In this document: one piece after another, positions 1 to 64,000 of the stretch
How the letters are laid out: the number at the start of each line of letters is the position of its first letter
Position numbering within the stretch: position 1 is the first letter of the stretch
From: an uncultured Candidatus Saccharibacteria bacterium
GTDB lineage: Bacteria; Patescibacteriota; Minisyncoccia; Minisyncoccales; RBG-13-42-11
DNA length: 64,000 nt
NCBI GenBank assembly: GCA_964481125.1
Contig: CAYZSL010000002.1
Coordinates: 24,597-88,596, forward strand
Direction: 5' to 3'
Notes under the pieces: generated by a model
The model's database searches: none
The model's input: only the letters and a program-made list of their open reading frames with translations
Told to the model about the DNA's origin: nothing
Translations under genes and position numbers: made by a program

Positions 1-42
1 TTCTTCCTTGTTTGCAATTCGACAAAATACGCATTTCATATA

Positions 43-1344
43 TTAACGTTTGCTTTTTAAGCGCCTTTGCATTTCTTTGACGATTCTTTCCAATCTTATT
101 GTTTCCTGTTTGCCTGTTTTCATGTCTCTGATTATGATCGTACCGTCCAAGCTTTCTTTCTGTCCCAAAAGCAAAGTGTATCTCGCTTCCAGCTTGTCAG
201 CCATTCTTAATTGGGCTTTTAAAGAATCCTTACCGAAAGATTCTGCCACCTGAATTTTAACCTTTCTGAAGTCTTCCAAAAGCTTCAAGCTTTTTCTTTT
301 GGCCATGGTGCCGAGCTGAGCCAGGAAAATCGTAGCAGTAGCTGACTTTACACCTTTCATTTCTTTGCTCTTCATAATGCTAACCACCCTTTCTATCCCC
401 ATAGCTCCGCCGACAGCTTTCGTTTCTTCACCCCCCAGCAGTTTGATTAATCCGTCGTAGCGTCCGCCTCCAACCAAAGCTCTTTTTAAAAGAGGTTCTC
501 CTTCTGTCTTTTTCGGAACTTCAGTGAAAATCTCAAAAGCGGTTTTAGTGTAATAGTCCAATCCTCTGACCAGATAAGGATTCAAACGGTAAGGCAACTC
601 AGTTTCATCGAGAAACTCCAGAACTCCTTTAAAATGGCTGTGGCATTCTTCGCAAAGATGATCGATAAGCTGGGGTGCCTGGCTGACTATCCTCTGGCAT
701 TTTTCCTCTTCGCAATCCAATATCCTTAAAGGATTTTCTTTCAATCTGCGGCGGCAGTCAGCGCACAGAGAAGCATCCCTTGATTTGAAATAGCTGACCA
801 GAAGCTTTTTGTAATATGGCCTACACTGATTGTCTCCTATGCTGTTTATTTCAACAATCAAGTTCTTTATCTTCAATTCGCTCAAAATATTGTAAAAAAT
901 CTGAATAGTCTGGGCGTCAAGCACTGGATTGTCGTCTCCGATAATTTCAACGTTCAGCTGGTTAAACTGGCGGAATCTGCCTGCCTGGGGATGTTCGTAC
1001 CTGAATACCGGACCAGTTGAATACAACTTAACCGGCTGGGGCAAAGACTGCATACCGTGTTCCAGATAAGCTCTGACAATGCCAGGAGTGAATTCCGGCC
1101 TCAAAGTCAGATGGTCTCCTCCTTTTGTCCGTAAGGTAAACATCTGCTTCTGGACAATATCACTTGTCAATCCTGTTCCTTTTTCATAAAGAGCTGTATT
1201 TTCCAAAATCGGAGTATCTATTTTTTGAAAACCGTAAAAGTTAAGCACTGTTTCACAAGCATTGTAAATCTTTTGGAAATATCCCTGGTCTTCCAGCAAA
1301 ATATCGTGCATGCCTGTTGGCGCTTGGAATTTTAGTTTTTTCAT
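43..1344 (-). CDS. hisS: histidyl-tRNA synthetase (class II)
   Basis: ORF 43..1458 translates to a HisRS-like protein (class II core, anticodon-binding C-terminus). Start trimmed to the ATG at 1344 (MKKLKFQAPTGMHDIL), which is the usual HisRS N-terminus; the longer ORF would run into lepB. Confidence 0.85.
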   Translation of the reverse strand: MKKLKFQAPTGMHDILLEDQGYFQKIYNACETVLNFYGFQKIDTPILENTALYEKGTGLTSDIVQKQMFTLRTKGGDHLTLRPEFTPGIVRAYLEHGMQSLPQPVKLYSTGPVFRYEHPQAGRFRQFNQLNVEIIGDDNPVLDAQTIQIFYNILSELKIKNLIVEINSIGDNQCRPYYKKLLVSYFKSRDASLCADCRRRLKENPLRILDCEEEKCQRIVSQAPQLIDHLCEECHSHFKGVLEFLDETELPYRLNPYLVRGLDYYTKTAFEIFTEVPKKTEGEPLLKRALVGGGRYDGLIKLLGGEETKAVGGAMGIERVVSIMKSKEMKGVKSATATIFLAQLGTMAKRKSLKLLEDFRKVKIQVAESFGKDSLKAQLRMADKLEARYTLLLGQKESLDGTIIIRDMKTGKQETIRLERIVKEMQRRLKSKR

Positions 1345-1349
1345 ATGAA

Positions 1350-1907
1350 TTATTGGCTTGGCGAATATTCCGGTGTTTCGATTTTTGCTGAAGCTGATAC
1401 TGGCCAGGCTTTGATCCAAGTTCGACCAATAATGTTTTCCTCGGGTAAAGCCCCCCATCTTCTCGAATCTGCTGAAACAGCCCGGTTATCGCCCAAAACA
1501 AAATAATCGTTTTCTCCGAGAATTATTTGCTGGCTGCCAGCAGTAAAAACAGAGGGGAAAAGATAAGCTGATTCGTCCAAAACCCTGCCGCCATCTTCAC
1601 TGTAAATAACAACTTTTCCATCACCTATTTCTATCGTTTCTCCGGGCAAACCGATTATTCTCTTAATGTAGCGCTGGGAAGGATCATTGGGATATTTAAA
1701 AACAATCACTTCTCCTCTTAAAGGGTCCCTGAATCTGTAAGAAATTTCATCGATAATAAGATAATCCCCGTTCTCAAAACTGGGCTCCATTGACTGGCCC
1801 CTAACGAAAAACGGCTGGAAAATAAAATAGCGGATGGGAATAACGATCAGCAAAGCGAGAATGACTATTTTGCTGACTTCCCACATGAATAGCAAAAAAG
1901 ACTTCAT
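1350..1907 (-). CDS. lepB: signal peptidase I
   Basis: 185 aa. N-terminal TM helix, catalytic-Ser motif GQSMEPS, Lys box, and the GDNR..SxDSR box typical of the S26 family. Confidence 0.8.
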   Translation of the reverse strand: MKSFLLFMWEVSKIVILALLIVIPIRYFIFQPFFVRGQSMEPSFENGDYLIIDEISYRFRDPLRGEVIVFKYPNDPSQRYIKRIIGLPGETIEIGDGKVVIYSEDGGRVLDESAYLFPSVFTAGSQQIILGENDYFVLGDNRAVSADSRRWGALPEENIIGRTWIKAWPVSASAKIETPEYSPSQ

Positions 1908-1968
1908 ACTTTTCTAATTATATCAGAATTTTTATGATTATCAATAGATAATGTTATAATATAAGATT

Positions 1969-2529
1969 ATGGTACTGATTGTCGGCCTGGGCAACCCAGG
2001 AGAAAAATACGAAAAAACGAGGCACAATGTAGGCTTTAAAGCGGTAGAAGAAATTGTCAAGATTTTTGATTTTCCAATCTTTACTTCCAAATCAATTTTT
2101 AAGGCTGAAATTTCAAAAGGAATATACAATAATAAAAATATTGTTTTAGCTAAGCCGAAAACCTTCATGAATCTTTCAGGACAAGCAGTAAAACTGCTGA
2201 TGAAAAGCTTTAAAACAAAAGATTTGATCGTTATTCACGATGATATCGATATTCCTTTGGGGAAAATCAGAATTGCCGATAACCGGGGAGCAGCCAGCCA
2301 TAATGGCGTTGAATCAATAATCAACGAACTGAAAACAAAAAACTTCATAAGACTGCGTATCGGTATAAAACCAAAAATAAAGATTAAGGCTTTGGACAGA
2401 TTCGTTCTTCAAAAGTTCAGTAAAGAAGAAACGGAAGCTGTGAAAGAAGTTATTAAAAAAACCGTTGAAGCGGTTGAAACAATAGTGAATAAAGGACTGC
2501 AAAAGGCGATGAATACATATAATAAATGA
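1969..2529 (+). CDS. pth: peptidyl-tRNA hydrolase
   Basis: 186 aa. N-terminal VGLGNPG..Y..TRHNVGF motif characteristic of Pth. Confidence 0.85.
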   Translation: MVLIVGLGNPGEKYEKTRHNVGFKAVEEIVKIFDFPIFTSKSIFKAEISKGIYNNKNIVLAKPKTFMNLSGQAVKLLMKSFKTKDLIVIHDDIDIPLGKIRIADNRGAASHNGVESIINELKTKNFIRLRIGIKPKIKIKALDRFVLQKFSKEETEAVKEVIKKTVEAVETIVNKGLQKAMNTYNK

Positions 2530-2569
2530 AAAGCCGAGGCAATGACTTGAACATTGTTTTCCTCGGCTC

Positions 2570-2752
2570 TCAAGATCTTTGCTTGATGATGCGCTGAATC
2601 GATTTTGCTACTTCTTTAATTGTGAAACTGGAAGACTTAATGGGATATTTTATAATCACTATCCCATGATCTATCAAACAAATAAAATTTCCAGTTTTTT
2701 TAAGGGAATATGAAGGTGGCAATCGCACCATCTTTTTAATTTGTGCTATCAA
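2570..2752 (-). CDS. hypothetical small protein (60 aa, TTG start)
   Basis: Near-perfect Shine-Dalgarno AAGGAGGTG lies 5 nt upstream of a TTG at 2750-2752. The ORF ends inside a bidirectional hairpin terminator (2534-2575). It is preceded by a structured leader and a consensus promoter. Confidence 0.35.
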   Translation of the reverse strand: MIAQIKKMVRLPPSYSLKKTGNFICLIDHGIVIIKYPIKSSSFTIKEVAKSIQRIIKQRS

Positions 2753-2993
2753 GGATTCACCTCCTTAAATATAGTAAGAGCAAGCATATCTCGCCCTCCA
2801 GTCTACCTGCAAGCGTTATGGATCAGGAACAAAAGTCCAAATCCGTAACCTAGGGCACTAAGTTAAAGGAGGGATAACTTAGAATCCATCCTCCTACCCT
2901 CCCTAAAAGAGAAAGTAAGGTTAAGCCACTAGCAGGCAGACTGCAAGGCGAAACTTTGACAAAAAACAACGATATATTATATATTATACATAA

Positions 2994-3021
2994 TTGAATG
3001 AATTTGTCAACCATGTTAGAA
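2994..3021 (-). promoter_or_regulatory. sigma70-like promoter (TTGACA-16-TATAAT) on minus strand
   Basis: Reverse complement reads TTGACAaattcattcaattatgTATAAT. It drives the leader plus small ORF at 2570-2985. Confidence 0.45.
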
Positions 3022-3074
3022 ATTTTACAAAAGTTTGTAATTTTCAAAAACAATGTTAAGTTAAAAAAACGTTT

Positions 3075-5129
3075 ATGCAATTAGTAATCGTTGAAAGCCC
3101 TACAAAAGGGAAAACAATTGAAAAATTCTTAGGCTCCAAATACCGAGTCTTATCTTCTTACGGTCATGTTAGGGATTTACCCAAGACCAAATTTGGCATT
3201 GACGTGGAAAATGATTTTACTCCGACATACATTATTATGCCAAAAGCCAAAAAAAACGTAGAGCTTCTGAAAAAAGAAATAAAAAAAGCAGATTCAGTAA
3301 TCCTAGCTACAGACGAAGACAGGGAAGGAGAAGCAATCGCCTATCATCTGACCCAGGCTTTAGATTTAAAAAATGCAAAAAGAATTGTTTTCCACGAAAT
3401 TACCAAATCAGCAATTAAAGAAGCCTTAGAAAACCCCAGAGAAATTGATATGGCTTTGGTTGACGCCCAGCAAGCCAGAAGATTTTTGGACAGAATAGTC
3501 GGCTACAAACTCTCTCCTTTTCTATGGAAAAAAGTGGCCAGGGGCCTGTCTGCCGGCAGAGTCCAGTCAATAGCCGTAAGACTGGTGGTTGAGAGAGAAG
3601 AAGAAATAAAGAACTTCAAACCCCAGGAATACTGGACTGTCATTGCTCTTCTAAAAAAATCTTCTACCTCGAAACAAACATTTGAAGCTTTTTTAATTAA
3701 AAAAGACGACAAAGTTTTAGACAAACTGGAAATATCAAACAAAAAAGAAGCAGATAAGATTGTCAAAGACTTAAATGAGGCAGAGTATAAAGTATTAAAT
3801 ATCGATGAAAAAGAAGCAAAAAGAAATCCTTTGCCGCCTTTCACCACCAGCACCTTGCAGCAAACAGCCTGGCAGAAATTCAGGCTTCCGGCAAAGATAA
3901 CCATGCGAATCGCCCAAAGCTTATATGAGAAAGGTTTCATTACCTACCACCGAACCGACTCTTTGAACCTCTCAAACCAATCGCTTTTTTCCGCTAAAAA
4001 ATTCATTATTGACAACTACGGAGAAAAATACTGGCCGGGATTCCCGAGAAAATATAAAACAAAAGCAAAAGGAGCCCAAGAAGCCCACGAAGCAATAAGA
4101 CCCAGTTATCCTGATAAATCCCCTGAACAATTAAAAACGCAAGCTAAGCTTGAAGAAAGCCAATTCAAGCTTTACGATTTAATCTGGAGGAGATTCGTCG
4201 CCTGCCAAATGAGCCAGGCAATATTTGATTCAACGACCGTGGACATTTCAGCCAAAAACTATACTTTCCGGGTTAACGGACAGATGCTAAAATTTGACGG
4301 GTTTTTGAAGATTTATCCGATCAAATACGAAGAAAAAGATCTGCCGTCTTTAAAGAAAGATGAGGTCCTGAAATTAGTAAAATTAGATCCTTCACAACAC
4401 TTTACCGAACCGCCTCCCCGCTATAATGAAGCAACCATCATCAAGACCCTAGAAGAAAACGGAATAGGCAGGCCATCAACTTATGCTCCAATTCTTTCCA
4501 ATATCCAGGATAAAAACTATATTGAAAAAGACGAACAAAGAAGATTCAGACCGACTGAAATTGGCAGCGTGGTCAACAACCTTTTAGTCGCCCATTTTCC
4601 TGAAATCGTTGACATCGGTTTTACAGCTAAAATGGAAGAAGATTTGGACGAAATCGCTCAAAAAAAGAAAGAGCTAATTCCAGTAATTAAGGAATTCTAT
4701 ACACCTTTTGAAAAGAACTTGAAACAAAAATATGAAGAGGTTTCCAAAAAAGACATTACTGAAAAGCCAACTGAAAAAACCTGCCCGAAATGCAAAGCCC
4801 CTCTTTTGATACGAATCGGCAGATACGGAGAGTTTTATGCCTGTTCAAAATTCCCGAAATGCCGGTATACCGAATCACTTGAAAAAAATAATCTCGGAGT
4901 CAAATGCCCGAAATGCAAAAAGGGGAAAATCGTTGAAAAGAGAACTAAAAAAAGAAAGATATTCTACGGCTGCGACCAATTCCCAAAGTGCGACTTTGCT
5001 TTATGGGATAAACCAACTGGAGAAAAATGCAAAAAATGCGACTCTCTCATGGTGAAAACAAGAAGATGGGGAGAAAAATGCTCGAATAAGGAATGCGATT
5101 TTAAAATTGAAAAAGAAGGAAAACTTTGA
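3075..5129 (+). CDS. topA: DNA topoisomerase I with C-terminal Zn-ribbon repeats
   Basis: 684 aa. TOPRIM N-terminus (VIVESPTKGKTI), type IA core, and repeated CPKC/CxxC zinc-finger modules at the C-terminus. Confidence 0.9.
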   Translation: MQLVIVESPTKGKTIEKFLGSKYRVLSSYGHVRDLPKTKFGIDVENDFTPTYIIMPKAKKNVELLKKEIKKADSVILATDEDREGEAIAYHLTQALDLKNAKRIVFHEITKSAIKEALENPREIDMALVDAQQARRFLDRIVGYKLSPFLWKKVARGLSAGRVQSIAVRLVVEREEEIKNFKPQEYWTVIALLKKSSTSKQTFEAFLIKKDDKVLDKLEISNKKEADKIVKDLNEAEYKVLNIDEKEAKRNPLPPFTTSTLQQTAWQKFRLPAKITMRIAQSLYEKGFITYHRTDSLNLSNQSLFSAKKFIIDNYGEKYWPGFPRKYKTKAKGAQEAHEAIRPSYPDKSPEQLKTQAKLEESQFKLYDLIWRRFVACQMSQAIFDSTTVDISAKNYTFRVNGQMLKFDGFLKIYPIKYEEKDLPSLKKDEVLKLVKLDPSQHFTEPPPRYNEATIIKTLEENGIGRPSTYAPILSNIQDKNYIEKDEQRRFRPTEIGSVVNNLLVAHFPEIVDIGFTAKMEEDLDEIAQKKKELIPVIKEFYTPFEKNLKQKYEEVSKKDITEKPTEKTCPKCKAPLLIRIGRYGEFYACSKFPKCRYTESLEKNNLGVKCPKCKKGKIVEKRTKKRKIFYGCDQFPKCDFALWDKPTGEKCKKCDSLMVKTRRWGEKCSNKECDFKIEKEGKL

Positions 5130-5148
5130 TAATCTTAAATGAGAATTT

Positions 5149-5235
5149 GCCTGGGTGGCGGAATTGGTTTACGCGTACGACTCAAAATCGTATAAGAGCA
5201 ATCTTGTGTGGGTTCGAGTCCCACCCCAGGCACCA
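5149..5235 (+). tRNA. tRNA-Leu (anticodon CAA), type II with long variable arm, CCA encoded
   Basis: Folded by hand. Acceptor GCCTGGG/CCCAGGC, anticodon stem TACGA/TCGTA with loop CTCAAAA, T-arm GTGGG-TTCGAGT-CCCAC, terminal ACCA. Confidence 0.8.
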
Positions 5236-5268
5236 ATTTAAAAATCCCCTATTTGAATAAGGGATTTT
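5236..5268. terminator. bidirectional hairpin terminator between tRNA-Leu and tsaC
   Basis: AAAAATCCCCTATTTGAATAAGGGATTTTTTATT: imperfect stem flanked by A- and T-runs. Confidence 0.4.
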
Positions 5269-5853
5269 TTATTCCCTCAAAATCTTCGGCTGAGAACCGG
5301 TAATATCAATCAGCCTTGATTGCTTGCTAAATTTCAGTCTATTATCAGAAATCATTAAATCAAGCTTGGCTTTTTTAAACTGTTTTATTATATCTTTTGC
5401 GTTGTTTAACGGCTTTTTACCTGAAATATTGGCTGAAGTTTGTACTAAAGGCTTATTAACTCTCCCGAGTAATTTATTTAATAAAGGATAATCTGGAGTC
5501 CTAATGGCTATAGTGTCTTTATCAACACCATATAACTTCATTCCTTTTCTTCTTTTTAAAACTACTGTTGTTTTACCGGGCCAAACAGATTTCAAGAACT
5601 TTTCCTGTTTTTTATCTATCTTTGCTATTTTCTTGGCTAATTTTAAATCTTTTACGAAAACAGGTAGCCATTTTCTTTTCTCTCTACCTTTAATTCTAAA
5701 AATCTTTTCAACTGCTTTTTTATTCGTTGCATCAACTATTAATCCATAAACAGTATCTGTCGGGAAAACAACAACTCCGCCTTTTCTTACTATTTCAGCT
5801 GTTTTTCTAACTATGTTTAAATAATTGTCTGACGAAATATCTAAAATGTCCAT
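5269..5853 (-). CDS. tsaC: L-threonylcarbamoyladenylate synthase (YrdC/TsaC family)
   Basis: 194 aa. YrdC-domain motifs (VVVFPTDTVYGL, KxR..LPV). No Sua5 C-terminal extension. Confidence 0.75.
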   Translation of the reverse strand: MDILDISSDNYLNIVRKTAEIVRKGGVVVFPTDTVYGLIVDATNKKAVEKIFRIKGREKRKWLPVFVKDLKLAKKIAKIDKKQEKFLKSVWPGKTTVVLKRRKGMKLYGVDKDTIAIRTPDYPLLNKLLGRVNKPLVQTSANISGKKPLNNAKDIIKQFKKAKLDLMISDNRLKFSKQSRLIDITGSQPKILRE

Positions 5854-5889
5854 TTTATAATTCTATCATTTTTTGAATTTAAAATAAAA

Positions 5890-5925
5890 AACTGGGAACC
5901 CTTATTCAGAATTCCCAGTATTTGG
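5890..5925 (-). terminator. rho-independent terminator for the repeat-protein gene
   Basis: On the minus strand CTGGGAAttctgaataagggTTCCCAG is followed by TTTTTT. Confidence 0.55.
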
Positions 5926-5941
5926 AGTTTTTGTATTCAAG

Positions 5942-6538
5942 TCAATTAGGTGGCGAAGTATAGCCGAAGAAGGGCACCATTCGATAGCGAGTGACCGATC
6001 TGTGCTTTGTAACGGTCCTGTACTTTGTTAACTCCCTATACAGAGTGATGGTCCTTTCTTTCGTAACCTCTCTATACTTTGTAACTGTCCGGCTCTTCGT
6101 TACCTCCCTAATTTCCGTCTCCGTACAATAATTTGTGCAGAAGATTGGTGAACATTCAGGTCCCGGAGGGGGTGGTATTGGAGGTTGTCCCGGAGGGGGT
6201 GGTATTGGAGGTTGTCCCGGAGGGGGTGGTATTGGAGGTTGTCCCGGAGGGGGTGGCCATGGTTTTGGATTACAATTCCGTCCACAAACATATGTACCAC
6301 AGACTACTTGATATGAATATGGTTCATATTCGGTATAATACTCTGTAGCATCGTACGGTTCATCTTCGGTATAGGTTTCCGTTACCTGGTAAGGATCTGG
6401 AACCGTATAAGCCTCTTGGAAATCATAAGACTCCTGGGCAATATAGCTTTCTTGTTTCATCGGAACAGAAAAGCCAACTATCAAAAGAAGAGCCAATACC
6501 ACCAAAACTACAAGAGTCCAGCTAGCTCCCGAAGTCAT
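5942..6538 (-). CDS. membrane-anchored Pro-rich repeat protein (hypothetical surface protein)
   Basis: 198 aa. N-terminal TM helix, Tyr/Glu-rich stretch, 3.5 copies of PPPPGQPPI, then repeated TKYREVTK-like units. Confidence 0.6.
   Translation of the reverse strand: MTSGASWTLVVLVVLALLLIVGFSVPMKQESYIAQESYDFQEAYTVPDPYQVTETYTEDEPYDATEYYTEYEPYSYQVVCGTYVCGRNCNPKPWPPPPGQPPIPPPPGQPPIPPPPGQPPIPPPPGPECSPIFCTNYCTETEIREVTKSRTVTKYREVTKERTITLYRELTKYRTVTKHRSVTRYRMVPFFGYTSPPN
6162..6256. repeat. 27-bp tandem repeat x3.5 (cccggagggggtggtattggaggttgt) inside the CDS
   Basis: Perfect copies start at 6162, 6189 and 6216, with a partial copy at 6243. They encode the PPPPGQPPI units. Confidence 0.9.
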
Positions 6539-6664
6539 TTTGCACCTCCTTTATTTTTTTTCTAGAGCTATCAATAACTATCACATTCTTATTATCTCCT
6601 TTCAAAGAAACTGATTTATTATACTAAATCAAAGCTTTTTGTCAATGGTCAAAGAAATTGAAAA

Positions 6665-7080
6665 AATAGAGCCCTGCTTTTGGTTATATAGCAGGGCTCT
6701 CTCGAAATAGGGGGTGAAATGCCCAGTTTTTCACTAGGGTTTGTAGAGTGACTACTTATTTAAGTCAAACCGCAATCAATAAGCATCACCTCCTTCAAAT
6801 AAAAAGTGCTTTGGGGAAACAGTCCTGCCTACAAATGGGATATCTCCTCTGCTTCTGTCTCCACTTCTAAGACTAAGACAGGACTGTTTCATGCACCGAG
6901 GCAGGGGAAGACCCTGCGGACAATGAACTGTGGGTCGAGTCAATTGACCCGTGCCGGCAAACGTAGCTAAGCCGCTACTGCCGATAATCTCTGGCTTGGT
7001 GGCCCGGAACTGCTAGACGATGTAATACATCGACTACTACCGGCGATCTGATACTTACCATCCAGATCTCCTTTCTATAT
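6665..7080 (-). ncRNA. GC-rich structured transcript of unknown identity (candidate ncRNA or leader)
   Basis: About 50% GC against a 35% background. Minus-strand promoter-like TTGACA-17-TATTCT at ~7090-7120. Minus-strand rho-independent terminator (AGAGCCCTGC..GCAGGGCTCT + TTTTTT) at 6665-6706. Multiple internal hairpins. Only tiny ORFs (27 aa and 8 aa) sit behind SD-like sequences. Confidence 0.3.
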
Positions 7081-7134
7081 TAAACTATGTAATTAGAATA
7101 TTAAAAAAATGAATCTTTGTCAATACGGAAAAGT

Positions 7135-8385
7135 CTATTTCTTAATTCCTCTAAATTCGGTATAAAAAGTAGTTTTATCCTCGATATTTTCAAAAACAAC
7201 AGAATTCGGCCCGATCGAGCAGTCAGAACCAATCAAAACGCCGGGCATCAAAGAAGATCTGATGCCAATTTTCGTGTTTTTGCCGACAATCGCCCCCAAA
7301 GATTTCAATCCCGTGGTTATCCCTGGCTTAACTATTATCTCCCCTCTATCAACTCTGACATTGGCAGTAATTGTTCCTGATCCGACAAGACATCCTTCTC
7401 TAAAAACCGAATCGCCAAAATAACCAGAATGAATGGTTGTGTCTTGCTGGAAGATTGTTCGAGTCACTTCCGCAAAAGCGCCGATTAAAACATTGTTTTC
7501 TAAATTGGAATAACCGCGAATCAAAGAATTGTTGCCGATAATGCTATTAGCCCCTATATAGCAAGGCCCTTTAATAGTTGCATTTTCAAAAATCCTAACA
7601 TTTTCACCGATATAAACATTACCTTCAATAATTACATTTTTTGCAAGCTTAGCTGACTTTTCAATTTTCGGCTTCAAAAGCTTATTGAATAAATACTTTT
7701 CGATAATAAATAAATGCCATGGATATTTCAAAAAAGGAATATCTTCCTCTTTCTCCTGTAAAATAACTAATCTGACATCATTGTTCTTTATATATTCAGA
7801 AAGCGCTGCTTCAAAATTATACTTTCCTTGTTCCGCCTTCTCGAAAGTCTGAAAAAAATCTTTTGATAATAAATAAATACCGGATACTTTAATGTCCGAG
7901 GGCGCTTCTGATGGCTTTGGCTTTTCAATAATCTCTGTAATTTTATCTCCGCTTACTCTTGCCATGCCGAAAAGTTCAGGAGTCTTTGTTTTCTGGCCGG
8001 CTAAAACAGCTTTTGCTTCCCCTAATTTTGATATTAATTGATTAAAAACGTCTGAACACTCAACCATTTCAGCGTTTAAAACTATGAAATTATCTCTTAT
8101 TAAATCTTTAGCCTGCCATAAAGCATCTCCCATGCCATTGGCTTCAGCTTGGATTATGTAAGTTATTTTGCATTTGGGAAATTGATAATCAGAAAGTTCT
8201 TTTTCAAGTGCCATTTCTTTATCCTGCACAATTATAATTTCATTTATGCCAGATTTAATTAATCCGTCTATCGTATACCAAATCAAAGGCTTTCCCATTA
8301 TTTTAATAAGAGATTTATGCTTTCCGTTTAGCGGCCAAAAACGAGAAGATTCACCTGCCGCCAAGATTACTGCTTGATACTGCAT
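7135..8385 (-). CDS. bifunctional sugar-1-phosphate nucleotidylyltransferase / acetyltransferase (GlmU-like)
   Basis: 416 aa. N-terminal nucleotidyltransferase motif ([14 protein letters not shown]) and C-terminal left-handed beta-helix hexapeptide repeats. Confidence 0.75.
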
Positions 8386-8389
8386 AATT

Positions 8390-9835
8390 TTAATAAGTTT
8401 TTTTCTTCTTATGTAAGTCAGCCGTCCTATAGCTTAAGGGTCTGGAAAACATTGGAGCGCCGATATTCTTGATCAATTCCTTTTTCTTTTTTTCCATTAA
8501 ATTACGGGTTTTTGCCTCCACCACTAACTTTATTACCGGTTCAGTATTGGACGGCCTTACTAAAAACCACCAATCCTTAAAATCCGCCCTTAAACCGTCC
8601 TGTTCTGAAATCTTACCTGTTTTATACTTCTTTTTCAATTCTTTGATTTTCCCCTCTTTTGCTTTTGTTTCAAAATATATTTCGCCAGAATGAAAATACT
8701 TTTGAAGAGGTTTTATCAGTTCCGATAAAGTTTTTTTGGTTTTTTCCATTTCATTTACAATCTTTAAAAATACAAAGAATGGAACTTCGTAAAATAAGTT
8801 TTGCCCTAGATAATAATGGCCAGATACTTCCCCACCAAAAAAAATATTATCTTTTCTCATTTTTTCTTTTATTAAAGCATGTCCAATTTTAAAATTGATA
8901 GGAACACCACCATCTTCTTTAATAACTTCCTTTAAAACGTTACTCGACCGAATATCATAAAGAATTTTTGGCTTATTTTTTCCTTTCCATTCCTTTAATA
9001 TAATTTTAGCCATCAAGGCAGTTATCAAATCCCCCCTGATCGGATTACCTTTTTCATCAATAAATATGATTCTGTCAGCATCTCCATCTAAAATAATGCC
9101 AAAATTAGGCTTCTTTTTTCTGACCAAAGAAACAATATCCTTTAAGTTATTTCCAAAAGAAGGATCAGGAACATGGTTAGGGAAATCGCCATCTGGTTTG
9201 CAATAAATAGGATAAACTTTAATGCCTGTTTTTTTAAGAACCTTGAGGAAAATGGGGCCGCCCATTCCATTCCCAGCATCAATTGCAACAGATAATTTTT
9301 TAAATGTTTTTTTATTTATCTTATTTAATTTAAAAACAAAATTTATATAATCTTTTTCAATGTTTTTCTTAATGATTTTGCCCTTTAATGGGGGTAATTT
9401 TTCTTTTTGAAAGGCTTTCTTCGCTAATTGATCTCTCATCCAAAAAATTCCAGTTTCGCCAGAAAGAGGAATGGTTTTCTCGCGCGTTAATTTAAAACCA
9501 TTGAAAGGATTGGGATTATGCGAGGCGGTAATAATTATTCCTCCGTCAAGTCTTAAATGGGAAACTGCAAAATAAAGAGCAGGAGTTATTATTAAACCTA
9601 AATCAATAATATTGCATCCTTCTTGAATAATTCCTTTCGAAAGTCCTCGAAAAAGCTCAGGGGAAGAATAACGAATATCTCTTGCTATTCCAACGGTTAA
9701 TGTCTTCTTTTTTGATTTTTTCCGCAAAAAATGAATAAAGTAACGGCCAACTCGATAAGCCATTTCTTCATTAACATCCTGAGGATATATTCCCCTGATA
9801 TCGTAAAGACGAAAAATTTCTGGATTAATTTTCAT
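8390..9835 (-). CDS. phosphoglucomutase/phosphomannomutase family (PGM/PMM or GlmM-like)
   Basis: 481 aa. Active-site TASHNP motif and the four-domain alpha-D-phosphohexomutase architecture. Confidence 0.8.
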
Positions 9836-9856
9836 TGAAAATCTAATCTAATTAAT

Positions 9857-10651
9857 TTATTTTAACAATCTTAAAATAGCTTTATGAACTTTAATATTAG
9901 AAGCTAAAATCAAACAATTGTTTGCTTCCTTTAATTGAAGTGGATTTCCTTTCAAATCAGTATATTTCCCGCCTGCTTCTTTTAAAATAAGCAATCCGGC
10001 AGCAATATCTCCTATTTTTGGCGGTATATCAAGAGCAATATATGCCTCAAAAGCGCCTGAAGCCACATAAGAAAGTCCGAGGGGACCACAACCAAGTGCC
10101 CTAACGCAATAAGAATTCAAATTAAGCTTTGTCAAAATCTTTGAATTTTTATTAAATTTATTGCGCGACATGCCACAACTTGGCAGTTCAGCGAAAATAA
10201 AACTATCTTTTAAATTGCTTTTACTGGAAACTTTGATTCTCTTGCCGTTCAAATACGCACCTTTATTTTTAGCTGCGTAAAACATTTCTTTCGTCATTGG
10301 ATTATAAACTAATCCGAAAATAATTTCATTCTTGTGTTGTAAAGCTATTGAAACATTAAATAAAGGAAGCCTTCTGATGTAGTGTTTGCTGCCATCTAAA
10401 GGATCAATAATCCAAGTATAATCGGATTTTCCCTTTATTATTCCTTTTTCTTCTGTATTGATAGTATGCCCGGGAAAATTCTTTTTAATCTTATTTATAA
10501 TTAGATTCTCAACCTTATAATCAATGTTAGTAGCAATATCTTGCCTGTCTTTAAATTTAATAATTTCTACTCTATCTAAATTATCTAAAAGTATTTTACC
10601 GGCTTTTTCGGCTAAATCTATGGTAAATAGTTGAACGAGTTTCAGATTCAT
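9857..10651 (-). CDS. inositol monophosphatase family protein (SuhB-like / FBPase-IMPase)
   Basis: 264 aa. WIIDPLDGSKHY metal-binding motif. Confidence 0.75.
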   Translation of the reverse strand: MNLKLVQLFTIDLAEKAGKILLDNLDRVEIIKFKDRQDIATNIDYKVENLIINKIKKNFPGHTINTEEKGIIKGKSDYTWIIDPLDGSKHYIRRLPLFNVSIALQHKNEIIFGLVYNPMTKEMFYAAKNKGAYLNGKRIKVSSKSNLKDSFIFAELPSCGMSRNKFNKNSKILTKLNLNSYCVRALGCGPLGLSYVASGAFEAYIALDIPPKIGDIAAGLLILKEAGGKYTDLKGNPLQLKEANNCLILASNIKVHKAILRLLK

Positions 10652-11631
10652 AATTTGAATAAAGCTTTTGCTAATTTATTGGAATCGTGACGGATAAGGC
10701 TTCTTTTTAAAATGTCTCCGGGAATGCGCTTTGTCTCTTTTTTGCTTAAAAAATCTCCCCTGATTACTTTAAAATAACTATCTTTTAAATCGTCAACAAC
10801 CGGAAACTCTTTTACTTTCTTGTATTTTGCCAAAGCGCTTTTTGGCATGGATTTTGTATTAATTAAAACATAATCTAAACAATCACGTCCTAAATATTTT
10901 TCCAAAACCTGAATATGGTCTTTGGCAGTAAAACCGAATGTCTGGCCGTATCTTGTCATTAAGTTCATAACATATACTACCTTAGCTTTAGTCTTTTTAA
11001 GAGCACCAGCTATTCCTTCAGTCAGTAATCCAGCTATTAAGCTGGTGTACAAATCACCAGGCCCGATAACAACCAAATCCGCCTTTAAAATCGCGTTCTT
11101 TACTTCTTGATGCAGCTTAGCTTTCGGCTTCAAAAAGACTTTCTTAATCTTTAATTTACCATTATGCTTAGGTCCATCAATTAAATGCTCTCCGATAACT
11201 TTCTTTCCGTTTTCATAAATTGCCACTAAATTTGAATCAGTCAGAGTCACTGGCAAAATTCTACCTTTAATTTTAAGAATCTGGCTTGTTTTCTTAATCG
11301 CTTCCATTTGAGAGCCGAAAATGTCGGACAAAGCAGCTAAAAACAGATTGCCAAAAGTCATACCCTTTAGCCCATTTCCTTTTGAAAAACGATAAATGAA
11401 AAGTTTTCTTAATGACTGCTCTTTGCCTTCTTCAGCTAAAGCAACAAAACACTGCCTTATATCGCTGGTCGGCAGCAAACCCAATTCGTCACGGATAACC
11501 TTGTTGCATCCTCCGCTGTCGGTCATGGAAACAACAGCTGAAATATCAGCCGGATACTTTTTTAAACCGGAAAGAACCGTAAAAGAACCGGTTCCACCCC
11601 CAATAACAACGATTTTCTTAGTTTTTGACAT
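10648..11631 (-). CDS. YvcK/CofD family protein (UPF0052, gluconeogenesis factor-like)
   Basis: 327 aa. N-terminal VVIGGGTG Rossmann motif and YvcK/CofD-like conserved blocks. 4-bp overlap with the upstream gene. Confidence 0.75.
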   Translation of the reverse strand: MSKTKKIVVIGGGTGSFTVLSGLKKYPADISAVVSMTDSGGCNKVIRDELGLLPTSDIRQCFVALAEEGKEQSLRKLFIYRFSKGNGLKGMTFGNLFLAALSDIFGSQMEAIKKTSQILKIKGRILPVTLTDSNLVAIYENGKKVIGEHLIDGPKHNGKLKIKKVFLKPKAKLHQEVKNAILKADLVVIGPGDLYTSLIAGLLTEGIAGALKKTKAKVVYVMNLMTRYGQTFGFTAKDHIQVLEKYLGRDCLDYVLINTKSMPKSALAKYKKVKEFPVVDDLKDSYFKVIRGDFLSKKETKRIPGDILKRSLIRHDSNKLAKALFKL

Positions 11632-11679
11632 AAATCAATTTTTATATTAAACTAAAAATACCTTTAAGTCAAAAAGGCT

Positions 11680-12939
11680 ATGATAGATAAATTTTTAATA
11701 CAAGGAGGTATTCCTCTTTCTGGAGAAGTTGAAATCTCAGGTTATAAGAATTCAGCCGGCGCTATTTTGGCGGCTGTTTTGCTTTCTGAAGAACCTTCTG
11801 TTATTGATAACCTTCCCCAGGTAACTGATGTTTCAAACCAGATTGAAATTCTAAGGCAAATGGGCGCAGAGATCGAACAATTAACTCCGAGAAAAATAAG
11901 AATTAACCCGAAAAACATAGACCCTGAAAAAATCCCAACAGACCTCTTTGAAAAAATGAGGGTTTCGGTATTGTTCATCGCTCCTTTAGCTATAAGGTTC
12001 AAAAAATTCAAAATCCCCCATCCTGGCGGGGACAAAATAGGCTTAAGGCCAATAGCCACGCACTTGGAAGCTCTTGAAAACTTCGGAATAAAAACAGAAG
12101 AAAAAGACGGCTTTTACCATTTCCAAGCACCAGAAAGAATAGAAGGAAAGAAAATAGCTTTAAAGGAGTTTTCAGTGACTGCCACGGAAATCTTAATGAT
12201 GTTAGCTAGTAGAGCCCAAGGAAGAACTAAAATTGAGATTGCCGCTGCCGAACCTCAGGTCCAGGATTTAGGAATGTTTCTGAGAAAAATGGGGACGAAT
12301 ATAGAAGGAATCGGAACTCATACCATTGAAATTGAAGGAAAAGATAAATTATCAGGCGCTGAATTCTCATTATGCCCTGATTTACTGGAAGCTGGAACAT
12401 TTTTTATAGCTTTTGCTTTAACTGGCGGCGAAGGGAAAATAAAGAATGTAAATCCAGACCACATGACTTTTTTCCTGGGAAAAATGAAAGAAATCGGGGT
12501 GAACTTCGATGTTTCGAACAATGAAATTTCAATTAAGAAATCAAATAATTTCAAACCGGCCAAAATCCAGGTTCTTCTTTATCCCGGCTTCCCCACTGAT
12601 TTGCAACCCCAAACATCCGTTCTATTAACCCAATGCCAAGGCAAGTCTCTCGTACACGACCCGCTGTATGAAAACCGATTCCAGCATTTGCACGAATTAA
12701 GAAAGCTGGGTGCTGACATTGAGATCACTGATCCCCACCGGGCTCTGATTTTCGGCAAAACAGAATTAATCGGTAATAAAATAAACGCCTCAGATATCAG
12801 GTCAGGCGCTGCCTTAATCCTGGCAGGATTAATTTCAAAAGGCCAGACAACGATTGAAAACATTTCCCAAATTGAAAGAGGACACGAAAATATTGAGGAA
12901 AAACTGAAAAAGCTAGGAGCTAAAATTGAAAAGATTTAA
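11680..12939 (+). CDS. murA: UDP-N-acetylglucosamine 1-carboxyvinyltransferase
   Basis: 419 aa. EPSP-synthase fold; MurA-type sequence throughout. Confidence 0.9.
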   Translation: MIDKFLIQGGIPLSGEVEISGYKNSAGAILAAVLLSEEPSVIDNLPQVTDVSNQIEILRQMGAEIEQLTPRKIRINPKNIDPEKIPTDLFEKMRVSVLFIAPLAIRFKKFKIPHPGGDKIGLRPIATHLEALENFGIKTEEKDGFYHFQAPERIEGKKIALKEFSVTATEILMMLASRAQGRTKIEIAAAEPQVQDLGMFLRKMGTNIEGIGTHTIEIEGKDKLSGAEFSLCPDLLEAGTFFIAFALTGGEGKIKNVNPDHMTFFLGKMKEIGVNFDVSNNEISIKKSNNFKPAKIQVLLYPGFPTDLQPQTSVLLTQCQGKSLVHDPLYENRFQHLHELRKLGADIEITDPHRALIFGKTELIGNKINASDIRSGAALILAGLISKGQTTIENISQIERGHENIEEKLKKLGAKIEKI

Positions 12940-12991
12940 TAAATTGAAAATCGTCAAAGAGGCGGTTTTTTTGTTTTTTAGTAATGTATCT

Positions 12992-13013
12992 GGATGAACA
13001 ATGTTAGAACCTG
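12992..13013. promoter_or_regulatory. box-1 repeat copy a (GGATGAACAATGTTAGAACCTG)
   Basis: Member of the GACGATGTTAGAAC(C/T)TG motif family that recurs 3' of minus-strand genes in the 13-18 kb array. Confidence 0.5.
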
Positions 13014-13029
13014 GTTTGTAAAAGAAAAA

Positions 13030-13062
13030 TCCCCGAGCATATAACCCAGGGATTTTGTGGAC
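13030..13062 (-). terminator. rho-independent terminator after the 63-aa gene
   Basis: Minus strand: AAAATCCCtgggttatatgctcgGGGATTTTT. Confidence 0.5.
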
Positions 13063-13092
13063 AAAAACTCTCAACAGTTAATCTTCCCTACT

Positions 13093-13284
13093 CTATTTTA
13101 GTTCGGTCCTGATTTTTTTAGGCAACGCTTGCCACTCTTTCCAGGTAAAACGAGACACCCCATCGCAATTTGAACATTTTGCTATGGGCCCATTAACCGG
13201 TTGGTGATTCTTATCTTCACCATCCCAAAAACCTGTTTGTTTCCATTGATGATTACAATCTTTGTTTGGTTTCTTTTCGTCCAT
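13093..13284 (-). CDS. hypothetical small Cys/His-containing protein (63 aa)
   Basis: ATG at 13284 preceded by a strong SD (GAAAGGAGGAAATAatg). CNHQW..CSNCDG motif. The longer ORF to 13386 lacks an RBS. Confidence 0.45.
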   Translation of the reverse strand: MDEKKPNKDCNHQWKQTGFWDGEDKNHQPVNGPIAKCSNCDGVSRFTWKEWQALPKKIRTELK

Positions 13285-13307
13285 TATTTCCTCCTTTCTG
13301 AAATTTA

Positions 13308-13559
13308 TCAATCGTCGTGCGGTTTGAATTTCATCGGTCGAGTGGGAAATCTCGGGGAAGAGACAACATCGACTCTTTTTTTGCATTTAGGGCAGTAACT
13401 GAACTTACATGGGTATATCTTTTGTGCCTTATCTTTAGATAATATCTCTTCTCCTACCCTCAGCTTTGTCCCACAGTCTTTACAGAACATTTCGCCGAAT
13501 TCAAGTTCTCCTACGTCCTTTAGGTTTAATTCCTTCGCTATTTTATTATAATGAGCCAT
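13308..13559 (-). CDS. hypothetical Zn-ribbon protein (83 aa)
   Basis: Strong SD (AAAGGAGGTGTAGCTAatg). Two CxxC pairs (CKDCG..CPKCKK). Confidence 0.5.
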   Translation of the reverse strand: MAHYNKIAKELNLKDVGELEFGEMFCKDCGTKLRVGEEILSKDKAQKIYPCKFSYCPKCKKRVDVVSSPRFPTRPMKFKPHDD

Positions 13560-13620
13560 TAGCTACACCTCCTTTACTATTATCATATTATTGTTTATTT
13601 CTAGAAAATCAAGCCCTCTA

Positions 13621-13650
13621 CCAAAAATCGCCTGTTTGGCGAGGTGGCCG
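13621..13650 (-). promoter_or_regulatory. hairpin + TTTTTGGTAGAG module (terminator / extended -10-like)
   Basis: Minus strand CGCCaaacaGGCGATTTTTGGTAGAGG. Paralogous to the modules at 14425-14462 and 17040-17078. Confidence 0.4.
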
Positions 13651-13652
13651 AA

Positions 13653-13687
13653 ATTAGCTCCGCATCGTGGACGACGTTAGAACCAGG
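13653..13687. promoter_or_regulatory. box-2 copy b2 (ATTAGCTCC..GGACGACGTTAGAACCAGG)
   Basis: Shares TTAGCTCC and ACGnTTAGAACC with the long repeats at 17091-17155 and 17977-18049. Confidence 0.5.
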
Positions 13688-13734
13688 ATTATGGGAATTG
13701 AAGACGTTTTTGTTCCCGATTTGGATCTGTCTTC

Positions 13735-13753
13735 GGGACGATGTTAGAACCTG
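13735..13753. promoter_or_regulatory. box-1 copy b1 (GGGACGATGTTAGAACCTG)
   Basis: Directly abuts the stop codon of the gene at 13756..14391. Confidence 0.5.
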
Positions 13754-13755
13754 TT

Positions 13756-14391
13756 TTACTCTAAAAACCTAAAGGTAGAAAGTATTTGACTGAAAGTTCC
13801 ACAATTCCCTGAATAGCATTCTATAGGTTCAAGTTGATTGAATTCGTATAATTTTCCTTCTTTAAATATGCCTACATAAGCCTTGCTACTTTCATCTTGG
13901 GAAAAAGAAACAACAATTTTATATCCACTTAACCCTCCCACAGTAATTTCTTCTTTTTCAATTAAAGCGTCTCCAAACCCTGCTTCTTTCATCAATACCA
14001 TTTGTTCTTCAAACTCATCTTCCCATTCGGCAAGCGAAGAATACCATGTTTTGATTTGAAGCTCTATTCGTTCTATCGGGGGCAATCCATCAGAAAAATT
14101 CTTAATTTCCTCAATGGACATATTTCTAAACTCAATTTGATAATTTGATAATTCGACATGCCAATTATTAGGATATTTCATCTCAAACCCATATTCTTCA
14201 TTCTTATAAGTTTGCCAATCAGCAGTTTCATCTTGAATTGTTATAATTGTAAAGGTTGTTTGTTGTTCTAATAATGTAGTTGGTTCTGTTTTGGAGTTTT
14301 TACTTCCGAGAAAGTAAAACAATATTAAAAGTCCTCCAAGAAATACAACAATAAATATAATTAAAATTTTAGAAAAAGCTTTGTTTTGCAT
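13756..14391 (-). CDS. secreted/membrane-anchored paralog family protein A (N-terminal TM; ETADWQTYKNEEYGFEMKYP; C-terminal ILSTFRFLE)
   Basis: 211 aa. Shares the DETADWQTY(K/R)NEE(Y/C)GFE block and the ILSTF(K/R)F(L/I)(E/D) motif with the genes at 14634..15704 and 16121..17032. Confidence 0.6.
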   Translation of the reverse strand: MQNKAFSKILIIFIVVFLGGLLILFYFLGSKNSKTEPTTLLEQQTTFTIITIQDETADWQTYKNEEYGFEMKYPNNWHVELSNYQIEFRNMSIEEIKNFSDGLPPIERIELQIKTWYSSLAEWEDEFEEQMVLMKEAGFGDALIEKEEITVGGLSGYKIVVSFSQDESSKAYVGIFKEGKLYEFNQLEPIECYSGNCGTFSQILSTFRFLE

Positions 14392-14424
14392 ATTATTGTA
14401 TTATTTAATTAATCTTTCTTTATT

Positions 14425-14462
14425 CTACCAAAAAACCGCCCAAAACAATAGGCGGAATATTG
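14425..14462 (-). promoter_or_regulatory. hairpin + TTTTTTGGTAGAAT (extended -10-like) module upstream of paralog A
   Basis: Minus strand CCGCCTATTGTTTTGGGCGG-TTTTTTGGTAGAAT. The same module recurs upstream of paralog C at 17040-17078. Confidence 0.45.
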
Positions 14463-14463
14463 T

Positions 14464-14489
14464 CAGCTCGCCAAGTCGGACTTGAACCT
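14464..14489. promoter_or_regulatory. box-2 variant (AGGTTCAAGTCCGACTTGGCGAGCTGA on minus strand)
   Basis: Aligns with the minus-strand AGGTTCTAAGCG..GGGGAGCTAA of the other box-2 copies. Confidence 0.35.
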
Positions 14490-14566
14490 GCCAGCTAAGA
14501 GGAGATTTAGGTCGTTTGGGGAGTGGTACAGCCACGCGTCTCGGTCGGGGCTATTTTAAGCTAAAA

Positions 14567-14582
14567 TGTAACAAATGTTACA
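14567..14582. promoter_or_regulatory. perfect palindrome TGTAACAaaTGTTACA (operator-like), with a second half-site-bearing copy at 14601-14613
   Basis: 7-2-7 inverted repeat in the intergenic region between paralog B and paralog A. Confidence 0.35.
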
Positions 14583-14613
14583 CTAGAAAGGTATATTGGA
14601 GTGTTACATTTTA

Positions 14614-14630
14614 TGACGATGTTCGAACTT
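14614..14630. promoter_or_regulatory. box-1 copy c (TGACGATGTTCGAACTT)
   Basis: Lies immediately 3' of the paralog B stop codon. Core GTTCGAAC is a perfect palindrome. Confidence 0.5.
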
Positions 14631-14633
14631 ATT

Positions 14634-15704
14634 TTAGTCTAGAAATTTAAAAGTATTTTCTATTTTTTCCATTAAACCGCGATTTTGATCAAAATATTCT
14701 TTTGAACCGCTTGCCCCCCTCAACATATAAACAATATTATCACGGATAAAATATGTAGTAACAGTGGGGAAAATAAGAGACTCGTCATGGATCTTTCTTA
14801 CCGCCACCTCTCCCCCGATAATAATCCTTTCCTCTTCCGATTTAATCATACTATCAATGCTTTTACCTTCGCTATCATAAATTATAATATCTAGATCTAT
14901 TTTTTCATTAGGATCAATATCTTGTGTAGTAAACACATGATTTGGGTTATCGCTAATATTTGCAATTCTTTCACCAAGTATAGTTGGATCGCATGTGTAT
15001 TCTTCGGAAGTTAAAATAATACCCTCGGAATATTTTACATATTCACCAACTTTCAGATAAAACTCCTTAGGATATTTTATTTCAAAACCACATTCTTCAT
15101 TCCTGTAAGTCTGCCAATCGGCAGTTTCGTCTGACGTTGAGGTTGATGTCAGATTTGTAGATGGCGTTTCGGTAGATGTTGGCGTAGATACTGAAGTTTT
15201 AGGTATCCACCAATATTGATAAGCTAAAATAGCTCCACCGATGATTGCGGCAGCCAAAACAGTGATAAGGATGCCTATGGGGATAGATATTGTTTTATCT
15301 ATTCCATTAATTTTTTCTTGGTTCGTTATTCTTCTATCTAAATATTGGGCAAATAATATAATAAGGAAAGGTATCCCGAAAAATAAAATATTTGATAAAT
15401 CTGTTTTGTCTAACCTTCCCTGGGTCACAAAAAATAAGCGGTAAGCTTGAAATTCAAGCCAGATTATCCCTAAAATAATCAATCCATAAAGGTATTTGGC
15501 TTTTGTTTTCCTGAAAAACATTATTGAACCGTAAATTATAAAAGGTGCAAAAATAACATTTATGATGAGCGGCCATAAATTTACGTCTTTCCCGCCCATC
15601 AATACGCCGAATAATCCGAGGATAGACCCCCAGAAAAATAGATTAGCTAAACCAAAAAAATATATAGCAATAATAATATTTACTGCGGTAATTATTTTTT
15701 TCAT
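14634..15704 (-). CDS. paralog family protein B (multi-TM N-terminal region + ETADWQTYRNEECGFEIKYP domain; C-terminal ENTFKFLD)
   Basis: 356 aa. Four to five predicted TM helices, a Ser/Thr-rich linker, then the conserved paralog domain. Confidence 0.6.
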   Translation of the reverse strand: MKKIITAVNIIIAIYFFGLANLFFWGSILGLFGVLMGGKDVNLWPLIINVIFAPFIIYGSIMFFRKTKAKYLYGLIILGIIWLEFQAYRLFFVTQGRLDKTDLSNILFFGIPFLIILFAQYLDRRITNQEKINGIDKTISIPIGILITVLAAAIIGGAILAYQYWWIPKTSVSTPTSTETPSTNLTSTSTSDETADWQTYRNEECGFEIKYPKEFYLKVGEYVKYSEGIILTSEEYTCDPTILGERIANISDNPNHVFTTQDIDPNEKIDLDIIIYDSEGKSIDSMIKSEEERIIIGGEVAVRKIHDESLIFPTVTTYFIRDNIVYMLRGASGSKEYFDQNRGLMEKIENTFKFLD

Positions 15705-15724
15705 AATTAATTTAACGATATAAA

Positions 15725-16087
15725 TTAAACGAATCTTTTAGAGATTTTCCAGAAATAAACTAAAATCAGAGTCTGAATAACGGCTGCTATAAGCTGTATA
15801 TTGTCTATACTACGAGATGACAAAAAAGAATAAATTGTATTGATAATAGCTAGGGCAGTTATAACAGTATAGCCATAAAGAGCCCATTTCTTCATTTTTC
15901 GAAGACCGAATGAAGTAACAATAAGACCGACAGCGACAATCAATTCAAGCAATGCTAAGACGGGACTAAAAAGTAAAAGAGGCAATACCATAAACAATGA
16001 ACCAATTCCACCAAGCAATAAAAGAACTGATATATTTTTTACTGGTGATAGAAAAGATGATTTTTCTAAATCTGTTCCTATTTCCAT
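15725..16087 (-). CDS. hypothetical small membrane protein (about four TM helices)
   Basis: 120 aa, hydrophobic throughout. Sits between paralogs B and C. Confidence 0.45.
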   Translation of the reverse strand: MEIGTDLEKSSFLSPVKNISVLLLLGGIGSLFMVLPLLLFSPVLALLELIVAVGLIVTSFGLRKMKKWALYGYTVITALAIINTIYSFLSSRSIDNIQLIAAVIQTLILVYFWKISKRFV

Positions 16088-16120
16088 AATTTAAAATCTG
16101 TTAATTTATTAAATCGACCT

Positions 16121-17032
16121 TTATTCTTTAATAATGCTGAAAAAATCATCGCTGGAATCTGATAATGTGGCTCCTTTCACTCCTGGAAAAGCTCTCATTA
16201 CAATTTTGTATTTAGTGCCTAGCGGAATTGACGAGGGTATCGTCCAAAAATACGGGGGAGCGGCAACATTATCATTAATCATATATGTTTTTGTGGGAGC
16301 AGATAACCAATCCTCAAGCCAAATTGAAACATCGTAAGGCTGTTCCCAATCTATTTTATATGTTTTTCCAATTTCCCAAACTTCTCCGCCATTAGGAGAA
16401 ATCAAAATGAATTTATTTAAACTATCCTCTTCAATAAATTTAAAAGTGGAAAGTATTTTCTCAACACCATCCCTGACCTCATCTTTATACCATCCTGCAG
16501 CATCCCAAAAATCTCCATCAGAAGGACCTAAAGAGCTATAAATAGCAAAAAATTCATTATTTTCTGTTAAGTAACGAATAAATAATTTTTCATCAGTTTT
16601 TATTTCTTCACAAACTTTTTCTCCATCATTTCTTAAACAATAATCTTGAGGACATAATTTTATAAAAAACATATTTTCATATTTATCTTTTGGCATACTT
16701 CCAAAATATGGCTCTATGGGTTTAGTTTTAAAACTTAAAAGGACACATTCTGCTTCAAAAGGAAAGTATCCCTCAGTTGTTGTTCCAATCTCAATTTGAT
16801 ACCCATTTTCTTCAAAGACTGAGGGAACTTCAAATTCAAATCCATACTTCATATTCCTATAAATACCCCCATCGGCAGTTTCGTCGATTGGTTTTTCAGA
16901 AATAACTATATCTGGTTGGTTAGACAATTCTTCCTGGAAGTTGAAATACCGCCAATAGATAAATCCTCCAGCTAATATGGCTGAGATTAAGACAATACTA
17001 ATAGCTATTGTTGTAGGTATTTTCTTGTTCAT
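16121..17032 (-). CDS. paralog family protein C (N-terminal TM; IDETADGGIYRNMKYGFEFEVP; internal ILSTFKFIEE; C-terminal extension)
   Basis: 303 aa. Same domain as A and B plus an extra ~110-aa C-terminal domain. Confidence 0.6.
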   Translation of the reverse strand: MNKKIPTTIAISIVLISAILAGGFIYWRYFNFQEELSNQPDIVISEKPIDETADGGIYRNMKYGFEFEVPSVFEENGYQIEIGTTTEGYFPFEAECVLLSFKTKPIEPYFGSMPKDKYENMFFIKLCPQDYCLRNDGEKVCEEIKTDEKLFIRYLTENNEFFAIYSSLGPSDGDFWDAAGWYKDEVRDGVEKILSTFKFIEEDSLNKFILISPNGGEVWEIGKTYKIDWEQPYDVSIWLEDWLSAPTKTYMINDNVAAPPYFWTIPSSIPLGTKYKIVMRAFPGVKGATLSDSSDDFFSIIKE

Positions 17033-17039
17033 ATTACTC

Positions 17040-17078
17040 TATTCTACCAAAAAACCGCCCAAACAATAAAGCGGTATT
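17040..17078 (-). promoter_or_regulatory. hairpin + TTTTTTGGTAGAAT module directly upstream of paralog C (leaderless-type spacing)
   Basis: Minus strand CCGCTTTATTGTTTGGGCGG-TTTTTTGGTAGAATagagtaatATG. Confidence 0.45.
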
Positions 17079-17090
17079 ATCCACAAGTAA

Positions 17091-17155
17091 TTAGCTCCCC
17101 CTATGCAACACGCTTAGAACCTTAGATTGGATAAAGATAAGGGAAGAATTAGAAG
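17091..17155. repeat. 65-bp direct repeat copy 1 (box-2 d2: TTAGCTCCCCCTATGCAACACGCTTAGAACCTTAGATTGGATAAAGATAAGGGAAGAATTAGAAG)
   Basis: About 80% identical to 17977-18049. Together they flank the Cys-rich gene. Confidence 0.7.
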
Positions 17156-17181
17156 CTTTCGTTATAAAAGTGCCTGCTTTT

Positions 17182-17199
17182 GGACGATGTTAGAACTTG
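17182..17199. promoter_or_regulatory. box-1 copy d1 (GGACGATGTTAGAACTTG)
   Basis: Same motif family, about 75 bp downstream of box-2 d2. Confidence 0.5.
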
Positions 17200-17310
17200 T
17201 ATTTATTTTTAGAAATGAAAAGCCCGCAGAGTTTTGGTTTCTCTTTGGGCTTATCTATTCTTTTAGACCTTATCCCGCTAAGATATTTGGCAGGATGCGT
17301 AGCGAGAACG

Positions 17311-17904
17311 CTATGTGTCCAAGGATTTCGGATTACTCTCCCAGCTTCGCATTATTTTCTTAATCTGCTGGGCCAGGTTGGGCGATTCTTTGAGCTTCTC
17401 TATGAAAACAGGGCACGCTGAACATTCTGTAGCTTTCCCGCCGAACAACAACGATCCTACAAGGGTCTTTGTTAGGGATTTTCTCGGGTCATCATCTTGA
17501 TTCCCGGGCCCTTTAATTTTTGTCTTTTCTTCTTCTTCCGTCATCGTCGGCGGCTCAAGACAGAACTTTTCCCAACCACAAGCTTTGCATTGAGGCAATG
17601 CCTCCTTACTGTCCTGCATTAGCTCTTTAATCTTTTGCGACAAGACGGACTCGTCCATCCTCCGCGCAAGACCGGGACAAACCTGACAGACCTTATCTTT
17701 GCCCAGAAACATCATCGTCCCCATCAGCATACCGAATCCAGCATCCTCTGGGTTATCAAACTCCTCTCGGGCATCTCTCTCCATCGCCCTGAGAGTCGTT
17801 TGCACCTCTTGCCAGGTCATAACCGGTGGTTTAATGCAGAACTGGTTCCACTTACAAGTCTTACAGTTTACCATTGTTTCAACCTCTTCGAGTATGTCAG
17901 CCAT
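17311..17904 (-). CDS. Cys-rich tandem-domain protein (2 x [CKxCxWxxFC..PP..CxxCP]), hypothetical metal-binding
   Basis: 197 aa with SD GGAGG 8 nt upstream. Internal duplication of a ~90-aa unit. About 48% GC, well above neighbours. Flanked by the direct repeats at 17091-17155 and 17977-18049. Confidence 0.6.
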   Translation of the reverse strand: MADILEEVETMVNCKTCKWNQFCIKPPVMTWQEVQTTLRAMERDAREEFDNPEDAGFGMLMGTMMFLGKDKVCQVCPGLARRMDESVLSQKIKELMQDSKEALPQCKACGWEKFCLEPPTMTEEEEKTKIKGPGNQDDDPRKSLTKTLVGSLLFGGKATECSACPVFIEKLKESPNLAQQIKKIMRSWESNPKSLDT

Positions 17905-17941
17905 TTAAAACCTCCAACAATTATTTTATTTTGCTTAAAAT

Positions 17942-17971
17942 AATAATACCATATTATATGGTATTTGTCAA
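17942..17971 (-). promoter_or_regulatory. sigma70-like promoter TTGACA-17-TATTAT for the Cys-rich gene
   Basis: Minus strand CTTGACAaataccatataatatggTATTAT, immediately downstream of the repeat copy 'e' GAGCTAA box. Confidence 0.45.
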
Positions 17972-17976
17972 GTTTT

Positions 17977-18049
17977 TAGCTCCCCCCTATTGGATACGTT
18001 CAGAACTTTAGATTGGGTAAACATAAGGGAAAAGATGAGGGAATTGAGG
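17977..18049. repeat. direct repeat copy 2 (box-2 e)
   Basis: TTAGCTCCCCCCTATTGGATACGTTCAGAACTTTAGATTGGGTAAACATAAGGGAAAAGATGAGGGAATTGAGG. Confidence 0.7.
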
Positions 18050-18171
18050 TTTGCGTAAAGGAAAAGAGCTCAACTGGCGTTGGCTCTTTCTCTTCAATTA
18101 CCTTAGGTCGCTGAGGGCAACCTGATTAGCCAAGAAGCGACTAATCTGTTTAGGATTTTTAACCTAAGTTT

Positions 18172-18426
18172 TTATGCAAACATTGGTCGATACCAGGCCT
18201 TTGGCACGTTTGCATCAATCCACTTGATGGCGACCTCTTTTAAGGTCAACCAAAATATGGAATATAGGGGGGCAGGATATTCATCTGCGGGTCTGTCCCA
18301 AGTAATCCTGTAACCTGGCGTTAATTCCTCAATCTTCGGAATTGCCATCTCCATAACCTCTTCTGCTTGATCTTCAAACATTCCTTTGTCAACCAGCATT
18401 TTTTTAAGCTTTTCTCTTGTTGTCAT
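18172..18426 (-). CDS. hypothetical protein (84 aa)
   Basis: RBS GAGGAAGGA upstream; hairpin terminator downstream (18050-18110). Confidence 0.45.
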   Translation of the reverse strand: MTTREKLKKMLVDKGMFEDQAEEVMEMAIPKIEELTPGYRITWDRPADEYPAPLYSIFWLTLKEVAIKWIDANVPKAWYRPMFA

Positions 18427-18511
18427 TATTTCCTTCCTCTCAGTCTGCTTAGCATTTTTCTAAATCAGCCTATAACAAAATAATACCACATAAATGTGGT
18501 TTTGTCAATAT

Positions 18512-18540
18512 TGGCTCCGGAGGTAGGATTCGAACCGCTA
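18512..18540 (-). other. tRNA 3'-end-like fragment (GGTTCGAATCCTACCTCCGGAGCCA) without a matching 5' half
   Basis: The reverse complement reads as T-loop + T-stem + acceptor 3' strand + discriminator + CCA, but no D-arm, anticodon arm or pairing acceptor 5' strand is present. It abuts the iorB stop codon. Confidence 0.35.
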
Positions 18541-19122
18541 ATTCTTTTTAGCTAATTCGAACGCTTTCAAGTTTAACTCCAAATATTTTTCCGGAATTAG
18601 CTTTTTAATAGCTTTTTGAATAGATAGCGGCTTTAAAGGTATTAAACCTTTAAAAGCGGCAAAGCTCATTAAATAAATCCCTGATACAACGCTGTTTCCC
18701 AGCTTTTCCTGGCAGATTTTTTCAGCTGGAATCAAATGAATGTTTTTGCTGATTTTTTTTAACTGATTCATAATTTCAGCTTCAGACAAAGGTTTTTTCA
18801 AAGGAATGGGAATGACAAACTTATTTATTAAAAAGTTTGTTTTCGGATTGGCAAAATATAGTCCGTTTAAAATCTCCTGCTCTTCCAATCCTAAAACCAG
18901 ATCTGCTTTACCTTGAGCAACCATAGGAGAATAAATTTTCTTGCCAAACCTGATATGCACTTCAACTGAACCGCCTCTCTGGGATAAGCCGTGAAGCTCG
19001 GAAGTCCTGACATTATAACCTTCAAACACAGCTGCTTCTGAAATTATCTGTAAAAGAGTAATCAAGCCCTGTCCTCCAGTGCCAACTATCATCATATTAA
19101 ATTGTTCTGCTTTTTTAATCAT
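18538..19122 (-). CDS. iorB: indolepyruvate/2-oxoacid:ferredoxin oxidoreductase subunit beta (gamma-type)
   Basis: 194 aa. MIVGTGGQG motif of POR/IOR gamma domains. 4-bp overlap with iorA. Confidence 0.7.
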   Translation of the reverse strand: MIKKAEQFNMMIVGTGGQGLITLLQIISEAAVFEGYNVRTSELHGLSQRGGSVEVHIRFGKKIYSPMVAQGKADLVLGLEEQEILNGLYFANPKTNFLINKFVIPIPLKKPLSEAEIMNQLKKISKNIHLIPAEKICQEKLGNSVVSGIYLMSFAAFKGLIPLKPLSIQKAIKKLIPEKYLELNLKAFELAKKN

Positions 19123-20738
19123 TTTTTAGGGACAACGAATTTACAAGGATGTTTAGAAACGATTACCGAAACCTCTTCTTTTACCAAAAACTCTTTTATC
19201 GTATCGATAAATTCCTTCTGGTTTACAGGATCAATGGTTTTAACATTTTTTACCCCGCAGGCCCTGACCAATTTCTCAATATTGATATCAGTCTCTGTGC
19301 CAACAGAAACAGGGTGCGGCTGATGGCCTGTCATGGCAGTGGTTTCATTATTCAAAATAATGATCAATGGGTTTGATTTGTTAAAAACAGTGTTTATCAA
19401 AGCCGGTATGCCAGAATGAAAGAAAGAAGAATCGCCGACAAAAGTAATCAGCTTTTGCGAGGTAGCTTTTTTAATTCCATGGGCAATACCGACCGAAGAA
19501 CCCATACAAGACAAATAATCCTGAAGATTGATCGGCGAATTGCCAAAAAGCATATAACAGCCTATCTCGCCCCCGAATACCACCTTATTCACATCAACCG
19601 CCTTTTTAATAGCTGAAACAACCAACCAGTAAGGACATCCAGGACAAAGCTGAGGAGAACGCCTTAAAGGTTTAAAATCTGATTTTCTCGATTTATATGA
19701 CTTACCGGTTATTTTCGCAATAGCTTCAGCCACATATTCCGGCTTCAATTCTCCAACCACCGGCAATACATTCTTTCCGAAAACCTCCAGTTTGCAGTTA
19801 GCTTGCTTAGCCAGTCTTTCAACTTCTTTTTCCAAATGCGATTCCAATTCTTCAACCACTAAAACCTTTTTAAGATTCTTAATAAATGATTTTATTCCTT
19901 TTTCCGCCAAAGGATAGGAAAAAGTAAGCTTCAAAACCGGCAAATCCAGCTTCATTTCGGTTAAAGCTTCCCTAACATATAGATAAGAAACACCAGAGGT
20001 AATAATACCTGTTTTTTGCTTTGCACCCTCTATTTTCAATAAACTTTCAGAAACACTTCTAATTTTTTCTATCTTTTCAAAAAGCTCTTTTTTCATTTCC
20101 AGAACTCTTGGCGGCAAAGTAACAAATCTTTTTACGTCTTTGACAAAAGTTCCCTTTTTAAAACCAGAAGACTTAAAAGCAGACATTCTAACTGGCATTT
20201 TCTGATGAGCCACTCTGGTAGTTGTTCTGATCATGACCGGAATATTGAATTTCTCTGACATTTTAAAGCCCAGTTTTACGAAATCCAAACACTCTTGCGG
20301 GTCTGAGGGCTCCAAAATCGGTATATGGACAATATTATCCATGGGCCTGGTATTCTCTTCTGACTGGGCTGAACTGTGACAAGAAGGATCATCTGCCACG
20401 ATAATAACTGTCGGACCTTTAGCTCCTGTATAAACAAAAGGAATTAAAGCATCCAAACAAACGTTCAAGCCGAAATTCTTCATGGCTACCAATGTTTTTA
20501 AACCGGAAAAACTGGCGCCAACGCCAGCTTCCAAAGCCACTTTTTCATTAGTCGAAAATTCAAAATAAACGCCAGCATCTTTGGCAATTTTAAAAAAAGT
20601 GTTGCCTATTTCAGAAGCCGGAGTACCAGGATAAGTTGAAACAAAATTGACGCCTGCTTCCAGGGCGCCTCGAACAATTGCTTCATTACCCAATAAGATA
20701 ATTTTCTTCCCGCCTTCTTTTGAAAGGAGTTTATCCAT
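19119..20738 (-). CDS. iorA: indolepyruvate:ferredoxin oxidoreductase subunit alpha (TPP-binding, 4Fe-4S)
   Basis: 539 aa. TPP-binding GDSSFFHSG motif and Cys cluster CPGCPYW. Confidence 0.75.
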   Translation of the reverse strand: MDKLLSKEGGKKIILLGNEAIVRGALEAGVNFVSTYPGTPASEIGNTFFKIAKDAGVYFEFSTNEKVALEAGVGASFSGLKTLVAMKNFGLNVCLDALIPFVYTGAKGPTVIIVADDPSCHSSAQSEENTRPMDNIVHIPILEPSDPQECLDFVKLGFKMSEKFNIPVMIRTTTRVAHQKMPVRMSAFKSSGFKKGTFVKDVKRFVTLPPRVLEMKKELFEKIEKIRSVSESLLKIEGAKQKTGIITSGVSYLYVREALTEMKLDLPVLKLTFSYPLAEKGIKSFIKNLKKVLVVEELESHLEKEVERLAKQANCKLEVFGKNVLPVVGELKPEYVAEAIAKITGKSYKSRKSDFKPLRRSPQLCPGCPYWLVVSAIKKAVDVNKVVFGGEIGCYMLFGNSPINLQDYLSCMGSSVGIAHGIKKATSQKLITFVGDSSFFHSGIPALINTVFNKSNPLIIILNNETTAMTGHQPHPVSVGTETDINIEKLVRACGVKNVKTIDPVNQKEFIDTIKEFLVKEEVSVIVSKHPCKFVVPKK

Positions 20739-20767
20739 ATAGAATTATTATACAAAATATCACCTGA

Positions 20768-22588
20768 CTATTCCACTGTCACGGACTTTGCCAGGTTTCT
20801 CGGCTTATCAACGTCGTTACCAAGAGCAACAGACATATAATAAGCAAAAAGGTGCAGAGGAATCACCGATAAAATCGGCGTCAGCATTTCCAAGGTTTTC
20901 GGAATGTAAATGACGTCATCAACCAGCTTTTTAATATCTTCGTTGCCTTCGGTAGCTATGGCTAAAACCGGTCCTTTTCTCGCTTTAATCTCCTGGATAT
21001 TGGATACCATTTTGTCATAAACCGAATCTGAGGGACAAATGGCAACAGTCGGAAAATCCTCTTCTATTAAAGCCAGAGCTCCATGCTTTAATTCTCCGGC
21101 AGGAATGCCCTCGGCATGCAAATAAGAAGTTTCTTTCAATTTCAAAGCGCCTTCCAAAGCAACGGGATAATTGTATTTTCTGCCCATAAACCAAAAGTTT
21201 TTGAAATCTTTATACTTTTGGGCCAATTTCTCAATTTCAGAACTTTGGCTTAAAACCCTTCTGGCAAGATCAGGCAATTTTGAAAGTTCAGAAACAATTC
21301 TTTTGCCGGTTACCAAAGACATGTCCCTTTGCCTTCCCAAATAAACGGTAATCATGGCCAAAGTAGATAATTGTCCCAAAAACGCTTTTGTCGAGGCGAC
21401 AGCCACTTCCTGTCCTGACCTTGTATAAATACCAGCTGCTGTTTCCCTGGATTGGCTGGAGCCGACAACATTCGTAATCCCCAAAGTCAAAGCTCCTTTC
21501 TCTTTCATTTCTTTTATGGCAGCTAGAGTATCTGCTGTTTCGCCTGATTGGGAAACAAATATGCCGGCTGTGTTTTTGTCGATAATAGGCTTTCTGTAGC
21601 GGAATTCCGATCCCAAATCAACTTCTGCGGGTAAATTAGCATACTCTTCCAACATATATTCGCCAACTCTGGCTGCATAAGAAGCTGTACCACAAGCTAT
21701 TAGAAACACTTTTTTAATTTCCCTTAATTTATGTTCCGAGGAAGCCAATCCCCCAAGCTTTACGTTACCTTCATCCAACAAAAGTCTTCCCCTGATAGCA
21801 TTCTCAATAGCTTCCGGCTCATCCATGATTTCTTTCAGCATAAAGTGAGGGTAGATGCCTTTTTGAGCTTCCTCCGGTGTCCAATCAATCTGAACAAATG
21901 CTTTTTCTTTTAAAATATGGAAATTATCCATTTTTAAAACGGCAATTTCATTGTCGTCTAAATTAATGACTTGTCTGGTATGAGTAATGACAGCTGAAGG
22001 GTCAGAAGCAATCAAGATTCCGTCCTGATTAACGCCCAAAATCAGAGGAGAAGAAAGACGGGCAGCAACTATTTTGCCGGGATCTTTTTTGGCAATAACA
22101 ACCAGTCCGTAAGTGCCTCTTACTTCTCTTAAAGCCTTTCTAACTGCCTCCTCAAGATTCCCATCAAAATATTTTTCAATTAAATGAGATAAAACTTCAG
22201 TATCGGTTTCAGAACTAAATTTATGGCCTTCTTTAATCAACTTTTCCTTTAATTCCCGGTAATTCTCAATAATGCCGTTGTGAATTGAAAAAATCTCTTT
22301 TTTGCAATCCCAGTGCGGATGAGCGTTTTCATCTGTCACTCCGCCGTGAGTCGCCCAGCGAGTATGTAAGATAAAAGGATTGCCTTTTAATTCCAGATTG
22401 CTTTCTGCTATTAATTTTTCCAAATCGTCTATCCTGCCTGCTTTTTTCAAACAAAAAATCTCCTTTTTTTCAGGACTGTACCAGGCAACGCCTGCTGAAT
22501 CATAACCGCGATACTCTAATCTTCTTAAAACATCCAATCCTACCCTAACATCTTGATTTTTGCCGATGTAACCGACAATACCGCACAT
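20768..22588 (-). CDS. glmS: glutamine--fructose-6-phosphate aminotransferase
   Basis: 606 aa. N-terminal MCGIVGY (Ntn Cys) followed by two SIS domains. Confidence 0.9.
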   Translation of the reverse strand: MCGIVGYIGKNQDVRVGLDVLRRLEYRGYDSAGVAWYSPEKKEIFCLKKAGRIDDLEKLIAESNLELKGNPFILHTRWATHGGVTDENAHPHWDCKKEIFSIHNGIIENYRELKEKLIKEGHKFSSETDTEVLSHLIEKYFDGNLEEAVRKALREVRGTYGLVVIAKKDPGKIVAARLSSPLILGVNQDGILIASDPSAVITHTRQVINLDDNEIAVLKMDNFHILKEKAFVQIDWTPEEAQKGIYPHFMLKEIMDEPEAIENAIRGRLLLDEGNVKLGGLASSEHKLREIKKVFLIACGTASYAARVGEYMLEEYANLPAEVDLGSEFRYRKPIIDKNTAGIFVSQSGETADTLAAIKEMKEKGALTLGITNVVGSSQSRETAAGIYTRSGQEVAVASTKAFLGQLSTLAMITVYLGRQRDMSLVTGKRIVSELSKLPDLARRVLSQSSEIEKLAQKYKDFKNFWFMGRKYNYPVALEGALKLKETSYLHAEGIPAGELKHGALALIEEDFPTVAICPSDSVYDKMVSNIQEIKARKGPVLAIATEGNEDIKKLVDDVIYIPKTLEMLTPILSVIPLHLFAYYMSVALGNDVDKPRNLAKSVTVE

Positions 22589-22592
22589 AAAT

Positions 22593-24992
22593 TTAGATTA
22601 CGATATTTATTAATCTTCCGGGAACAAAAATTACCTTTTTAATTTCTTTATTCTGTATCCATTTTTTAACATTTTGACTGGAAATTGCAAGTTCTTTGGC
22701 TTTTTCTTCGGAAATATCAATTTCAACTTCGATTTTGTCCCTGACCCTGCCGTTAACCTGAATAACCAAGGTTATCATATCGTCTTTAATCAGTTTCTTG
22801 TCGTATTTCGGCCAAGATTGCTTATGGATCGAATCCTTATTCCCTAACTGCCTCCAAAGCTCTTCAGTAATATGCGGCGCAAAAGGAGCTAAAATGATCA
22901 AGAATAAAGAATAATAAGAAAGAGAAATCTTTTCTTCTTTTTCAAAACGATTGGCCAATATCATTAAAGCTGAAACTGCTGTATTGAATTTAAAATCCTC
23001 CAAATCCTCATTTATTTTTTTAATTGTTTTATGAACCAGCTTCTCCAATTCTTGGTTTTTAATTCCTTTTTCCTGATTCACTTTAAAACTTAATTTCCAT
23101 ACCTTATCTAAAAACCTATAACAACCTTTCAACCCATTAATATTCCAATTAATCGCCTGATCAAAAGGGCCCATAAACATTTCATAAAGTCTCAAGCTGT
23201 CAGCGCCAAAAGTTTTTACAATGTCATCGGGATTAATGACATTACCGAAAGACTTTGACATTTTTCTGCTGTCTTCAGCCAAGACTATGCCGTGCGAAGT
23301 CCTTCTTTTGTACGGTTCTGACCCTGGAACAACGCCGATATCATAAAGGAACTTGTACCAAAAACGGGAATACAGCAAATGCAAAGTAGTATGTTCAAAC
23401 CCTCCATTGTACCAGTCAACCGGCAACCAATGTTTTAATTTCTTTTTATCAGCTATTTTTTTATCATTTCCAGGATCAGTATAACGAATGTAATACCAAT
23501 TAGAGCCTGCCCAGTTGGGCATAGTATCTGTTTCTCTTTTGGCGGACCCTTTGCATTTCGGGCATTTTACATTAACCCACTCTTCAATTTTGGATAAAGG
23601 TGATTCTCCTGTTCCTGTTGGCTGGTATTTTTCAACATATGGGAGTTCAATCGGCAATTCCTTTTCTGAGACAGAAACTGCTCCGCATTTTTCACAATGG
23701 ATAATCGGAATCGGCTCTCCCCAGTAATGCTGCCTGGAAAAAACCCAATCACGTAGTTTGTACTGAATTGTTTTTTTGCCGAGTTTTTTCTTTTCCAGCC
23801 ATTCGGTTATTTTCTTGATTGCTTGTTCAGATGTTAATCCATTAAATTCTTCAGAATTAACTAAAACTCCGTAACCAACAAAGGCTTCTTTAGAAATATC
23901 GCCCCCTGAAATGACTTCCCTGATTTCCAATCCATATTTCTTGGCAAAATCGTAATCGCGGTAATCGTGTGCTGGCACCGTCATAACCGCTCCTCCGCCG
24001 TAAGCAGCTACTATATAATCACCGATCCAGACAGGCACCTTCTCGCTATTAATCGGATTCAAACAAAAGGAACCGGTAAAAACGCCTGTTTTTTCTTTTT
24101 CCAATTCTGTTCTTTCGAATTCGCTTTTCTTTTTTGATTCTTCAATATACTTTGCAACTTCCTCTCTGCGTTCTTCTTTCGTTATCTTTTGGATTAAGGG
24201 ATGCTCTGGAGCCAAAACAACTGCCGTTACCCCGAAAATAGTATCTATCCTAGTGGTAAAAACTTTTATTGATTCCTGAGAATCAACCAGTTTAAAATCA
24301 ACTTCAGCCCCGTAACTCTTGCCAATCCAGTTAATCTGCTGGGTTTTGATTTTTTCAAGGTAATCAACCTTGTCCAAATCTTCAATCAATCGATCGGCAT
24401 ATTTTGTTATTTTCAATAACCATTGTTTTATCGTTTTTTGTTCGGTTTGGGCATCGCAACGCTCGCACTTGCCGTCCACCACTTCCTCGTGAGCCAAACC
24501 GATCCTACAAGAGGGACACCAATTAATAGGAATTTCTGCTTGATAGGCCAATCCCTTTTTGAATAGTTGTAAAAATATCCACTGAGTCCATTTATAATAC
24601 TTTGGGTCAGTAGTATTTATTTCCCGGCTCCAATCAAAAGAAAGACCCAAAGATTTCAACTGTCTCTTGAAATTAGCGATATTTTTCTCAGTAGCCACTT
24701 GCGGATGAACGCCTGTTTTTATGGCATAGTTTTCAGTCGGCAAACCAAAAGCGTCCCAGCCAATGGGATATAAAACATTAAAGCCCTCCATTCTTTTTTT
24801 TCTAGCTACTGCATCTAATGCAGAATAGCTGCGGCAGTGGCCGACATGAAGACCATCCCCCGAAGGATAAGGAAATTCAATAAGAATGTATTGTTTCGGC
24901 TTTTTCGAAGAATCTTCAGCCTTGTAAAAGCCGTTTTTCTCCCAATATTCCTGCCATTTTTTCTCAATTTTCTGCGGATTATATGATTCCAT
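22593..24992 (-). CDS. leuS: leucyl-tRNA synthetase
   Basis: 799 aa. HIGH-type motif LHVGHCRSY and KMSKS (RKMSKSFGN). Confidence 0.9.
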   Translation of the reverse strand: MESYNPQKIEKKWQEYWEKNGFYKAEDSSKKPKQYILIEFPYPSGDGLHVGHCRSYSALDAVARKKRMEGFNVLYPIGWDAFGLPTENYAIKTGVHPQVATEKNIANFKRQLKSLGLSFDWSREINTTDPKYYKWTQWIFLQLFKKGLAYQAEIPINWCPSCRIGLAHEEVVDGKCERCDAQTEQKTIKQWLLKITKYADRLIEDLDKVDYLEKIKTQQINWIGKSYGAEVDFKLVDSQESIKVFTTRIDTIFGVTAVVLAPEHPLIQKITKEERREEVAKYIEESKKKSEFERTELEKEKTGVFTGSFCLNPINSEKVPVWIGDYIVAAYGGGAVMTVPAHDYRDYDFAKKYGLEIREVISGGDISKEAFVGYGVLVNSEEFNGLTSEQAIKKITEWLEKKKLGKKTIQYKLRDWVFSRQHYWGEPIPIIHCEKCGAVSVSEKELPIELPYVEKYQPTGTGESPLSKIEEWVNVKCPKCKGSAKRETDTMPNWAGSNWYYIRYTDPGNDKKIADKKKLKHWLPVDWYNGGFEHTTLHLLYSRFWYKFLYDIGVVPGSEPYKRRTSHGIVLAEDSRKMSKSFGNVINPDDIVKTFGADSLRLYEMFMGPFDQAINWNINGLKGCYRFLDKVWKLSFKVNQEKGIKNQELEKLVHKTIKKINEDLEDFKFNTAVSALMILANRFEKEEKISLSYYSLFLIILAPFAPHITEELWRQLGNKDSIHKQSWPKYDKKLIKDDMITLVIQVNGRVRDKIEVEIDISEEKAKELAISSQNVKKWIQNKEIKKVIFVPGRLINIVI

Positions 24993-24994
24993 TG

Positions 24995-25816
24995 TTAAAT
25001 ATTGAATAATTTCTTAGCATTTTCAGTAGTTGCTTCCAATATTTCTTCATAGCTCAATTTCCTGATTTTAGCAATTCTTTCAGCAACGTATTTTACATAT
25101 ATTGGCTCATTGCGGCCGGTCATGGGAAACGGCGTCAAATAGGGACAATCTGTCTCAATCAAAACCTTATCAAGTGGAATTTTCTCAATAACTTCGTCCA
25201 AATTCAACTTAAAAATTATTCCGTTAAATCCGAGATAAAATCCCATATCAAGATATTTTTCAGCTTGCTGCCAATCCCCAGAAAAGCAATGAATAGCTCC
25301 CTGTAATTTACCGTCGTATCGCCCAAGTATTTCAATAAGTTCATCATGCGCCATGCGGCAATGGAAAATTATAGGAAGATTCAATTCTTTAGCCAAATCA
25401 ATTTCTTTTAAAAACGTTTCTCTCTGTTTTTCTTTAAATACTTCCAGCTTTGTTTTGGTCTTCGGCCGGTAATAATAATCAAGGCCTATTTCGCCGATAG
25501 CCACTACTTTTTTTGATTCAGCTAAAGTTTTATATTTTAAATAATCAAAATCTTCATTTTTTGTCTGAAAAGCTATTTCTTCCGTATCTAGCTTTGTCTT
25601 AAAGATTCCTTCAGCTAAATGAATCGGATGAAGACCAACAGCGACATATACGCCTTGTTCATGCTTTTCAGCCATTCCAACCGCTCTTTTTGACGTTTCG
25701 TAAGTGGAACCGACGTTTATTATCCAAACATCGTTATCTAAAGACCGACGAATTACTTCGTCGGCATCATCTTTATAGGCATTAAAATTCAAGTGAGCGT
25801 GGGTATCAATTAGCAT
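24995..25816 (-). CDS. tatD: TatD family metal-dependent deoxyribonuclease
   Basis: 273 aa. Begins MLIDTHAHLNF; TIM-barrel hydrolase motifs. Confidence 0.85.
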   Translation of the reverse strand: MLIDTHAHLNFNAYKDDADEVIRRSLDNDVWIINVGSTYETSKRAVGMAEKHEQGVYVAVGLHPIHLAEGIFKTKLDTEEIAFQTKNEDFDYLKYKTLAESKKVVAIGEIGLDYYYRPKTKTKLEVFKEKQRETFLKEIDLAKELNLPIIFHCRMAHDELIEILGRYDGKLQGAIHCFSGDWQQAEKYLDMGFYLGFNGIIFKLNLDEVIEKIPLDKVLIETDCPYLTPFPMTGRNEPIYVKYVAERIAKIRKLSYEEILEATTENAKKLFNI

Positions 25817-27216
25817 TATATTCTCGGAAATAAAGGTATGCTTTTTTCACTTTTTAAATGCTCAAGTATCTTTTCAGAGGTTTCTGGCAAAAATGGTTTT
25901 AACAAAGAAGCGATCTCTTTAATAGCAAACAATAAATTGTTTAATATTGTGTTTTGGTTATCAGATTGCTCCCAAGGCCTTTCTTTTTCAATATATTTGT
26001 CGCAAAAACTGATTAATTCCCAAATAACGGCCAAAGCTTCATTAAATTTGAATTCGTCTAACGCTTTCTTATATTCTTTTTTGCTTTTATCGATTGCTTT
26101 CTGGAAGCTTTTATCTGAAAGCTTGTCGGGAACAGATAATTTCAGGCTTTGTGCGATTTTAACCACTCTGGCCACCAAATTCCCTATGCCGCTGGCCAAA
26201 TCCGAATTATATCTCTGTTCAAACTTATCATATGTAAAATCGCCGTCCTCGGTTGAGGGAATCTCGCGCAAAAGAAAATATCTGACAGCATCCACACCAT
26301 ATTTTCCGACTAATTCAAAAGGACCAATCACATTCCCCAGGCTTTTTGACATTTTTTTTCCGTCAGCAGTAATAAAGCCGTGGACGAATATATTCTTCGG
26401 CCTTTCCAAGCCGACAGCTAAAAGCATGGCTGGCCACATTAAAGCGTGGAAACGGAATATATCCTTGCCAAGACAGTGGACATCAGCTGGCCAATATCGA
26501 TGAGGAAAAAGATAATTAAGCAAAGCCTCAAACCAAACATATATTATTTGGTCGGGATCATCGGGCACTGGTATTCCCCATTTTGAACTCTCTTTTGACC
26601 GGGAAACGCTGATATCTTCTATCCCCTGGTTGATAAAACTTAAAATTTCATTCTTTCTGCTTTCCGGAATAATTTTAATTTTATCTTTCTCTATCTCTTT
26701 TTTCACTAAAGAAGCATATTTTGAAAGCTTGAAAAAATAATTCTCTTCCTCAACCGATTCCGGCTTATTATCGTGATTGGGGCATTTGCCGTTTATTAAA
26801 TCCTTTTCTTTAACAAAGGCTTCGCAACCAACGCAATAAAGCCCCTTGTATTTCTTTTTATAAATATCTCCTTTTTTAACCAGTTTATTCCAAAACTTTT
26901 CAACTGTCGGCCAGTGCCTTTTCCTGTCAGTCGTCCTAATGAAATCATTGTTAGAAATATTTAAAACTTTTGTTAAAGCCCTATATCTCTCAGAAATTTC
27001 ATCAACAAAAACAATTGGCGCTTTCCCTTGTTCTTCTGCTTTCCTTTCAATTTTTAACCCGTGTTCGTCCGTGCCAGTCAAAAAGAAAACATTCTTTCCC
27101 AAAATCTTCTGATGGCGGGCCAGTACGTCTGCCTGAACCAATTCCAAAACAAAACCGATATGCGGCAAAGCATTTGTGTAGGCAATGCTAGTTGTTATAT
27201 AAAACTTATTTTTCAT
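25816..27216 (-). CDS. metG: methionyl-tRNA synthetase (short form)
   Basis: PHIGF motif and KKMSKSLGN. Start trimmed to MKNKFYITT so it does not overlap rsmI; the ORF as given extends to 27237. Confidence 0.85.
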   Translation of the reverse strand: MKNKFYITTSIAYTNALPHIGFVLELVQADVLARHQKILGKNVFFLTGTDEHGLKIERKAEEQGKAPIVFVDEISERYRALTKVLNISNNDFIRTTDRKRHWPTVEKFWNKLVKKGDIYKKKYKGLYCVGCEAFVKEKDLINGKCPNHDNKPESVEEENYFFKLSKYASLVKKEIEKDKIKIIPESRKNEILSFINQGIEDISVSRSKESSKWGIPVPDDPDQIIYVWFEALLNYLFPHRYWPADVHCLGKDIFRFHALMWPAMLLAVGLERPKNIFVHGFITADGKKMSKSLGNVIGPFELVGKYGVDAVRYFLLREIPSTEDGDFTYDKFEQRYNSDLASGIGNLVARVVKIAQSLKLSVPDKLSDKSFQKAIDKSKKEYKKALDEFKFNEALAVIWELISFCDKYIEKERPWEQSDNQNTILNNLLFAIKEIASLLKPFLPETSEKILEHLKSEKSIPLFPRI

Positions 27217-27886
27217 TTCTATGTATGATAATAACAAACTCTCCTTTTATTTTATCATTTTGAACGTCTTTTATCACTTTTTCGACGTTTCCCCGGTAAA
27301 CCGTTTCGAATTTCTTGGTTAGCTCGCGACAAACCACTACCCTCAATCCTTTATTCATGTTTTTTAATTCTTCCAATGTTTTTATAATCCTGTAGGGAGA
27401 TTCATATAATATTACCGGATATTTTGAGCTGACCGCCTCTTCAAAAAACTTCTTTCTCTTGTTTTTCACTGGCGGAAAGCCCAAAAATAAGAATCTATCA
27501 GTCGGAAACCCGGAAACCGAAGCAGCTGCAATCACAGCTGAAGCTCCGGGGATGGGAACGATTTTCACCTTATCTCCTAAGTTTTTTGCTACTTCATCAA
27601 TCAATAAATTTCCTGGATCAGAAATGCCAGGAGTCCCAGCATCCGAAACAAGAGCTAAGTTCCTGCCTACCTTTAATAAATCAATAATGTAATCTGTTTT
27701 ATTAAGTTTTGAATGCTGGTGATAGCTTATTGTTTGTTTTTTAATGCCACATGAATCCAATAATATTTTGGTTTTCCTGGTGTCTTCGCACAAAATTAAA
27801 TCAACCTCCGATAAAATGCGGAGGGCTCTTTTTGAAACGTCTTCTAAATTCCCGATGGGAGTAGCAATAATGTAAAGAAATGCCAT
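27206..27886 (-). CDS. rsmI: 16S rRNA (cytidine1402-2'-O)-methyltransferase
   Basis: Tetrapyrrole-methylase fold with N-terminal YIIATPIGNLED. Confidence 0.8.
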   Translation of the reverse strand: MAFLYIIATPIGNLEDVSKRALRILSEVDLILCEDTRKTKILLDSCGIKKQTISYHQHSKLNKTDYIIDLLKVGRNLALVSDAGTPGISDPGNLLIDEVAKNLGDKVKIVPIPGASAVIAAASVSGFPTDRFLFLGFPPVKNKRKKFFEEAVSSKYPVILYESPYRIIKTLEELKNMNKGLRVVVCRELTKKFETVYRGNVEKVIKDVQNDKIKGEFVIIIHRNEK

Positions 27887-27887
27887 T

Positions 27888-28925
27888 TTATGCAACCGCT
27901 TCTTCTGAACTTATGCGGTCTTTTCTTTTTTTGAAAAAATCACTGATAAATTCAAAAAAGATTCCGGCCAAAGGAATTGCTAGGATAGCGCCCAATAATC
28001 CCCAAAGCTGTCCGCCAATCAATAAAGCGATTAAAACCAAAACTGGCGGCAATCCGATGAATTTCTTGCTCAAAATCGGAGTAAGAATATTTCCTTCTAT
28101 CTGCTGGATCAGAAAGAAAACAATCAGAATGAATATGGCTTTTAACCAGTCATCCAAGAAAACCAAAATAGCAATTACTCCTCCAGCCAATACCGGACCA
28201 ATAATGGGAATAATGTTGGTAATGCCGGCAAACAAACCCAAACTGAAAGCGTAATCAATCTTAAACAACTTCAAAGCGAGAAAAGAAGCCAAACCCACAA
28301 AAAAGCAGCATAAAACCCTTGTACCGAACCATCCAGAAATCTTCTGCTGAGATCTTTCCCAAACGCTTACTGCATAATCCTCGTTTTTCTTTGGGAAAAG
28401 AAGCCTGATCGCTCTTTCTGCCCATCTGCCTTCCAGGGAAAAGAAAAAAGCAAGGGAAAAAATGGTAAAAGCAGAAAAGATTCCACCAAAAACAGCTGAC
28501 AAGGCGGTGAAAATATTCGAAGAAGCTCCCAGTAACCAATTTTCAACAGCAACAATGAAACTTTCAAAATTTTCAAAAGCTCCTATGCCCAGCCATTTTA
28601 AAGGTGGAGTTATCTTTTCGAAATATTCTGAAAACATCTCAGCAAATTGCCTGATTTCAGGGATAAAAGACAAAGATATCAAATATATTGATCCTCCAAA
28701 AAAGCCGAAAATCAAAACATAAACTAAGCCAGTAGCCAGAACGCGGTGAACTTTTCTCCTTTGCAGGAAATCTATTGCCGGATTGAACAAAACCGAAATG
28801 ATCAAAGCGAAAATGATCAAAATCAAAATATCCCTGATTTCATAAAGGAGATAAATGATAAGGGCAGCCAAAGCAACCTTTAAAATGCTCCTCCAGGAAA
28901 TATCCAATAGTTTTTCGCTGTTCAT
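27888..28925 (-). CDS. AI-2E family transporter (UPF0118/PerM-like membrane protein)
   Basis: 345 aa, 7-8 TM helices, AI-2E-like conserved C-terminal TM block. Confidence 0.7.
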   Translation of the reverse strand: MNSEKLLDISWRSILKVALAALIIYLLYEIRDILILIIFALIISVLFNPAIDFLQRRKVHRVLATGLVYVLIFGFFGGSIYLISLSFIPEIRQFAEMFSEYFEKITPPLKWLGIGAFENFESFIVAVENWLLGASSNIFTALSAVFGGIFSAFTIFSLAFFFSLEGRWAERAIRLLFPKKNEDYAVSVWERSQQKISGWFGTRVLCCFFVGLASFLALKLFKIDYAFSLGLFAGITNIIPIIGPVLAGGVIAILVFLDDWLKAIFILIVFFLIQQIEGNILTPILSKKFIGLPPVLVLIALLIGGQLWGLLGAILAIPLAGIFFEFISDFFKKRKDRISSEEAVA

Positions 28926-30190
28926 AATTTTAGCAACTTTTGAAATTTTTCTTTGTCCTTGAATGGGCCGATTAAAGCTAAATTAAGCTTATCATTCCTG
29001 AAAATCTCTTTGGCTACTTTCAGAATATCATTCTGACTGACTTTATCAATCATTTGACATTGTTTTTCCGGAGTATCAATCTTGCCCTTTAATATTTCCT
29101 GTTCGCCAAAATATGTTGCCCAAGCTTCAGAAGTTTCTAACCCCAAATAAAGATGACCTTTTATATTGTCTTTGGCTTTTTGAAGCTCTGCTTTTGATAC
29201 TTTTTTTTCTTTCAGTTTCCGGTATTCCTTAATAATAACTTTAATTGCATCTACTGTTCTTTTATTGTCGAGTCCGGCATGAGTAATTAGATATCCTGAA
29301 TCAGTATATGCTTCAGCCATTGCTCTAACATGGTAAGCCATGCCCCTCTTTTCCCTGATTTCGGTAAAAAGCCTGGAACTCATATTCCCGCCCAAAAGAT
29401 TGGCCAATACCGCTAAAGGATATCTTTTTTGAGAAAAAATATTATAAGCTCTCACGCCCAAAACTAAGTGAGTCTGATCTGTCTCTTTTGTTTGAATAAG
29501 AACTTGCGGAGTTTTTTGCTTTTCAACTACGGGTTTCTTTAATAAAGTTTTATTCTTTTTAAATTTACCGAAAAACTTCTTTAATTTAAAAATTGCTTCT
29601 TTTTCTGAAAAATTTCCGGCCAAAACAATAACTGCATTCTTTGCGCTGAATTGATTTCTGGAATATTTTATTACGTCTTCTCGAGAGATTTGCCTTAGTG
29701 TTTCTTTTTCTCCTGAAATCATCCAGCCAGCCGGCTGATCTCCATATAAAAGTTTTTCCCAGAGCTCTAAAATATATGTCTGAGGCATATCAAAATACAT
29801 GTTAATTTCTTCAATAATTGTCTTCTTTTCCTTTTCAATGGCTTTCTCTTTAATAAGTGGATTAAAAATCATATCTGAAATAATATCGCAAGAAAGTTCA
29901 AGATGCTTTGAATCAACTTTTGTCCAAAAACCCATTAATTCCTTACTGGTATAAGCATTAATAATGCCGCCAACTTTATCTATCTCTTTGGCAATATCTG
30001 TGGGATTTGGCCGTTTCTTTGTCCCCTTAAAAACTATGTGTTCCAAAAAATGAGAAATGCCGTTAATTTTCTTGGTTTCATATTTTGTTCCAGCGCCAAA
30101 TAAAACAAGCAAGGTCAAAGCCCGCGTATTTTCCATCGGATAAGTAATAATGCGTAATCCGTTCTTTAAAACGGTTTTCTTTAAAGCCAT
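28922..30190 (-). CDS. M16 family zinc peptidase (insulinase-like)
   Basis: 422 aa. Inverted zinc motif HFLEH..E. Confidence 0.75.
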   Translation of the reverse strand: MALKKTVLKNGLRIITYPMENTRALTLLVLFGAGTKYETKKINGISHFLEHIVFKGTKKRPNPTDIAKEIDKVGGIINAYTSKELMGFWTKVDSKHLELSCDIISDMIFNPLIKEKAIEKEKKTIIEEINMYFDMPQTYILELWEKLLYGDQPAGWMISGEKETLRQISREDVIKYSRNQFSAKNAVIVLAGNFSEKEAIFKLKKFFGKFKKNKTLLKKPVVEKQKTPQVLIQTKETDQTHLVLGVRAYNIFSQKRYPLAVLANLLGGNMSSRLFTEIREKRGMAYHVRAMAEAYTDSGYLITHAGLDNKRTVDAIKVIIKEYRKLKEKKVSKAELQKAKDNIKGHLYLGLETSEAWATYFGEQEILKGKIDTPEKQCQMIDKVSQNDILKVAKEIFRNDKLNLALIGPFKDKEKFQKLLKL

Positions 30191-30196
30191 AAAAAG

Positions 30197-31555
30197 TTAT
30201 TTTCCCAGTTTATTCTTAAAAAGCTCAACCAACTCTTTTGTTTTTACTCTTTCCTGTTCCATGGTGTCCCTGTCGCGGACAGTCACATCGTCTTTTTCCA
30301 AAGTGTCAAAATCAACAGTCACTGACCATAGGGTCCCTATTTCGTCCTGCCTGCGATATCTTCTGCCTATTGAACCGACCTCGTCGTACTGGCAGACAAA
30401 ATGGATTTTAAGCAATTCAAACAATTCTTTTGCTTTATCGGTCAATTGCGCTTTATTCTTAACTAAAGGAAAAACAGCTATCTTGACCGGAGCCAAGCTT
30501 TTATCCAATTTAAGAGTCACTTCCATTTCTTTTGTTGATTCTGTTGTTTTCGTTCTGCCGCCTTTTGTTTCAGAATATGCATTAACCAAGAAAGTCAAAA
30601 AGCTTCTGTCAGCGCCGGCTGAAGTTTCAATAATATAAGGATAATATTTTTCTTTGGTTTCTTCGTCAAAATACCGCAAATCCTGCTTGGAATGTTTTGC
30701 GTGGTTAGATAGATCCCAATCTCCCCTGTTGTGGATTCCTTCAATTTCTTTCCAGCCGAAAGGAAATTTGTATTCAATATCAACCGCTCTTTTGGCATAA
30801 TGCGCCAGATCTGATTTTTCTACTTCTCTAAAGCGTAAATTATCCTTTTTCACTCCCAGTTTTAAATACCAATCCATTCTTGATTTTTTCCAATCTTCAA
30901 AGAATTTGTCAGCTTTTTTCGGATAGCAAAACCACTGCATTTCCATTTGTTCAAATTCTCGAGTTCGGTAAACGAAGTTGCCTGGAGTAATCTCATTTCT
31001 AAAAGCTTTACCAACTTGAGCTATACCAAAAGGAATTTTCAAACGCATTGAATTTAAAACATTGAGAAAGTTCAAATATATCCCCTGGCAGGTTTCCGCT
31101 CTCAAATAGGTGGTGGCTGCTTCATTTTCAAGAGAACCAACGAAAGTTTTCATCATTAAATTGAATTTCTTTGCTTCTGTCAGTCCGCCACCGCATTCTG
31201 GACACTTTTTCTCTTCAATCGCATCAAGACGAAATCTCTTGTGGCATTTTTTGCATTCAACCAGCTCGTCGGCAAACCCAGCACTCAAATGGCCTGATGC
31301 CTGCCAAACTTGAGGAGACATTAAAATTGCTGCATCCAAACCGACAATATTCTCCTGCTTTTTTGTCATCTCATCCCACCAAGCTTTCTTGATATTATTC
31401 TTCATTTCAACGCCCAAAGGCCCGAAATCGTAGCAAGAACCAAAACCGCCGTAAATCTCTGAAGATTGAAAGATAAAACCACGCCTCTTGGTCAATGAAA
31501 TGATTTTTTCCAAAAGATTCTCCATATTAGCGAATAATGCTCTTTTCATAGCCAA
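30197..31555 (-). CDS. glyQS: glycyl-tRNA synthetase, alpha2 (archaeal/eukaryal-like) type
   Basis: 452 aa. Class II motifs with an internal Zn-like CxxC..CPEC insertion. Single-chain GlyRS. Confidence 0.85.
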   Translation of the reverse strand: MAMKRALFANMENLLEKIISLTKRRGFIFQSSEIYGGFGSCYDFGPLGVEMKNNIKKAWWDEMTKKQENIVGLDAAILMSPQVWQASGHLSAGFADELVECKKCHKRFRLDAIEEKKCPECGGGLTEAKKFNLMMKTFVGSLENEAATTYLRAETCQGIYLNFLNVLNSMRLKIPFGIAQVGKAFRNEITPGNFVYRTREFEQMEMQWFCYPKKADKFFEDWKKSRMDWYLKLGVKKDNLRFREVEKSDLAHYAKRAVDIEYKFPFGWKEIEGIHNRGDWDLSNHAKHSKQDLRYFDEETKEKYYPYIIETSAGADRSFLTFLVNAYSETKGGRTKTTESTKEMEVTLKLDKSLAPVKIAVFPLVKNKAQLTDKAKELFELLKIHFVCQYDEVGSIGRRYRRQDEIGTLWSVTVDFDTLEKDDVTVRDRDTMEQERVKTKELVELFKNKLGK

Positions 31556-33203
31556 CGCTTGAATCGTCCGGCAAACTAGTATTAATTGAAGGGCTGGTAG
31601 TCTGCAAGGTTTCGCCAGTCCACTGGTCTTGGCCGCTGATTCTTGCTTCGTTAATCAAGACAGGTGTCTGGCCTATTTGGCTTGAATCCGGCCAAAAGGA
31701 AATCTGGAATGAAATACTTGGCGCTTGATTCAAAATTCCCTGGCCGGCCGATAGATCTCCGATGTTCCAAACTATTTCCCTGGATTGGGAATCAAAAGTG
31801 AAATTGTTTTTTTGCTCTTCCGGAAACATCTTGCCCGTCAAACTGACATTGCTGGGTAAAGTGGCTTTAACCTTAACGTCTTTTAAATCATTGTAATAAT
31901 TCTTAACCTGCCAGGAGATTGTGTAGGTAGTTGATTGTCCTACAGTCGGCGGAAGAGGGCCTGAGTTTCCAAAAACCTCATCGTTAAAATACCCTTTTTG
32001 GAAAACAGCCAGTTTTGAATTAACCTTGTTGGTAAATATTTCTTTGACCTGACTCAAGAATATCGTTGAAGCAATCTGCGGATTTGCCTCTGACAGGCTT
32101 TTAATTTCCTGGGAGTCTTTCAATTTTATCCAGAATTCAACCTTGCCTTCTTCCTGCGGATGCAAGAACTGAAGCTTGCTTACTCTTCTCCAATCCCAAA
32201 TTATGGAATTATCTCCCGAAGTGAAATCGCCGTCCAAAGTCTTGGTAGTGGCAAAATCAAACGAAGAGCCGTTTAAAGTAACCAGCATAAACATATCGTT
32301 CAAAGCTTCCTCGCCAATATTCTTGAAGAAAATCTCATAATGGAGCAAATCGCCCGGGTTAGCGACAAGCTTCGGATTACCGTTGATTTCCTGAGTGATG
32401 TACAAAGTAGGCTTAATAATAGATATTCCTTTTGACACATCCCTCAAGATAATGAAGTTGCCGTCTTTCCAGCTGCCTAACTTCGCCCTAAAAATCTTTT
32501 CTTCTCCGATCGTGCCGGAAAGCTTGCCTGAAATTTGGATTCTGCCTCCCTGGGTTTTATTCAAAAGGCCGATTTCCCATTCTGTTTTTTCCAGAGACTT
32601 GGGGGTAGAATCGACAAACTCAAATCCCAAAGGATATTCAACCATTATCCTCAAGTCGGAAAGCGGATAATCGATATTCGAAAAATAATTCAAATTAAGG
32701 CTGAATGTTTTTCCCGATTCAACTTTTGCCGGCAAATCAAATTCTAAATTGAGAGGGATTTTTTTGATTATTGTCGTGAATGAAGTTTTTGATGTATAGC
32801 GGGCTCTTAAATTCTTGGGAGAATAGCTTAAGGAAACCTTAGCTTCCTTAACTTCTCCTTCCTTACCCATAAGCCTTCCTTTAAAAATGAAAGTTTTTTC
32901 CTGGCCCGGGTAAATCGCTCCCCCCAGTTCTTCTGACTTTTTAACCACTCTTAAGGAGGTATAATCTGTGGGTACAGCATACTCAGGATAATCAAAAATT
33001 AACTCGGGTTCTTCCAAATTAACATTCCCGTTGTTCTTGTATTTGACAACGTATTCAATCTCCTGAAGCAATTCTGTTTCTTCCGGCCCCAAAATCTCAA
33101 GCTTCAAGACTTCTTTTGAATAAACGTTTCTCTGATAATAATAAAAACCGATAATCCCGACGACTACCGCTAAAACGATGATAAAAATAGTAAGTTTTCT
33201 CAT
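31527..33203 (-). CDS. N-terminally anchored large extracellular protein (hypothetical, beta-rich)
   Basis: 558 aa. Single N-terminal TM helix, then beta-strand-rich repeats. No recognisable catalytic motif. Confidence 0.5.
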   Translation of the reverse strand: MRKLTIFIIVLAVVVGIIGFYYYQRNVYSKEVLKLEILGPEETELLQEIEYVVKYKNNGNVNLEEPELIFDYPEYAVPTDYTSLRVVKKSEELGGAIYPGQEKTFIFKGRLMGKEGEVKEAKVSLSYSPKNLRARYTSKTSFTTIIKKIPLNLEFDLPAKVESGKTFSLNLNYFSNIDYPLSDLRIMVEYPLGFEFVDSTPKSLEKTEWEIGLLNKTQGGRIQISGKLSGTIGEEKIFRAKLGSWKDGNFIILRDVSKGISIIKPTLYITQEINGNPKLVANPGDLLHYEIFFKNIGEEALNDMFMLVTLNGSSFDFATTKTLDGDFTSGDNSIIWDWRRVSKLQFLHPQEEGKVEFWIKLKDSQEIKSLSEANPQIASTIFLSQVKEIFTNKVNSKLAVFQKGYFNDEVFGNSGPLPPTVGQSTTYTISWQVKNYYNDLKDVKVKATLPSNVSLTGKMFPEEQKNNFTFDSQSREIVWNIGDLSAGQGILNQAPSISFQISFWPDSSQIGQTPVLINEARISGQDQWTGETLQTTSPSINTSLPDDSSVGYEKSIIR

Positions 33204-33222
33204 ATGTAATTATATTAGCAAA

Positions 33223-33951
33223 TTATTGGGTTTCCCTCAAAATCTCGGAAAAATAATAATTGGATATTTCCTTTAACGAATCTAAATCTTCTTTTTCGAC
33301 TTTTAATCTTGGCAAAGCTGATAAGTCCTTTTTTAACAAAATTCTGATTAATTTTATGGCGTTCAAGCTTATCGGATTTTCCAGTTTTTCAGCTTTACTG
33401 CAATTATTGCAGATTAATCCTCCTTTTTTAAAACTAAAATAGATTTTCTCTGGAATTAGTTTCTTATCACAAGAAGCGCAACGATAAAATTCAATCTGAT
33501 AGCCCAATAAAGAAAGAAAATTCCAAAGGAAATAATGGTAAACGAGATTCCTTGTTTCAGTTTTAATTTTTATATCATTCAGTTTTTCAAAAGTTTCTCC
33601 AAACAATTGCCAAAGTTTTTCATCCGGTTCCTGGCCTTTTAATAAGCTATTTGAAACTTCGGCAATTTGGGAAGCAATAGTTACAGATTTTAAACTTTTT
33701 CTTAAATTGCCGAAACTTTCAATCAAAATAGCATCAGTCAAAGTTTTATAGGCTTTGCCCTGGATAAACTCAACCTCTGAAAGATAAAATAATTCTAAGC
33801 CAGATCTTAACTTTGATGTAATCTTCCTTTCCGCTCTGGCTAATAACTCCAATTTACCAAAATCTTTAGTAAAAAAAGTGAAAAGGCGATCAGCTTCTCC
33901 GACATCTTTCTTTTTTAAAATGAATCCTTGGGTCCGATAATGGATGAACAT
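33223..33951 (-). CDS. recO: DNA repair protein RecO
   Basis: 242 aa. N-terminal OB-fold region and C-terminal CxxC..CxxC zinc motif (CASCDKK..CNNC). Confidence 0.7.
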   Translation of the reverse strand: MFIHYRTQGFILKKKDVGEADRLFTFFTKDFGKLELLARAERKITSKLRSGLELFYLSEVEFIQGKAYKTLTDAILIESFGNLRKSLKSVTIASQIAEVSNSLLKGQEPDEKLWQLFGETFEKLNDIKIKTETRNLVYHYFLWNFLSLLGYQIEFYRCASCDKKLIPEKIYFSFKKGGLICNNCSKAEKLENPISLNAIKLIRILLKKDLSALPRLKVEKEDLDSLKEISNYYFSEILRETQ

Positions 33952-34773
33952 TTAAAGTTTCTCGATAACTTTTTCAAAAGAATCCAAACGCTCTTTCAAT
34001 TTGGAATGCAACTGATGTTCCTTAAGCTCCTTTATCTGTTTTTTGATTGAATCGATAAAACTGTAAAATGACTCTTCTCGTCTTTCTGGGTTATCTAAAT
34101 TGTTTTTTATTTCTTCTTCTGACATAGAAAGATAAAAAATCGGCATATGTTCAATTTTTCCCTTCTTTAACTCCATCTTGCCTGCTTTTTTCTCGAAAAA
34201 AATGCCGTATGCAAGATCAGCTCCTTTTCCCTCAAGATTTTTTTTAGAAACTTCTTCCTTTTTCTCTTCAAATATTTCTCCGCTATCGGCTCCAACTTCA
34301 TCAAAAGCACAAACTATATTTCCAGTTTCCCTTTCTAAAATGATGTTGTCTACGTTGTTCTTTAAATCATCGTATTCTGAGGTTCTGGTTACGATAAAAT
34401 CTTTTCCTAATTTTTCTTGGAAGATAGAGGTTTTTAACATTTCAAAAATCTCGCCCATAGGTGTTTCTTTTAATACCTCTTTTTTTGGAAACGCCCAAGA
34501 CGACTTACTTCCACTCATGGCTTTAGCTTTAAAATACGCCTTCAAATCCTTAACATATTTTCGACATGATTCAATAAAGTCTTTGCTATAAACGCCTCCA
34601 AATTCGTTAATATTAATCCTGAGTCTTTCATCGACCGGAACTCCCTCTTCCCTTAATTCCAAAAACCTTTCCCTAATATCTCCTTTTAATATTTCCAGAC
34701 CATCTTTTTTAACTTCCTTTTGTTCCGGCTGCACCTCCCCTTGTCTTATAGGCTGTGGTTCTCTTTCCAACAT
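33952..34773 (-). CDS. hypothetical protein (charged, K/E-rich)
   Basis: Start trimmed to MLEREPQ so that it does not overlap the ileS stop; no recognisable domain. Confidence 0.45.
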   Translation of the reverse strand: MLEREPQPIRQGEVQPEQKEVKKDGLEILKGDIRERFLELREEGVPVDERLRININEFGGVYSKDFIESCRKYVKDLKAYFKAKAMSGSKSSWAFPKKEVLKETPMGEIFEMLKTSIFQEKLGKDFIVTRTSEYDDLKNNVDNIILERETGNIVCAFDEVGADSGEIFEEKKEEVSKKNLEGKGADLAYGIFFEKKAGKMELKKGKIEHMPIFYLSMSEEEIKNNLDNPERREESFYSFIDSIKKQIKELKEHQLHSKLKERLDSFEKVIEKL

Positions 34774-34774
34774 A

Positions 34775-37648
34775 TTATATTTTTTTAATTGCCAGTAATA
34801 TATTCTGCCCGCCAATTGCAACTTCTTTTTCCATATCAAAACCTTCTTGTGCCTCTCCTGAAATCAAATCTTTTACCCTAGCTTCCTTTAAAATAAAATC
34901 CCTATTTTTAGCTAAAATATTACCCAGTTCGCCACTGCCAGAATAGCTTACCAAGATTTCATCTTTTGGTTTTAAGCCAGCTTTCTTTCTCATTTCCTGG
35001 ATATTCCTGATCAATTCTCTGACTGTTCCTTCTTCTTTCAGTTCTGCGCTAATCTCAATATCTAACTCCACTTCTTTCTTTATTTTATTATCAAAAACCA
35101 CTTCTTTTACATTTACCTCCTCTTTTATCAAATCCAGCAATTCTGAATCAAATTTTAGTTTCACATTTTTCACTTTTAAACTCTGTAAAGGCTGCCTTGT
35201 TTTTATTCCAGATGCTGATCTTTCTGCCAAAGCCAAGGCAACTATTTCTCTGGTTTTCTGCATTTTCTCTTCAAGCTCCTTATTAATAGATTTTTTATTA
35301 ACTCCCGGCCATTCGATTAAATGAACTGATTCTGGCATTCCGTCTTTCTTGAACTTCTGGTAGTTTTCTTCGGCAAAAAACGGCATTATCGGAGCAATAA
35401 GATTCAATAAATTAACAATAACGCAGTAAAGGGTTTGAGAAGCTTCTCTTTTCTCTTCAGGATTATCGGGTTTTTGGAAACGCTTTCTCGATCTGCGAAT
35501 ATACCATAAAGACAAATCGTTTATAAAGAAATCTTCAATCGCCAAAGCAGCTGACATTACATTATAATCATCCAAATCCTTTGTTATTTTAGCTATTAAA
35601 CTGTTTAACCGGGAAAAAATCCAAAGATCTAAACAATTCTTACTTTCAACAATATTTGTTTTATCAGGATATTCTTCCGGAGAAACGTAGGTAGTAAAGA
35701 ATTCAATGGAATTGTGCAAAGTCAATAATTTCCTTTTTGTTTCTTCGGCAAGCTTGTAGCCGAAATTAAGATTATAAGCCGGATTTTGCTTGGCATACAG
35801 CCATCTCATGGGGTCTGCTCCTATTTTCTCAACCGCCTCGTCAAACCAAATGGCATTACCCTTGGATTTGTGCATCTCTTCACCCTTTTCATCACGAACC
35901 AACGCGTATCCGAAAATCGTCCTTGTCGGATTTTTCTTTTCCAAAACCATGCTCATAACGATCAAAGAATAGAACCAGTTTTTGAATTGGCCAGGGAAAG
36001 ACTCGCAAATCAAATCAGCTGGAAACCATTTTTTCCAATAATTCTTGTCAGTGGAATATCCCATGGTGGAAAAAGAAACAATTCCAGCATCCAGCCACGG
36101 ACTGCCGACGTCAGGAATGCGGGAAATTAATTTGCCACATCGCGAACATTTGATTTTAACTTTATCCACCCATGGCCGATGAGGAGAATTTCCCTCAAAA
36201 TCCTGCCAGCCTTCAACCGCTCTTTTTTTCAATTCTTCTTTTGAACCGATAACTTCAAAATGTCCGCAGGAACATTCAAAAATCGGCAAAGCCAATCCCC
36301 AATATCTTTTTTTGGAAATCAGCCAGTCCTGCATATTCTTTAACCAATCCAGCTCCCTTTCCAGACCGAAAGAAGGCAGCCATTTTATCTTTTTAACTAT
36401 ATTCATCAGCGGCTTTCTCAGTTTCTCCATGGAAATATACCATTCATCAACCAAACGGAATATCAAATCTTCCTTGCAACGCCAACAGGTCGGATACCGG
36501 TGTTTGTAATCTTCAATCCTGTAAACAACATTCTTATTTCTTAAATTATCAAAAACCATTTCATTAACTTCTGCTGCCAGATTTCCGGTTAAAAATCCGA
36601 AGCCTTCTTTATATCTGCTTTCATCATCCAAAGGATCGATAACAGGAAGATTGAATTTCTTGCCGAGCTGAAAATCCTCTTGGCCGCAACCAGGAGCAAT
36701 ATGGACGATACCTGTTCCTTCTTCCTCTGAAACTTCGTCCCAAAATATAACTTTATGTTTGAAATCGCCTAAAGTCTCTTTAACTGCCGGCAGTTCATCA
36801 AACATTCCCCCATATTCCAACCCTTCCAAATCTTTTCCCGAAAACTCTCTGATTATTTCTAAATTACCGAAAATTCCTGCTTTATCTTTTTGCAAAATGA
36901 GAATCTCATTGTCTTCGCTTTTAATTTCGGTATAAATCAATTTCGGATTTACAGCCACCACCACATTAGCTGGCAACGTCCATGGAGTAGTTGTCCAAAC
37001 CAAAAGATATGTCTTTTCCCGACCGATAACAGGCAGCTTAACGAAAACTGATTTATGGATGATTTCCTGATATTCTTCCGTCAGAATCTCATGCTGGGAA
37101 ATGGCTGTGCCGCAGCGAATGCACCAGGGCACAACGTCTCTTCCCTTATAAAGCAGTCCGTCTTTCCAACATTTCTTTAAAAAATTCCAAATAGCGTAGT
37201 TGTTCTCGTCAGACATGGTGTAATATGAATTGTCCCAATCCATCCACTGGCCCAATCTAACAGACTGTTCTGTTTGGATTTTGGAATATTTTCTGACCCT
37301 TTCTTTGCACTTATTGACGAAATTAGCTATGCCGTATTTTTCAATATCTTTTTTGTTTTTGAAGCCCAACTCTTTTTCCACCTCTACTTCAACCCAAAGG
37401 CCCTGGCAGTCAAAGCCGTTCTGAAACCTCTGGTCAAACCCTTGGAAAGCTTTATATCTTTGAAAAACGTCCTTGTAAGTCCTTCCCCAGGCATGATGGA
37501 CTCCCATGGGATTATTGGCAGTTATCGGACCGTCCAAAAAAGACCAGCGTTTTTTATCCTGGTTTTTCTCTCTCAGTTTTTCAAAAATCCTATTCTCCTG
37601 CCAAAACTTTAATATCTTTTGCTCTATTTGAGGAAAATTTAATTCCAT
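34775..37648 (-). CDS. ileS: isoleucyl-tRNA synthetase
   Basis: 957 aa. HIGH-type PMGVHHAWG, KMSKS variant EMHKSKGN, editing domain, and C-terminal Zn-binding Cys pairs. Confidence 0.9.
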   Translation of the reverse strand: MELNFPQIEQKILKFWQENRIFEKLREKNQDKKRWSFLDGPITANNPMGVHHAWGRTYKDVFQRYKAFQGFDQRFQNGFDCQGLWVEVEVEKELGFKNKKDIEKYGIANFVNKCKERVRKYSKIQTEQSVRLGQWMDWDNSYYTMSDENNYAIWNFLKKCWKDGLLYKGRDVVPWCIRCGTAISQHEILTEEYQEIIHKSVFVKLPVIGREKTYLLVWTTTPWTLPANVVVAVNPKLIYTEIKSEDNEILILQKDKAGIFGNLEIIREFSGKDLEGLEYGGMFDELPAVKETLGDFKHKVIFWDEVSEEEGTGIVHIAPGCGQEDFQLGKKFNLPVIDPLDDESRYKEGFGFLTGNLAAEVNEMVFDNLRNKNVVYRIEDYKHRYPTCWRCKEDLIFRLVDEWYISMEKLRKPLMNIVKKIKWLPSFGLERELDWLKNMQDWLISKKRYWGLALPIFECSCGHFEVIGSKEELKKRAVEGWQDFEGNSPHRPWVDKVKIKCSRCGKLISRIPDVGSPWLDAGIVSFSTMGYSTDKNYWKKWFPADLICESFPGQFKNWFYSLIVMSMVLEKKNPTRTIFGYALVRDEKGEEMHKSKGNAIWFDEAVEKIGADPMRWLYAKQNPAYNLNFGYKLAEETKRKLLTLHNSIEFFTTYVSPEEYPDKTNIVESKNCLDLWIFSRLNSLIAKITKDLDDYNVMSAALAIEDFFINDLSLWYIRRSRKRFQKPDNPEEKREASQTLYCVIVNLLNLIAPIMPFFAEENYQKFKKDGMPESVHLIEWPGVNKKSINKELEEKMQKTREIVALALAERSASGIKTRQPLQSLKVKNVKLKFDSELLDLIKEEVNVKEVVFDNKIKKEVELDIEISAELKEEGTVRELIRNIQEMRKKAGLKPKDEILVSYSGSGELGNILAKNRDFILKEARVKDLISGEAQEGFDMEKEVAIGGQNILLAIKKI

Positions 37649-37653
37649 ATCAA

Positions 37654-38241
37654 TTACAATTTTCTAAATTCTCCGGTTTTTACTTCTTTTTTGCCGACTA
37701 TTATTTTAACAAGCTTTTTCAAAGAATATTTCTTCACTACTTTTTCAAAAAGAGTCAACGGCCGCTGATGGCTAACAACTAGAATATTCTTACCTTTATA
37801 TTTCTTTTCCATTTCTTTAAAAAAACTGCGCAATCTCGATTCAATATCTACATAGGTTTCCCCGCCGGGGGTCAGCAAAACATACCTATTTCTGTAATAT
37901 TGCAAAGCCGTTAATTTCTTCCCTTGTTTCCAGAAAGCTCCAAAGTCTTTAAACGACATTCCGTTAAAAATACCCAAACCGATCTCTCTTAATCTTTTAT
38001 CTAAGTAAGGTTTCAATCCTAATTCCTTGCCTACGATTTCAGCAGTTTGTTTCGCTCTTAAAATGTCAGAGGTAAAAATCAAATCTATTTTTTTGCTTTT
38101 CAAATCTTTTCCGGCTTTTACTGCTTGTTTCTTGCCCTTTTTAGTTAAAGGAACTTTTCTTTTTTCCGGCCAGCAAGATTCAAAATCTTTTACATTTTTC
38201 AAAGATTCCCCGTGCCGTAAAAGAAAATAACGATTATTCAT
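37654..38241 (-). CDS. histidine phosphatase family protein (phosphoglycerate-mutase-like)
   Basis: 195 aa. LLRHGES catalytic motif. Confidence 0.7.
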   Translation of the reverse strand: MNNRYFLLRHGESLKNVKDFESCWPEKRKVPLTKKGKKQAVKAGKDLKSKKIDLIFTSDILRAKQTAEIVGKELGLKPYLDKRLREIGLGIFNGMSFKDFGAFWKQGKKLTALQYYRNRYVLLTPGGETYVDIESRLRSFFKEMEKKYKGKNILVVSHQRPLTLFEKVVKKYSLKKLVKIIVGKKEVKTGEFRKL

Positions 38242-38245
38242 ATAA

Positions 38246-39799
38246 TTACATTTTTTCCGGAGCAGAAACTCCCATTAAAGATAAAGTGCTTTTTAATATT
38301 ATTTTTGCAGCCAAAGATAATCCCAAACGAGCTTCTGACAAACGGACGTCTTCTGAAATAACCCGGCAATCATGATAAAACTGATGGAAAGAAGTAGCTA
38401 AATCCAAAGCATATTGAGGAATTCTTTGAACCTGATAGTCTCTGGCTGTATCTTCAATAACTTCCGGGAACTTAATTAATTGCTTGATAAGCATCAACTC
38501 AGACGGATGATTCAAAAGATTCAAGTTTTTAATCGAAGGCTTTAATTTCAGACCTTCATTTTTCAACTTTCTTAAAATGCTGCAGATTCTGGCATGAGCG
38601 TATTGTGCATAATAAACAGGATTTTCCTCTGATTGGTCTTTGGCCAATGCCACGTCAAATTCCATCTGGGTATCTGACGACTTCATTAAGTATATGAATC
38701 TGACTGCGTCTGCGCCAGCTTCATTAATCAGCCATTCCAAAGTTACCACCTTTCCCTTTCTTTTTGACATCTTTTCTCCTTTTAATCTGACTACCTGAGT
38801 TATCAGAAAAACCAGCTCTCCTTTGTAATTAAGTATCCTGCTGACTGCTTTTATCTTATTAACGTGCGCTTGGTGGTCAGCCCCCCAGATATCGATTATC
38901 TTGTCGTATTTCTTATCAAACCTGTCTTTATGGTAGGCAATGTCAGGCAAAAGATAGGTAAATTCTCCGGTTTCCCTGACAACAACCCAATCCTTTGAAT
39001 CGCCGTATGAGGAAGTTTTCAGCCATTGGGCGCCGTCTCTTTCGTAAACCAAATTCTTTGATTTAAGCCATTCGTATATTTTATTTATCTTGCCTTTTTG
39101 ATATAAATCTTTTTCTTCGGAAATCCAAAAATCAAACTTAATCTTCAGTTTATTCTCAATGAAGTTTTTAATGTCTTTTTGTACTGCCTGAGCTAAAAAA
39201 GAACCAGCTTCCCTTTCATCCTTGCATTTGCTGATTTCCGGCTTTAACTTGCTTATCTTTTTCTCAAGATATTCGTTCAAATAAGTCGTGCCTTGTCCCA
39301 AAGCTGTCTTTCCCAATTCCTTTATTTGAGAACTGCTTTTGGCATCATTAGCATAATGGGAACGAAAAACCTTGAATCCACTCTTTTTAAAAACATTGGT
39401 TAAAGTTTCGCCTAAAAAAGCGCCACGGCCATGGCCGATATGCAGTTCTCCGGTAGGATTGGCGCAAATACATTCAATGTCTATTTTTTTGTTTTTGCCG
39501 ATTTCTAAGTTTCCGAATTTATCTTCCTTTTTCAAAATTTCTTCAGTTTTTCTCTGTAAATACTCTTTTGAAAGGAAAAAATTAATAAAGCCGTTTTTCA
39601 CCTCAACCTTCTCTAAAATATCAGATTTTATATTATCAGCTATTTCTTTTGGATCTTTCTTTAACACCATGGCTATATTGCTAGTATAATCGCCAAAAGC
39701 AGGCTCTGTCGGCCTGTCTATTTTAACTTCAACTTCCTGTTTATACAGCTGTTTTATCGCTTTTTCAAGCAAATTTTTGACCTCATTTCTGGCTGTCAT
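38246..39799 (-). CDS. argS: arginyl-tRNA synthetase
   Basis: 517 aa. HIGH motif (ELHIGHGRG), KMSK-like (KMSKRKG), DALR anticodon-binding C-terminus. Confidence 0.9.
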   Translation of the reverse strand: MTARNEVKNLLEKAIKQLYKQEVEVKIDRPTEPAFGDYTSNIAMVLKKDPKEIADNIKSDILEKVEVKNGFINFFLSKEYLQRKTEEILKKEDKFGNLEIGKNKKIDIECICANPTGELHIGHGRGAFLGETLTNVFKKSGFKVFRSHYANDAKSSSQIKELGKTALGQGTTYLNEYLEKKISKLKPEISKCKDEREAGSFLAQAVQKDIKNFIENKLKIKFDFWISEEKDLYQKGKINKIYEWLKSKNLVYERDGAQWLKTSSYGDSKDWVVVRETGEFTYLLPDIAYHKDRFDKKYDKIIDIWGADHQAHVNKIKAVSRILNYKGELVFLITQVVRLKGEKMSKRKGKVVTLEWLINEAGADAVRFIYLMKSSDTQMEFDVALAKDQSEENPVYYAQYAHARICSILRKLKNEGLKLKPSIKNLNLLNHPSELMLIKQLIKFPEVIEDTARDYQVQRIPQYALDLATSFHQFYHDCRVISEDVRLSEARLGLSLAAKIILKSTLSLMGVSAPEKM

Positions 39800-39839
39800 A
39801 TTAGTTATTTTAGCTTTAAAATGTGCTTTTGTAAAATAT

Positions 39840-40268
39840 TGACTTTTTCATACACTTCTGTTAAAAATAGGGCAAGGCATGGAAACAGTGAGGTTCACCA
39901 CACAAGCTGCATAGCGCTGGTATGCTTATCGCCTAACGGCATATTGGTTGTGGGGGAGGTTCGAATCCTCCAAACTGATTCTATTGAGAAACTCGTAATG
40001 TAGAAAAGCAGACTCCACCAATGTCGAGGCGGACTGAAAAGTGGTCAAAAGTTGCGATAGGAACTGGGAGGAGATAAAACTTGGTTTTAAAAACTGTATG
40101 TCTCCGTCAGTGGAATACCACCCTTTACGAGTTTGCCCTCATTAGTCTCTCCTGTTTAGAGAGCTGATGACTCAAGGATTCCATGCTAAGGGAGTATACT
40201 TCGGCTAGCAGAAGACTCTTTTAAAAGAGTACACCTCAGCCACCAGAAGCTCCCTTTTTTTTATTAAA
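39840..40268 (+). ncRNA. structured RNA of unknown identity between argS and smpB (promoter TTGACT-17-TAAAAA at 39840-39875; terminator with T8 at 40195-40268)
   Basis: About 370-nt transcript. Long-range 5'/3' pairing GGCATGGAA/TTCCATGCT. Internal T-arm-like hairpin GGAGGTTCGAATCCTCC. Terminal GGGAG..CTCCC + TTTTTTTT. No ORF longer than 30 codons. Confidence 0.3.
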
Positions 40269-40291
40269 GGATTTAATGCTAAACTTAACTA

Positions 40292-40741
40292 ATGAAGGTA
40301 TTATCAGACAATAAAAAAGCATATTTTAACTATGAAATCCTGGAGAAAATCGAGGCTGGCATTGCTTTAATCGGACGGGAAGTAAAATCAATCAAAACAG
40401 GAAGGATAAACCTGGCAGGTTCCTACGTAACCCTGAGCAATAATGAACTCTTCCTGGTCGGAGCTCATATTCCTCCCTACCAGCCCAAAAACGCTCCAGC
40501 TGACTATCTGCCTGAACGCCAAAGAAAGCTTCTTTTGAAAAGAGCTGAAATCAAGTACTTAATCGGCAAAACCAAAGAAAAAGGATTGACTTTAGTGCCA
40601 TTAAAGGTATATACTAAAAAAGCTAAGATAAAGCTTGAATTCGGCATAGCCAAAGGTAAGAAGAAGACAGACAAGAGAGAAACGATAAAAAAAAGAACAC
40701 TTACAAAAGAAATAGAAAGAGAATTAAAAATGCGGGGATGA
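40292..40741 (+). CDS. smpB: SsrA-binding protein
   Basis: 149 aa. Conserved SmpB N-terminus (NKKAxFxYEIL) and C-terminal basic tail. Confidence 0.9.
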   Translation: MKVLSDNKKAYFNYEILEKIEAGIALIGREVKSIKTGRINLAGSYVTLSNNELFLVGAHIPPYQPKNAPADYLPERQRKLLLKRAEIKYLIGKTKEKGLTLVPLKVYTKKAKIKLEFGIAKGKKKTDKRETIKKRTLTKEIERELKMRG

Positions 40742-41088
40742 TATGCTTCGATGAGAAGCGGACTGAAATAAGCAGGCCAAGTTGTCAGCACTTGTAAAAA
40801 ACTGGCAAAAAGGATAAGTGCCAACTTATTCAAACAACCTGCTCTTGCTTACGCATAAGTAGCAGAGCCATTCGTTTTGCCGATTCTCGCTTAGCAAAAT
40901 CGAGTGTCAAAATTAGCGAGATAAGATAGTTTTTCTGAATCCGGGAAAACTATTGAAAAAAAAATCGGATTCAGGGTATAGATATTTTGTCGGGTTTTGA
41001 CTCTATATTCTTTTTTAAAACCTGACTAAGCCTGTAGAATTGTTTTGGGAGAACTCCTCAGACGCGGGTCCAAATCCCGCCATCTCCA
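40734..41088 (+). ncRNA. ssrA: tmRNA (ssrA), standard one-piece
   Basis: 5' GGGGATGATATGCTTCGATGAG matches GGGGCTGATTCTGGATTCGACGGG of E. coli ssrA. 3' GACGCGGGTCCAAATCCCGCCATCTCCA matches GGACGCGGGTTCAACTCCCGCCAGCTCCA. Tag-like frame GCC AAC TTA TTC AAA CAA CCT GCT CTT GCT TAC GCA TAA ((A)NLFKQPALAYA) at 40820-40858. CCA is not fully encoded. Confidence 0.75.
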
Positions 41089-41093
41089 CAAAA

Positions 41094-41618
41094 ATTAAAT
41101 TATATAATTTGATTAAAAGAATATTAGCCAACAATCAAATAAGAGCAAGAGAAGTAAGACTGATTGATGAAGCTGAAAAACAACTGGGAGTGGTTACTTT
41201 GGAGGAAGCGCTTAGTATGGCTCGTGAGCGCAATTTAGATTTAATTCAGGTTACAGAAAAAGTAGACCCGCCTGTCTGCCGTTTGGGAGATTACGGAAAA
41301 TACCTTTATCGCGAAGAGAAAAAAGAAAAAGCAATACACAAACATAAAGGCGGAGACTTGAAAGGAATAAGATTAACTTTCAATATCTCCCAGCACGATC
41401 TGGAAACGCGGGCCCATCAGGCAGAAAAATTCCTAAAAAGAGGAGACCAGGTAAGAATAGATCTGCCCTTAAGGGGAAGGCAAAAAGCTCTTCAGGATTT
41501 TGCCAGAGAAAAAGTAGAGAAATTCCTCAACACATTAAATGAGCTTGTCCCGATAAAAAGAGAGCGGGAATTAAAAAGGGAAGCAAGGGGATTTACAATG
41601 ATAATTTCAAAATTATGA
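41094..41618 (+). CDS. infC: translation initiation factor IF-3 (non-AUG start likely ATT/TTG)
   Basis: Conserved IRAREVRLI.. and IF-3 C-terminal domain. The ATG at 41040 lies inside the tmRNA, so the start is placed at the in-frame ATT at 41094 (alternative TTG at 41109), as infC commonly uses AUU. Confidence 0.7.
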   Translation: MKLYNLIKRILANNQIRAREVRLIDEAEKQLGVVTLEEALSMARERNLDLIQVTEKVDPPVCRLGDYGKYLYREEKKEKAIHKHKGGDLKGIRLTFNISQHDLETRAHQAEKFLKRGDQVRIDLPLRGRQKALQDFAREKVEKFLNTLNELVPIKRERELKREARGFTMIISKL

Positions 41619-41800
41619 AAACAAGAAAATCAGTAAAAAAACGCTTTAAGGTTACCAAATCCGGCAAAATTCTGAGAAAACCGACTCAGCTTAATCACTA
41701 TTTGGCGAAAAAATCTGGCAAAAAAGGCAGGCAGAGCCGGAAATGGAAAGAAGTTTCAAAGAGCGAAATCAAAAAAATTAAAAGGTTATTAGGAATATAA
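41615..41800 (+). CDS. rpmI: 50S ribosomal protein L35
   Basis: 61-aa basic protein with L35 signature KTRKSVKKRFKVTKSGK. Confidence 0.85.
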   Translation: MKTRKSVKKRFKVTKSGKILRKPTQLNHYLAKKSGKKGRQSRKWKEVSKSEIKKIKRLLGI

Positions 41801-41804
41801 TATT

Positions 41805-42152
41805 ATGGCTCGAGTTAAACGAGGAACAACAGCGCACAAACGCAGGAAAAAGGTATTAAAACAGACCAAAGGCTTTCGCTGGGGAAGAAAATCAAAATAT
41901 AAATTGGCGAAAGACGCTCTTTACCATGCCTGGGAATACTCTTATCGAGACAGAAAAACAAAAAAGAGAGAATTTAGGAAACTTTGGCAAACAAGCATTA
42001 ATGGCGCTTGCAGAAAACAAGGCCTGTCTTATTCAAGGTTTATCGCCAATTTAAAGAAGAATAAGATTGAGATTGATCGAAAAGTCCTATCCCAACTCTG
42101 TCAAAATCATCCTCAAATTTTTGAAAAGATTGTTGAAGAAGTGAAAAACTAA
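41805..42152 (+). CDS. rplT: 50S ribosomal protein L20
   Basis: 115 aa. Begins MARVKRGTTAHKRRKKVLK. Confidence 0.9.
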   Translation: MARVKRGTTAHKRRKKVLKQTKGFRWGRKSKYKLAKDALYHAWEYSYRDRKTKKREFRKLWQTSINGACRKQGLSYSRFIANLKKNKIEIDRKVLSQLCQNHPQIFEKIVEEVKN

Positions 42153-42165
42153 TTTTTAAATTAAA

Positions 42166-42210
42166 AACCTCCGCCCTTCGTAATCTTTGTAGTATGGACG
42201 GAGGTTTTTC
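42166..42210. terminator. bidirectional rho-independent terminator
   Basis: AAACCTCCGcCC..GGaCGGAGGTTTTT between rplT (+) and the purF-like gene (-). Confidence 0.6.
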
Positions 42211-42212
42211 GT

Positions 42213-43562
42213 TTAAAGATCTGGGTATTTGGGGAATTCACCGGTGAAACAGCCCAGGCAAACATTTTCAATTTTTATTGGATCTTCTGCCTTTCTTTTA
42301 TCGCTTTGGGCTGAAACAATTACCCTGCCGAAATTATCAACGCTGTTGAAGAACAAACTTTTGACCCCTAGTATCTTTCTCATTTGCTCAATGGTATGTT
42401 TGGCAGCAAGCAGTTCTCCACGAGGGGTAACATCAAAGGGACAAGGGTATTTCATTGGCGGCGTTTCAATTCCTAAATGTACCTCTACTGCTCCCGCTTG
42501 TTTGACAGCAAAAATTCTTGCTAGGGTTTGATTACCCTCAACGATTGAATCATCTATTATGACAATCTTTTTCCCTTTTATCGCCCAGGGCATTATCAAG
42601 AGTTTGTTTCTCGCTCTTTTCGCTCTCCTGCTAACAAAGAACGGAAGAAAGCTTCGGCCACCAGCTTCGATATTGAAATCGAAAATGCTCTGATAACCAA
42701 TTCCTAGGGCTCTAGCCAATCCTTCGGCAGCTGTAATACCTGACATGGGAAAGCTAGAAATAATATCAGCATCAGGACAGACGGGAACAAGTTCTCTGCC
42801 CTCATTCGCTCTCACTTGACCAACCCAGATATCTTCAATAATCGTGGATGGTCTAGCCCAATAGCCGTACTCAAATCCGCAGATTGTAAGACCGGGGCTC
42901 GGAACGCGTTCCATAATTGTGAATCCGCTGGACTGAAGAGAGGCTATTTCTCCTGGCCTGATATCTCTGATCAACTCCATGCCTATATGTTCCAAGCATG
43001 CTGATTCGGAAGCGACCGCACACCCTATTTTGTCATCGCCAAAAAATCTACCAGCGATCAATGGCCTGATTCCCAAGACATCTCTGGCAGCAAAAACGCC
43101 TTCAAGCGTAAGTAAAACCAAGGAGAATGGACCTTTCACGTTTTTGTAAACGTTTTTTAATCCATCCAAGGGATTTTTTTCTGCCCCGATTAATCTTGCT
43201 ATAATGCCAGCTTCGGAACCGATAAGGTATGGCGATTTTGCTCTGAGTTCTTCCCGGTTGATAATTTTCCCGTCAAAGGCTACGGCAATCGGCCCCATCG
43301 GAGTTTCTTCAATTTTGTCTGGCTGAGGATTGTTGGGGCTTTGATTGACATGCAAGATTATCCTTTGAGGATCTTTAAGTTTTAGCTTTTCTCTTTCTAG
43401 CAGCGGTGTTATTTTCCCCTTATCTGCCTCTCTTATGATAGCTCCATCTTGAATAGTGGCGAATCCTCCCCACTCATCTCCTCTGGGCTGAATAATGCCT
43501 ATGGCATCCGTTGATCCTTCCCAACAATCTTTATTAACATCAATACCAATTACTCCAGACAT
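42213..43562 (-). CDS. amidophosphoribosyltransferase (PurF) homologue with Ser in place of the N-terminal catalytic Cys
   Basis: 449 aa. Class-II GATase-like N-domain starting MSGVIG (canonical PurF/GlmS is MCGIxG). PRTase motif IVIIDDSIVEGNQT. SD AGGAGG 8 nt upstream fixes the start. About 45% GC. Confidence 0.65.
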   Translation of the reverse strand: MSGVIGIDVNKDCWEGSTDAIGIIQPRGDEWGGFATIQDGAIIREADKGKITPLLEREKLKLKDPQRIILHVNQSPNNPQPDKIEETPMGPIAVAFDGKIINREELRAKSPYLIGSEAGIIARLIGAEKNPLDGLKNVYKNVKGPFSLVLLTLEGVFAARDVLGIRPLIAGRFFGDDKIGCAVASESACLEHIGMELIRDIRPGEIASLQSSGFTIMERVPSPGLTICGFEYGYWARPSTIIEDIWVGQVRANEGRELVPVCPDADIISSFPMSGITAAEGLARALGIGYQSIFDFNIEAGGRSFLPFFVSRRAKRARNKLLIMPWAIKGKKIVIIDDSIVEGNQTLARIFAVKQAGAVEVHLGIETPPMKYPCPFDVTPRGELLAAKHTIEQMRKILGVKSLFFNSVDNFGRVIVSAQSDKRKAEDPIKIENVCLGCFTGEFPKYPDL

Positions 43563-43662
43563 TTCTTTTTCCTCCTATGATATCTATTTAGTAGGGTTGT
43601 GAAAGAGCACCCTCCGATTTCTTATTAACACGCTATCCTTTTTAAGTAAACCTATTTCCTTT

Positions 43663-44088
43663 TTAAAGGAAACTGTCTGCTTTTTTTAGTATTGCTTTGG
43701 CATTTTGGAATTTCAACTGTTTTAAAGCTTTTTCAAAAAGAAGCCATTTGTACCCTATATGCTCTTTCGAAATCTTTACTCTTTTTGTTTTTGTTTCGGC
43801 TAAGTAGAAAACAACGAATTTTAAGATTGTTTTACTTTTAAATTCAAAAAAATATTTAATTTTTTCTTCAAACCCTTTAATAAAACTAATATCAGTCAAT
43901 CCTGTCTCCTCAGTTGTTTCCCTCCTGGCTGTCATTGTCGGCTTTTCACCTTTTTCAATATGGCCTTTGGGAAAATCCCAGTATGGTTTTGGCCTTCTGG
44001 ATCCTCTGGGATAGTGCAAAAGAAGGTAAAAGAGTTTACCTTCTGATTTTCTAAAAATGATGACACCGGCACACCTTTCAACAGGCAT
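43663..44088 (-). CDS. NUDIX hydrolase
   Basis: 141 aa. Nudix box GHIEKGEKPTMTARRETTEETG. Confidence 0.75.
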   Translation of the reverse strand: MPVERCAGVIIFRKSEGKLFYLLLHYPRGSRRPKPYWDFPKGHIEKGEKPTMTARRETTEETGLTDISFIKGFEEKIKYFFEFKSKTILKFVVFYLAETKTKRVKISKEHIGYKWLLFEKALKQLKFQNAKAILKKADSFL

Positions 44089-44091
44089 AGT

Positions 44092-45810
44092 TTATTTAAA
44101 ATATTGCAATAATTTTGCTAATGACTGGCTGTTAATAATATCGCTTTTTTCTGCCCAACCACGACGAGCCTGGGCAATGCCGAAATTCATGAATCGCATA
44201 TGGTTTTTATCGTGTGAATCGGTATTAATTACCATCTTCACGCCAGCTTCTTTGGCTTTTTTAATATTCTTTTCGTTCAAATCCAATCTTTCCGGCCAAG
44301 CATTAATTTCCAGAATCGTTTTCGTTTCTCTGGCCACTTTCAGAATTTTATCAAAGTCTATCTGATATTCGTCTCTCTTCTTTAAAATCCTGCCTGTCGG
44401 ATGGGAAATTATGTCTACATTCGGATTTCTCATCGCTTTGATCATTCTTTCTGTCATTGCCGATCTTTCCATTTTAAAAGCTGAATGCACTCCGGCAATA
44501 ACAAAATCCAGTTTTTCCAATGCTTCGTCTTTAATATCAATTGAACCGTCAGACAATATGTTAGCTTCGCACCCTTGTAGAATGCGGAATTTTGAATTCT
44601 TGAATTTTAAATTAAGCTTGTCTATTTCTTTCCTTTGATTAAGCAGTTCTCTTTCATTCAATCCGTTCTCAATTCTTAAGAACTTTGTATGGTCAGCAAT
44701 GCCGATATATTGATAACCCATGTCCTGAGCCGCTTTTGCCATAACTTCAATCGTGTTTGCTCCGCCGTCCCAAGCAGAATGACAATGCAAATCTCCTTTA
44801 ATGTCATTGTAGCCAATAATTTTTGGCAATTTCTCTTTTTGGGCCGCTTCCAGCTCGCCCTGGTCTTCTCTCAGTTCCGGTTCAATCCAAGAAAGACCCA
44901 AAGCTTTGTAAACTCCGTTTTCATACCAACCGGCAATCATCTTCTTTCCTTTAAAAAGCCCATATTCGTTCAGCTTCATTCCTTTTTCAATAGCAATCGT
45001 TCTTAAAACAATATTATGCTCTTTGGATCCGGTAAAATACTGCAAGGCTGAACCGAAAGATTTTTTGGAAACCACTCTCAAATCAACGTCAAACCCCTCT
45101 TTTAACCTGATTGATGACTTTGTCGTTCCTTTCCCCCATATTTTTGTTATATTCGGCAACTGAACAAAAAAGTCCATTACTTTTTTTGGATTTTTCGCCG
45201 TTATTAAAATATCAACGTCGCCAATGGTTTCTTTCCTTCTTCTGACAGAACCAGCTTCGCTTATCTGTTCCACCTCTTTTAAGGCTTTTAACTTGTCTAA
45301 AATTTCTTTTACTTTCGGCAGAATCTCGCCAAGCAAAAATCTTCCTTTTGATCTTTTTAAAAAAGCAATTCCTTCTAAAAGATTTTTCTCTGTTTTCTCG
45401 CCGAATCCCTCCAAAGCAGCAATCTTGTGAGCCTTAGCTGCTTTTTCCAGCTCTTTAACATTCCTTATTCCCAATTTCTGATAAAACAACTTTGCTCTTT
45501 TTGGTCCCATTCCCTCAACAGTAATTATCTCTTCCAGGTCTAAAGGCAAACGTTTCTTAAACTGCTGATAGTATTGTATTTTTCCTGTTTTCAAATATTC
45601 TTCAATCTTTTCGGCAATGCTTTTGCCGACTCCAGGAATCTCTTCAAGATCTTTTATCCCTCCCCGCTTATAAATATCTTCAACATCTTCTTCCATCCCT
45701 TCCAAAGCAATAGCTGCCTTTTCATAAGCATAAGGCTTGAAAGCCACTTTATCCATTTCCAAGTAATCGGCGATTTCGTAGAAGAGTTTGGCTAATTCTT
45801 GGTTCTTCAT
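44092..45810 (-). CDS. polX: family X DNA polymerase with C-terminal PHP domain
   Basis: 572 aa. Pol-beta-like HhH + nucleotidyltransferase N-half (GSVRRRKETIGDVDIL), PHP C-half (HCHSAWDGG). Confidence 0.8.
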   Translation of the reverse strand: MKNQELAKLFYEIADYLEMDKVAFKPYAYEKAAIALEGMEEDVEDIYKRGGIKDLEEIPGVGKSIAEKIEEYLKTGKIQYYQQFKKRLPLDLEEIITVEGMGPKRAKLFYQKLGIRNVKELEKAAKAHKIAALEGFGEKTEKNLLEGIAFLKRSKGRFLLGEILPKVKEILDKLKALKEVEQISEAGSVRRRKETIGDVDILITAKNPKKVMDFFVQLPNITKIWGKGTTKSSIRLKEGFDVDLRVVSKKSFGSALQYFTGSKEHNIVLRTIAIEKGMKLNEYGLFKGKKMIAGWYENGVYKALGLSWIEPELREDQGELEAAQKEKLPKIIGYNDIKGDLHCHSAWDGGANTIEVMAKAAQDMGYQYIGIADHTKFLRIENGLNERELLNQRKEIDKLNLKFKNSKFRILQGCEANILSDGSIDIKDEALEKLDFVIAGVHSAFKMERSAMTERMIKAMRNPNVDIISHPTGRILKKRDEYQIDFDKILKVARETKTILEINAWPERLDLNEKNIKKAKEAGVKMVINTDSHDKNHMRFMNFGIAQARRGWAEKSDIINSQSLAKLLQYFK

Positions 45811-45813
45811 TGA

Positions 45814-46437
45814 TTAAAATGGTTTTTCCGTAGGCGGCACCCTCGGGACAAAACCGTCTCTGTGAAAAAGATGATTGCGCATAAAAAACAAAAGGAAAGT
45901 AGCTCCCAATCCAAAAAGACTTATTAAAACGAAAATAATCTTAAAGCCCAAGAAAGTAGCTAATATTCCGCCGAAAGCAGCGGCAAAACTGAAAGCAAAA
46001 CCAATAGTAGTACTCTCAATACTCCAGGAAAACGCCTCCCATCCTCTATCAATATGCCTGGTGAAAATACCTGCCCAACTGGGCAAAACGCAGGCCATGC
46101 ACAGTCCTCTTATCGCTTCCAGTAAAAATATATGCCAGAGCTCCGTGGTAAAAATATATGCCAAAGGAATCAAATTGGCGAAAAACATGCCGAAAACCAA
46201 AAGGTTAAAATCGTCTTTTTCCCCTTTCTTAACGTCAAGATAATGGGCGATAAAAGGCTGGGCAACTGATTTAACAAACCAAAAAGTAGCAGCAATAAGG
46301 CCGACAGCAGCTAACGTCCCGCCATTAATTTGCTGGGTTATGAAAATAGCGAAGATCGGGCCGATTAATCCCCAGCCGCACTGAAGAAAAAAATCGGAAA
46401 CAATAAGGGTTCTGATAACTTTATTAATCCCCGTCAT
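45814..46437 (-). CDS. hypothetical 6-TM membrane protein (MFS half-like)
   Basis: 207 aa, hydrophobic; could be a half-transporter or a truncated MFS. Confidence 0.45.
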   Translation of the reverse strand: MTGINKVIRTLIVSDFFLQCGWGLIGPIFAIFITQQINGGTLAAVGLIAATFWFVKSVAQPFIAHYLDVKKGEKDDFNLLVFGMFFANLIPLAYIFTTELWHIFLLEAIRGLCMACVLPSWAGIFTRHIDRGWEAFSWSIESTTIGFAFSFAAAFGGILATFLGFKIIFVLISLFGLGATFLLFFMRNHLFHRDGFVPRVPPTEKPF

Positions 46438-47446
46438 AGTTGTTTAAAACTTTGTTATCTCTTTTAAAAATTATTTCTTTTATCAAAGATACTCCCAATC
46501 GGAATAAAATGAAAATACCGAGCAAAGCAACCATCAACTCAGCGCCCCTGATAATCATGGTGAAAGCAGTGGCTGTGGCCGTCTTTAGGTGCAGATAATT
46601 AAAGGCAAATGACTGAACTGCTTCATGAGAGCCAAGAGAAGTGGGAATGGGAATAATCATCGCCAAATAGGTAAAGCCGAGAACTGACATGGCGGACAGA
46701 AAACTAATCTTTCCTCCCAAGAAAATGATTAAAAGCCAGGTTCGTAAAATCATCAAGCCAGTTCTTAAAAAGTTCAAAATGAAAACCTTCCACATATTCT
46801 GTTTTCTCGGCTTAAAAAAGGAAAATATTTCTTTCTCGATTTCAAGAAGATGGTTTTCCTGTCCATTGTTCATAAACCTGCCCAAGAACCTGGTCATACT
46901 CTGCTTTTTAAAAGCTTTGACGTAAAAAAACGAAATAGCAGCGATAAAGAATAAAATGATAATACTGGCGCATACAAGAAGCTTCATCGGCGGGATGCCG
47001 ATGGTCAAAAGAAAGAATACGGCCCCAAACAGAATGACTATCAAGTTGACTGTCCATTCCAGAATCCTGTCCAGTATCACCGAAGACATACCCTGCGGCC
47101 AGGGCACCTCATCCCTCTTCTTAAGCATATATCCCTGGAAAATTTCTGCTCCGACAATCAAAATCGGCGCTAAAAGCCTGATGGAAAAAGTGGCTAGATA
47201 AATCCGCCACATTTCCCGAAAAGAAATTTTTTGGCCCTTGCCGTCCAAAATTGCTTTCCATTTCCAGGTGCCGAATACGGCCATAAGAAAAGTGATAAAG
47301 AGAATTGCTAGGCCTTGCCAGCCGGTAAAAACCAAGAGTGCGTTCTTAATTTCCTGCCAGCCGACTATTTTTAAAACCCAAAAGAAAATCAATGCGCCAA
47401 CCAGAAAAGAAAATAGGAAAAGTAAAACTTTTTTCATATGAATCAA
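46424..47446 (-). CDS. UPF0104/flippase-like (MprF TM-domain-like) membrane protein
   Basis: 340 aa, about 8 TM helices, LPG-synthase-TM-like organisation. Confidence 0.6.
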   Translation of the reverse strand: MIHMKKVLLFLFSFLVGALIFFWVLKIVGWQEIKNALLVFTGWQGLAILFITFLMAVFGTWKWKAILDGKGQKISFREMWRIYLATFSIRLLAPILIVGAEIFQGYMLKKRDEVPWPQGMSSVILDRILEWTVNLIVILFGAVFFLLTIGIPPMKLLVCASIIILFFIAAISFFYVKAFKKQSMTRFLGRFMNNGQENHLLEIEKEIFSFFKPRKQNMWKVFILNFLRTGLMILRTWLLIIFLGGKISFLSAMSVLGFTYLAMIIPIPTSLGSHEAVQSFAFNYLHLKTATATAFTMIIRGAELMVALLGIFILFRLGVSLIKEIIFKRDNKVLNNYDGD

Positions 47447-48186
47447 CGAAATTTATCGCTGAGAAAACTGACAATTTTCGGACCGACCTCAGGAGATTCC
47501 CAGGAATAATTATGCCCGGGCGCCTGAAAAGCCCTGGAAAGAGACAAATACTGTCCGTTAATCTTAGCAGCCAGCCACTTAAAAGGGCTTTCGATCAAAG
47601 AAAAAAACAAAGGGCTGACTTGGCCCCCGACTAAAGTGTCTTTTCCTTCGTTGTCCACTTGGATAAGATTGCTTTTTTTAAAATTATCTGCCCAAAAAGG
47701 AGTGCCAATGGCAATAGCAAAAACTGAATCTTTGATCTCTTCGGAAATGTTTTCGTAGGTTTTCGTAACAAAAGCTCCGCCAATAGAAAGCCCGGTAATA
47801 ATTATTTTCTTGTCCGGAAAAGCTTTATTAATCTCTTCTATTTTTCCAGCCAAATCTTTTGAAGAATTTTTAAAATTATTTGATAATTCCCTTAAACTGG
47901 ACACTTCGCCCAACAGATCGTCTTTCGTCCTAATATAGGGAATAACCACTGTGCTGTATCCCCACTGGCCAAGAGTCTGCTGCATTTTTTCAACAATCGG
48001 GGCGAAATCATCCGCTTTTTCAAAAGGCACGTTGCCCCAGCCCCCGGAATTAAAAATAATGATAATATCTCTGTCCTGAGACAACGATAAAACCTCCTGC
48101 GGCTGTAAATTGTCCGGCATGACTTCCGGCCCGAAAAGTACGAATAAAGCGATGAGAATTGTAAAAAGATAAATAAATTTCTTCAT
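47443..48186 (-). CDS. secreted alpha/beta-hydrolase-like protein
   Basis: 247 aa. N-terminal signal/TM segment; GLSIG (GxSxG) nucleophile elbow. Confidence 0.55.
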   Translation of the reverse strand: MKKFIYLFTILIALFVLFGPEVMPDNLQPQEVLSLSQDRDIIIIFNSGGWGNVPFEKADDFAPIVEKMQQTLGQWGYSTVVIPYIRTKDDLLGEVSSLRELSNNFKNSSKDLAGKIEEINKAFPDKKIIITGLSIGGAFVTKTYENISEEIKDSVFAIAIGTPFWADNFKKSNLIQVDNEGKDTLVGGQVSPLFFSLIESPFKWLAAKINGQYLSLSRAFQAPGHNYSWESPEVGPKIVSFLSDKFR

Positions 48187-48815
48187 CTTTTTTTCCTTCG
48201 ATGGAATCTTTTTTCCAAGACCGTTAAAAACTCTAATAGAACATCGTCATCAAAAAATTCCCTTGCCCACAACCACCAAGGAACCAAAGGGGGATTTTTG
48301 CGCTTTTCCCAGTATTCGTAGGCCTGCAAGAAGTTTTCCATCCTGTCTGCCTGGTGGAAAAATCTTCCTTCCGGAGTCAGTTTTTTCTCGTAATCCAACC
48401 AGATATTCCTTATCTCGCTCTTTAAATCTGAAGGCAGTTTTGCGATAAGCTTTTCTAATCCTTTTCTTTCTCTCTTGTATTTACTGGCAGCAATTCTTTC
48501 TTTCTTAGCATCTGAGAACCTTGGCCACGTTTTCATCAGTTCTTTAAGCTTTTTTTTGTTCTTGGGCAAAATCGAGTCGTACGGAGTCGTATCTCCAGCA
48601 TATATTTCGCACAAATCATGAACAAGAGCAATTTTTATAAGCTTTTCCAGATTAATACCTTTTTTCTTCCTGCCCAAAACCCAACCCAATATGGCTGCGC
48701 GGAAAACATGCTCAGCAATGCTTTCTGGGTCTTTAATCTGGTTTATAACCCAACCCTTTCTTTTATTTCTTTTCAATTTACCAACTTCAATCAAAAAATT
48801 AAGTACGTCTTTCAT
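48183..48815 (-). CDS. HD-domain phosphohydrolase (YfbR-like)
   Basis: 210 aa. H..HD motif (AEHVFR..ALVHDLCE). Confidence 0.7.
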   Translation of the reverse strand: MKDVLNFLIEVGKLKRNKRKGWVINQIKDPESIAEHVFRAAILGWVLGRKKKGINLEKLIKIALVHDLCEIYAGDTTPYDSILPKNKKKLKELMKTWPRFSDAKKERIAASKYKRERKGLEKLIAKLPSDLKSEIRNIWLDYEKKLTPEGRFFHQADRMENFLQAYEYWEKRKNPPLVPWWLWAREFFDDDVLLEFLTVLEKRFHRRKKR

Positions 48816-48897
48816 GCTTATTCAATTTATCATATTCCAGCCAAATAAAAAAGAGAGTAAAAAACCCTCTCAAAACCAAAATGAGACAGAAATTCTA

Positions 48898-49374
48898 TCA
48901 GCTAGTTCTGTATTTTATCTTTTTAATCTTGTAAGTTGTCTGAATTGGAGAAGAAACAACAACTGCTTCTCCGATCCTGTGGCCCAAAAGAGCCATACCA
49001 ACAGGTGATTCATTGGAAATTTTACCGGCAGAAGGATTGGCCTCCAGAGAACCCACTAAAGTAAATTCATCAGTCTGTCCGCCAACTTCAACTGAAATGG
49101 TCGCTCCCAAATCAACAATATTTTGCTTTTCTTTGCGGGGAAACTTAATCAGCGTAGCACTCTTAATAATGCTATCTATCTCCGATATCCTTGATTCCAA
49201 AAAACTGACATCTTCCTGGAAAATAAGATATTCCGGATTTAAATCTTCAGACTGCAAAACCTTAGGAGATTCTCCCCTAGTTTTAGCAAGCTTAAGCTCT
49301 TTTAAGCTCTTGTATTCGTTCTTTATCTTTTCCAGTCCTTCTTTAGTTAGATAAAACTTTTTTTCTTCTGTCAT
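48898..49374 (-). CDS. greA: transcription elongation factor GreA
   Basis: 158 aa. N-terminal coiled-coil and C-terminal FKBP-like domain. Confidence 0.85.
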   Translation of the reverse strand: MTEEKKFYLTKEGLEKIKNEYKSLKELKLAKTRGESPKVLQSEDLNPEYLIFQEDVSFLESRISEIDSIIKSATLIKFPRKEKQNIVDLGATISVEVGGQTDEFTLVGSLEANPSAGKISNESPVGMALLGHRIGEAVVVSSPIQTTYKIKKIKYRTS

Positions 49375-49615
49375 GTTTTTAAAAACCCCTCTTGGTTGAG
49401 AGGGGAAGTAGTTTTAAGTTGAGTTATTTACTAATAATCCCCTCTCAGCAGTTAATTTTTACAAAAGTCAAAACCATAGTGGCAGAGACCTTTTTCAAAA
49501 TTGACCAAACTCTATAGGGATTATGTGTCATGTTTTTTCGTTGAATACTATCTTTTTTAATTATAGTCTATTCAGAATCCTTGTCAACCCCTGAACCCTG
49601 TCCTACATGTCCTAC

Positions 49616-50863
49616 TTAGAATAATGTTTTTTGCTTCAATAATTTCTTGCCTTCACCCTGATCAAAAATCCTGATCTTGCCGAAAACTCCGTCATATCCT
49701 GGCTCTTTGTTTACCTTTCCCTCTCTTACCCTTAATATTCCTTCTGCAATATTAGGGAAAGCAGCTGATTTCAGCTTTTCTGGCGAAGCATTAAGAAGAA
49801 TCTCAAATTCAGAGCCGAATTCCTCAATTAGGCTTTGATATGTTTTTTCTACTTGTTTACTGGCTACGGTCATACCCAAGGTATCAGCAACAATTTCTAT
49901 CAGAGGAACTAAACTTTTAAAAGGTATGGCATTTTCCGGCTCGAATCCTTCTTCTTTATCAGACAGCGCATCAACCCTGTTTAAAACTCCGACGGTTAAC
50001 GGCTTGCCGCAAACCGGACAGATACCGTTGTATTTTTTGGTTTCTGCGGGAGAAAGCCTGACATCGCAGTTCCGGTGTCCGTCAAAATGATATTTGCCTT
50101 CTTCCGGAAAAAACTCAATGGTGTATAAAAACTTCTTTGGGTCTTTGGTTTTAATTGCTTCGACAATTGATTGATAGCTTAACTCCGTATCAAAAACATT
50201 GGCTTCCCTGCCTATCTTCCTCGGACTATGCGCATCGCTGTTTGAGATAAGGGCTGTTTTTCGGCCGTCTGGCATACGCCAAAGCATGTCCGGAGAAGCG
50301 CTAAGACCAGTTTCCATTGCATAAATGTATTTTGATAAATCTTCAAAACATTCCTCGATCGAATCAAATCCTGATTTTGAACCGAAAATGGCGAACCATG
50401 GAGTGAGACAATGACATGGCACAACCAGACAATCCTCAGAGACACCTAAAACGATCTTAGCTAATTCCTTAGCATCTAATCCCAGAATCGGCCTACCATC
50501 TGATTTTAAATTGCCGATCCAGCCCAGCTGAACGTTAATCTTTTCTACTGCCTCAAAGGAAGGAGCGAACAATAAAACATGGATCTTCCTGACTCTGTTG
50601 TTTTTTGAATAAATACAGCTTATTTCATTGGTCAGGATAAAACGCGTACCGTTATCCTGTTTTTTAATTTTAAAAAGCCCTGGCTCTGCGGGCTCTAATT
50701 TATCTTTTAAAGATTTAAACCACTCCGGATGGCTGAAGTCGCCAGTCCCTAAAACCTTAATGCCCTTGATCTTCGCCCACTTATCAAGATTTTCCAAATC
50801 CATGTCCCTAGAAGTGGCTCTCGAATATTTGCTGTGAATGTGAAAATCCGCTATGAACTTCAT
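49616..50863 (-). CDS. PHP-domain metal-dependent phosphoesterase with C-terminal Zn-ribbon-like Cys pairs
   Basis: PHP motifs FIADFHIHSKYS and DAHSP. Start trimmed to MKFIADF; the ORF as given extends to 50890. Confidence 0.65.
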   Translation of the reverse strand: MKFIADFHIHSKYSRATSRDMDLENLDKWAKIKGIKVLGTGDFSHPEWFKSLKDKLEPAEPGLFKIKKQDNGTRFILTNEISCIYSKNNRVRKIHVLLFAPSFEAVEKINVQLGWIGNLKSDGRPILGLDAKELAKIVLGVSEDCLVVPCHCLTPWFAIFGSKSGFDSIEECFEDLSKYIYAMETGLSASPDMLWRMPDGRKTALISNSDAHSPRKIGREANVFDTELSYQSIVEAIKTKDPKKFLYTIEFFPEEGKYHFDGHRNCDVRLSPAETKKYNGICPVCGKPLTVGVLNRVDALSDKEEGFEPENAIPFKSLVPLIEIVADTLGMTVASKQVEKTYQSLIEEFGSEFEILLNASPEKLKSAAFPNIAEGILRVREGKVNKEPGYDGVFGKIRIFDQGEGKKLLKQKTLF

Positions 50864-50930
50864 CCCAATAAAGCTGCCAAAAATAGGCATCCGAAAACTA
50901 GACGGAAAAATAGCTTCTAGTATGTTTTAT

Positions 50931-51194
50931 CTATAGTCTGAAAACCTTGTATCCTTCGTGAACTCTCTGGGGAACCTTTAAGCCGACAGAATTGCCTCTG
51001 CTAGCTTCCCTGACTTTCTTGTGGTCCACTTCCATAGAATCGACCTTATGCTCAAAATCAGTGTCTCCGCCGACTATCCTGATAGTGTCTCCTACCCTTA
51101 ATCTGTCTGAAACATCAATCACCGCTACTCCGATGTGGCCGAAAAAGTGGGTAATTCTGCCTATTAATTTTCCTTCTCTTTTTTCGTCTGCCAT
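50931..51194 (-). CDS. small beta-barrel protein (EF-Tu domain-2-like), hypothetical
   Basis: 87 aa. GDTIRIVGGDTDFEHKV resembles translation-factor beta-barrel domains. Confidence 0.45.
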   Translation of the reverse strand: MADEKREGKLIGRITHFFGHIGVAVIDVSDRLRVGDTIRIVGGDTDFEHKVDSMEVDHKKVREASRGNSVGLKVPQRVHEGYKVFRL

Positions 51195-51226
51195 ATTTTT
51201 AAAATGTATTTATATGTATGCGACCT

Positions 51227-51790
51227 TTAGTTTTTGTATTTTGAATTTGATTTTTTCTCTTTTTTAATCAAATTAATGACTTCCTGAACCAGTTTCTTGG
51301 GATCTTCATCATAAACAATTTTTGCCACTTTTCGGTGGGGACCGGTAATAATTGACCTTATCTTGTCGGCTGTCCCGCCTGTTCCTTCCAAAACGCCTAT
51401 TGGCTTTTGGATTTCAAAGGCAGTGGTAAATTCGTGCAAAGTGCCCATTCTGCCGCAGATAATGATAACTGCATCTGCTGACTTTGTCATAATGGTATCT
51501 CTGCCCACGTAATCTGCTCCGGTATAGATCATAACGTCAAAAGGCTCTAAAGGCAGTTTGTAAGTTTTCAAATGGGCGCCCTCTGAAGTGGCTGGTGAAA
51601 AGCCAACGTTAAAACCGCCAGCTTTTTTGCATCCCAAGGCAGCAAAGTAAGGAACGCCGGTAGTCGCTCCTGTAACAAGTACGCACTTTTTCTTGGCGAT
51701 TTCCCGACCAACCTCTTCTGACACTCTTTTAATATTTCTGCAGCAATGGCTGGTTCTGGCCGCGCCTGAAACAACGATTTTGTAATTCAT
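51227..51790 (-). CDS. LOG/TIGR00725-family Rossmann protein
   Basis: 187 aa. VVSGAARTSH..GATTGVPYFAALG..ICGRMGTLHE pattern of the LOG/SLOG superfamily. GC-richer than neighbours. Confidence 0.6.
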   Translation of the reverse strand: MNYKIVVSGAARTSHCCRNIKRVSEEVGREIAKKKCVLVTGATTGVPYFAALGCKKAGGFNVGFSPATSEGAHLKTYKLPLEPFDVMIYTGADYVGRDTIMTKSADAVIIICGRMGTLHEFTTAFEIQKPIGVLEGTGGTADKIRSIITGPHRKVAKIVYDEDPKKLVQEVINLIKKEKKSNSKYKN

Positions 51791-52071
51791 AAGCTATTCT
51801 TATTTTAACACAACTCTTTAAATTAAAAAATCCCGCTATAAGCCGGATTCTTTAATAAGGGGGAATAGCTCTTGACGAACTTGATTGTTCACTTAAGTCT
51901 AGTTGGACATTGTTAGGCAGCTGCTGTATCTCCTTCATCAAAAACTATCTGTCCTTTTGGGCAAAAAACCCGCACCCCCTCACTTTTAAGTTTAATTGAG
52001 TGATATTTTTTGTCAAGATTTTGTTGATTCTAACCTCTATAAAGAAAAAGTGGCAAGGCTCTCAGCTTTAT

Positions 52072-52578
52072 CTAAATTCCAAATTTCCGGATAGCCTCAT
52101 TCATATCTTCTGCTAAAGCCATCCTTGTCATTTTTTGAATATCAGAGGGAATTGGTTTATAACTTGCTGGCATTCTAAACTTTCTGTAGTTTTGGAGTTT
52201 TTTAAACTTATCTCGTGGAAGTTCTGCGATATAAAGAAAACCATTTTTTTTATCATTAATTTTAGACCTAATTTCTTTAGCTGATAACTTTTCAATTTTA
52301 TTGATATCTATAAATGAGGATCTTTCCCTAAAATAATCAGGGTATTCTAAGTTTCTATTTATCCATTCAGATTCTTTGACTTCAATTGTCAAAAACTTTT
52401 GACAAGCACTGATAGAACTCATTAAAATAAAAAAATAAAAAAAATCCACTTCTAACTCTAAGGGGAATGTATTTCCAGCTAATTTATATTTTCTTCTTGT
52501 CTTTTTAATACGTTTTTCAAAAGACTTTTTGTCGAAATATACATTTCGTGTCTTGATATACTCTTCGAGAGCAATCAT
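52072..52578 (-). CDS. unknown protein, candidate toxin/effector partner of the Panacea-domain protein (PD-(D/E)xK-like D..EVK motif)
   Basis: 168 aa, very AT-rich. Lies 12 bp downstream of the Panacea-domain gene in the same orientation. Contains ELEVD(47)...IEVKE(66). Confidence 0.5.
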   Translation of the reverse strand: MIALEEYIKTRNVYFDKKSFEKRIKKTRRKYKLAGNTFPLELEVDFFYFFILMSSISACQKFLTIEVKESEWINRNLEYPDYFRERSSFIDINKIEKLSAKEIRSKINDKKNGFLYIAELPRDKFKKLQNYRKFRMPASYKPIPSDIQKMTRMALAEDMNEAIRKFGI

Positions 52579-52590
52579 AGTTTTAAAGCT

Positions 52591-53067
52591 CTATCGCTTA
52601 CCAAACTTTAATCTCAATCCTATACCCTTTGAATTATTTGTTTTTGCTCCCAATGCGATCATCGGTTTTGTTCTATAAGCTATTTCGGTAAGGGCTCTTG
52701 CGCCATATCCTTTTACTGATTCTAATAATTCATCTATTATCATCAATTCTTTGCTGTTTATTTTATCGCTATTATAATCAGAAGATTCACTAGGAGAATA
52801 TACTACAAATTCTTTCCCTGTTGTTATCGTATAGTCGCTCTTTGGAATAATTATTTTTTTATTGATTAAATCTTCAATATACAAATAAATTTTGCTATCA
52901 AAAGGACCATAATAATATCTTCTATATTTAAAATTTGATACTTGTTTTTTATATCTCTCTACGCTTATTAAGTCTACCAAATAAGCAAGCTTCATCAGGC
53001 TTGTTATTGAACATTCTGGATTTTTCTTAAGTAGAGAAAAAATCAGTTGCTTGGTTTTTTCATTCAT
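52591..53067 (-). CDS. Panacea-domain (DUF4065, SocA-like) protein, candidate antitoxin
   Basis: 158 aa. SLMKLAYLVDL...YRRYYYGPFDSKIY matches the KLxKLlYxaD...W/YxYGPv..ly signature of DUF4065. Confidence 0.55.
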   Translation of the reverse strand: MNEKTKQLIFSLLKKNPECSITSLMKLAYLVDLISVERYKKQVSNFKYRRYYYGPFDSKIYLYIEDLINKKIIIPKSDYTITTGKEFVVYSPSESSDYNSDKINSKELMIIDELLESVKGYGARALTEIAYRTKPMIALGAKTNNSKGIGLRLKFGKR

Positions 53068-53153
53068 ATTGTAATTATATTATTATAGCAGCTCTGTTAA
53101 AAGAATACAAGTAAAATAAAAAACTGCTCAAAAATGAATATTTTACTTTAATA

Positions 53154-53225
53154 TGCCCCCAGCAGGAATCGAACCTGCATTTTGAGTTCCGGAAACTCAT
53201 GTTTTATCCATTAAACTACAGGGGC
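53154..53225 (-). tRNA. tRNA-Pro (anticodon CGG), CCA not encoded
   Basis: Reverse complement: acceptor GCCCCTG/TGGGGGC, anticodon stem GAGTT/AACTC with loop TCCGGAA, T-arm GCAGG-TTCGATT-CCTGC. Confidence 0.8.
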
Positions 53226-53938
53226 TTTTTAGCAATTAAATAAATATTACCCTCTTTAGATTTTTTGTTTCTAAAACCGCCGATTTCCTTTAACTTTAAA
53301 TCAGACCTTTCAGCTAGTTCTTTTAATTCGTTCTTTGTAAAAAAGTGGACATAACGTAGGAGAACGTTTTTCCAAGGAATGAAAAAATCTTTAAAATCGA
53401 GTTTTGATTTTCCTAAAATTTTTAAGATAAAACATTTTAAAAAACCTGAAAATCTTTTGTACCGACCGGTTAGAATCATATTAATCGGATTCAAGTTCCA
53501 AACAGTTAAAATTAGCATTCCTTTGGGCTTCATGATTCTTTTTATCTCTTTTAAAAATTTGAGGCGCAATTCTTTAGATGGAATATGATGCAATACGGCA
53601 ATACATAAAACTCTATCGAAAAGATTATCCGGAAATGGTAAATTAAAAGCAGACGAAACTAGAAAATTACCGTTAGGATACTTGTTTTTCGCAATTTCAA
53701 TTAATCTTTCTGAAAAATCTACTCCGGTATAATCAACTTTTTTGTCGTTAAATATTTCAAAAAATCTTCCATTTCCACAACCTAGATCTAAAACTCTATC
53801 TCCGACAAAAATGTATCGCAAGAACCATTCTTTCTCTTTAGGGGAAACGAAATTTCTAGTCTTTGACCAGTCCTCAGCAATTAGATTATAATCTTCCTTA
53901 GTTTTACCTAATAAATATTTAGCAAAATCTTTATCCAT
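53216..53938 (-). CDS. class I SAM-dependent methyltransferase
   Basis: 240 aa. Motif I VLDLGCGNGRF. The stop codon sits inside the 5' end of tRNA-Pro (10-nt overlap). Confidence 0.75.
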   Translation of the reverse strand: MDKDFAKYLLGKTKEDYNLIAEDWSKTRNFVSPKEKEWFLRYIFVGDRVLDLGCGNGRFFEIFNDKKVDYTGVDFSERLIEIAKNKYPNGNFLVSSAFNLPFPDNLFDRVLCIAVLHHIPSKELRLKFLKEIKRIMKPKGMLILTVWNLNPINMILTGRYKRFSGFLKCFILKILGKSKLDFKDFFIPWKNVLLRYVHFFTKNELKELAERSDLKLKEIGGFRNKKSKEGNIYLIAKKPL

Positions 53939-55469
53939 GAATCATTTAGAATTAATAGTCAGAGAAATTATTAAAAATCGGGTAAAAGACCGTGATACTT
54001 TAGCTAAAATCAATAGAAAAGCTGCTAAAAACCACAAAATCCCTTGTCCAGATAACATTTCTCTATTAAAAACTTACCACGAATTAACCAAAAAGAGAAA
54101 AATAAAAAAATCTCCACTTTTGGAGCTTTTGTTGATTACAAGGCCGGTTCGTTCGCTATCCGGTATAGTAAATATTTCAGTTTTAACAAAGCCATATCCT
54201 TGTCCTGGCAAATGCCTTTATTGCCCACAAGAAGCAAATATACCGAAAAGCTATGTTTCAGGGGAACCAGCCGTAGAAAGAGCTAAAAAACTGAATTACG
54301 ACCCATACTTACAAACAAAATTAAGAATTGAGATGTTGGAATACGAAGGACATCCCACTGACAAGATTGAACTGAGGATTGTCGGTGGCACCTGGTCTTT
54401 CTATCCTAAAAAATACCAGGAATGGTTCGTTAAAAGATGTTTTGACGCCTGTAACAAAAGAAAAAACAAAACCTTAAAAGAAGCCCAAAAAATCAATGAA
54501 AAAGCAAAACATAGAATAGTCGGATTATCCATTGAAACAAGGCCTGATTTCATAAACGAAAAAGAAATAAAGCAGTTAAGGACCTTAGGAACAACAATGG
54601 TTGAACTGGGAGTGCAAACTATTTACGACAACATTCTCGACATAAACTTAAGAGGCCACAAAGTAAAAGAAACAATTTCAGCGACAAAGCTTTTAAAAGA
54701 TGCTGGCTTTAAGGTTCTTTATCAGATAATGCCCAATTTATTAGGATCCAACGTAAAAAAAGATGAAGCAATGTTCAAAGAATTGTTCAAAAACCAAGAT
54801 TTCCAACCGGATCTCTTAAAAATATATCCTTGCGCCCTTTTAAAAGAAGCTCCTCTATATAAATTATGGAAAAAGAAAAAATATAAGCCTTATACAGAAA
54901 AACAACTAATAAATCTAATTAAAAGCATAAAAAAGAAAATCCCTTCATATATAAGAATTCAAAGAATAAGCAGGGATATTCCTTCTTCGCGCATTATCGC
55001 TGGTCCGGCCAAAATCTCTAATATCCGCCAGATTCTGAAAAACCAAAACATACACTGTAAATGCATAAGATGCAGAGAAGTAAGAGATAACTACAAACAG
55101 AAAGAAAAGCTGTATTTATTCAGAAAAGAATACAAAGCTTCCAAAGGTAAAGAAATATTCTTAAGCTTTGAAAATAAAAACAGAACAAAGCTTTACAGTT
55201 TGCTCCGTTTAAGGAAAACTTCAGAAAACCAAGCAATTATAAGAGAAATACACACTTTCGGCCAACAGCTGCCAATAAGCGAACGCCAAAATGCCATATC
55301 CCCCCAGCACCAGGGACTGGGCAAGAAACTAATAAAAGAAGCTGAAAGAATAACAAAAAAAGAATTCAAGTTAAAAAAAATCAGCGTTATTGCCGCTGTC
55401 GGAGCGAGAAACTATTTCAGAAAATCAGGATATAAGCTGGAAGACACTTATATGGTTAAGATTCTTTAA
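53937..55469 (+). CDS. elp3: Elp3-family radical SAM / GNAT acetyltransferase (tRNA U34 modification-like)
   Basis: 510 aa. Radical-SAM CPGKCLYCP, then a C-terminal GNAT domain (QHQGLGKKLIKEAE). Confidence 0.8.
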   Translation: MNHLELIVREIIKNRVKDRDTLAKINRKAAKNHKIPCPDNISLLKTYHELTKKRKIKKSPLLELLLITRPVRSLSGIVNISVLTKPYPCPGKCLYCPQEANIPKSYVSGEPAVERAKKLNYDPYLQTKLRIEMLEYEGHPTDKIELRIVGGTWSFYPKKYQEWFVKRCFDACNKRKNKTLKEAQKINEKAKHRIVGLSIETRPDFINEKEIKQLRTLGTTMVELGVQTIYDNILDINLRGHKVKETISATKLLKDAGFKVLYQIMPNLLGSNVKKDEAMFKELFKNQDFQPDLLKIYPCALLKEAPLYKLWKKKKYKPYTEKQLINLIKSIKKKIPSYIRIQRISRDIPSSRIIAGPAKISNIRQILKNQNIHCKCIRCREVRDNYKQKEKLYLFRKEYKASKGKEIFLSFENKNRTKLYSLLRLRKTSENQAIIREIHTFGQQLPISERQNAISPQHQGLGKKLIKEAERITKKEFKLKKISVIAAVGARNYFRKSGYKLEDTYMVKIL

Positions 55470-55712
55470 CCCTACGTTCTTCAGCTTTCCTCGTGCTTTT
55501 ATATATAAACCTGCTAGGCGTACGATAAGCCAACTTTCCTCTTTTAGCTCTTTTCGACGAGTAATTCTTCATTCTTTTTATTTACAAGTCTTTTATACAA
55601 TTCATCAATCAATCTTTCATGTTCTTTCGAACTTAAACCATCCCGGCGAATCCGGGCTTTTTCAAAACGAATATATTTGCACAGTGATTTCGGCAGTTTC
55701 TTTTCCATAATA

Positions 55713-57059
55713 TTATTTCTTCATCCTGTTTAAACGTTCAAACTCTTCCCTGACTATCTGCCTGTCGTCCCAGGCTATCTTCTCGCCTTTGGCCACGCAC
55801 ATCCACGGTTCGCAGCCTTTGCCGGTAATTACTACTGTATCACCTTCTTTAGCTAATTTCAAAGATTTCTTAATAGCTTCCCTACGATCTAAAATCTTGA
55901 AAACTTTTGATTTCTGCTTTTTGGATTTTGAACCGGCAATCCCGGAAAAAACTTCCTCCAATATTTTCTTCGGATCTTCATCATAAGGGTCCTCATCAGC
56001 CAGAATAATTTCGTCGCAGTACTTGGCAGCAATTTCCCCCATTTTCGGCCTCTTCCATTTATCCCTGCCTCCGCCAGCCGAACCAAGCAAACAGATTAAT
56101 CTTTTTCCTTTAAATGACTGGTAAACTTTTTCCAAAGCATCTGGAGTATGGGCATAGTCAACAATCACTTTAAAGGGCTCGTTAATAACAATTTCCATCC
56201 TGCCTGCCATCTTTTCAATCTTTTCCAAAGTTGATTTGCAGGAGGGCAAATTGATTCCTTCTGACAACCCCACGCAAATTGCTGCCAAAGCATTATAAAC
56301 ATTAAATCCTCCCAATAATTTCAAATTAATACCAACGTCTTTAATTTCTTTTAAAGTCTTTGATTTTTTATCGATAAGCCTTATCTCCTGCTTTTTGTTT
56401 TTAATCCCATAAAGATATTTTTGTTCAGCAGGAAACTGTAGAAAATAATCTGCATTTTCATCATCCGAATTAATAATATGTATTTTTTTAACGGCTTTAA
56501 AGAGCTGCCCCTTGGCTTTTCGATAATTCTCAAAGCTGCCGTGCCTTTCAATATGCTCTGGCGCCAAATTAGTAAAAATCGCTGTCTTAAAATCAATAAA
56601 CTTATGGCGATGCTGTAGAATTCCTTCTGAGGTTACTTCCAATATCGCGTATTTACAGCCCTCATCCAACGCCTCTCTTAAAAACTTCTGGATCTGAAAA
56701 CGACCAGGCATTGTCATTTTCAGCATATTGGGCCTTTCATGGATGTTTATCTTAAACCTTATAGAAGAAAGGGAAGCGGTTTTATAGCCTGATTCCTGGA
56801 AAATACGATGGCAGAAATCAACGACCGTTGATTTACCTTTAGTGCCAGTAACCCCGATAATCGTCATCTTTTTACCAGGAAATCGGTATAAAAAAGCACC
56901 CAAAAACGCAAGTATAAAATGATACCAGTCAATTAAAAAAGAAGGTGTAATTTTTTTGATCAATTCCTTCATAGTTCTCTTCTCTTCATATTCTAGACAA
57001 ATTATCTCCAAAATAAAAGAGGGTGAGAATTGCTCCTCACCCTCTATGAAAAAGCCCAA
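55713..57059 (-). CDS. Mur ligase family protein (MurE/MurF-like)
   Basis: GVTGTKGKST P-loop and DYAHTPDAL motif. An alternative start at 56972 (MKELIKK) would remove an acidic 29-aa N-terminal extension; an N-terminal TM-like segment follows. Confidence 0.7.
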   Translation of the reverse strand: MGFFIEGEEQFSPSFILEIICLEYEEKRTMKELIKKITPSFLIDWYHFILAFLGAFLYRFPGKKMTIIGVTGTKGKSTVVDFCHRIFQESGYKTASLSSIRFKINIHERPNMLKMTMPGRFQIQKFLREALDEGCKYAILEVTSEGILQHRHKFIDFKTAIFTNLAPEHIERHGSFENYRKAKGQLFKAVKKIHIINSDDENADYFLQFPAEQKYLYGIKNKKQEIRLIDKKSKTLKEIKDVGINLKLLGGFNVYNALAAICVGLSEGINLPSCKSTLEKIEKMAGRMEIVINEPFKVIVDYAHTPDALEKVYQSFKGKRLICLLGSAGGGRDKWKRPKMGEIAAKYCDEIILADEDPYDEDPKKILEEVFSGIAGSKSKKQKSKVFKILDRREAIKKSLKLAKEGDTVVITGKGCEPWMCVAKGEKIAWDDRQIVREEFERLNRMKK

Positions 57060-57088
57060 CTACCGGAGGGAAAACCTTGTTAGGCATT

Positions 57089-57520
57089 TTATGAAGCCGG
57101 CTTGGCCTCAATGTGCCTTAATGGCTGGTTGACTTCATGCGCGCGGTGAGACGTAGCGACCTCTTCTTGGTCAGTGCCATCGAAGACATCAAATTTGTCC
57201 CTTATATGCCTAAAGAATGGCACCAATGGCGCTAAGAAAGCTGTCAGCAGAGCTAACACAGTAAGGAATATGAGAAATGCCGCAAAAAACGCTCCGAATG
57301 TGTTAACCAGACTGGGTAATGCTGGTTCCAGGATCCCGCCGTTGTATATTGGAGAAAGAACATCGCCACTAGGGCTGCTCAGCATGGCCGGCATTACGAC
57401 TGTTGCCTTACCAACGTCGATTGAGCTGTCAGCCTTAGCAGGTGTCGGTGTCAGGAGGACGGAGCAAGCTACTAGCAAAACTGCCAGTACCCCGAATATA
57501 GTCGGAAATCTTTCTCTCAT
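57089..57520 (-). CDS. GC-rich small lipoprotein-like membrane protein (hypothetical)
   Basis: 143 aa. SD AGGGAGG; signal peptide with LVAC lipobox-like site; one additional TM helix. At least 50% GC. Confidence 0.5.
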   Translation of the reverse strand: MRERFPTIFGVLAVLLVACSVLLTPTPAKADSSIDVGKATVVMPAMLSSPSGDVLSPIYNGGILEPALPSLVNTFGAFFAAFLIFLTVLALLTAFLAPLVPFFRHIRDKFDVFDGTDQEEVATSHRAHEVNQPLRHIEAKPAS

Positions 57521-57662
57521 TATGCCTCCCTTAACTTTGATAACGTTCCTCCGGTAAAATTAGGCGTTTCCACCTAAGATTAGGTTATTTTATATGGTCC
57601 CAAAATGCCTGTCAATGTGAATAACTTGAAAACAAATTAAATTTGAGATAAAAAGAATAGAC

Positions 57663-59600
57663 ATGTTCAAAATTGTCTCAAAATTCAAACCGACCGGCGA
57701 CCAACCGGAAGCGATAAAGAAACTGGTTAAAAACTTAAAAACTGGCATAAAACACCAGGTGCTTTTGGGCGTTACCGGCTCTGGTAAAACCTTTACCATG
57801 GCAAAAGCAATTGAAAAGATCCAGAAGCCGGTATTAATCATTTCTCACAACAAAACATTGGCTGCCCAACTATATCAAGAATTCAAAGAATTCTTTCCGA
57901 AAAACGCTGTCCATTACTTTGTTTCGTATTACGACTATTACCAGCCAGAAGCCTATATCCCTCAAACAGATACATATATTGAAAAAGACGCCAAAATTAA
58001 CGAAGAGATAGACAGACTAAGACATGCGGCCGTCCAAGATCTGTTATCAAGAAAAGACATCATTATTATTGCTTCGGTCTCCTGTATTTACAACATCGGT
58101 TCACCAGAAGACTACCAGCAGGTTTCCTTAGAAATAAAAACAGGCCAAAAATTAAAAAGAAAAGATTTGCTTTCCTGTTTAACCTCTCTCCAATATCAAA
58201 GGAATGATATTGATTTTAAACCTGGCACTTTCAGAATCAGAGGCAGCATAATCGAAATCTATTCTGTAACCGGAGAAGAAATAATACAAATTGAGCTTTC
58301 GGGCGACAGAATCGAAAGTATAAAAAGCAAGAACAGCATTATTGATTCTAAATACAAAAACATTAATTCTTTCAAACTATTTCCTGCTCACTTTTGGGTT
58401 ACTCCTCAAGAAAAGCTGAATATCGCCATTGAGAATATAAGATTGGAACTGCAAGAACAATTGAAAAAACTGAAAAAACAGAAAAAATTAGTTGAATGGC
58501 AAAAGCTAAACCAAAGAACGAATTATGATTTGGAAATGATGAAAGAAACCGGCTTTTGCCACGGCATTGAAAACTATTCCAGGCATTTGGAGTTCAGAAA
58601 ACCAGGGTCCCCTCCTTACGCCTTAATTAATTATTTCCCGAAAGACTTCTTGGTTTTTATCGACGAATCCCACATAACTATCTCGCAGTTAAAAGCCATG
58701 TCTGTCCAAGATAAAATAAGAAAAAAAACATTGATTGATTACGGATTCAGACTGCCTTCGGCCATCGATAATCGTCCGTTAAAATTCGATGAATTCGAAA
58801 AAAGCATTAACCGGACAATCTATGTTTCAGCTACGCCAGGAGAATATGAGAATTTAAAGATAAAGAACGACAAATCAAAACTGCTGGTTGAACAGCTGGT
58901 CAGGCCGACAGGACTATTAGAACCCTCAATTGAAATAAAACCGACCAAAAATCAAGTAAAAGACTTAATCAAAGAAATAAAACAAAGAATAGCAAAAAAA
59001 CAAAGAGTTTTGGTTTTAACCTTAACGAAAAGACTGGCTGAAGCTGTTTCCGATTACTTGACTGAAGAAGGAATTAAATCTAAATGGCTCCATTCGGAAA
59101 TCAAAACCATGGAAAGGCCTCAGATTCTTAAAAGCCTTAGAGAGGGGAAATATGACGTTCTGGTCGGCATCAATCTTTTAAGAGAAGGATTGGATTTACC
59201 GGAAGTCTCCTTAATCGCCATTTTAGACGCTGACAAAGAAGGCTTTTTAAGGTCAGAAACCACGTTAATCCAGACAATGGGAAGGGCTAGCCGCCATACT
59301 GAGGGCCATGTCATTCTTTACGCTGATAAAATTACCGGCTCTATGGCCAGAGCCATTAAAGAAATCGAAAGAAGGAGAAAAATCCAAGAAAAATACAATA
59401 AAAAGAACAAAATAATCCCAAAAGCCATTGTTAAAGCGATCAGAGACTGGCCATTTAACAAAAAGGAGGAAGTATCTACAGAATTTTGGCCGATTAGAGA
59501 CATAAAACTACTGGAAAAAGAAATGAAAACAGCTGCCAATAACTTAGATTTTGAAAAAGCAGCTGAAATTAGAGATTTAATCAAAAAACTCAAGAAATGA
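57663..59600 (+). CDS. uvrB: excinuclease ABC subunit B
   Basis: 645 aa. Walker A GVTGSGKT, beta-hairpin region and UVR domain at the C-terminus. Confidence 0.9.
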   Translation: MFKIVSKFKPTGDQPEAIKKLVKNLKTGIKHQVLLGVTGSGKTFTMAKAIEKIQKPVLIISHNKTLAAQLYQEFKEFFPKNAVHYFVSYYDYYQPEAYIPQTDTYIEKDAKINEEIDRLRHAAVQDLLSRKDIIIIASVSCIYNIGSPEDYQQVSLEIKTGQKLKRKDLLSCLTSLQYQRNDIDFKPGTFRIRGSIIEIYSVTGEEIIQIELSGDRIESIKSKNSIIDSKYKNINSFKLFPAHFWVTPQEKLNIAIENIRLELQEQLKKLKKQKKLVEWQKLNQRTNYDLEMMKETGFCHGIENYSRHLEFRKPGSPPYALINYFPKDFLVFIDESHITISQLKAMSVQDKIRKKTLIDYGFRLPSAIDNRPLKFDEFEKSINRTIYVSATPGEYENLKIKNDKSKLLVEQLVRPTGLLEPSIEIKPTKNQVKDLIKEIKQRIAKKQRVLVLTLTKRLAEAVSDYLTEEGIKSKWLHSEIKTMERPQILKSLREGKYDVLVGINLLREGLDLPEVSLIAILDADKEGFLRSETTLIQTMGRASRHTEGHVILYADKITGSMARAIKEIERRRKIQEKYNKKNKIIPKAIVKAIRDWPFNKKEEVSTEFWPIRDIKLLEKEMKTAANNLDFEKAAEIRDLIKKLKK

Positions 59601-59634
59601 AAATCCCCCACTAAAGGGGGAGTTTCAGTTAAGA

Positions 59635-61575
59635 TTATAATTTTTTATTCATAAAGTCTTTGAACCTCTGCCAGAAAGATTTGGGTTTTTTCTCTGGAGT
59701 TTCTTGCATGGCTTTCCACGCTTCTGCCATTCCACTTGGTACATGAATTTTTTCCCACGCTTCTTTATTTGCTTCTTCTGTTATTTCTTGTGCTTCTGAA
59801 TCCAAGGGAAAGGCTTCTTTCCATTTTTTAAGCTTTTCTTCTTCGGGCGATAGTTCAGCTTCAAGTTGGCTTTCTGTTCCGCCCAGTTTCTTTTTTAACT
59901 GCTCTTTTAAAAACCTAAAAAATGGAGTTTCAACGGAAAATCCCGATTGGGTTGGAAACTCTTTTTTATCTTTCTTTTTGTCGGTCAATTCACCATTTTC
60001 AGCCACAAACTTTCCCGTAGCGTTATCTATAAGCCAAGCTTTAGTGTGTAAATAATTATATTCTACTTTCCAGCCAAGCTTTCTTAAATAAGCGTCTTTG
60101 AGTACTTCGTAGTTGGGCTTTTCTCCGACAACATTTTTAATGCTTTCTTCAAATTCTTCAAACTGGCTTTTGGGCTTATCCTTCATGGCCCCTTTCAATG
60201 CTTCAAACTCGTCTCTTATCTTCTTCAAATCACTTAATCTTTGTGTCTTTTCCTCTTCAATATTAGAAGTTGGTATTTTGCCTTTCTTTTCGGCTTCCAA
60301 CAATGATCTTACTTCATTTTCCCATCTTGTAGGCATTTTTCTACGCATATTATCAATCTGTTCCTTTGTTACTCCTCTACTTGTATATTTTTCAATCATC
60401 ATGGCTTCGATTCTCTTGCGGTCTTCTTCGGCCACAGAATCTTTTTTAAATCCTTCAAATGAGGTTTCTTTTGCCCTACCCTTCCTTTTTCTTTCAACTT
60501 TCCCAGGCGCTTCTTTTTTTAGCATCTCAGCTTTTTGTCGTTTATCTTCCATCACCTTTATTGCAGCTCTTTCCATGTCAATCTTTGTTTGACGCTTCTC
60601 TACTTCTGATTTATTACCAATAGATGATGCTTTATCACGTAATCTTTCCCAGGCGTCAATATTTTTATTGGCCCTTTCTATCCTAATGTTATAAAAGTCA
60701 ATATCTTCTATGTCTGGAGGGTTTAACTCAACTTTTGGCTCAACCTTCTCGTCGGTGGAAGCATTTTCTGGTTTTGGAGGTTCTTTTGGTTCGCTTTCTA
60801 TATTATTATTTTTCATATTTTTATTTTTTTGATTATTTTTATTATCAATTGCCTCAAATTTTTTCCAGGCTTCCATAACGCTCATTTTATCAATATCTTC
60901 TTGAGGTATGTTATTTTTTAATAGAATGTTAAGTAATCTCCCATCCTTTACCGAGGGTTTTGCACCCCAATTATTAATTTTATCTATTTGCTTTCTTACC
61001 CATTCAAGCCCTTCTTCGCCCATCATATTTTCTATGTTTTTAATTGTCTTCTGAAGACTTTCTACTCTTGCCTCAGCTCTTTTCTTGAATTTACTGGGTG
61101 TGTCTTTAGAAGATATTATTTCATGCAAACGCTTAATTGCTTTTTTATTTAAATAATCAATTTTCTGTTCATTGGGTAATTCTACAATTCCATCTATCCA
61201 ATATTTAGTTGTAACTTCTTTAGGATCAAAGGCGACTATAGCTTTTTTCTCTTTAATTTTGTCTTTTCGTTTATCAGTAGAAAAATCATTCTTCTTTTCA
61301 GATTTTTCAATAGAATTAGATTCACCGATAGAACTTTTTTCCATGTAGCCATTATTTTCGTATTCTACTTTTTCTTCAAGCGGAACAATAATTTCCATTC
61401 CGTCTTTTTCCATCACTATTTTCTCGCCTTTTGACTCAGCTGATTCTCCTTGATCCCCTAAGGGAAATCCACTAGATAATTCGTCATCTGGTATTATTCT
61501 TTTGCCTTCTTTTTTTTTGCTTCCAATTGGATCTCCGTCTCTTGGTTCTTTCCAATTTCCGTGTCGTTCTCCCAT
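59635..61575 (-). CDS. large K/E-rich predicted coiled-coil protein (hypothetical)
   Basis: 646 aa. No TM helix, strongly charged, low complexity. Immediately downstream of the HerA/VirD4-like ATPase on the same strand. Confidence 0.5.
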   Translation of the reverse strand: MGERHGNWKEPRDGDPIGSKKKEGKRIIPDDELSSGFPLGDQGESAESKGEKIVMEKDGMEIIVPLEEKVEYENNGYMEKSSIGESNSIEKSEKKNDFSTDKRKDKIKEKKAIVAFDPKEVTTKYWIDGIVELPNEQKIDYLNKKAIKRLHEIISSKDTPSKFKKRAEARVESLQKTIKNIENMMGEEGLEWVRKQIDKINNWGAKPSVKDGRLLNILLKNNIPQEDIDKMSVMEAWKKFEAIDNKNNQKNKNMKNNNIESEPKEPPKPENASTDEKVEPKVELNPPDIEDIDFYNIRIERANKNIDAWERLRDKASSIGNKSEVEKRQTKIDMERAAIKVMEDKRQKAEMLKKEAPGKVERKRKGRAKETSFEGFKKDSVAEEDRKRIEAMMIEKYTSRGVTKEQIDNMRRKMPTRWENEVRSLLEAEKKGKIPTSNIEEEKTQRLSDLKKIRDEFEALKGAMKDKPKSQFEEFEESIKNVVGEKPNYEVLKDAYLRKLGWKVEYNYLHTKAWLIDNATGKFVAENGELTDKKKDKKEFPTQSGFSVETPFFRFLKEQLKKKLGGTESQLEAELSPEEEKLKKWKEAFPLDSEAQEITEEANKEAWEKIHVPSGMAEAWKAMQETPEKKPKSFWQRFKDFMNKKL

Positions 61576-61638
61576 ACTTGTTAAAAATTAAGGTTATTAA
61601 TTTCTTTTATTGTATAACAAAAATGTGCTTTTGTCAAC

Positions 61639-63978
61639 TTAGAAATATCCTTTCTGCATTCTCTTTAAAAGTTCATTTTCTACCACAGATAAATCTCTTC
61701 CATATTTTACTCGGGATAACTCTTTTATCAATTCTGCCACTTTCTCATTCGCTTGGCTTGGAGGAAAAGTGACGATATTGAAAGGATTGGAAGTTTCTCC
61801 GTTAATTAATAGCCTAATAGCGGCATTACGGTTATCAATATTAACCAGATCATTCTCATCAAAAACCGGCTCAAACTGGGTGACTAAGTATTTGGCGTCT
61901 TCCGGCCCCACCCTGAAGCAGACAATGGAGCCGACATTGCCGAAAATCGCTTTTCTAGTGTCCTCGTCAATCTGGCCGATAAACTGATGGGCCAAAACCA
62001 TGGCCAGCTTGTATTTTCTTGCTTCAGCCAAAGCAGAAGCAATGCTGCCGGTAGTGACGTTGTGAAACTCGTCTATATACAGATAAAAAGGCTTTCTCTT
62101 CTCTTCTTTCAAGTCAGCTCTGGACATGGCGGCAATAAGTATTTTGCCGACGATAATCATACCCAATAAGTACGAATTAAGGTCTCCTAATTTTCCTTTG
62201 GAAAGATTAACTATCAGAATCTTGCCCTGGTCCATAATTTCTCTGAAGTTTATTGATGATTGCTGCTGGGAAATAATAGGACGAACAAGGTCATTGGCCG
62301 TAAAAACGTTCATTTTACTGGTAATGTAGGGCACCATATTCGCCAAGGCTGCCTCGCCCCCTGCTTTTTCCGCCTCCTGCTCCCAGAAATTCTTAACCAC
62401 TATGTTCTTACAGCGGGACAGTTTGTACTTTCTGAAGTTGGTATCCGCCAAAACCCTTGGCACCTCGATTAAAGTGGTGCCTGAATCCGGATCTTCCATA
62501 ACCAATAAAAGAGCATTTCTCATATACTGCTCGAATATAGGACCGCCGAATCCCTGGGCTTTCATATTATATAACTTTTCAAAAATCTCCAGAATTTCAT
62601 TAACGACGAACGTTTTTGATTCCGGGTAATTCCGGTCGTATTCAAGTATGTTAAGACCGAGAGGCTTGGCAACATCTCCCGGATTGAAATAAATTACGTC
62701 TTCTGCCCTGGAAGCAGGAATCAGTCCCAAAACGCGCTCAGCCAAATCACCATGAGGGTCAATCAAAGCTACTCCCTGGCCGCTTTCAATATCCTGTCTA
62801 AGCATTTCCTGAATTAATACGGACTTACCCGTACCTGTCTGACCGACAATGTAAAAATGCCTTTGCCTGTCTTCGTCTGTGGTCCTTACTATTCTTTCCT
62901 CTGCCCGGAAAGCGCTCTTCCCGATATTTATTCCTTGCTCTGGAAGGTTGACCGGAGGCGCCACCTGCTTCATTTTAATCCATTTGATATTCGGGGTATG
63001 AAGGCTGGAAGCAGGCAAATGAAAAATCGTCGCCAATTCTCCAGAAGAAAAAACCATGGCTTCGCTCTCATTGAAAAGCCTGAAAGAAAATTTATAAAAA
63101 AGCTTTTTTAATTCTCTTTTAGCTGCGTGCTTGAATTTAAACTGATTTAAAAGAGGGGCGTTGAATTGTTCAAAAGAACTTTCTATTTCTCCGAGCATGC
63201 TTTTGGCCCTTATCTCGTTTTCGGCTGACACTAATATCCTTAAATTGACGTCGAATAAAGATTGGGAAGCTTTTGTGGAAATTGAAGCAATGGCTTCCTG
63301 CTGGGCCGGACCTATTTCTGTTCTATTAAAAGCGTCTTCCGGTTTTTTATCGTTTTTCGGAAAAAAAGTTTTACCCATGTCAGCGAAAAACCCAGATTTT
63401 TTAGCCTCAGACATAGCTGTATCGAAGTTTTTTCCTGATTGCAAAGCTTGTACCGCTTCAAAAGCCACCTTTTTAATTGATTTTTTACTCGACCTGAAAA
63501 GAATCTGAACAGCTGCTCCTTCCCCTTCTTTCTTTAATTTGGTAAGGGTGCTGGTTATCGAAGACAAAGGATCAACCTGAAAGTCTTTGTAGCTTTTAAT
63601 CGGCAAAATGGCTAAACTGCTCAAAGAAGCTTTGCTGCCGACAGAAGCGCCCTCCGGATTAAAAATATTGTAATCTTCAATCGACTGGACCTGGGCTTTC
63701 GGCCAAAAACCGAGAATCTGCTTTTCCATTATTTGGGAAAACTTGCGCGGGCAGGCAACATAAAAGAATATTTCTTCTTTGGCGTGATGAACGGCAATTT
63801 CAAAAACGAAATATGGATTGCCGAACAAAAAACGGGAGAATGCATTTTCCTCCCGAATGCCTGCCAAAGACGAAAAAAACTGTTCGCCGAGTTTCAAATA
63901 ATCCTGTAGGGGCATTTCTTTTTCTTTATCTACCTTCCCTTCATGGGGCAGAGTAATCATAAATAAAGAAAGATTCAT
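61639..63978 (-). CDS. FtsK/HerA-superfamily P-loop ATPase (VirD4/TraG-coupling-protein-like or HerA-like)
   Basis: 779 aa. Walker A IVGQTGTGKS, followed by LIDPHGD (the DPxGE box of HerA/TrwB), Walker B LYIDEFHN, and a VLAHQFIGQI Q-rich box. No N-terminal TM helices. Confidence 0.6.
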   Translation of the reverse strand: MNLSLFMITLPHEGKVDKEKEMPLQDYLKLGEQFFSSLAGIREENAFSRFLFGNPYFVFEIAVHHAKEEIFFYVACPRKFSQIMEKQILGFWPKAQVQSIEDYNIFNPEGASVGSKASLSSLAILPIKSYKDFQVDPLSSITSTLTKLKKEGEGAAVQILFRSSKKSIKKVAFEAVQALQSGKNFDTAMSEAKKSGFFADMGKTFFPKNDKKPEDAFNRTEIGPAQQEAIASISTKASQSLFDVNLRILVSAENEIRAKSMLGEIESSFEQFNAPLLNQFKFKHAAKRELKKLFYKFSFRLFNESEAMVFSSGELATIFHLPASSLHTPNIKWIKMKQVAPPVNLPEQGINIGKSAFRAEERIVRTTDEDRQRHFYIVGQTGTGKSVLIQEMLRQDIESGQGVALIDPHGDLAERVLGLIPASRAEDVIYFNPGDVAKPLGLNILEYDRNYPESKTFVVNEILEIFEKLYNMKAQGFGGPIFEQYMRNALLLVMEDPDSGTTLIEVPRVLADTNFRKYKLSRCKNIVVKNFWEQEAEKAGGEAALANMVPYITSKMNVFTANDLVRPIISQQQSSINFREIMDQGKILIVNLSKGKLGDLNSYLLGMIIVGKILIAAMSRADLKEEKRKPFYLYIDEFHNVTTGSIASALAEARKYKLAMVLAHQFIGQIDEDTRKAIFGNVGSIVCFRVGPEDAKYLVTQFEPVFDENDLVNIDNRNAAIRLLINGETSNPFNIVTFPPSQANEKVAELIKELSRVKYGRDLSVVENELLKRMQKGYF

Positions 63979-64000
63979 ACCCTGGTTAAGGAAAAATCTT

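Follow-up and report, generated by a model that had tools for sequence, protein, structure and literature searches.

The systems closest to the locus described here are the PanAT toxin-antitoxin (TA) pairs. Kurata et al. 2022 predicted 88 clusters of PanT toxins, including the MazF/PemK/EndoA-like groups T5 and T6, in which the partner is a PanA of the noNTD class and the antitoxin gene comes first, and the PanTs of Pseudomonas moraviensis and Bifidobacterium ruminantium were validated as translation inhibitors that are neutralised by PanA and form complexes with it (PMC8832971). Ernits et al. [quoted passage not shown] Here, we compare with these systems a two-gene module from an ultra-small bacterium whose second gene encodes a protein without recognisable sequence relatives in the curated collections.

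The module lies in a 64-kb window, that is, the whole stretch of 64,000 nucleotides that was analysed. It consists of two co-oriented open reading frames (ORFs) on the minus strand, the first encoding 158 and the second 168 amino acids, with 12 nt between them; the same ORFs, their shared orientation and their spacing had been given in an earlier description made from the letters of the window and its ORF list (hereafter the sequence-only reading). The features to which the text refers are the following.

52591..53067, minus strand: panA, encoding a 158-aa standalone Panacea protein (PF13274), the predicted antitoxin
52669..52998, minus strand: Panacea domain in panA, residues 24-133
52072..52578, minus strand: putative toxin gene, 168 aa, with its stop codon at 52072..52074
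52216..52551, minus strand: MazF/Kid/CcdB-like SH3-barrel core of the toxin gene, residues ~10-121, a predicted fold
52075..52215, minus strand: helical C-terminal region of the toxin gene, residues 122-168, with predicted helices at 122-135, 145-154 and 159-165
53154..53225, minus strand: tRNA-Arg(CCG), called by ARAGORN and matching Rfam RF00005 at 66.5 bits, with orthologues in the relatives L021 and L022
53068..53153, minus strand: AT-rich leader, 86 nt, 18.6% GC
52030..53153, minus strand: inserted cassette of ~1.12 kb, comprising the leader, panA, the toxin gene and a ~45-nt tail, edges approximate (about ±10 nt)
52011..52016, minus strand: TTGACA, the -35-like hexamer of the next ancestral element, marking the downstream insertion boundary and lying outside the TA module
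51791..~52030: ancestral conserved non-coding element of about 240 nt, outside the insert
51852..51984, minus strand: structured RNA candidate of ~133 nt, upstream of the SLOG/TIGR00725 gene
51227..51790: SLOG/LOG-related gene, the downstream neighbour (PF18306 LDcluster4, E=4e-34)

The last of these is the gene that had been recognised as LOG-like in the sequence-only reading, and its profile match agrees with that call. On the other side, the 3' end of the tRNA gene (53154) faces the gene pair and forms the upstream boundary of the insertion. A tRNA gene in this orientation had been reported, but as tRNA-Pro(CGG); the anticodon loop reads TTCCGGA, which gives the anticodon CCG and a tRNA-Arg, in agreement with ARAGORN, and the earlier name results from an interchange of codon and anticodon. 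Farther upstream of the tRNA lie genes for a class I SAM methyltransferase and an Elp3-type radical-SAM protein, and the methyltransferase ORF (53216..53938) runs into the tRNA gene with its final 10 nt. Proteins encoded near the cassette have cluster-mates at 90% identity or above in MAGs of Candidatus Paceibacterota/Pacebacteria and Candidatus Nealsonbacteria, which makes the host a CPR bacterium.

The leader between the tRNA gene and panA carries a promoter-like TTGTAT (53110..53105), separated by a 17-nt spacer from an extended -10 element, TGCTATAAT (53090..53082), the likeness being one of consensus resemblance only. This putative promoter would leave a 5' untranslated region of just ~8-15 nt ahead of the panA ATG. 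The promoter scan did not flag the leader because the -35 element, TTGTAT, agrees with the consensus at 3 of 6 positions.

That the pair was inserted at this site is evident from two syntenic relatives, L021 and L022, whose SLOG proteins are 79-80% identical to that of the window. The TTGACA hexamer, promoter-like by the scan, sits in a block, ATCTTGACA, that is invariant in the window, L021 and L022. The distance from the 3' end of the tRNA to this block is 12-14 nt in the two relatives and 1,137 nt in the window, and the panA-toxin cassette is therefore an insertion of ~1.12 kb that is present here and absent there. The gene order Elp3, methyltransferase, tRNA-Arg(CCG), SLOG and an 87-aa protein is found in L022; in L021, the tRNA, the SLOG gene and the 87-aa protein are kept, and the methyltransferase region is there without having been called as a gene. 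The cassette has a GC content of 28.5%, and no 1.1-kb stretch of the window has a lower value (window mean 37.4%, sd 3.1); the adjoining methyltransferase gene is nearly as AT-rich (30.2% GC). The 1.4-kb AT-rich segment of the sequence-only reading is thus low in GC as described, but ~240 nt of it (51791..~52030) are ancestral and lie outside the insert.

The comparison with L021 and L022 thus reveals a presence/absence difference next to the 3' end of a tRNA gene, one of the marks of a tRNA-targeted island, and to this extent the earlier suggestion of a classic integration hotspot stands. Beyond this it is weakly borne out, since no integrase ORF was found in or beside the insert and a search with a 7-nt seed returned no att-like direct repeat of the tRNA 3' end. 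A clean, integrase-free insertion of 1.1 kb between a tRNA gene and a conserved promoter offers a tidy illustration of how minimal TA cassettes move.

The ancestral element that bounds the insertion merits a separate remark. It contains a structured RNA candidate, with a TTGACA/-10-like promoter ahead of it and a terminator-like hairpin behind it; the candidate is kept in both L021 and L022 with the invariant blocks GAGGGGGTGCG, AAGGACA, GGAGA and TGTCC. Of the 32 pairs that RNAalifold predicted from the three sequences, 8 show compensatory changes. The candidate matched no family of Rfam 15 at E<=1, its covariance model found no additional copies in the searched sequences, and a pattern search of IMG/VR returned none. 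With just three sequences to hand, the element is a candidate riboswitch or sRNA, and its novelty may exceed that of the cassette.

The identity of the first gene of the cassette is clear. The panA product matches PF13274 (SocA_Panacea) with E=1.5e-11 and 45.7 bits against a gathering score of 25.7, residues 24-133 aligning to positions 1-109 of the 113 in the profile. The motifs KLAYLVD and YYYGPF, from which the sequence-only reading had proposed a Panacea/SocA protein, are present, and G54-P55-F56-D57 are invariant among PanA orthologues; the profile match above cut-off upholds that proposal. As no second Pfam domain scores above threshold, PanA belongs to the standalone noNTD class, without HTH, PAD1 or ZBD. 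It also weakly matches the PADLOC models PDC-M19A, a defence candidate, and DarG.

The pairing of PanA with its 168-aa partner is strict, and the two co-evolve. When the neighbourhoods of partner homologues were surveyed, a Panacea gene was found directly upstream and on the same strand in 14 of 14 independent contexts (L001-L006, L007, L010/L011, L013-L015 and the distant representatives L016 and L018-L020). These span partner identities from 57% down to ~21%, include a deltaproteobacterial MAG, and have gaps of -8 to +33 nt between the two genes; the flanking genes are different in every one of them, with the PanA-partner pair the constant part. Over the 12 full pairs, the pairwise identities of PanA and of the partner correlate (r=0.86, Mantel p=2e-4), and this co-divergence indicates that the two genes are inherited and diverge as one unit. 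Adjacency and co-divergence together point to functional coupling. What Kurata et al. 2022 ask of a two-gene PanAT, namely a short gap (here 12 nt), a pair that is kept and flanks that vary, is found at this locus, and the idea of a PanAT-type pair, put forward in the sequence-only reading, gains from these data as well as from the PF13274 score.

Several homologous pairs elsewhere adjoin tyrosine integrases, serine recombinases and a small terminase subunit, and also an N6/N4 methylase with a ResIII helicase and a type I HsdR. Two properties of the pair count against reading it as a type II TA system. Mean identity over the 12 pairs is higher in PanA (45%) than in the partner (31%), whereas in many type II pairs conservation runs the opposite way, the antitoxin being the less conserved component. 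In addition, PanA and the partner of the window are both basic, so that there is no charge complementarity between them.

The partner had been described as lacking any similarity that could be recognised, and the searches agree. Neither the 168-aa protein nor its relatives gave more than noise in Pfam, PADLOC, PHROGs and NCBIfam, and the family profile, run against the sequences of the PDB, returned none but ApoL noise (E~0.4). An HMM search of 1.84 billion representatives recovered 198 partner clusters at E<=1e-3 and 152 at E<=1e-10, that is, ~200 clusters counted at 50% identity, with members that are nearly all single-domain proteins of 157-180 aa. A word-indexed protein search gave four relatives with the partner itself and 7 proteins with the family profile; narrower family alignments, searched against sequence collections, gave 1 genome locus, 4 metagenome loci and 0 viral loci.

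The family is almost confined to metagenomes and MAGs of the CPR. All of the 20 clusters looked up are metagenome or MAG singletons, and where an organism is named it is Candidatus Pace(i)bacter*; one more distant member comes from a deltaproteobacterial MAG. Searches with the partner by tblastn gave no match in GenBank phages or in PLSDB plasmids, and IMG/VR held none either. The family is basic throughout (median pI 9.1-9.5), which would fit nucleic-acid binding, a weak pointer in an AT-rich genome with a Lys-rich proteome. Conservation is concentrated at a few positions: K30 (100%), D16, F49 and K106 (97%), S19 and K32 (95%), F114 (93%), E21 (91%) and N112 (90%). The window protein keeps K30, D16, S19, E21, K32, K106 and N112 and departs from the family at T24 (84%), which is Ile, and at T53 (75%), which is Met. 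Position 53 is M, A or S in the window protein and its closest relatives, among which S54 is kept only partly.

The fold of the partner was predicted with AlphaFold (AF2). The five closest homologues alone yielded an unusable model (pLDDT 36.5); the 141-sequence family alignment gave a pLDDT of 93.4 and a pTM of 0.89. This second model has six beta strands and helices within residues 12-135, then two more helices, and contains an SH3-like barrel of the MazF/Kid kind. The partner is thus predicted to be an SH3-like barrel of the MazF/CcdB superfold. MazF proteins are just 105-120 aa long, so the last ~45-50 residues of the partner are additional and form a helical C-terminal region in the model. 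The hydrophobic run FFYFFILM could be taken for a transmembrane helix. We rejected this reading: in the model the run makes up strand 3 in the core of the barrel, and F49 lies at a position 97% conserved in the family.

Sequence comparison with known MazF proteins gave no such likeness. The window partner does not match PF02452 (E<=1), and at most 2 of the 141 family members do so (E<=0.1). Alignment of the partner family by hhalign with four MazF/Kid sequences (E. coli MazF, B. subtilis EndoA, Kid and Klebsiella MazF) gave a probability of 0.1, the target profile being thin, so that a remote homology may have escaped it; the three full-length targets are 100% identical to 3nfc_A, 4me7_A and 1m1f_A, and the fourth comes from the 7bye_B alignment. 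In MazF, the catalytic Arg starts strand 2 and a Thr or Ser ends strand 3 (R29 and T52 of the E. coli protein), and a loop of the form G-S-E-Q-x-G-x-R-P (variant G-S/H-E-Q-x-G-x-R-P) is present. By secondary-structure register, strand 1 of the partner holds D16, S19 and E21, and strand 2 holds K30 and K32; the two strands make up the first hairpin. As a lead from the model, this hairpin would correspond to the MazF region that carries the G-S-E-Q-x-G-x-R-P loop and the catalytic Arg. T53 (75%) and S/T54 (73%) end strand 3, the place of the catalytic Thr in MazF, and the window protein has M53-S54 at this point. The best candidates in the family for the MazF catalytic residues are, by register, the invariant K30 and T53/S54.

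Taken together, we favor the explanation that the pair is a type II PanAT cassette with a toxin of the MazF fold, probably an endoribonuclease, and we place its probability at about 0.68. In the mechanism that we infer, panA and the toxin gene, 12 nt apart, would probably be co-transcribed, and PanA would bind the toxin directly and thereby hold it inactive. If PanA were lost, degraded or triggered (e.g. by phage infection), the toxin would be freed and would then most likely cleave RNA in the manner of MazF-type endoribonucleases, bringing translation and growth to a stop. Such an arrest could serve addiction or abortive infection. The cassette itself entered a CPR genome (Paceibacterota/Nealsonbacteria-like) as a 1.1-kb insertion downstream of tRNA-Arg(CCG). 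A more far-reaching version can be imagined, and we hold it to be doubtful: the partner family would be an unrecognised MazF/CcdB branch with a Lys-based active site (the invariant K30 with D16/S19/E21/K32/K106/N112), a helical C-terminal module and a target or chemistry other than that of MazF (a specific tRNA/rRNA, or a non-nucleolytic activity), and it would be wired exclusively to one phage-responsive Panacea clade as an abortive-infection system of CRISPR-poor CPR.

The MazF/CcdB fold also carries toxins that are not RNases, CcdB among them, which counts against the RNase reading. PanA could accordingly control a CcdB-like gyrase poison, or a toxin with some other target, possibly acting through its C-terminal helices. 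We consider this unlikely.

A similarly small chance goes to a sensor-effector or adaptor system for phage defence in a CRISPR-poor CPR host, with Panacea as the trigger sensor or as a SocA-like ClpXP adaptor. SocA, the founding member of PF13274, is such an adaptor; of the two proteins, PanA is the better conserved; and there are the restriction-modification (RM) and other mobile or defence genes beside homologous pairs, together with the weak PDC-M19A match. A sensor is also what Ernits et al. proposed Panacea to be (PMC10440598), and CPR bacteria, which for the most part lack CRISPR, depend on RM or Abi systems (PMC4742961). Standalone Panacea antitoxins have nevertheless been demonstrated to neutralise directly (PMC10440598) and PanA-PanT complexes have been pulled down (PMC8832971), and the lack of partner-family matches in IMG/VR and GenBank phages speaks in the same direction. 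The proposal overlaps with the type II PanAT explanation and is not exclusive of it.

It is quite improbable that the partner is no toxin at all, that is, a harmless RNA- or DNA-binding SH3-barrel protein co-inherited with a PanA clade, or that the pair is decaying in this genome. The substitutions T24I and T53M at family-conserved positions could be read in this way, and several predicted PanTs, a MazF-like protein of Flavobacterium xanthum among them, proved harmless to E. coli in the work of Kurata et al. (PMC8832971). The strict adjacency and co-divergence argue otherwise, as do two ORFs that are intact and full length relative to their homologues and the retention of K30, D16, S19, E21, K32, K106 and N112. 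T53 is substituted throughout the closest subclade, so its change is typical of the lineage and not a sign of decay.

The chance that the partner is a PD-(D/E)xK nuclease using a D...E-V-K arrangement, as the sequence-only reading had surmised, is negligible: its support is D45, E66 and K68 of this single sequence, the spacing is D45-x20-E66-V-K68 and not D-x18-E-V-K, these positions vary across the family (G27/D26/N17% at 45, E20/T15/C15% at 66, E19/K18% at 68) and already within the set of its five nearest homologues, and the model shows a MazF-type beta-barrel and not an alpha/beta fold. A type III TA system (ToxIN/AbiQ/CptIN) was considered and rejected, as there is no antitoxin-RNA repeat array, the only tandem repeat found by TRF at the locus being an A-rich run of 8 nt x2.5 inside an ORF, and the upstream position is taken by a protein gene.

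How, then, does the favoured PanAT cassette stand among described systems? Compared with MazEF, Kis-Kid and PemIK, the antitoxin here is a Panacea protein and not an AbrB/RHH MazE-type protein, and the toxin does not match PF02452. The partner family conserves D16, S19, E21, K30, K32, K106 and N112 in place of the MazF loop and Thr, and its model has three helices after the barrel where MazF has one. CcdAB includes a CcdA antitoxin, to which nothing in the cassette corresponds, and the structural score of the partner is lower for CcdB than for MazF. The type III toxins ToxN, AbiQ and CptN follow tandem antitoxin-RNA repeats, whereas the gene upstream of the partner encodes a protein antitoxin. 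SocAB of Caulobacter has in common with the pair the PF13274 domain of its antitoxin, and SocA acts as a ClpXP adaptor. The two systems part at the toxin, since SocB, which binds DnaN, has no relation to the MazF fold and the partner is predicted to be of MazF type.

The likeness is greatest to PanAT T5 and T6, with which the cassette shares a standalone Panacea gene in first place, a toxin gene in second, a gap of a few nucleotides and the character of a mobile two-gene unit. Like the T5/T6 toxins, the partner has no CDD or Pfam match and has a MazF-like structure, here a predicted one. The T5/T6 toxins are MazF by HHpred (up to 99.5%), whereas the partner family gives no profile-profile signal against a small MazF profile, and its proteins are about 50 residues longer than MazF, which sets them apart from T5/T6 as these have been described. 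The uncultured CPR and metagenomic lineages that carry the partner family are absent from the RefSeq set of Kurata 2022 and from NetFlax, and no Parcubacteria/Patescibacteria rows appear in the accessible part of the accession list in the Kurata 2022 supplement.

The sequence-only reading had expected an undescribed toxin, and this is right for the sequence family, which is uncatalogued, but not for the fold, as MazF/PemK is already a validated class of PanT (PMC8832971). Both the PanAT system type and the MazF fold class of its toxin are already known, and the PanAT concept is unchanged. What is new is a toxin sequence family that is uncatalogued, strictly linked to Panacea, enriched in uncultured CPR lineages and furnished with a C-terminal helical extension. 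With it, a sequence-orphan family of ~200 clusters joins the Panacea network as one more MazF-fold toxin, which supports the published view that the partners of PanA recur on few folds even where sequence similarity is lacking. Since RefSeq surveys have missed these largely CRISPR-less lineages, the two-gene module provides a useful handle on addiction and defence in ultra-small bacteria, beside the T5 and T6 pairs that it most resembles.

The interval between tRNA-Arg(CCG) and the SLOG gene (LDcluster4/TIGR00725) holds a conserved non-coding element of about 133 nt, which is also found in L021 and L022, two syntenic relatives that lack the insert encoding PanA (the predicted Panacea-domain antitoxin) and its partner (the predicted toxin). 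The copies and the signals belonging to the element are as follows.

51852..51984, minus strand: conserved non-coding element, window copy
4753..4885, plus strand: conserved non-coding element, L022 copy
4732..4866, plus strand: conserved non-coding element, L021 copy
52016..52011, minus strand: promoter-like TTGACA, window
~51826..51850, minus strand: terminator-like hairpin and T-run, window

Invariant among the three loci are the blocks GAGGGGGTGCG, AAGGACA, GGAGA, TGTCC and CAAG..CGT.A.GA, and the closing helix is GAGGGGG/CCCCC(U)C. RNAalifold, run on the three sequences, returned 32 pairs, 8 of them with compensatory changes. The terminator-like hairpin that follows the element differs from locus to locus (window, L021 and L022), and a search of Rfam 15 with the element matched no family at E<=1. 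From these three sequences, the element is a candidate riboswitch or sRNA of CPR bacteria.

Beyond the other boundary of the insert, two features overlap in the window.

53154..53225, minus strand: tRNA-Arg(CCG)
53216..53938: methyltransferase ORF

The 5' end of the tRNA gene shares 10 nt (53216..53225) with the end of the methyltransferase ORF, including its stop codon. In L021, a methyltransferase orthologue is recognisable in the DNA at ~3871..4560 on the plus strand (ATGGATAGAAAATACGCTGAATATTTATTAAAG...) without a called gene; this reflects either a frameshift or decay into a pseudogene, or homopolymer errors from long reads in that contig. In a Candidatus Pacebacteria bacterium GenBank MAG, the SLOG (MBL7142283.1) and Elp3 (MBL7142287.1) proteins share 90%-identity clusters with those of the window. 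Three protein accessions separate the two, and the window likewise has three genes between SLOG and Elp3 (toxin, PanA and methyltransferase). Judging from accession numbering, this MAG may bear the same or another two-gene insert.

In the window, PanA is encoded at 52591..53067 and the partner at 52072..52578, both on the minus strand. Across 12 pairs (that of the window and 11 homologous ones), mean pairwise identity was 45% for PanA versus 31% for the partner, and the predicted antitoxin is thus better conserved than the predicted toxin. The pI of PanA ranges from 4.5 to 9.6 among pairs, and the partner is basic throughout. About 300 nt downstream of the pair in L014, a metagenome contig, lies another ORF, which may represent a tandem second PanA module.

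2280..3071, plus strand: second, divergent Panacea-like ORF, L014 (E=1e-6 to the PanA profile)

Residue 24 of the partner is Thr in 84% of the family and Ile in the window protein; residue 53, which closes strand 3 and corresponds in placement to the catalytic Thr of MazF, is Thr in 75% and Met in the window protein. The closest subclade has M/A/S at position 53, so its predicted active site may differ. The window PanA weakly matches positions 175-275 of 329 of the PADLOC DarG model (E=2e-4) and 176-254 of 338 of NCBIfam antitoxin_DarG (E=0.02), in the middle/C-terminal part. A further weak match, at E=9e-5, is to PDC-M19A, a defence-candidate model of PADLOC. These weak matches suggest a Panacea-like domain within DarG and PDC-M19A proteins.

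Follow-up and report, generated by a model that had tools for sequence, protein, structure and literature searches.

Type IV secretion system (T4SS) coupling proteins (T4CPs) are classically described as carrying two N-terminal helices. Their structural archetype, TrwB of R388 (PDB 1E9R/1GKI), is anchored by a membrane domain of two N-terminal helices and lacks a large cytoplasmic N-terminal domain. TrwK, the VirB4 of R388 (PDB 7O43, 8RTD), is composed of an N-terminal domain and a C-terminal ATPase, ~800 aa in total. For the Patescibacteria, 5,713 homologues of VirD4-type T4CPs were reported from 2,918 of 3,035 genomes, just 148 of them near virB4 (Quinonero-Coronel et al. 2025, PMC12102498); homologues not linked to virB4 are termed 'orphan'. 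According to the same study, VirB4 is present in 2,417 genomes, and in S. epibionticum the T4SS genes are essential but not the t4cp homologue; the authors concluded that exaptation of the T4CP homologues 'cannot be ruled out'. Domain architecture, partner genes and function of the orphan T4CPs are not given there. Here we describe a locus at the edge of a 64,000-nucleotide stretch of Patescibacteria DNA (the window), which is a member of an already known, functionally unsolved ATPase family; the published T4CP set probably corresponds to the DUF8128 family. On balance we lean towards reading the locus as a chromosomal DUF8128 translocase of the T4CP type that serves a T4SS encoded elsewhere and is located beside a local K/E-rich neighbour.

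The features of the locus are summarized in Table 1. The two co-oriented open reading frames (ORFs) of the initial annotation are present and lie 63 nt apart. The frame of the ATPase ORF contains no stop codon up to base 64000, which is the window edge, and the codons 5' of the ORF read RFFLNQG, corresponding to residues 36-42 of the homologue P0001 (821 aa, 97% identity). A strongly hydrophobic helix (KD19 = 3.07) is found within the first 35 residues of P0001, and 55 of 60 homologues carry such an N-terminal hydrophobic (transmembrane, TM) helix. The TM anchor that the ATPase had been reported to lack is therefore missing as an artefact of truncation, because homologues of 97% identity have 42 more residues, including the TM helix. 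The true start of the gene with its TM helix, about 126 nt, is accordingly predicted past the window edge.

Table 1. Features of the ATPase locus, in window coordinates
Feature	Position	Strand	Basis
ATPase ORF, 779 aa in the window	61639..63978	-	ORF listing
3' ~95% of the gene for a predicted T4CP-type ATPase of ~821 aa with a membrane anchor (DUF8128 family)	61639..64000	-	Homologue P0001, Pfam
N-terminal cytoplasmic domain, window-ORF residues 1-~350	62929..63978	-	PF26449 on homologues, AF2, Foldseek
RecA-like motor domain with predicted helical insertion	61639..62928	-	Pfam, PDB profile search, Foldseek, motifs
Walker A GQTGTGKS	62821-62844	-	ATPase ORF residues 379-386
DPHGD box	62746-62760	-	ATPase ORF residues 407-411
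Walker B YIDEFH	62062-62079	-	ATPase ORF residues 634-639
HQFIGQ box	61972-61989	-	ATPase ORF residues 664-669
Sigma-70-like promoter TTGACA-17-TACAAT	61609..61637	-	11/12 consensus positions match
K/E-rich, modular, fast-evolving hypothetical protein, 646 aa	59635..61575	-	ORF listing, alignments
Hypervariable part of the K/E-rich gene	60194..61505	-	blastn gaps, protein alignment
Conserved C-terminal domain, residues ~470-565 (…LGWKV.Y…KAWL.D…ETPF..FL…)	59881..60168	-	Protein alignments
Basic, aromatic, amphipathic C-terminal tail KKPKSFWQRFKDFMNKKL	59638..59691	-	Hydrophobic moment 0.62-0.67
G+C-rich hairpin separating uvrB and the K/E-rich gene, which are convergent	59604..59621	.	Terminator-like on both strands

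The Walker A, DPHGD, Walker B and HQFxGQ motifs are located as initially annotated, with DPHGD beginning 21 residues past the end of Walker A, and all four are invariant or nearly so across 60 homologues. The assignment to the FtsK-HerA/VirD4 superfamily holds, as the Pfam models TrwB_AAD_bind (45.2 bits, cut-off 20.5), T4SS-DNA_transf (27.1 bits, cut-off 20.1) and DUF87 all scored above their gathering thresholds; TraG-D_C (20.1 bits) remained slightly below its cut-off of 22. None of the NCBIfam T4CP equivalogs came near its cut-off (e.g., TIGR03743 with 41 bits vs 366). FtsK identity was rejected on the basis of PF01580 FtsK_SpoIIIE (13.9 bits vs a cut-off of 24) and the single TM helix, since FtsK/SpoIIIE proteins are characterised by several N-terminal TM helices and a gamma domain. 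Judged by these profiles and motifs, the protein is a P-loop ATPase of the FtsK-HerA superfamily with a motor of the VirD4/TrwB type. Among PDB entries, TrwB yielded the best match by sequence, with E-values of 2.7e-7 (single sequence) and 8e-10 (profile); the alignment covers the Walker A/DP.GD region, whereas the Walker B region is aligned more weakly. AF2 modelled the protein with moderate confidence (pLDDT 73-77) and predicted a helical insertion in the motor at residues ~496-611, where pLDDT is below 50. Foldseek matches of the model to TrwB, VirB4 and HerA all had a probability of 1.00; TrwB gave an E-value of ~1e-10 and a TM-score of 0.54-0.59 (normalised to TrwB).

The N-terminal domain probably belongs to PF26449 (DUF8128), which the precomputed annotation gives for every listed homologue including P0001; a Pfam scan of the window protein, with a model set that probably lacks PF26449, did not yield this family. 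Modelled alone (pLDDT 76.7, pTM 0.78), it yielded TrwK/VirB4 as the only significant Foldseek matches in the PDB, which also made up the entire top 14 (E-values 3.8e-7 to 1.3e-3, TMq 0.38-0.43). The predicted fold is thus most like that of the N-terminal domain of VirB4/TrwK, and TrwK/VirB4 was also the top Foldseek match to the whole ATPase model (E-value 1.9e-15). VirB4 did not appear in the ATPase profile searches of PDB sequences, and Pfam CagE_TrbE_VirB did not match the protein. VirB4 identity by sequence was rejected because the score of TIGR00929 (18.3 bits) is far below the cut-off of 643 and, unlike VirB4 genes, the window ATPase gene has no virB3, virB6 or virB8 nearby.

Full-length homologues of the ATPase were found on 557 plasmid records. 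On the B. subtilis plasmid NZ_CP154917.1 genes for a Replic_Relax relaxase, conjugal transfer functions and an ATP-binding protein of 847 aa come after the homologue WP_345805471.1, and on the Embleya plasmid NZ_CP108778.1 the homologue WP_331738717.1 lies amid genes of the PrgI family, for an ATP-binding protein and for Replic_Relax and NlpC/P60 proteins. For plasmid T4CPs such as these, the identity to the window ATPase was 22-27% over 81-89% of the length (E-values 5e-34 to 8e-54), the Pfam signature is shared, and the homology spans the full length including the N-terminal domain. The CPR profile scored 156 and 229 bits on the plasmid proteins in T4CP position and did not match the second (VirB4-type) ATPases of the same plasmids; the profile of the N-terminal domain scored 53 bits on the Bacillus protein in T4CP position. 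With TrwB as the best PDB sequence match and the plasmid homologues in T4CP position, the initial suggestion of a T4SS-like coupling protein is borne out for the ATPase.

More than 7,771 homologues of the window ATPase were found, of which the best 120 have identities of 64-97%; nearly all of these 120 are listed with DUF8128 and TrwB_AAD_bind. In the nearest genome the gene is surrounded by holA, rpsT, fpg, uvrB and a Mur ligase gene, and the other large ORFs of the window include topA, leuS, metG, ileS, argS, glmS and polX. Relaxase and mating-pair-formation genes were found neither among the large ORFs of the window nor within a 22-kb neighbourhood of the gene in the nearest genome. That neighbourhood also yielded no conjugative element, VirB4/VirB6 or nuclease partner upstream of the ATPase, and the 25 most common Pfam families of 78 neighbouring genes (~35 loci) did not include T4SS or relaxase families. 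The proposed extension of the system past base 64000 holds for the TM anchor and for a small conserved gene, not for VirB4/VirB6. A small same-strand ORF of 130-280 aa ends within ~20 nt of the ATPase start in most of 38 loci, so that the conserved neighbour of the ATPase is a gene for a small helical protein located directly upstream, past the window edge. The holA gene lies upstream of the ATPase in the clade of the window; in a distant clade dnaX lies downstream (16 of 78 neighbours), preceded in 18 loci by a conserved family Y.

According to the reading that we favour, the ATPase would be a vertically inherited, chromosomal member of the Patescibacteria-wide DUF8128 family, with one TM helix, a cytoplasmic domain resembling the VirB4 N-terminal domain and a RecA-like motor of the TrwB/VirD4 type, and with full-length homology to the ATPases in coupling-protein position of monoderm conjugative plasmids. 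It may form a membrane-bound oligomer, probably hexameric, acting as an NTP-driven receptor and translocase which would recruit a polymer substrate and pass it to type IV secretion machinery encoded at other sites of the genome, with the small helical protein as a probable co-worker. T4SS genes were found neither in the window nor in the other loci examined, and the coupling to a T4SS is proposed from homology.

We regard it as rather unlikely that the family instead acquired, by exaptation, a membrane-located housekeeping role independent of the T4SS and shared with the small upstream protein, for example in DNA translocation tied to replication, segregation or uptake. Such a role would fit a near-universal, highly conserved and syntenic core gene (64-70% identity across many lineages) and its recurrent linkage to clamp-loader genes, although the holA and dnaX linkage may be mere conserved synteny of the core genome. 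The dispensability of the S. epibionticum homologue and the occurrence of T4CP homologues in more genomes than VirB4 (PMC12102498) favour a T4SS-independent function; however, with about two T4CP homologues per genome, redundancy could hide essentiality. Furthermore, the nearest characterisable relatives are all located in conjugation clusters, and the mention of FtsK in papers on TM7x suggests that CPR bacteria may have a separate FtsK.

The downstream gene encodes the most K/E-rich protein among the window ORFs of at least 200 aa (K+E = 30.7%; median 18.9%), and 41% of its residues are charged, in line with the K/E-rich, charged protein of the initial annotation. The protein is not repeat-rich as had been claimed: self-BLAST yielded no internal repeat and TRF only trivial AT-rich micro-repeats. 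Hydrophobic or TM segments were not found, and profile searches assigned neither a family nor a relaxase or other domain. A promoter directly past the ATPase stop codon precedes the gene and is kept as TTGACA-17-TATAAT in L005 and as TTGACA-17-TATAAA in L009, two related loci. The hypervariable part has no similarity detectable by blastn at the orthologous position in either locus, whereas elsewhere the DNA identity to the window is 83-93% (L005) and 77-82% (L009). A module of ~155 aa within this part is missing from L005 and L009 and present in the family members P0147, P0148, P0152 and P0153. The C-terminal tail KKPKSFWQRFKDFMNKKL is kept in the closest family members and missing in half of the family.

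The family of the K/E-rich protein comprises 12 representatives among 1.84 billion proteins, its identity is 39% in a comparison of genomes that are 90-97% identical in the flanking genes, and the gene of the member P0152 does not adjoin an ATPase gene. The pair does not hold up as a conserved two-gene system; as judged from these comparisons, the K/E-rich protein appears to be a lineage-specific, fast-diverging neighbour, modular and with its own promoter, whose adjacency reflects local synteny. Of the nine closest loci whose sequence extends far enough downstream, seven have a K/E-rich ORF directly downstream of the ATPase, and some positional association with charged proteins may therefore exist; homology of the other ORFs to the 646-aa protein was not detectable.

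We consider it improbable that the ATPase is a coupling protein with the K/E-rich protein as its dedicated secreted substrate or effector. In the plasmids the relaxase, a protein substrate of the T4CP, occupies the slot directly downstream in which the K/E-rich gene is found here (as a K/E-rich ORF is in most of the closest loci), and extreme divergence with shuffling of modules between near-identical genomes resembles that of effector and host-interaction proteins. C-terminal signals with a positive charge are known among VirD4 substrates, and the K/E-rich protein has a conserved basic amphipathic tail. This tail, however, is absent from half of the family and looks equally like a membrane-targeting helix of the MinD/FtsA type. 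The tiny size of the family next to the huge ATPase family, the lack of detectable homology between this protein and the other downstream K/E-rich ORFs, the separate position of P0152, the gene's own conserved promoter and the lack of a relaxase or other domain all speak against a dedicated substrate.

Still less probable is a wider version, in which DUF8128 represents a third branch of T4SS-type ATPases and a core machine of the Patescibacteria that exports the K/E-rich effector to the host bacterium. If true, this branch would combine a VirB4-like N-terminal domain, a VirD4-like motor and clade-specific small partner proteins, and the hypervariable K/E-rich protein, in the position equivalent to the relaxase and with a basic amphipathic tail, would be a fast-evolving exported substrate in the lineage of the window. 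A HerA-type anti-phage defence module, also proposed initially, is very improbable: weak PADLOC HerA matches (7e-8 and weaker), a mad8 match (1.5e-17) over the motor domain and DUF87 above threshold are outweighed by an N-terminal domain that is VirB4-like and not a HAS-barrel (NF040819 with 24.6 bits vs a cut-off of 970), by the absence of a nuclease, Sir2, other effector partner or further mad genes nearby, and by a syntenic housekeeping neighbourhood and near-universal conservation unlike that of patchy defence genes. The postulate of a novel DNA-translocation system is superfluous for explaining the locus.

Compared with the described systems, the ATPase shares with the orphan T4CPs (PMC12102498) the phylum, the similarity to VirD4-type HMMs, the near-universal occurrence and the usual distance from virB4. 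Whereas the plasmid T4CP genes adjoin those for a Replic_Relax relaxase and VirB4-type ATPase as well as other transfer genes, the window gene is chromosomal, stands amid housekeeping genes with no relaxase or mating-pair-formation genes nearby, and is conserved at 64-97% identity among the best 120 CPR homologues listed. Unlike TrwB, the family has a single TM helix and an N-terminal domain of ~350 aa, a layout of N-terminal domain and C-terminal ATPase that is likewise found in TrwK/VirB4.

The initial annotation had described two co-oriented genes at the window edge, and both were recovered on the minus strand: an ORF of 779 aa (the ATPase), followed after a gap of 63 nt by one of 646 aa (the K/E-rich protein). 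The four motifs ascribed to the ATPase stand at the places claimed and are invariant or nearly so across an alignment of 60 homologues. The supposed lack of an N-terminal TM anchor is an artefact of the window edge, because the frame is still without a stop at base 64000 and relatives carry the missing part. Read in frame, the 21 bases before the listed ATG give RFFLNQG, which corresponds to residues 36-42 of P0001 (a homologue of 821 aa, 97% identical to the window ATPase); residues 1-35 of P0001 comprise a strongly hydrophobic helix and then GRKRER, and an N-terminal hydrophobic helix is present in 55 of the 60 homologues. Because the 779-aa ORF is incomplete, its exact look-up in the protein database gave no match, and the near-identical P0001 was used as a stand-in.

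The Pfam families TrwB_AAD_bind, DUF87 and T4SS-DNA_transf, the last two of which had been named in the initial annotation, each exceed their gathering scores on the C-terminal half of the ATPase. No NCBIfam equivalog came near its cut-off, and PADLOC gave a mad8 match over the motor domain together with weak HerA matches. The protein database holds at least 7,771 homologues; the best 120 of these share 64-97% identity, have a length of about 820 aa, come nearly all from Patescibacteria, and carry PF26449 (DUF8128) at the N-terminus. A literature search on 'DUF8128' found no publication. Judged by these identities, conservation is unusually strong for a CPR protein. The nearest genome, GCA_016782605.1, is syntenic with the window at about 90% DNA identity. 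There, the ATPase gene is flanked on one side by holA, rpsT and a 136-aa gene, with no standard conjugative element, and on the other by the K/E-rich gene, uvrB, a Mur ligase gene and a radical-SAM gene. The other large ORFs of the window are topA, leuS, metG, ileS, argS, glmS and polX, and no T4SS family is found among the 25 commonest Pfam families in 78 neighbour genes from about 35 related loci. Given these housekeeping flanks, the synteny and the families of the commonest neighbours, the ATPase gene is a chromosomal core gene outside any mobile element or defence island.

A tblastn search of the ATPase against plasmids returned 557 records (45 with at least 80% of the protein covered) from Bacillus, Streptomyces-group actinomycetes, haloarchaea and Sulfolobus. 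On a B. subtilis plasmid of 27.5 kb the homologue (885 aa, annotated 'DUF87') precedes genes for a Replic_Relax relaxase, conjugal transfer proteins and an 847-aa ATP-binding protein, and on an Embleya plasmid it is surrounded by a PrgI-family gene, an ATP-binding protein, a Replic_Relax gene and NlpC/P60. The CPR ATPase profile scored 156 and 229 bits on the T4CP-position proteins of these two plasmids and did not match the second ATPase of either; the CPR N-terminal-domain profile scored 53 bits on the Bacillus protein. The position of the plasmid homologues in conjugation clusters and the profile matches thus make the window gene a chromosomal relative of a type of coupling protein from monoderm plasmids in which the additional N-terminal domain was already present. 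These relatives fit the published derivation of the Patescibacteria T4SS from monoderm conjugation machinery (PMC12102498). Full-length relatives also occur in Bacillus phages (0105phi7-2 gp33, in locus L051, and phage G gp156), the best matches being 20-25% identical over 85-90% of the protein; one phage relative sits in a phage-plasmid, beside ParA-type and RepB-type genes.

The small protein encoded upstream of the ATPase, rather than the large charged one downstream, is its conserved neighbour. In most of 38 genome loci a same-strand ORF of 130-280 aa ends at most about 20 nt from the ATPase start. It has two forms, type A in the window's clade and type B in distant clades, with no detectable homology between them (hhalign probability 0.7%). 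Type A is helical, about 130-166 aa long, with the motif …LISLVFEKGL..AISVA..LNNPAILDEFHD.LVD.YY, and forms a small family that lacks informative annotation; type B has the motif …IPRVNKYFLEQESKIKTD…. The type A gene of the window would lie just past base 64000. In two related loci, HicA or ParE toxin genes are inserted between the type A gene and the ATPase. Downstream of the ATPase, 18 loci encode family Y, a conserved uncharacterised protein of about 212-232 aa (motif …GQNMVG.DGK.Y.VP.NYASKSKLVEGD…). In this distant clade (Kerfeldbacteria/ABY1-like and WWE3 loci) the family Y gene is sometimes parted from the ATPase by insertions, and dnaX is usually next. Linkage of the ATPase to clamp-loader genes is thus seen in both clades, with holA upstream in that of the window and dnaX downstream in the distant one.

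The K/E-rich protein has a K+E content of 30.7%, the highest among window ORFs of at least 200 aa (median 18.9%); charged residues make up 41%, and there is no hydrophobic segment. The repeats also attributed to it were not borne out by self-BLAST and TRF. Searches of Pfam, NCBIfam and PADLOC assigned it to no family. Its make-up is modular: the window protein contains a module of about 155 aa that other members have and the orthologues of loci L005 and L009 lack, and the constant part of the family is a C-terminal domain of about 100 aa. A basic amphipathic C-terminal tail, common to the closest members, may be either a secretion signal or a helix that targets the membrane. The window's K/E-rich protein shares 39% identity with its counterpart in the nearest genome, against 90-97% for the flanking proteins; DNA similarity is lost across 60194..61505 and returns over the gene's final ~560 nt. 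A near-consensus promoter immediately past the ATPase stop codon is kept in three genomes. No terminator was found between the two genes, so read-through from the ATPase gene into the K/E-rich gene is possible. Four independent metagenomic contigs with an identical 646-aa protein all end within the ATPase gene, in its 3' part. These breaks presumably reflect assembler behaviour at the junction of a conserved and a strain-variable gene, and are consistent with co-existing strains that have a common ATPase and different downstream genes.

Elsewhere in the window, a low-GC stretch (block 52001-54000, GC 0.29) beside tRNA-Arg(CCG) holds two ORFs. L005, although syntenic around this stretch, shows no DNA similarity to it at the matching spot and has a methyltransferase-family gene called there; the stretch resembles a small islet specific to the strain. 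In the space that separates uvrB from the Mur ligase gene is an ORF with a hydrophobic signal-like N-terminal segment and a second hydrophobic stretch; the interval that contains it exceeds the matching gap in L005 by about 510 nt, and L048 has a different gene (135 aa) at this spot.

Features of the locus and of related loci (coordinates preceded by an L number are within that fetched comparison locus)
Feature	Location	Remarks
ATPase ORF	window 61639..63978 (-)	779 aa
Walker A GQTGTGKS	ATPase window-ORF residues 379-386	
DPHGD box	ATPase window-ORF residues 407-411	
Walker B YIDEFH	ATPase window-ORF residues 634-639	
HQFIGQ box	ATPase window-ORF residues 664-669	
K/E-rich ORF	window 59635..61575 (-)	646 aa
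Type A genes	L005:9580-9990, L014:189-587, others	immediately upstream of ATPase
Toxin-antitoxin-type insertions	L016:5355-5854, L018:4359-4628	HicA toxin with upstream small ORF; ParE toxin
Family Y	L028:9288-9983, L031:8418-9056, L041:2989-3873 and 15 more loci	
Contig ends upstream of K/E-rich gene	L001, L003, L004: ~690-707 nt; L002: ~420 nt	
Charged ORF	window 33952..34839 (-)	295 aa; K+E 28.8%, second in window; no Pfam match
Low-GC stretch	window 52030-53173	
ORF in low-GC stretch	window 52591..53067	SocA/Panacea antitoxin domain
tRNA-Arg(CCG)	window 53154-53225	
ORF between uvrB and Mur ligase gene	window 57089..57520 (-)	143 aa; no Pfam match
Interval holding that ORF	window 57023-57664	

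Patescibacteria depend on other bacteria. Their sole genetically tractable species cannot grow epibiotically without its T4SS machinery, and 5,713 VirD4-type T4CP homologues are reported from 2,918 of 3,035 Patescibacteria genomes (about 96%), just 148 of them near virB4 (PMC12102498). We infer that this T4CP set is the DUF8128 family. The single most likely role of the window ATPase would be coupling to a distal Patescibacteria T4SS, in which a ring-shaped oligomer on the cytoplasmic side of the membrane would use NTP hydrolysis to recruit a substrate and push it. A serious rival is an exapted role independent of the T4SS, favoured by the linkage to clamp-loader genes, by the excess of T4CP homologues over VirB4 and by reported dispensability: the S. 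epibionticum T4CP homologue is described as non-essential in PMC12102498, whose authors state that exaptation 'cannot be ruled out'. The main body of the Cell 2023 Southlakia paper has no text on VirD4 or T4CP.

That the ATPase and the K/E-rich protein are a T4CP and its dedicated substrate is possible but weakly supported. A K/E-rich ORF lies directly downstream of the ATPase in seven of the nine closest loci with enough downstream sequence, against a background of 3.8%, which speaks in favour of some link. However, most of these ORFs have no detectable homology to one another; P0152, a member of the K/E-rich family, is not encoded beside the ATPase, but adjoins a Mur ligase gene and is preceded by a homologue of the 295-aa charged window ORF; and when the C-terminal 192 aa served as query instead of the entire protein, an exhaustive search found just 12 representatives in 1.84 billion proteins. 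A word-indexed search with the entire protein gave 2 matches, probably because low-complexity words swamped it. Of the proposed coupling protein with its substrate, the coupling-protein homology stands and a conserved pairing with the K/E-rich protein does not. The downstream K/E-rich ORFs of L011, L014, L015 and L041, and families X and Y, were tested and are not members of the partner family. In L047 a homologue of the 295-aa ORF lies directly upstream of a partner-family member, an arrangement that may point to charged hypothetical proteins with changing neighbours. Rejected were a housekeeping FtsK (FtsK_SpoIIIE under its gathering score), a HerA-based defence module (HerA_C likewise under its gathering score; an N-terminal domain that matches VirB4 and not HerA in fold; no nuclease neighbours; core-gene setting) and an integrated conjugative element (uniform GC, housekeeping genes, 77-93% DNA-level synteny with related genomes).

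The main yields are a corrected architecture, a plasmid ancestry and the identity of the conserved neighbour. For a near-universal coupling-type ATPase, unlinked to secretion genes and reportedly dispensable, the locus sharpens the question of role rather than answering it: the TM anchor with a probably VirB4-like domain, the monoderm-plasmid ancestry, the small upstream neighbour and the clamp-loader linkage supply concrete candidates for interaction and knockout work.

Among PDB sequences, TrwB ranked best for the ATPase, followed by HerA and DotL, and VirB4 was absent from the matches. The AlphaFold model of the full ATPase (pLDDT 73) had TrwK/VirB4 as its best structural match (E 1.9e-15, both domains aligned), TrwB as the second (E about 1e-10, TM 0.54-0.59 normalised to TrwB) and HerA as the third. 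Modelled alone (pLDDT 76.7, pTM 0.78), the N-terminal domain gave significant matches to TrwK/VirB4 chains only (E 3.8e-7 to 1.3e-3, TMq about 0.4), and the matches ranked after these were unrelated proteins. As this domain had no PDB or Pfam sequence match to VirB4, the likeness is one of fold only. The domain is probably VirB4-like, a grade set by a single independent structural match, a moderate TM-score and no sequence support. TrwB is the nearest solved structure by sequence and the second by fold. TrwK/VirB4 resembles the ATPase in fold over both domains, with no sequence likeness to its N-terminal domain. The T4CP-position ATPases of monoderm plasmids are homologous to the window ATPase, on the Bacillus plasmid with the N-terminal domain included; the plasmid genes stand beside relaxase and transfer genes, whereas the window gene, without local T4SS genes, is chromosomal.
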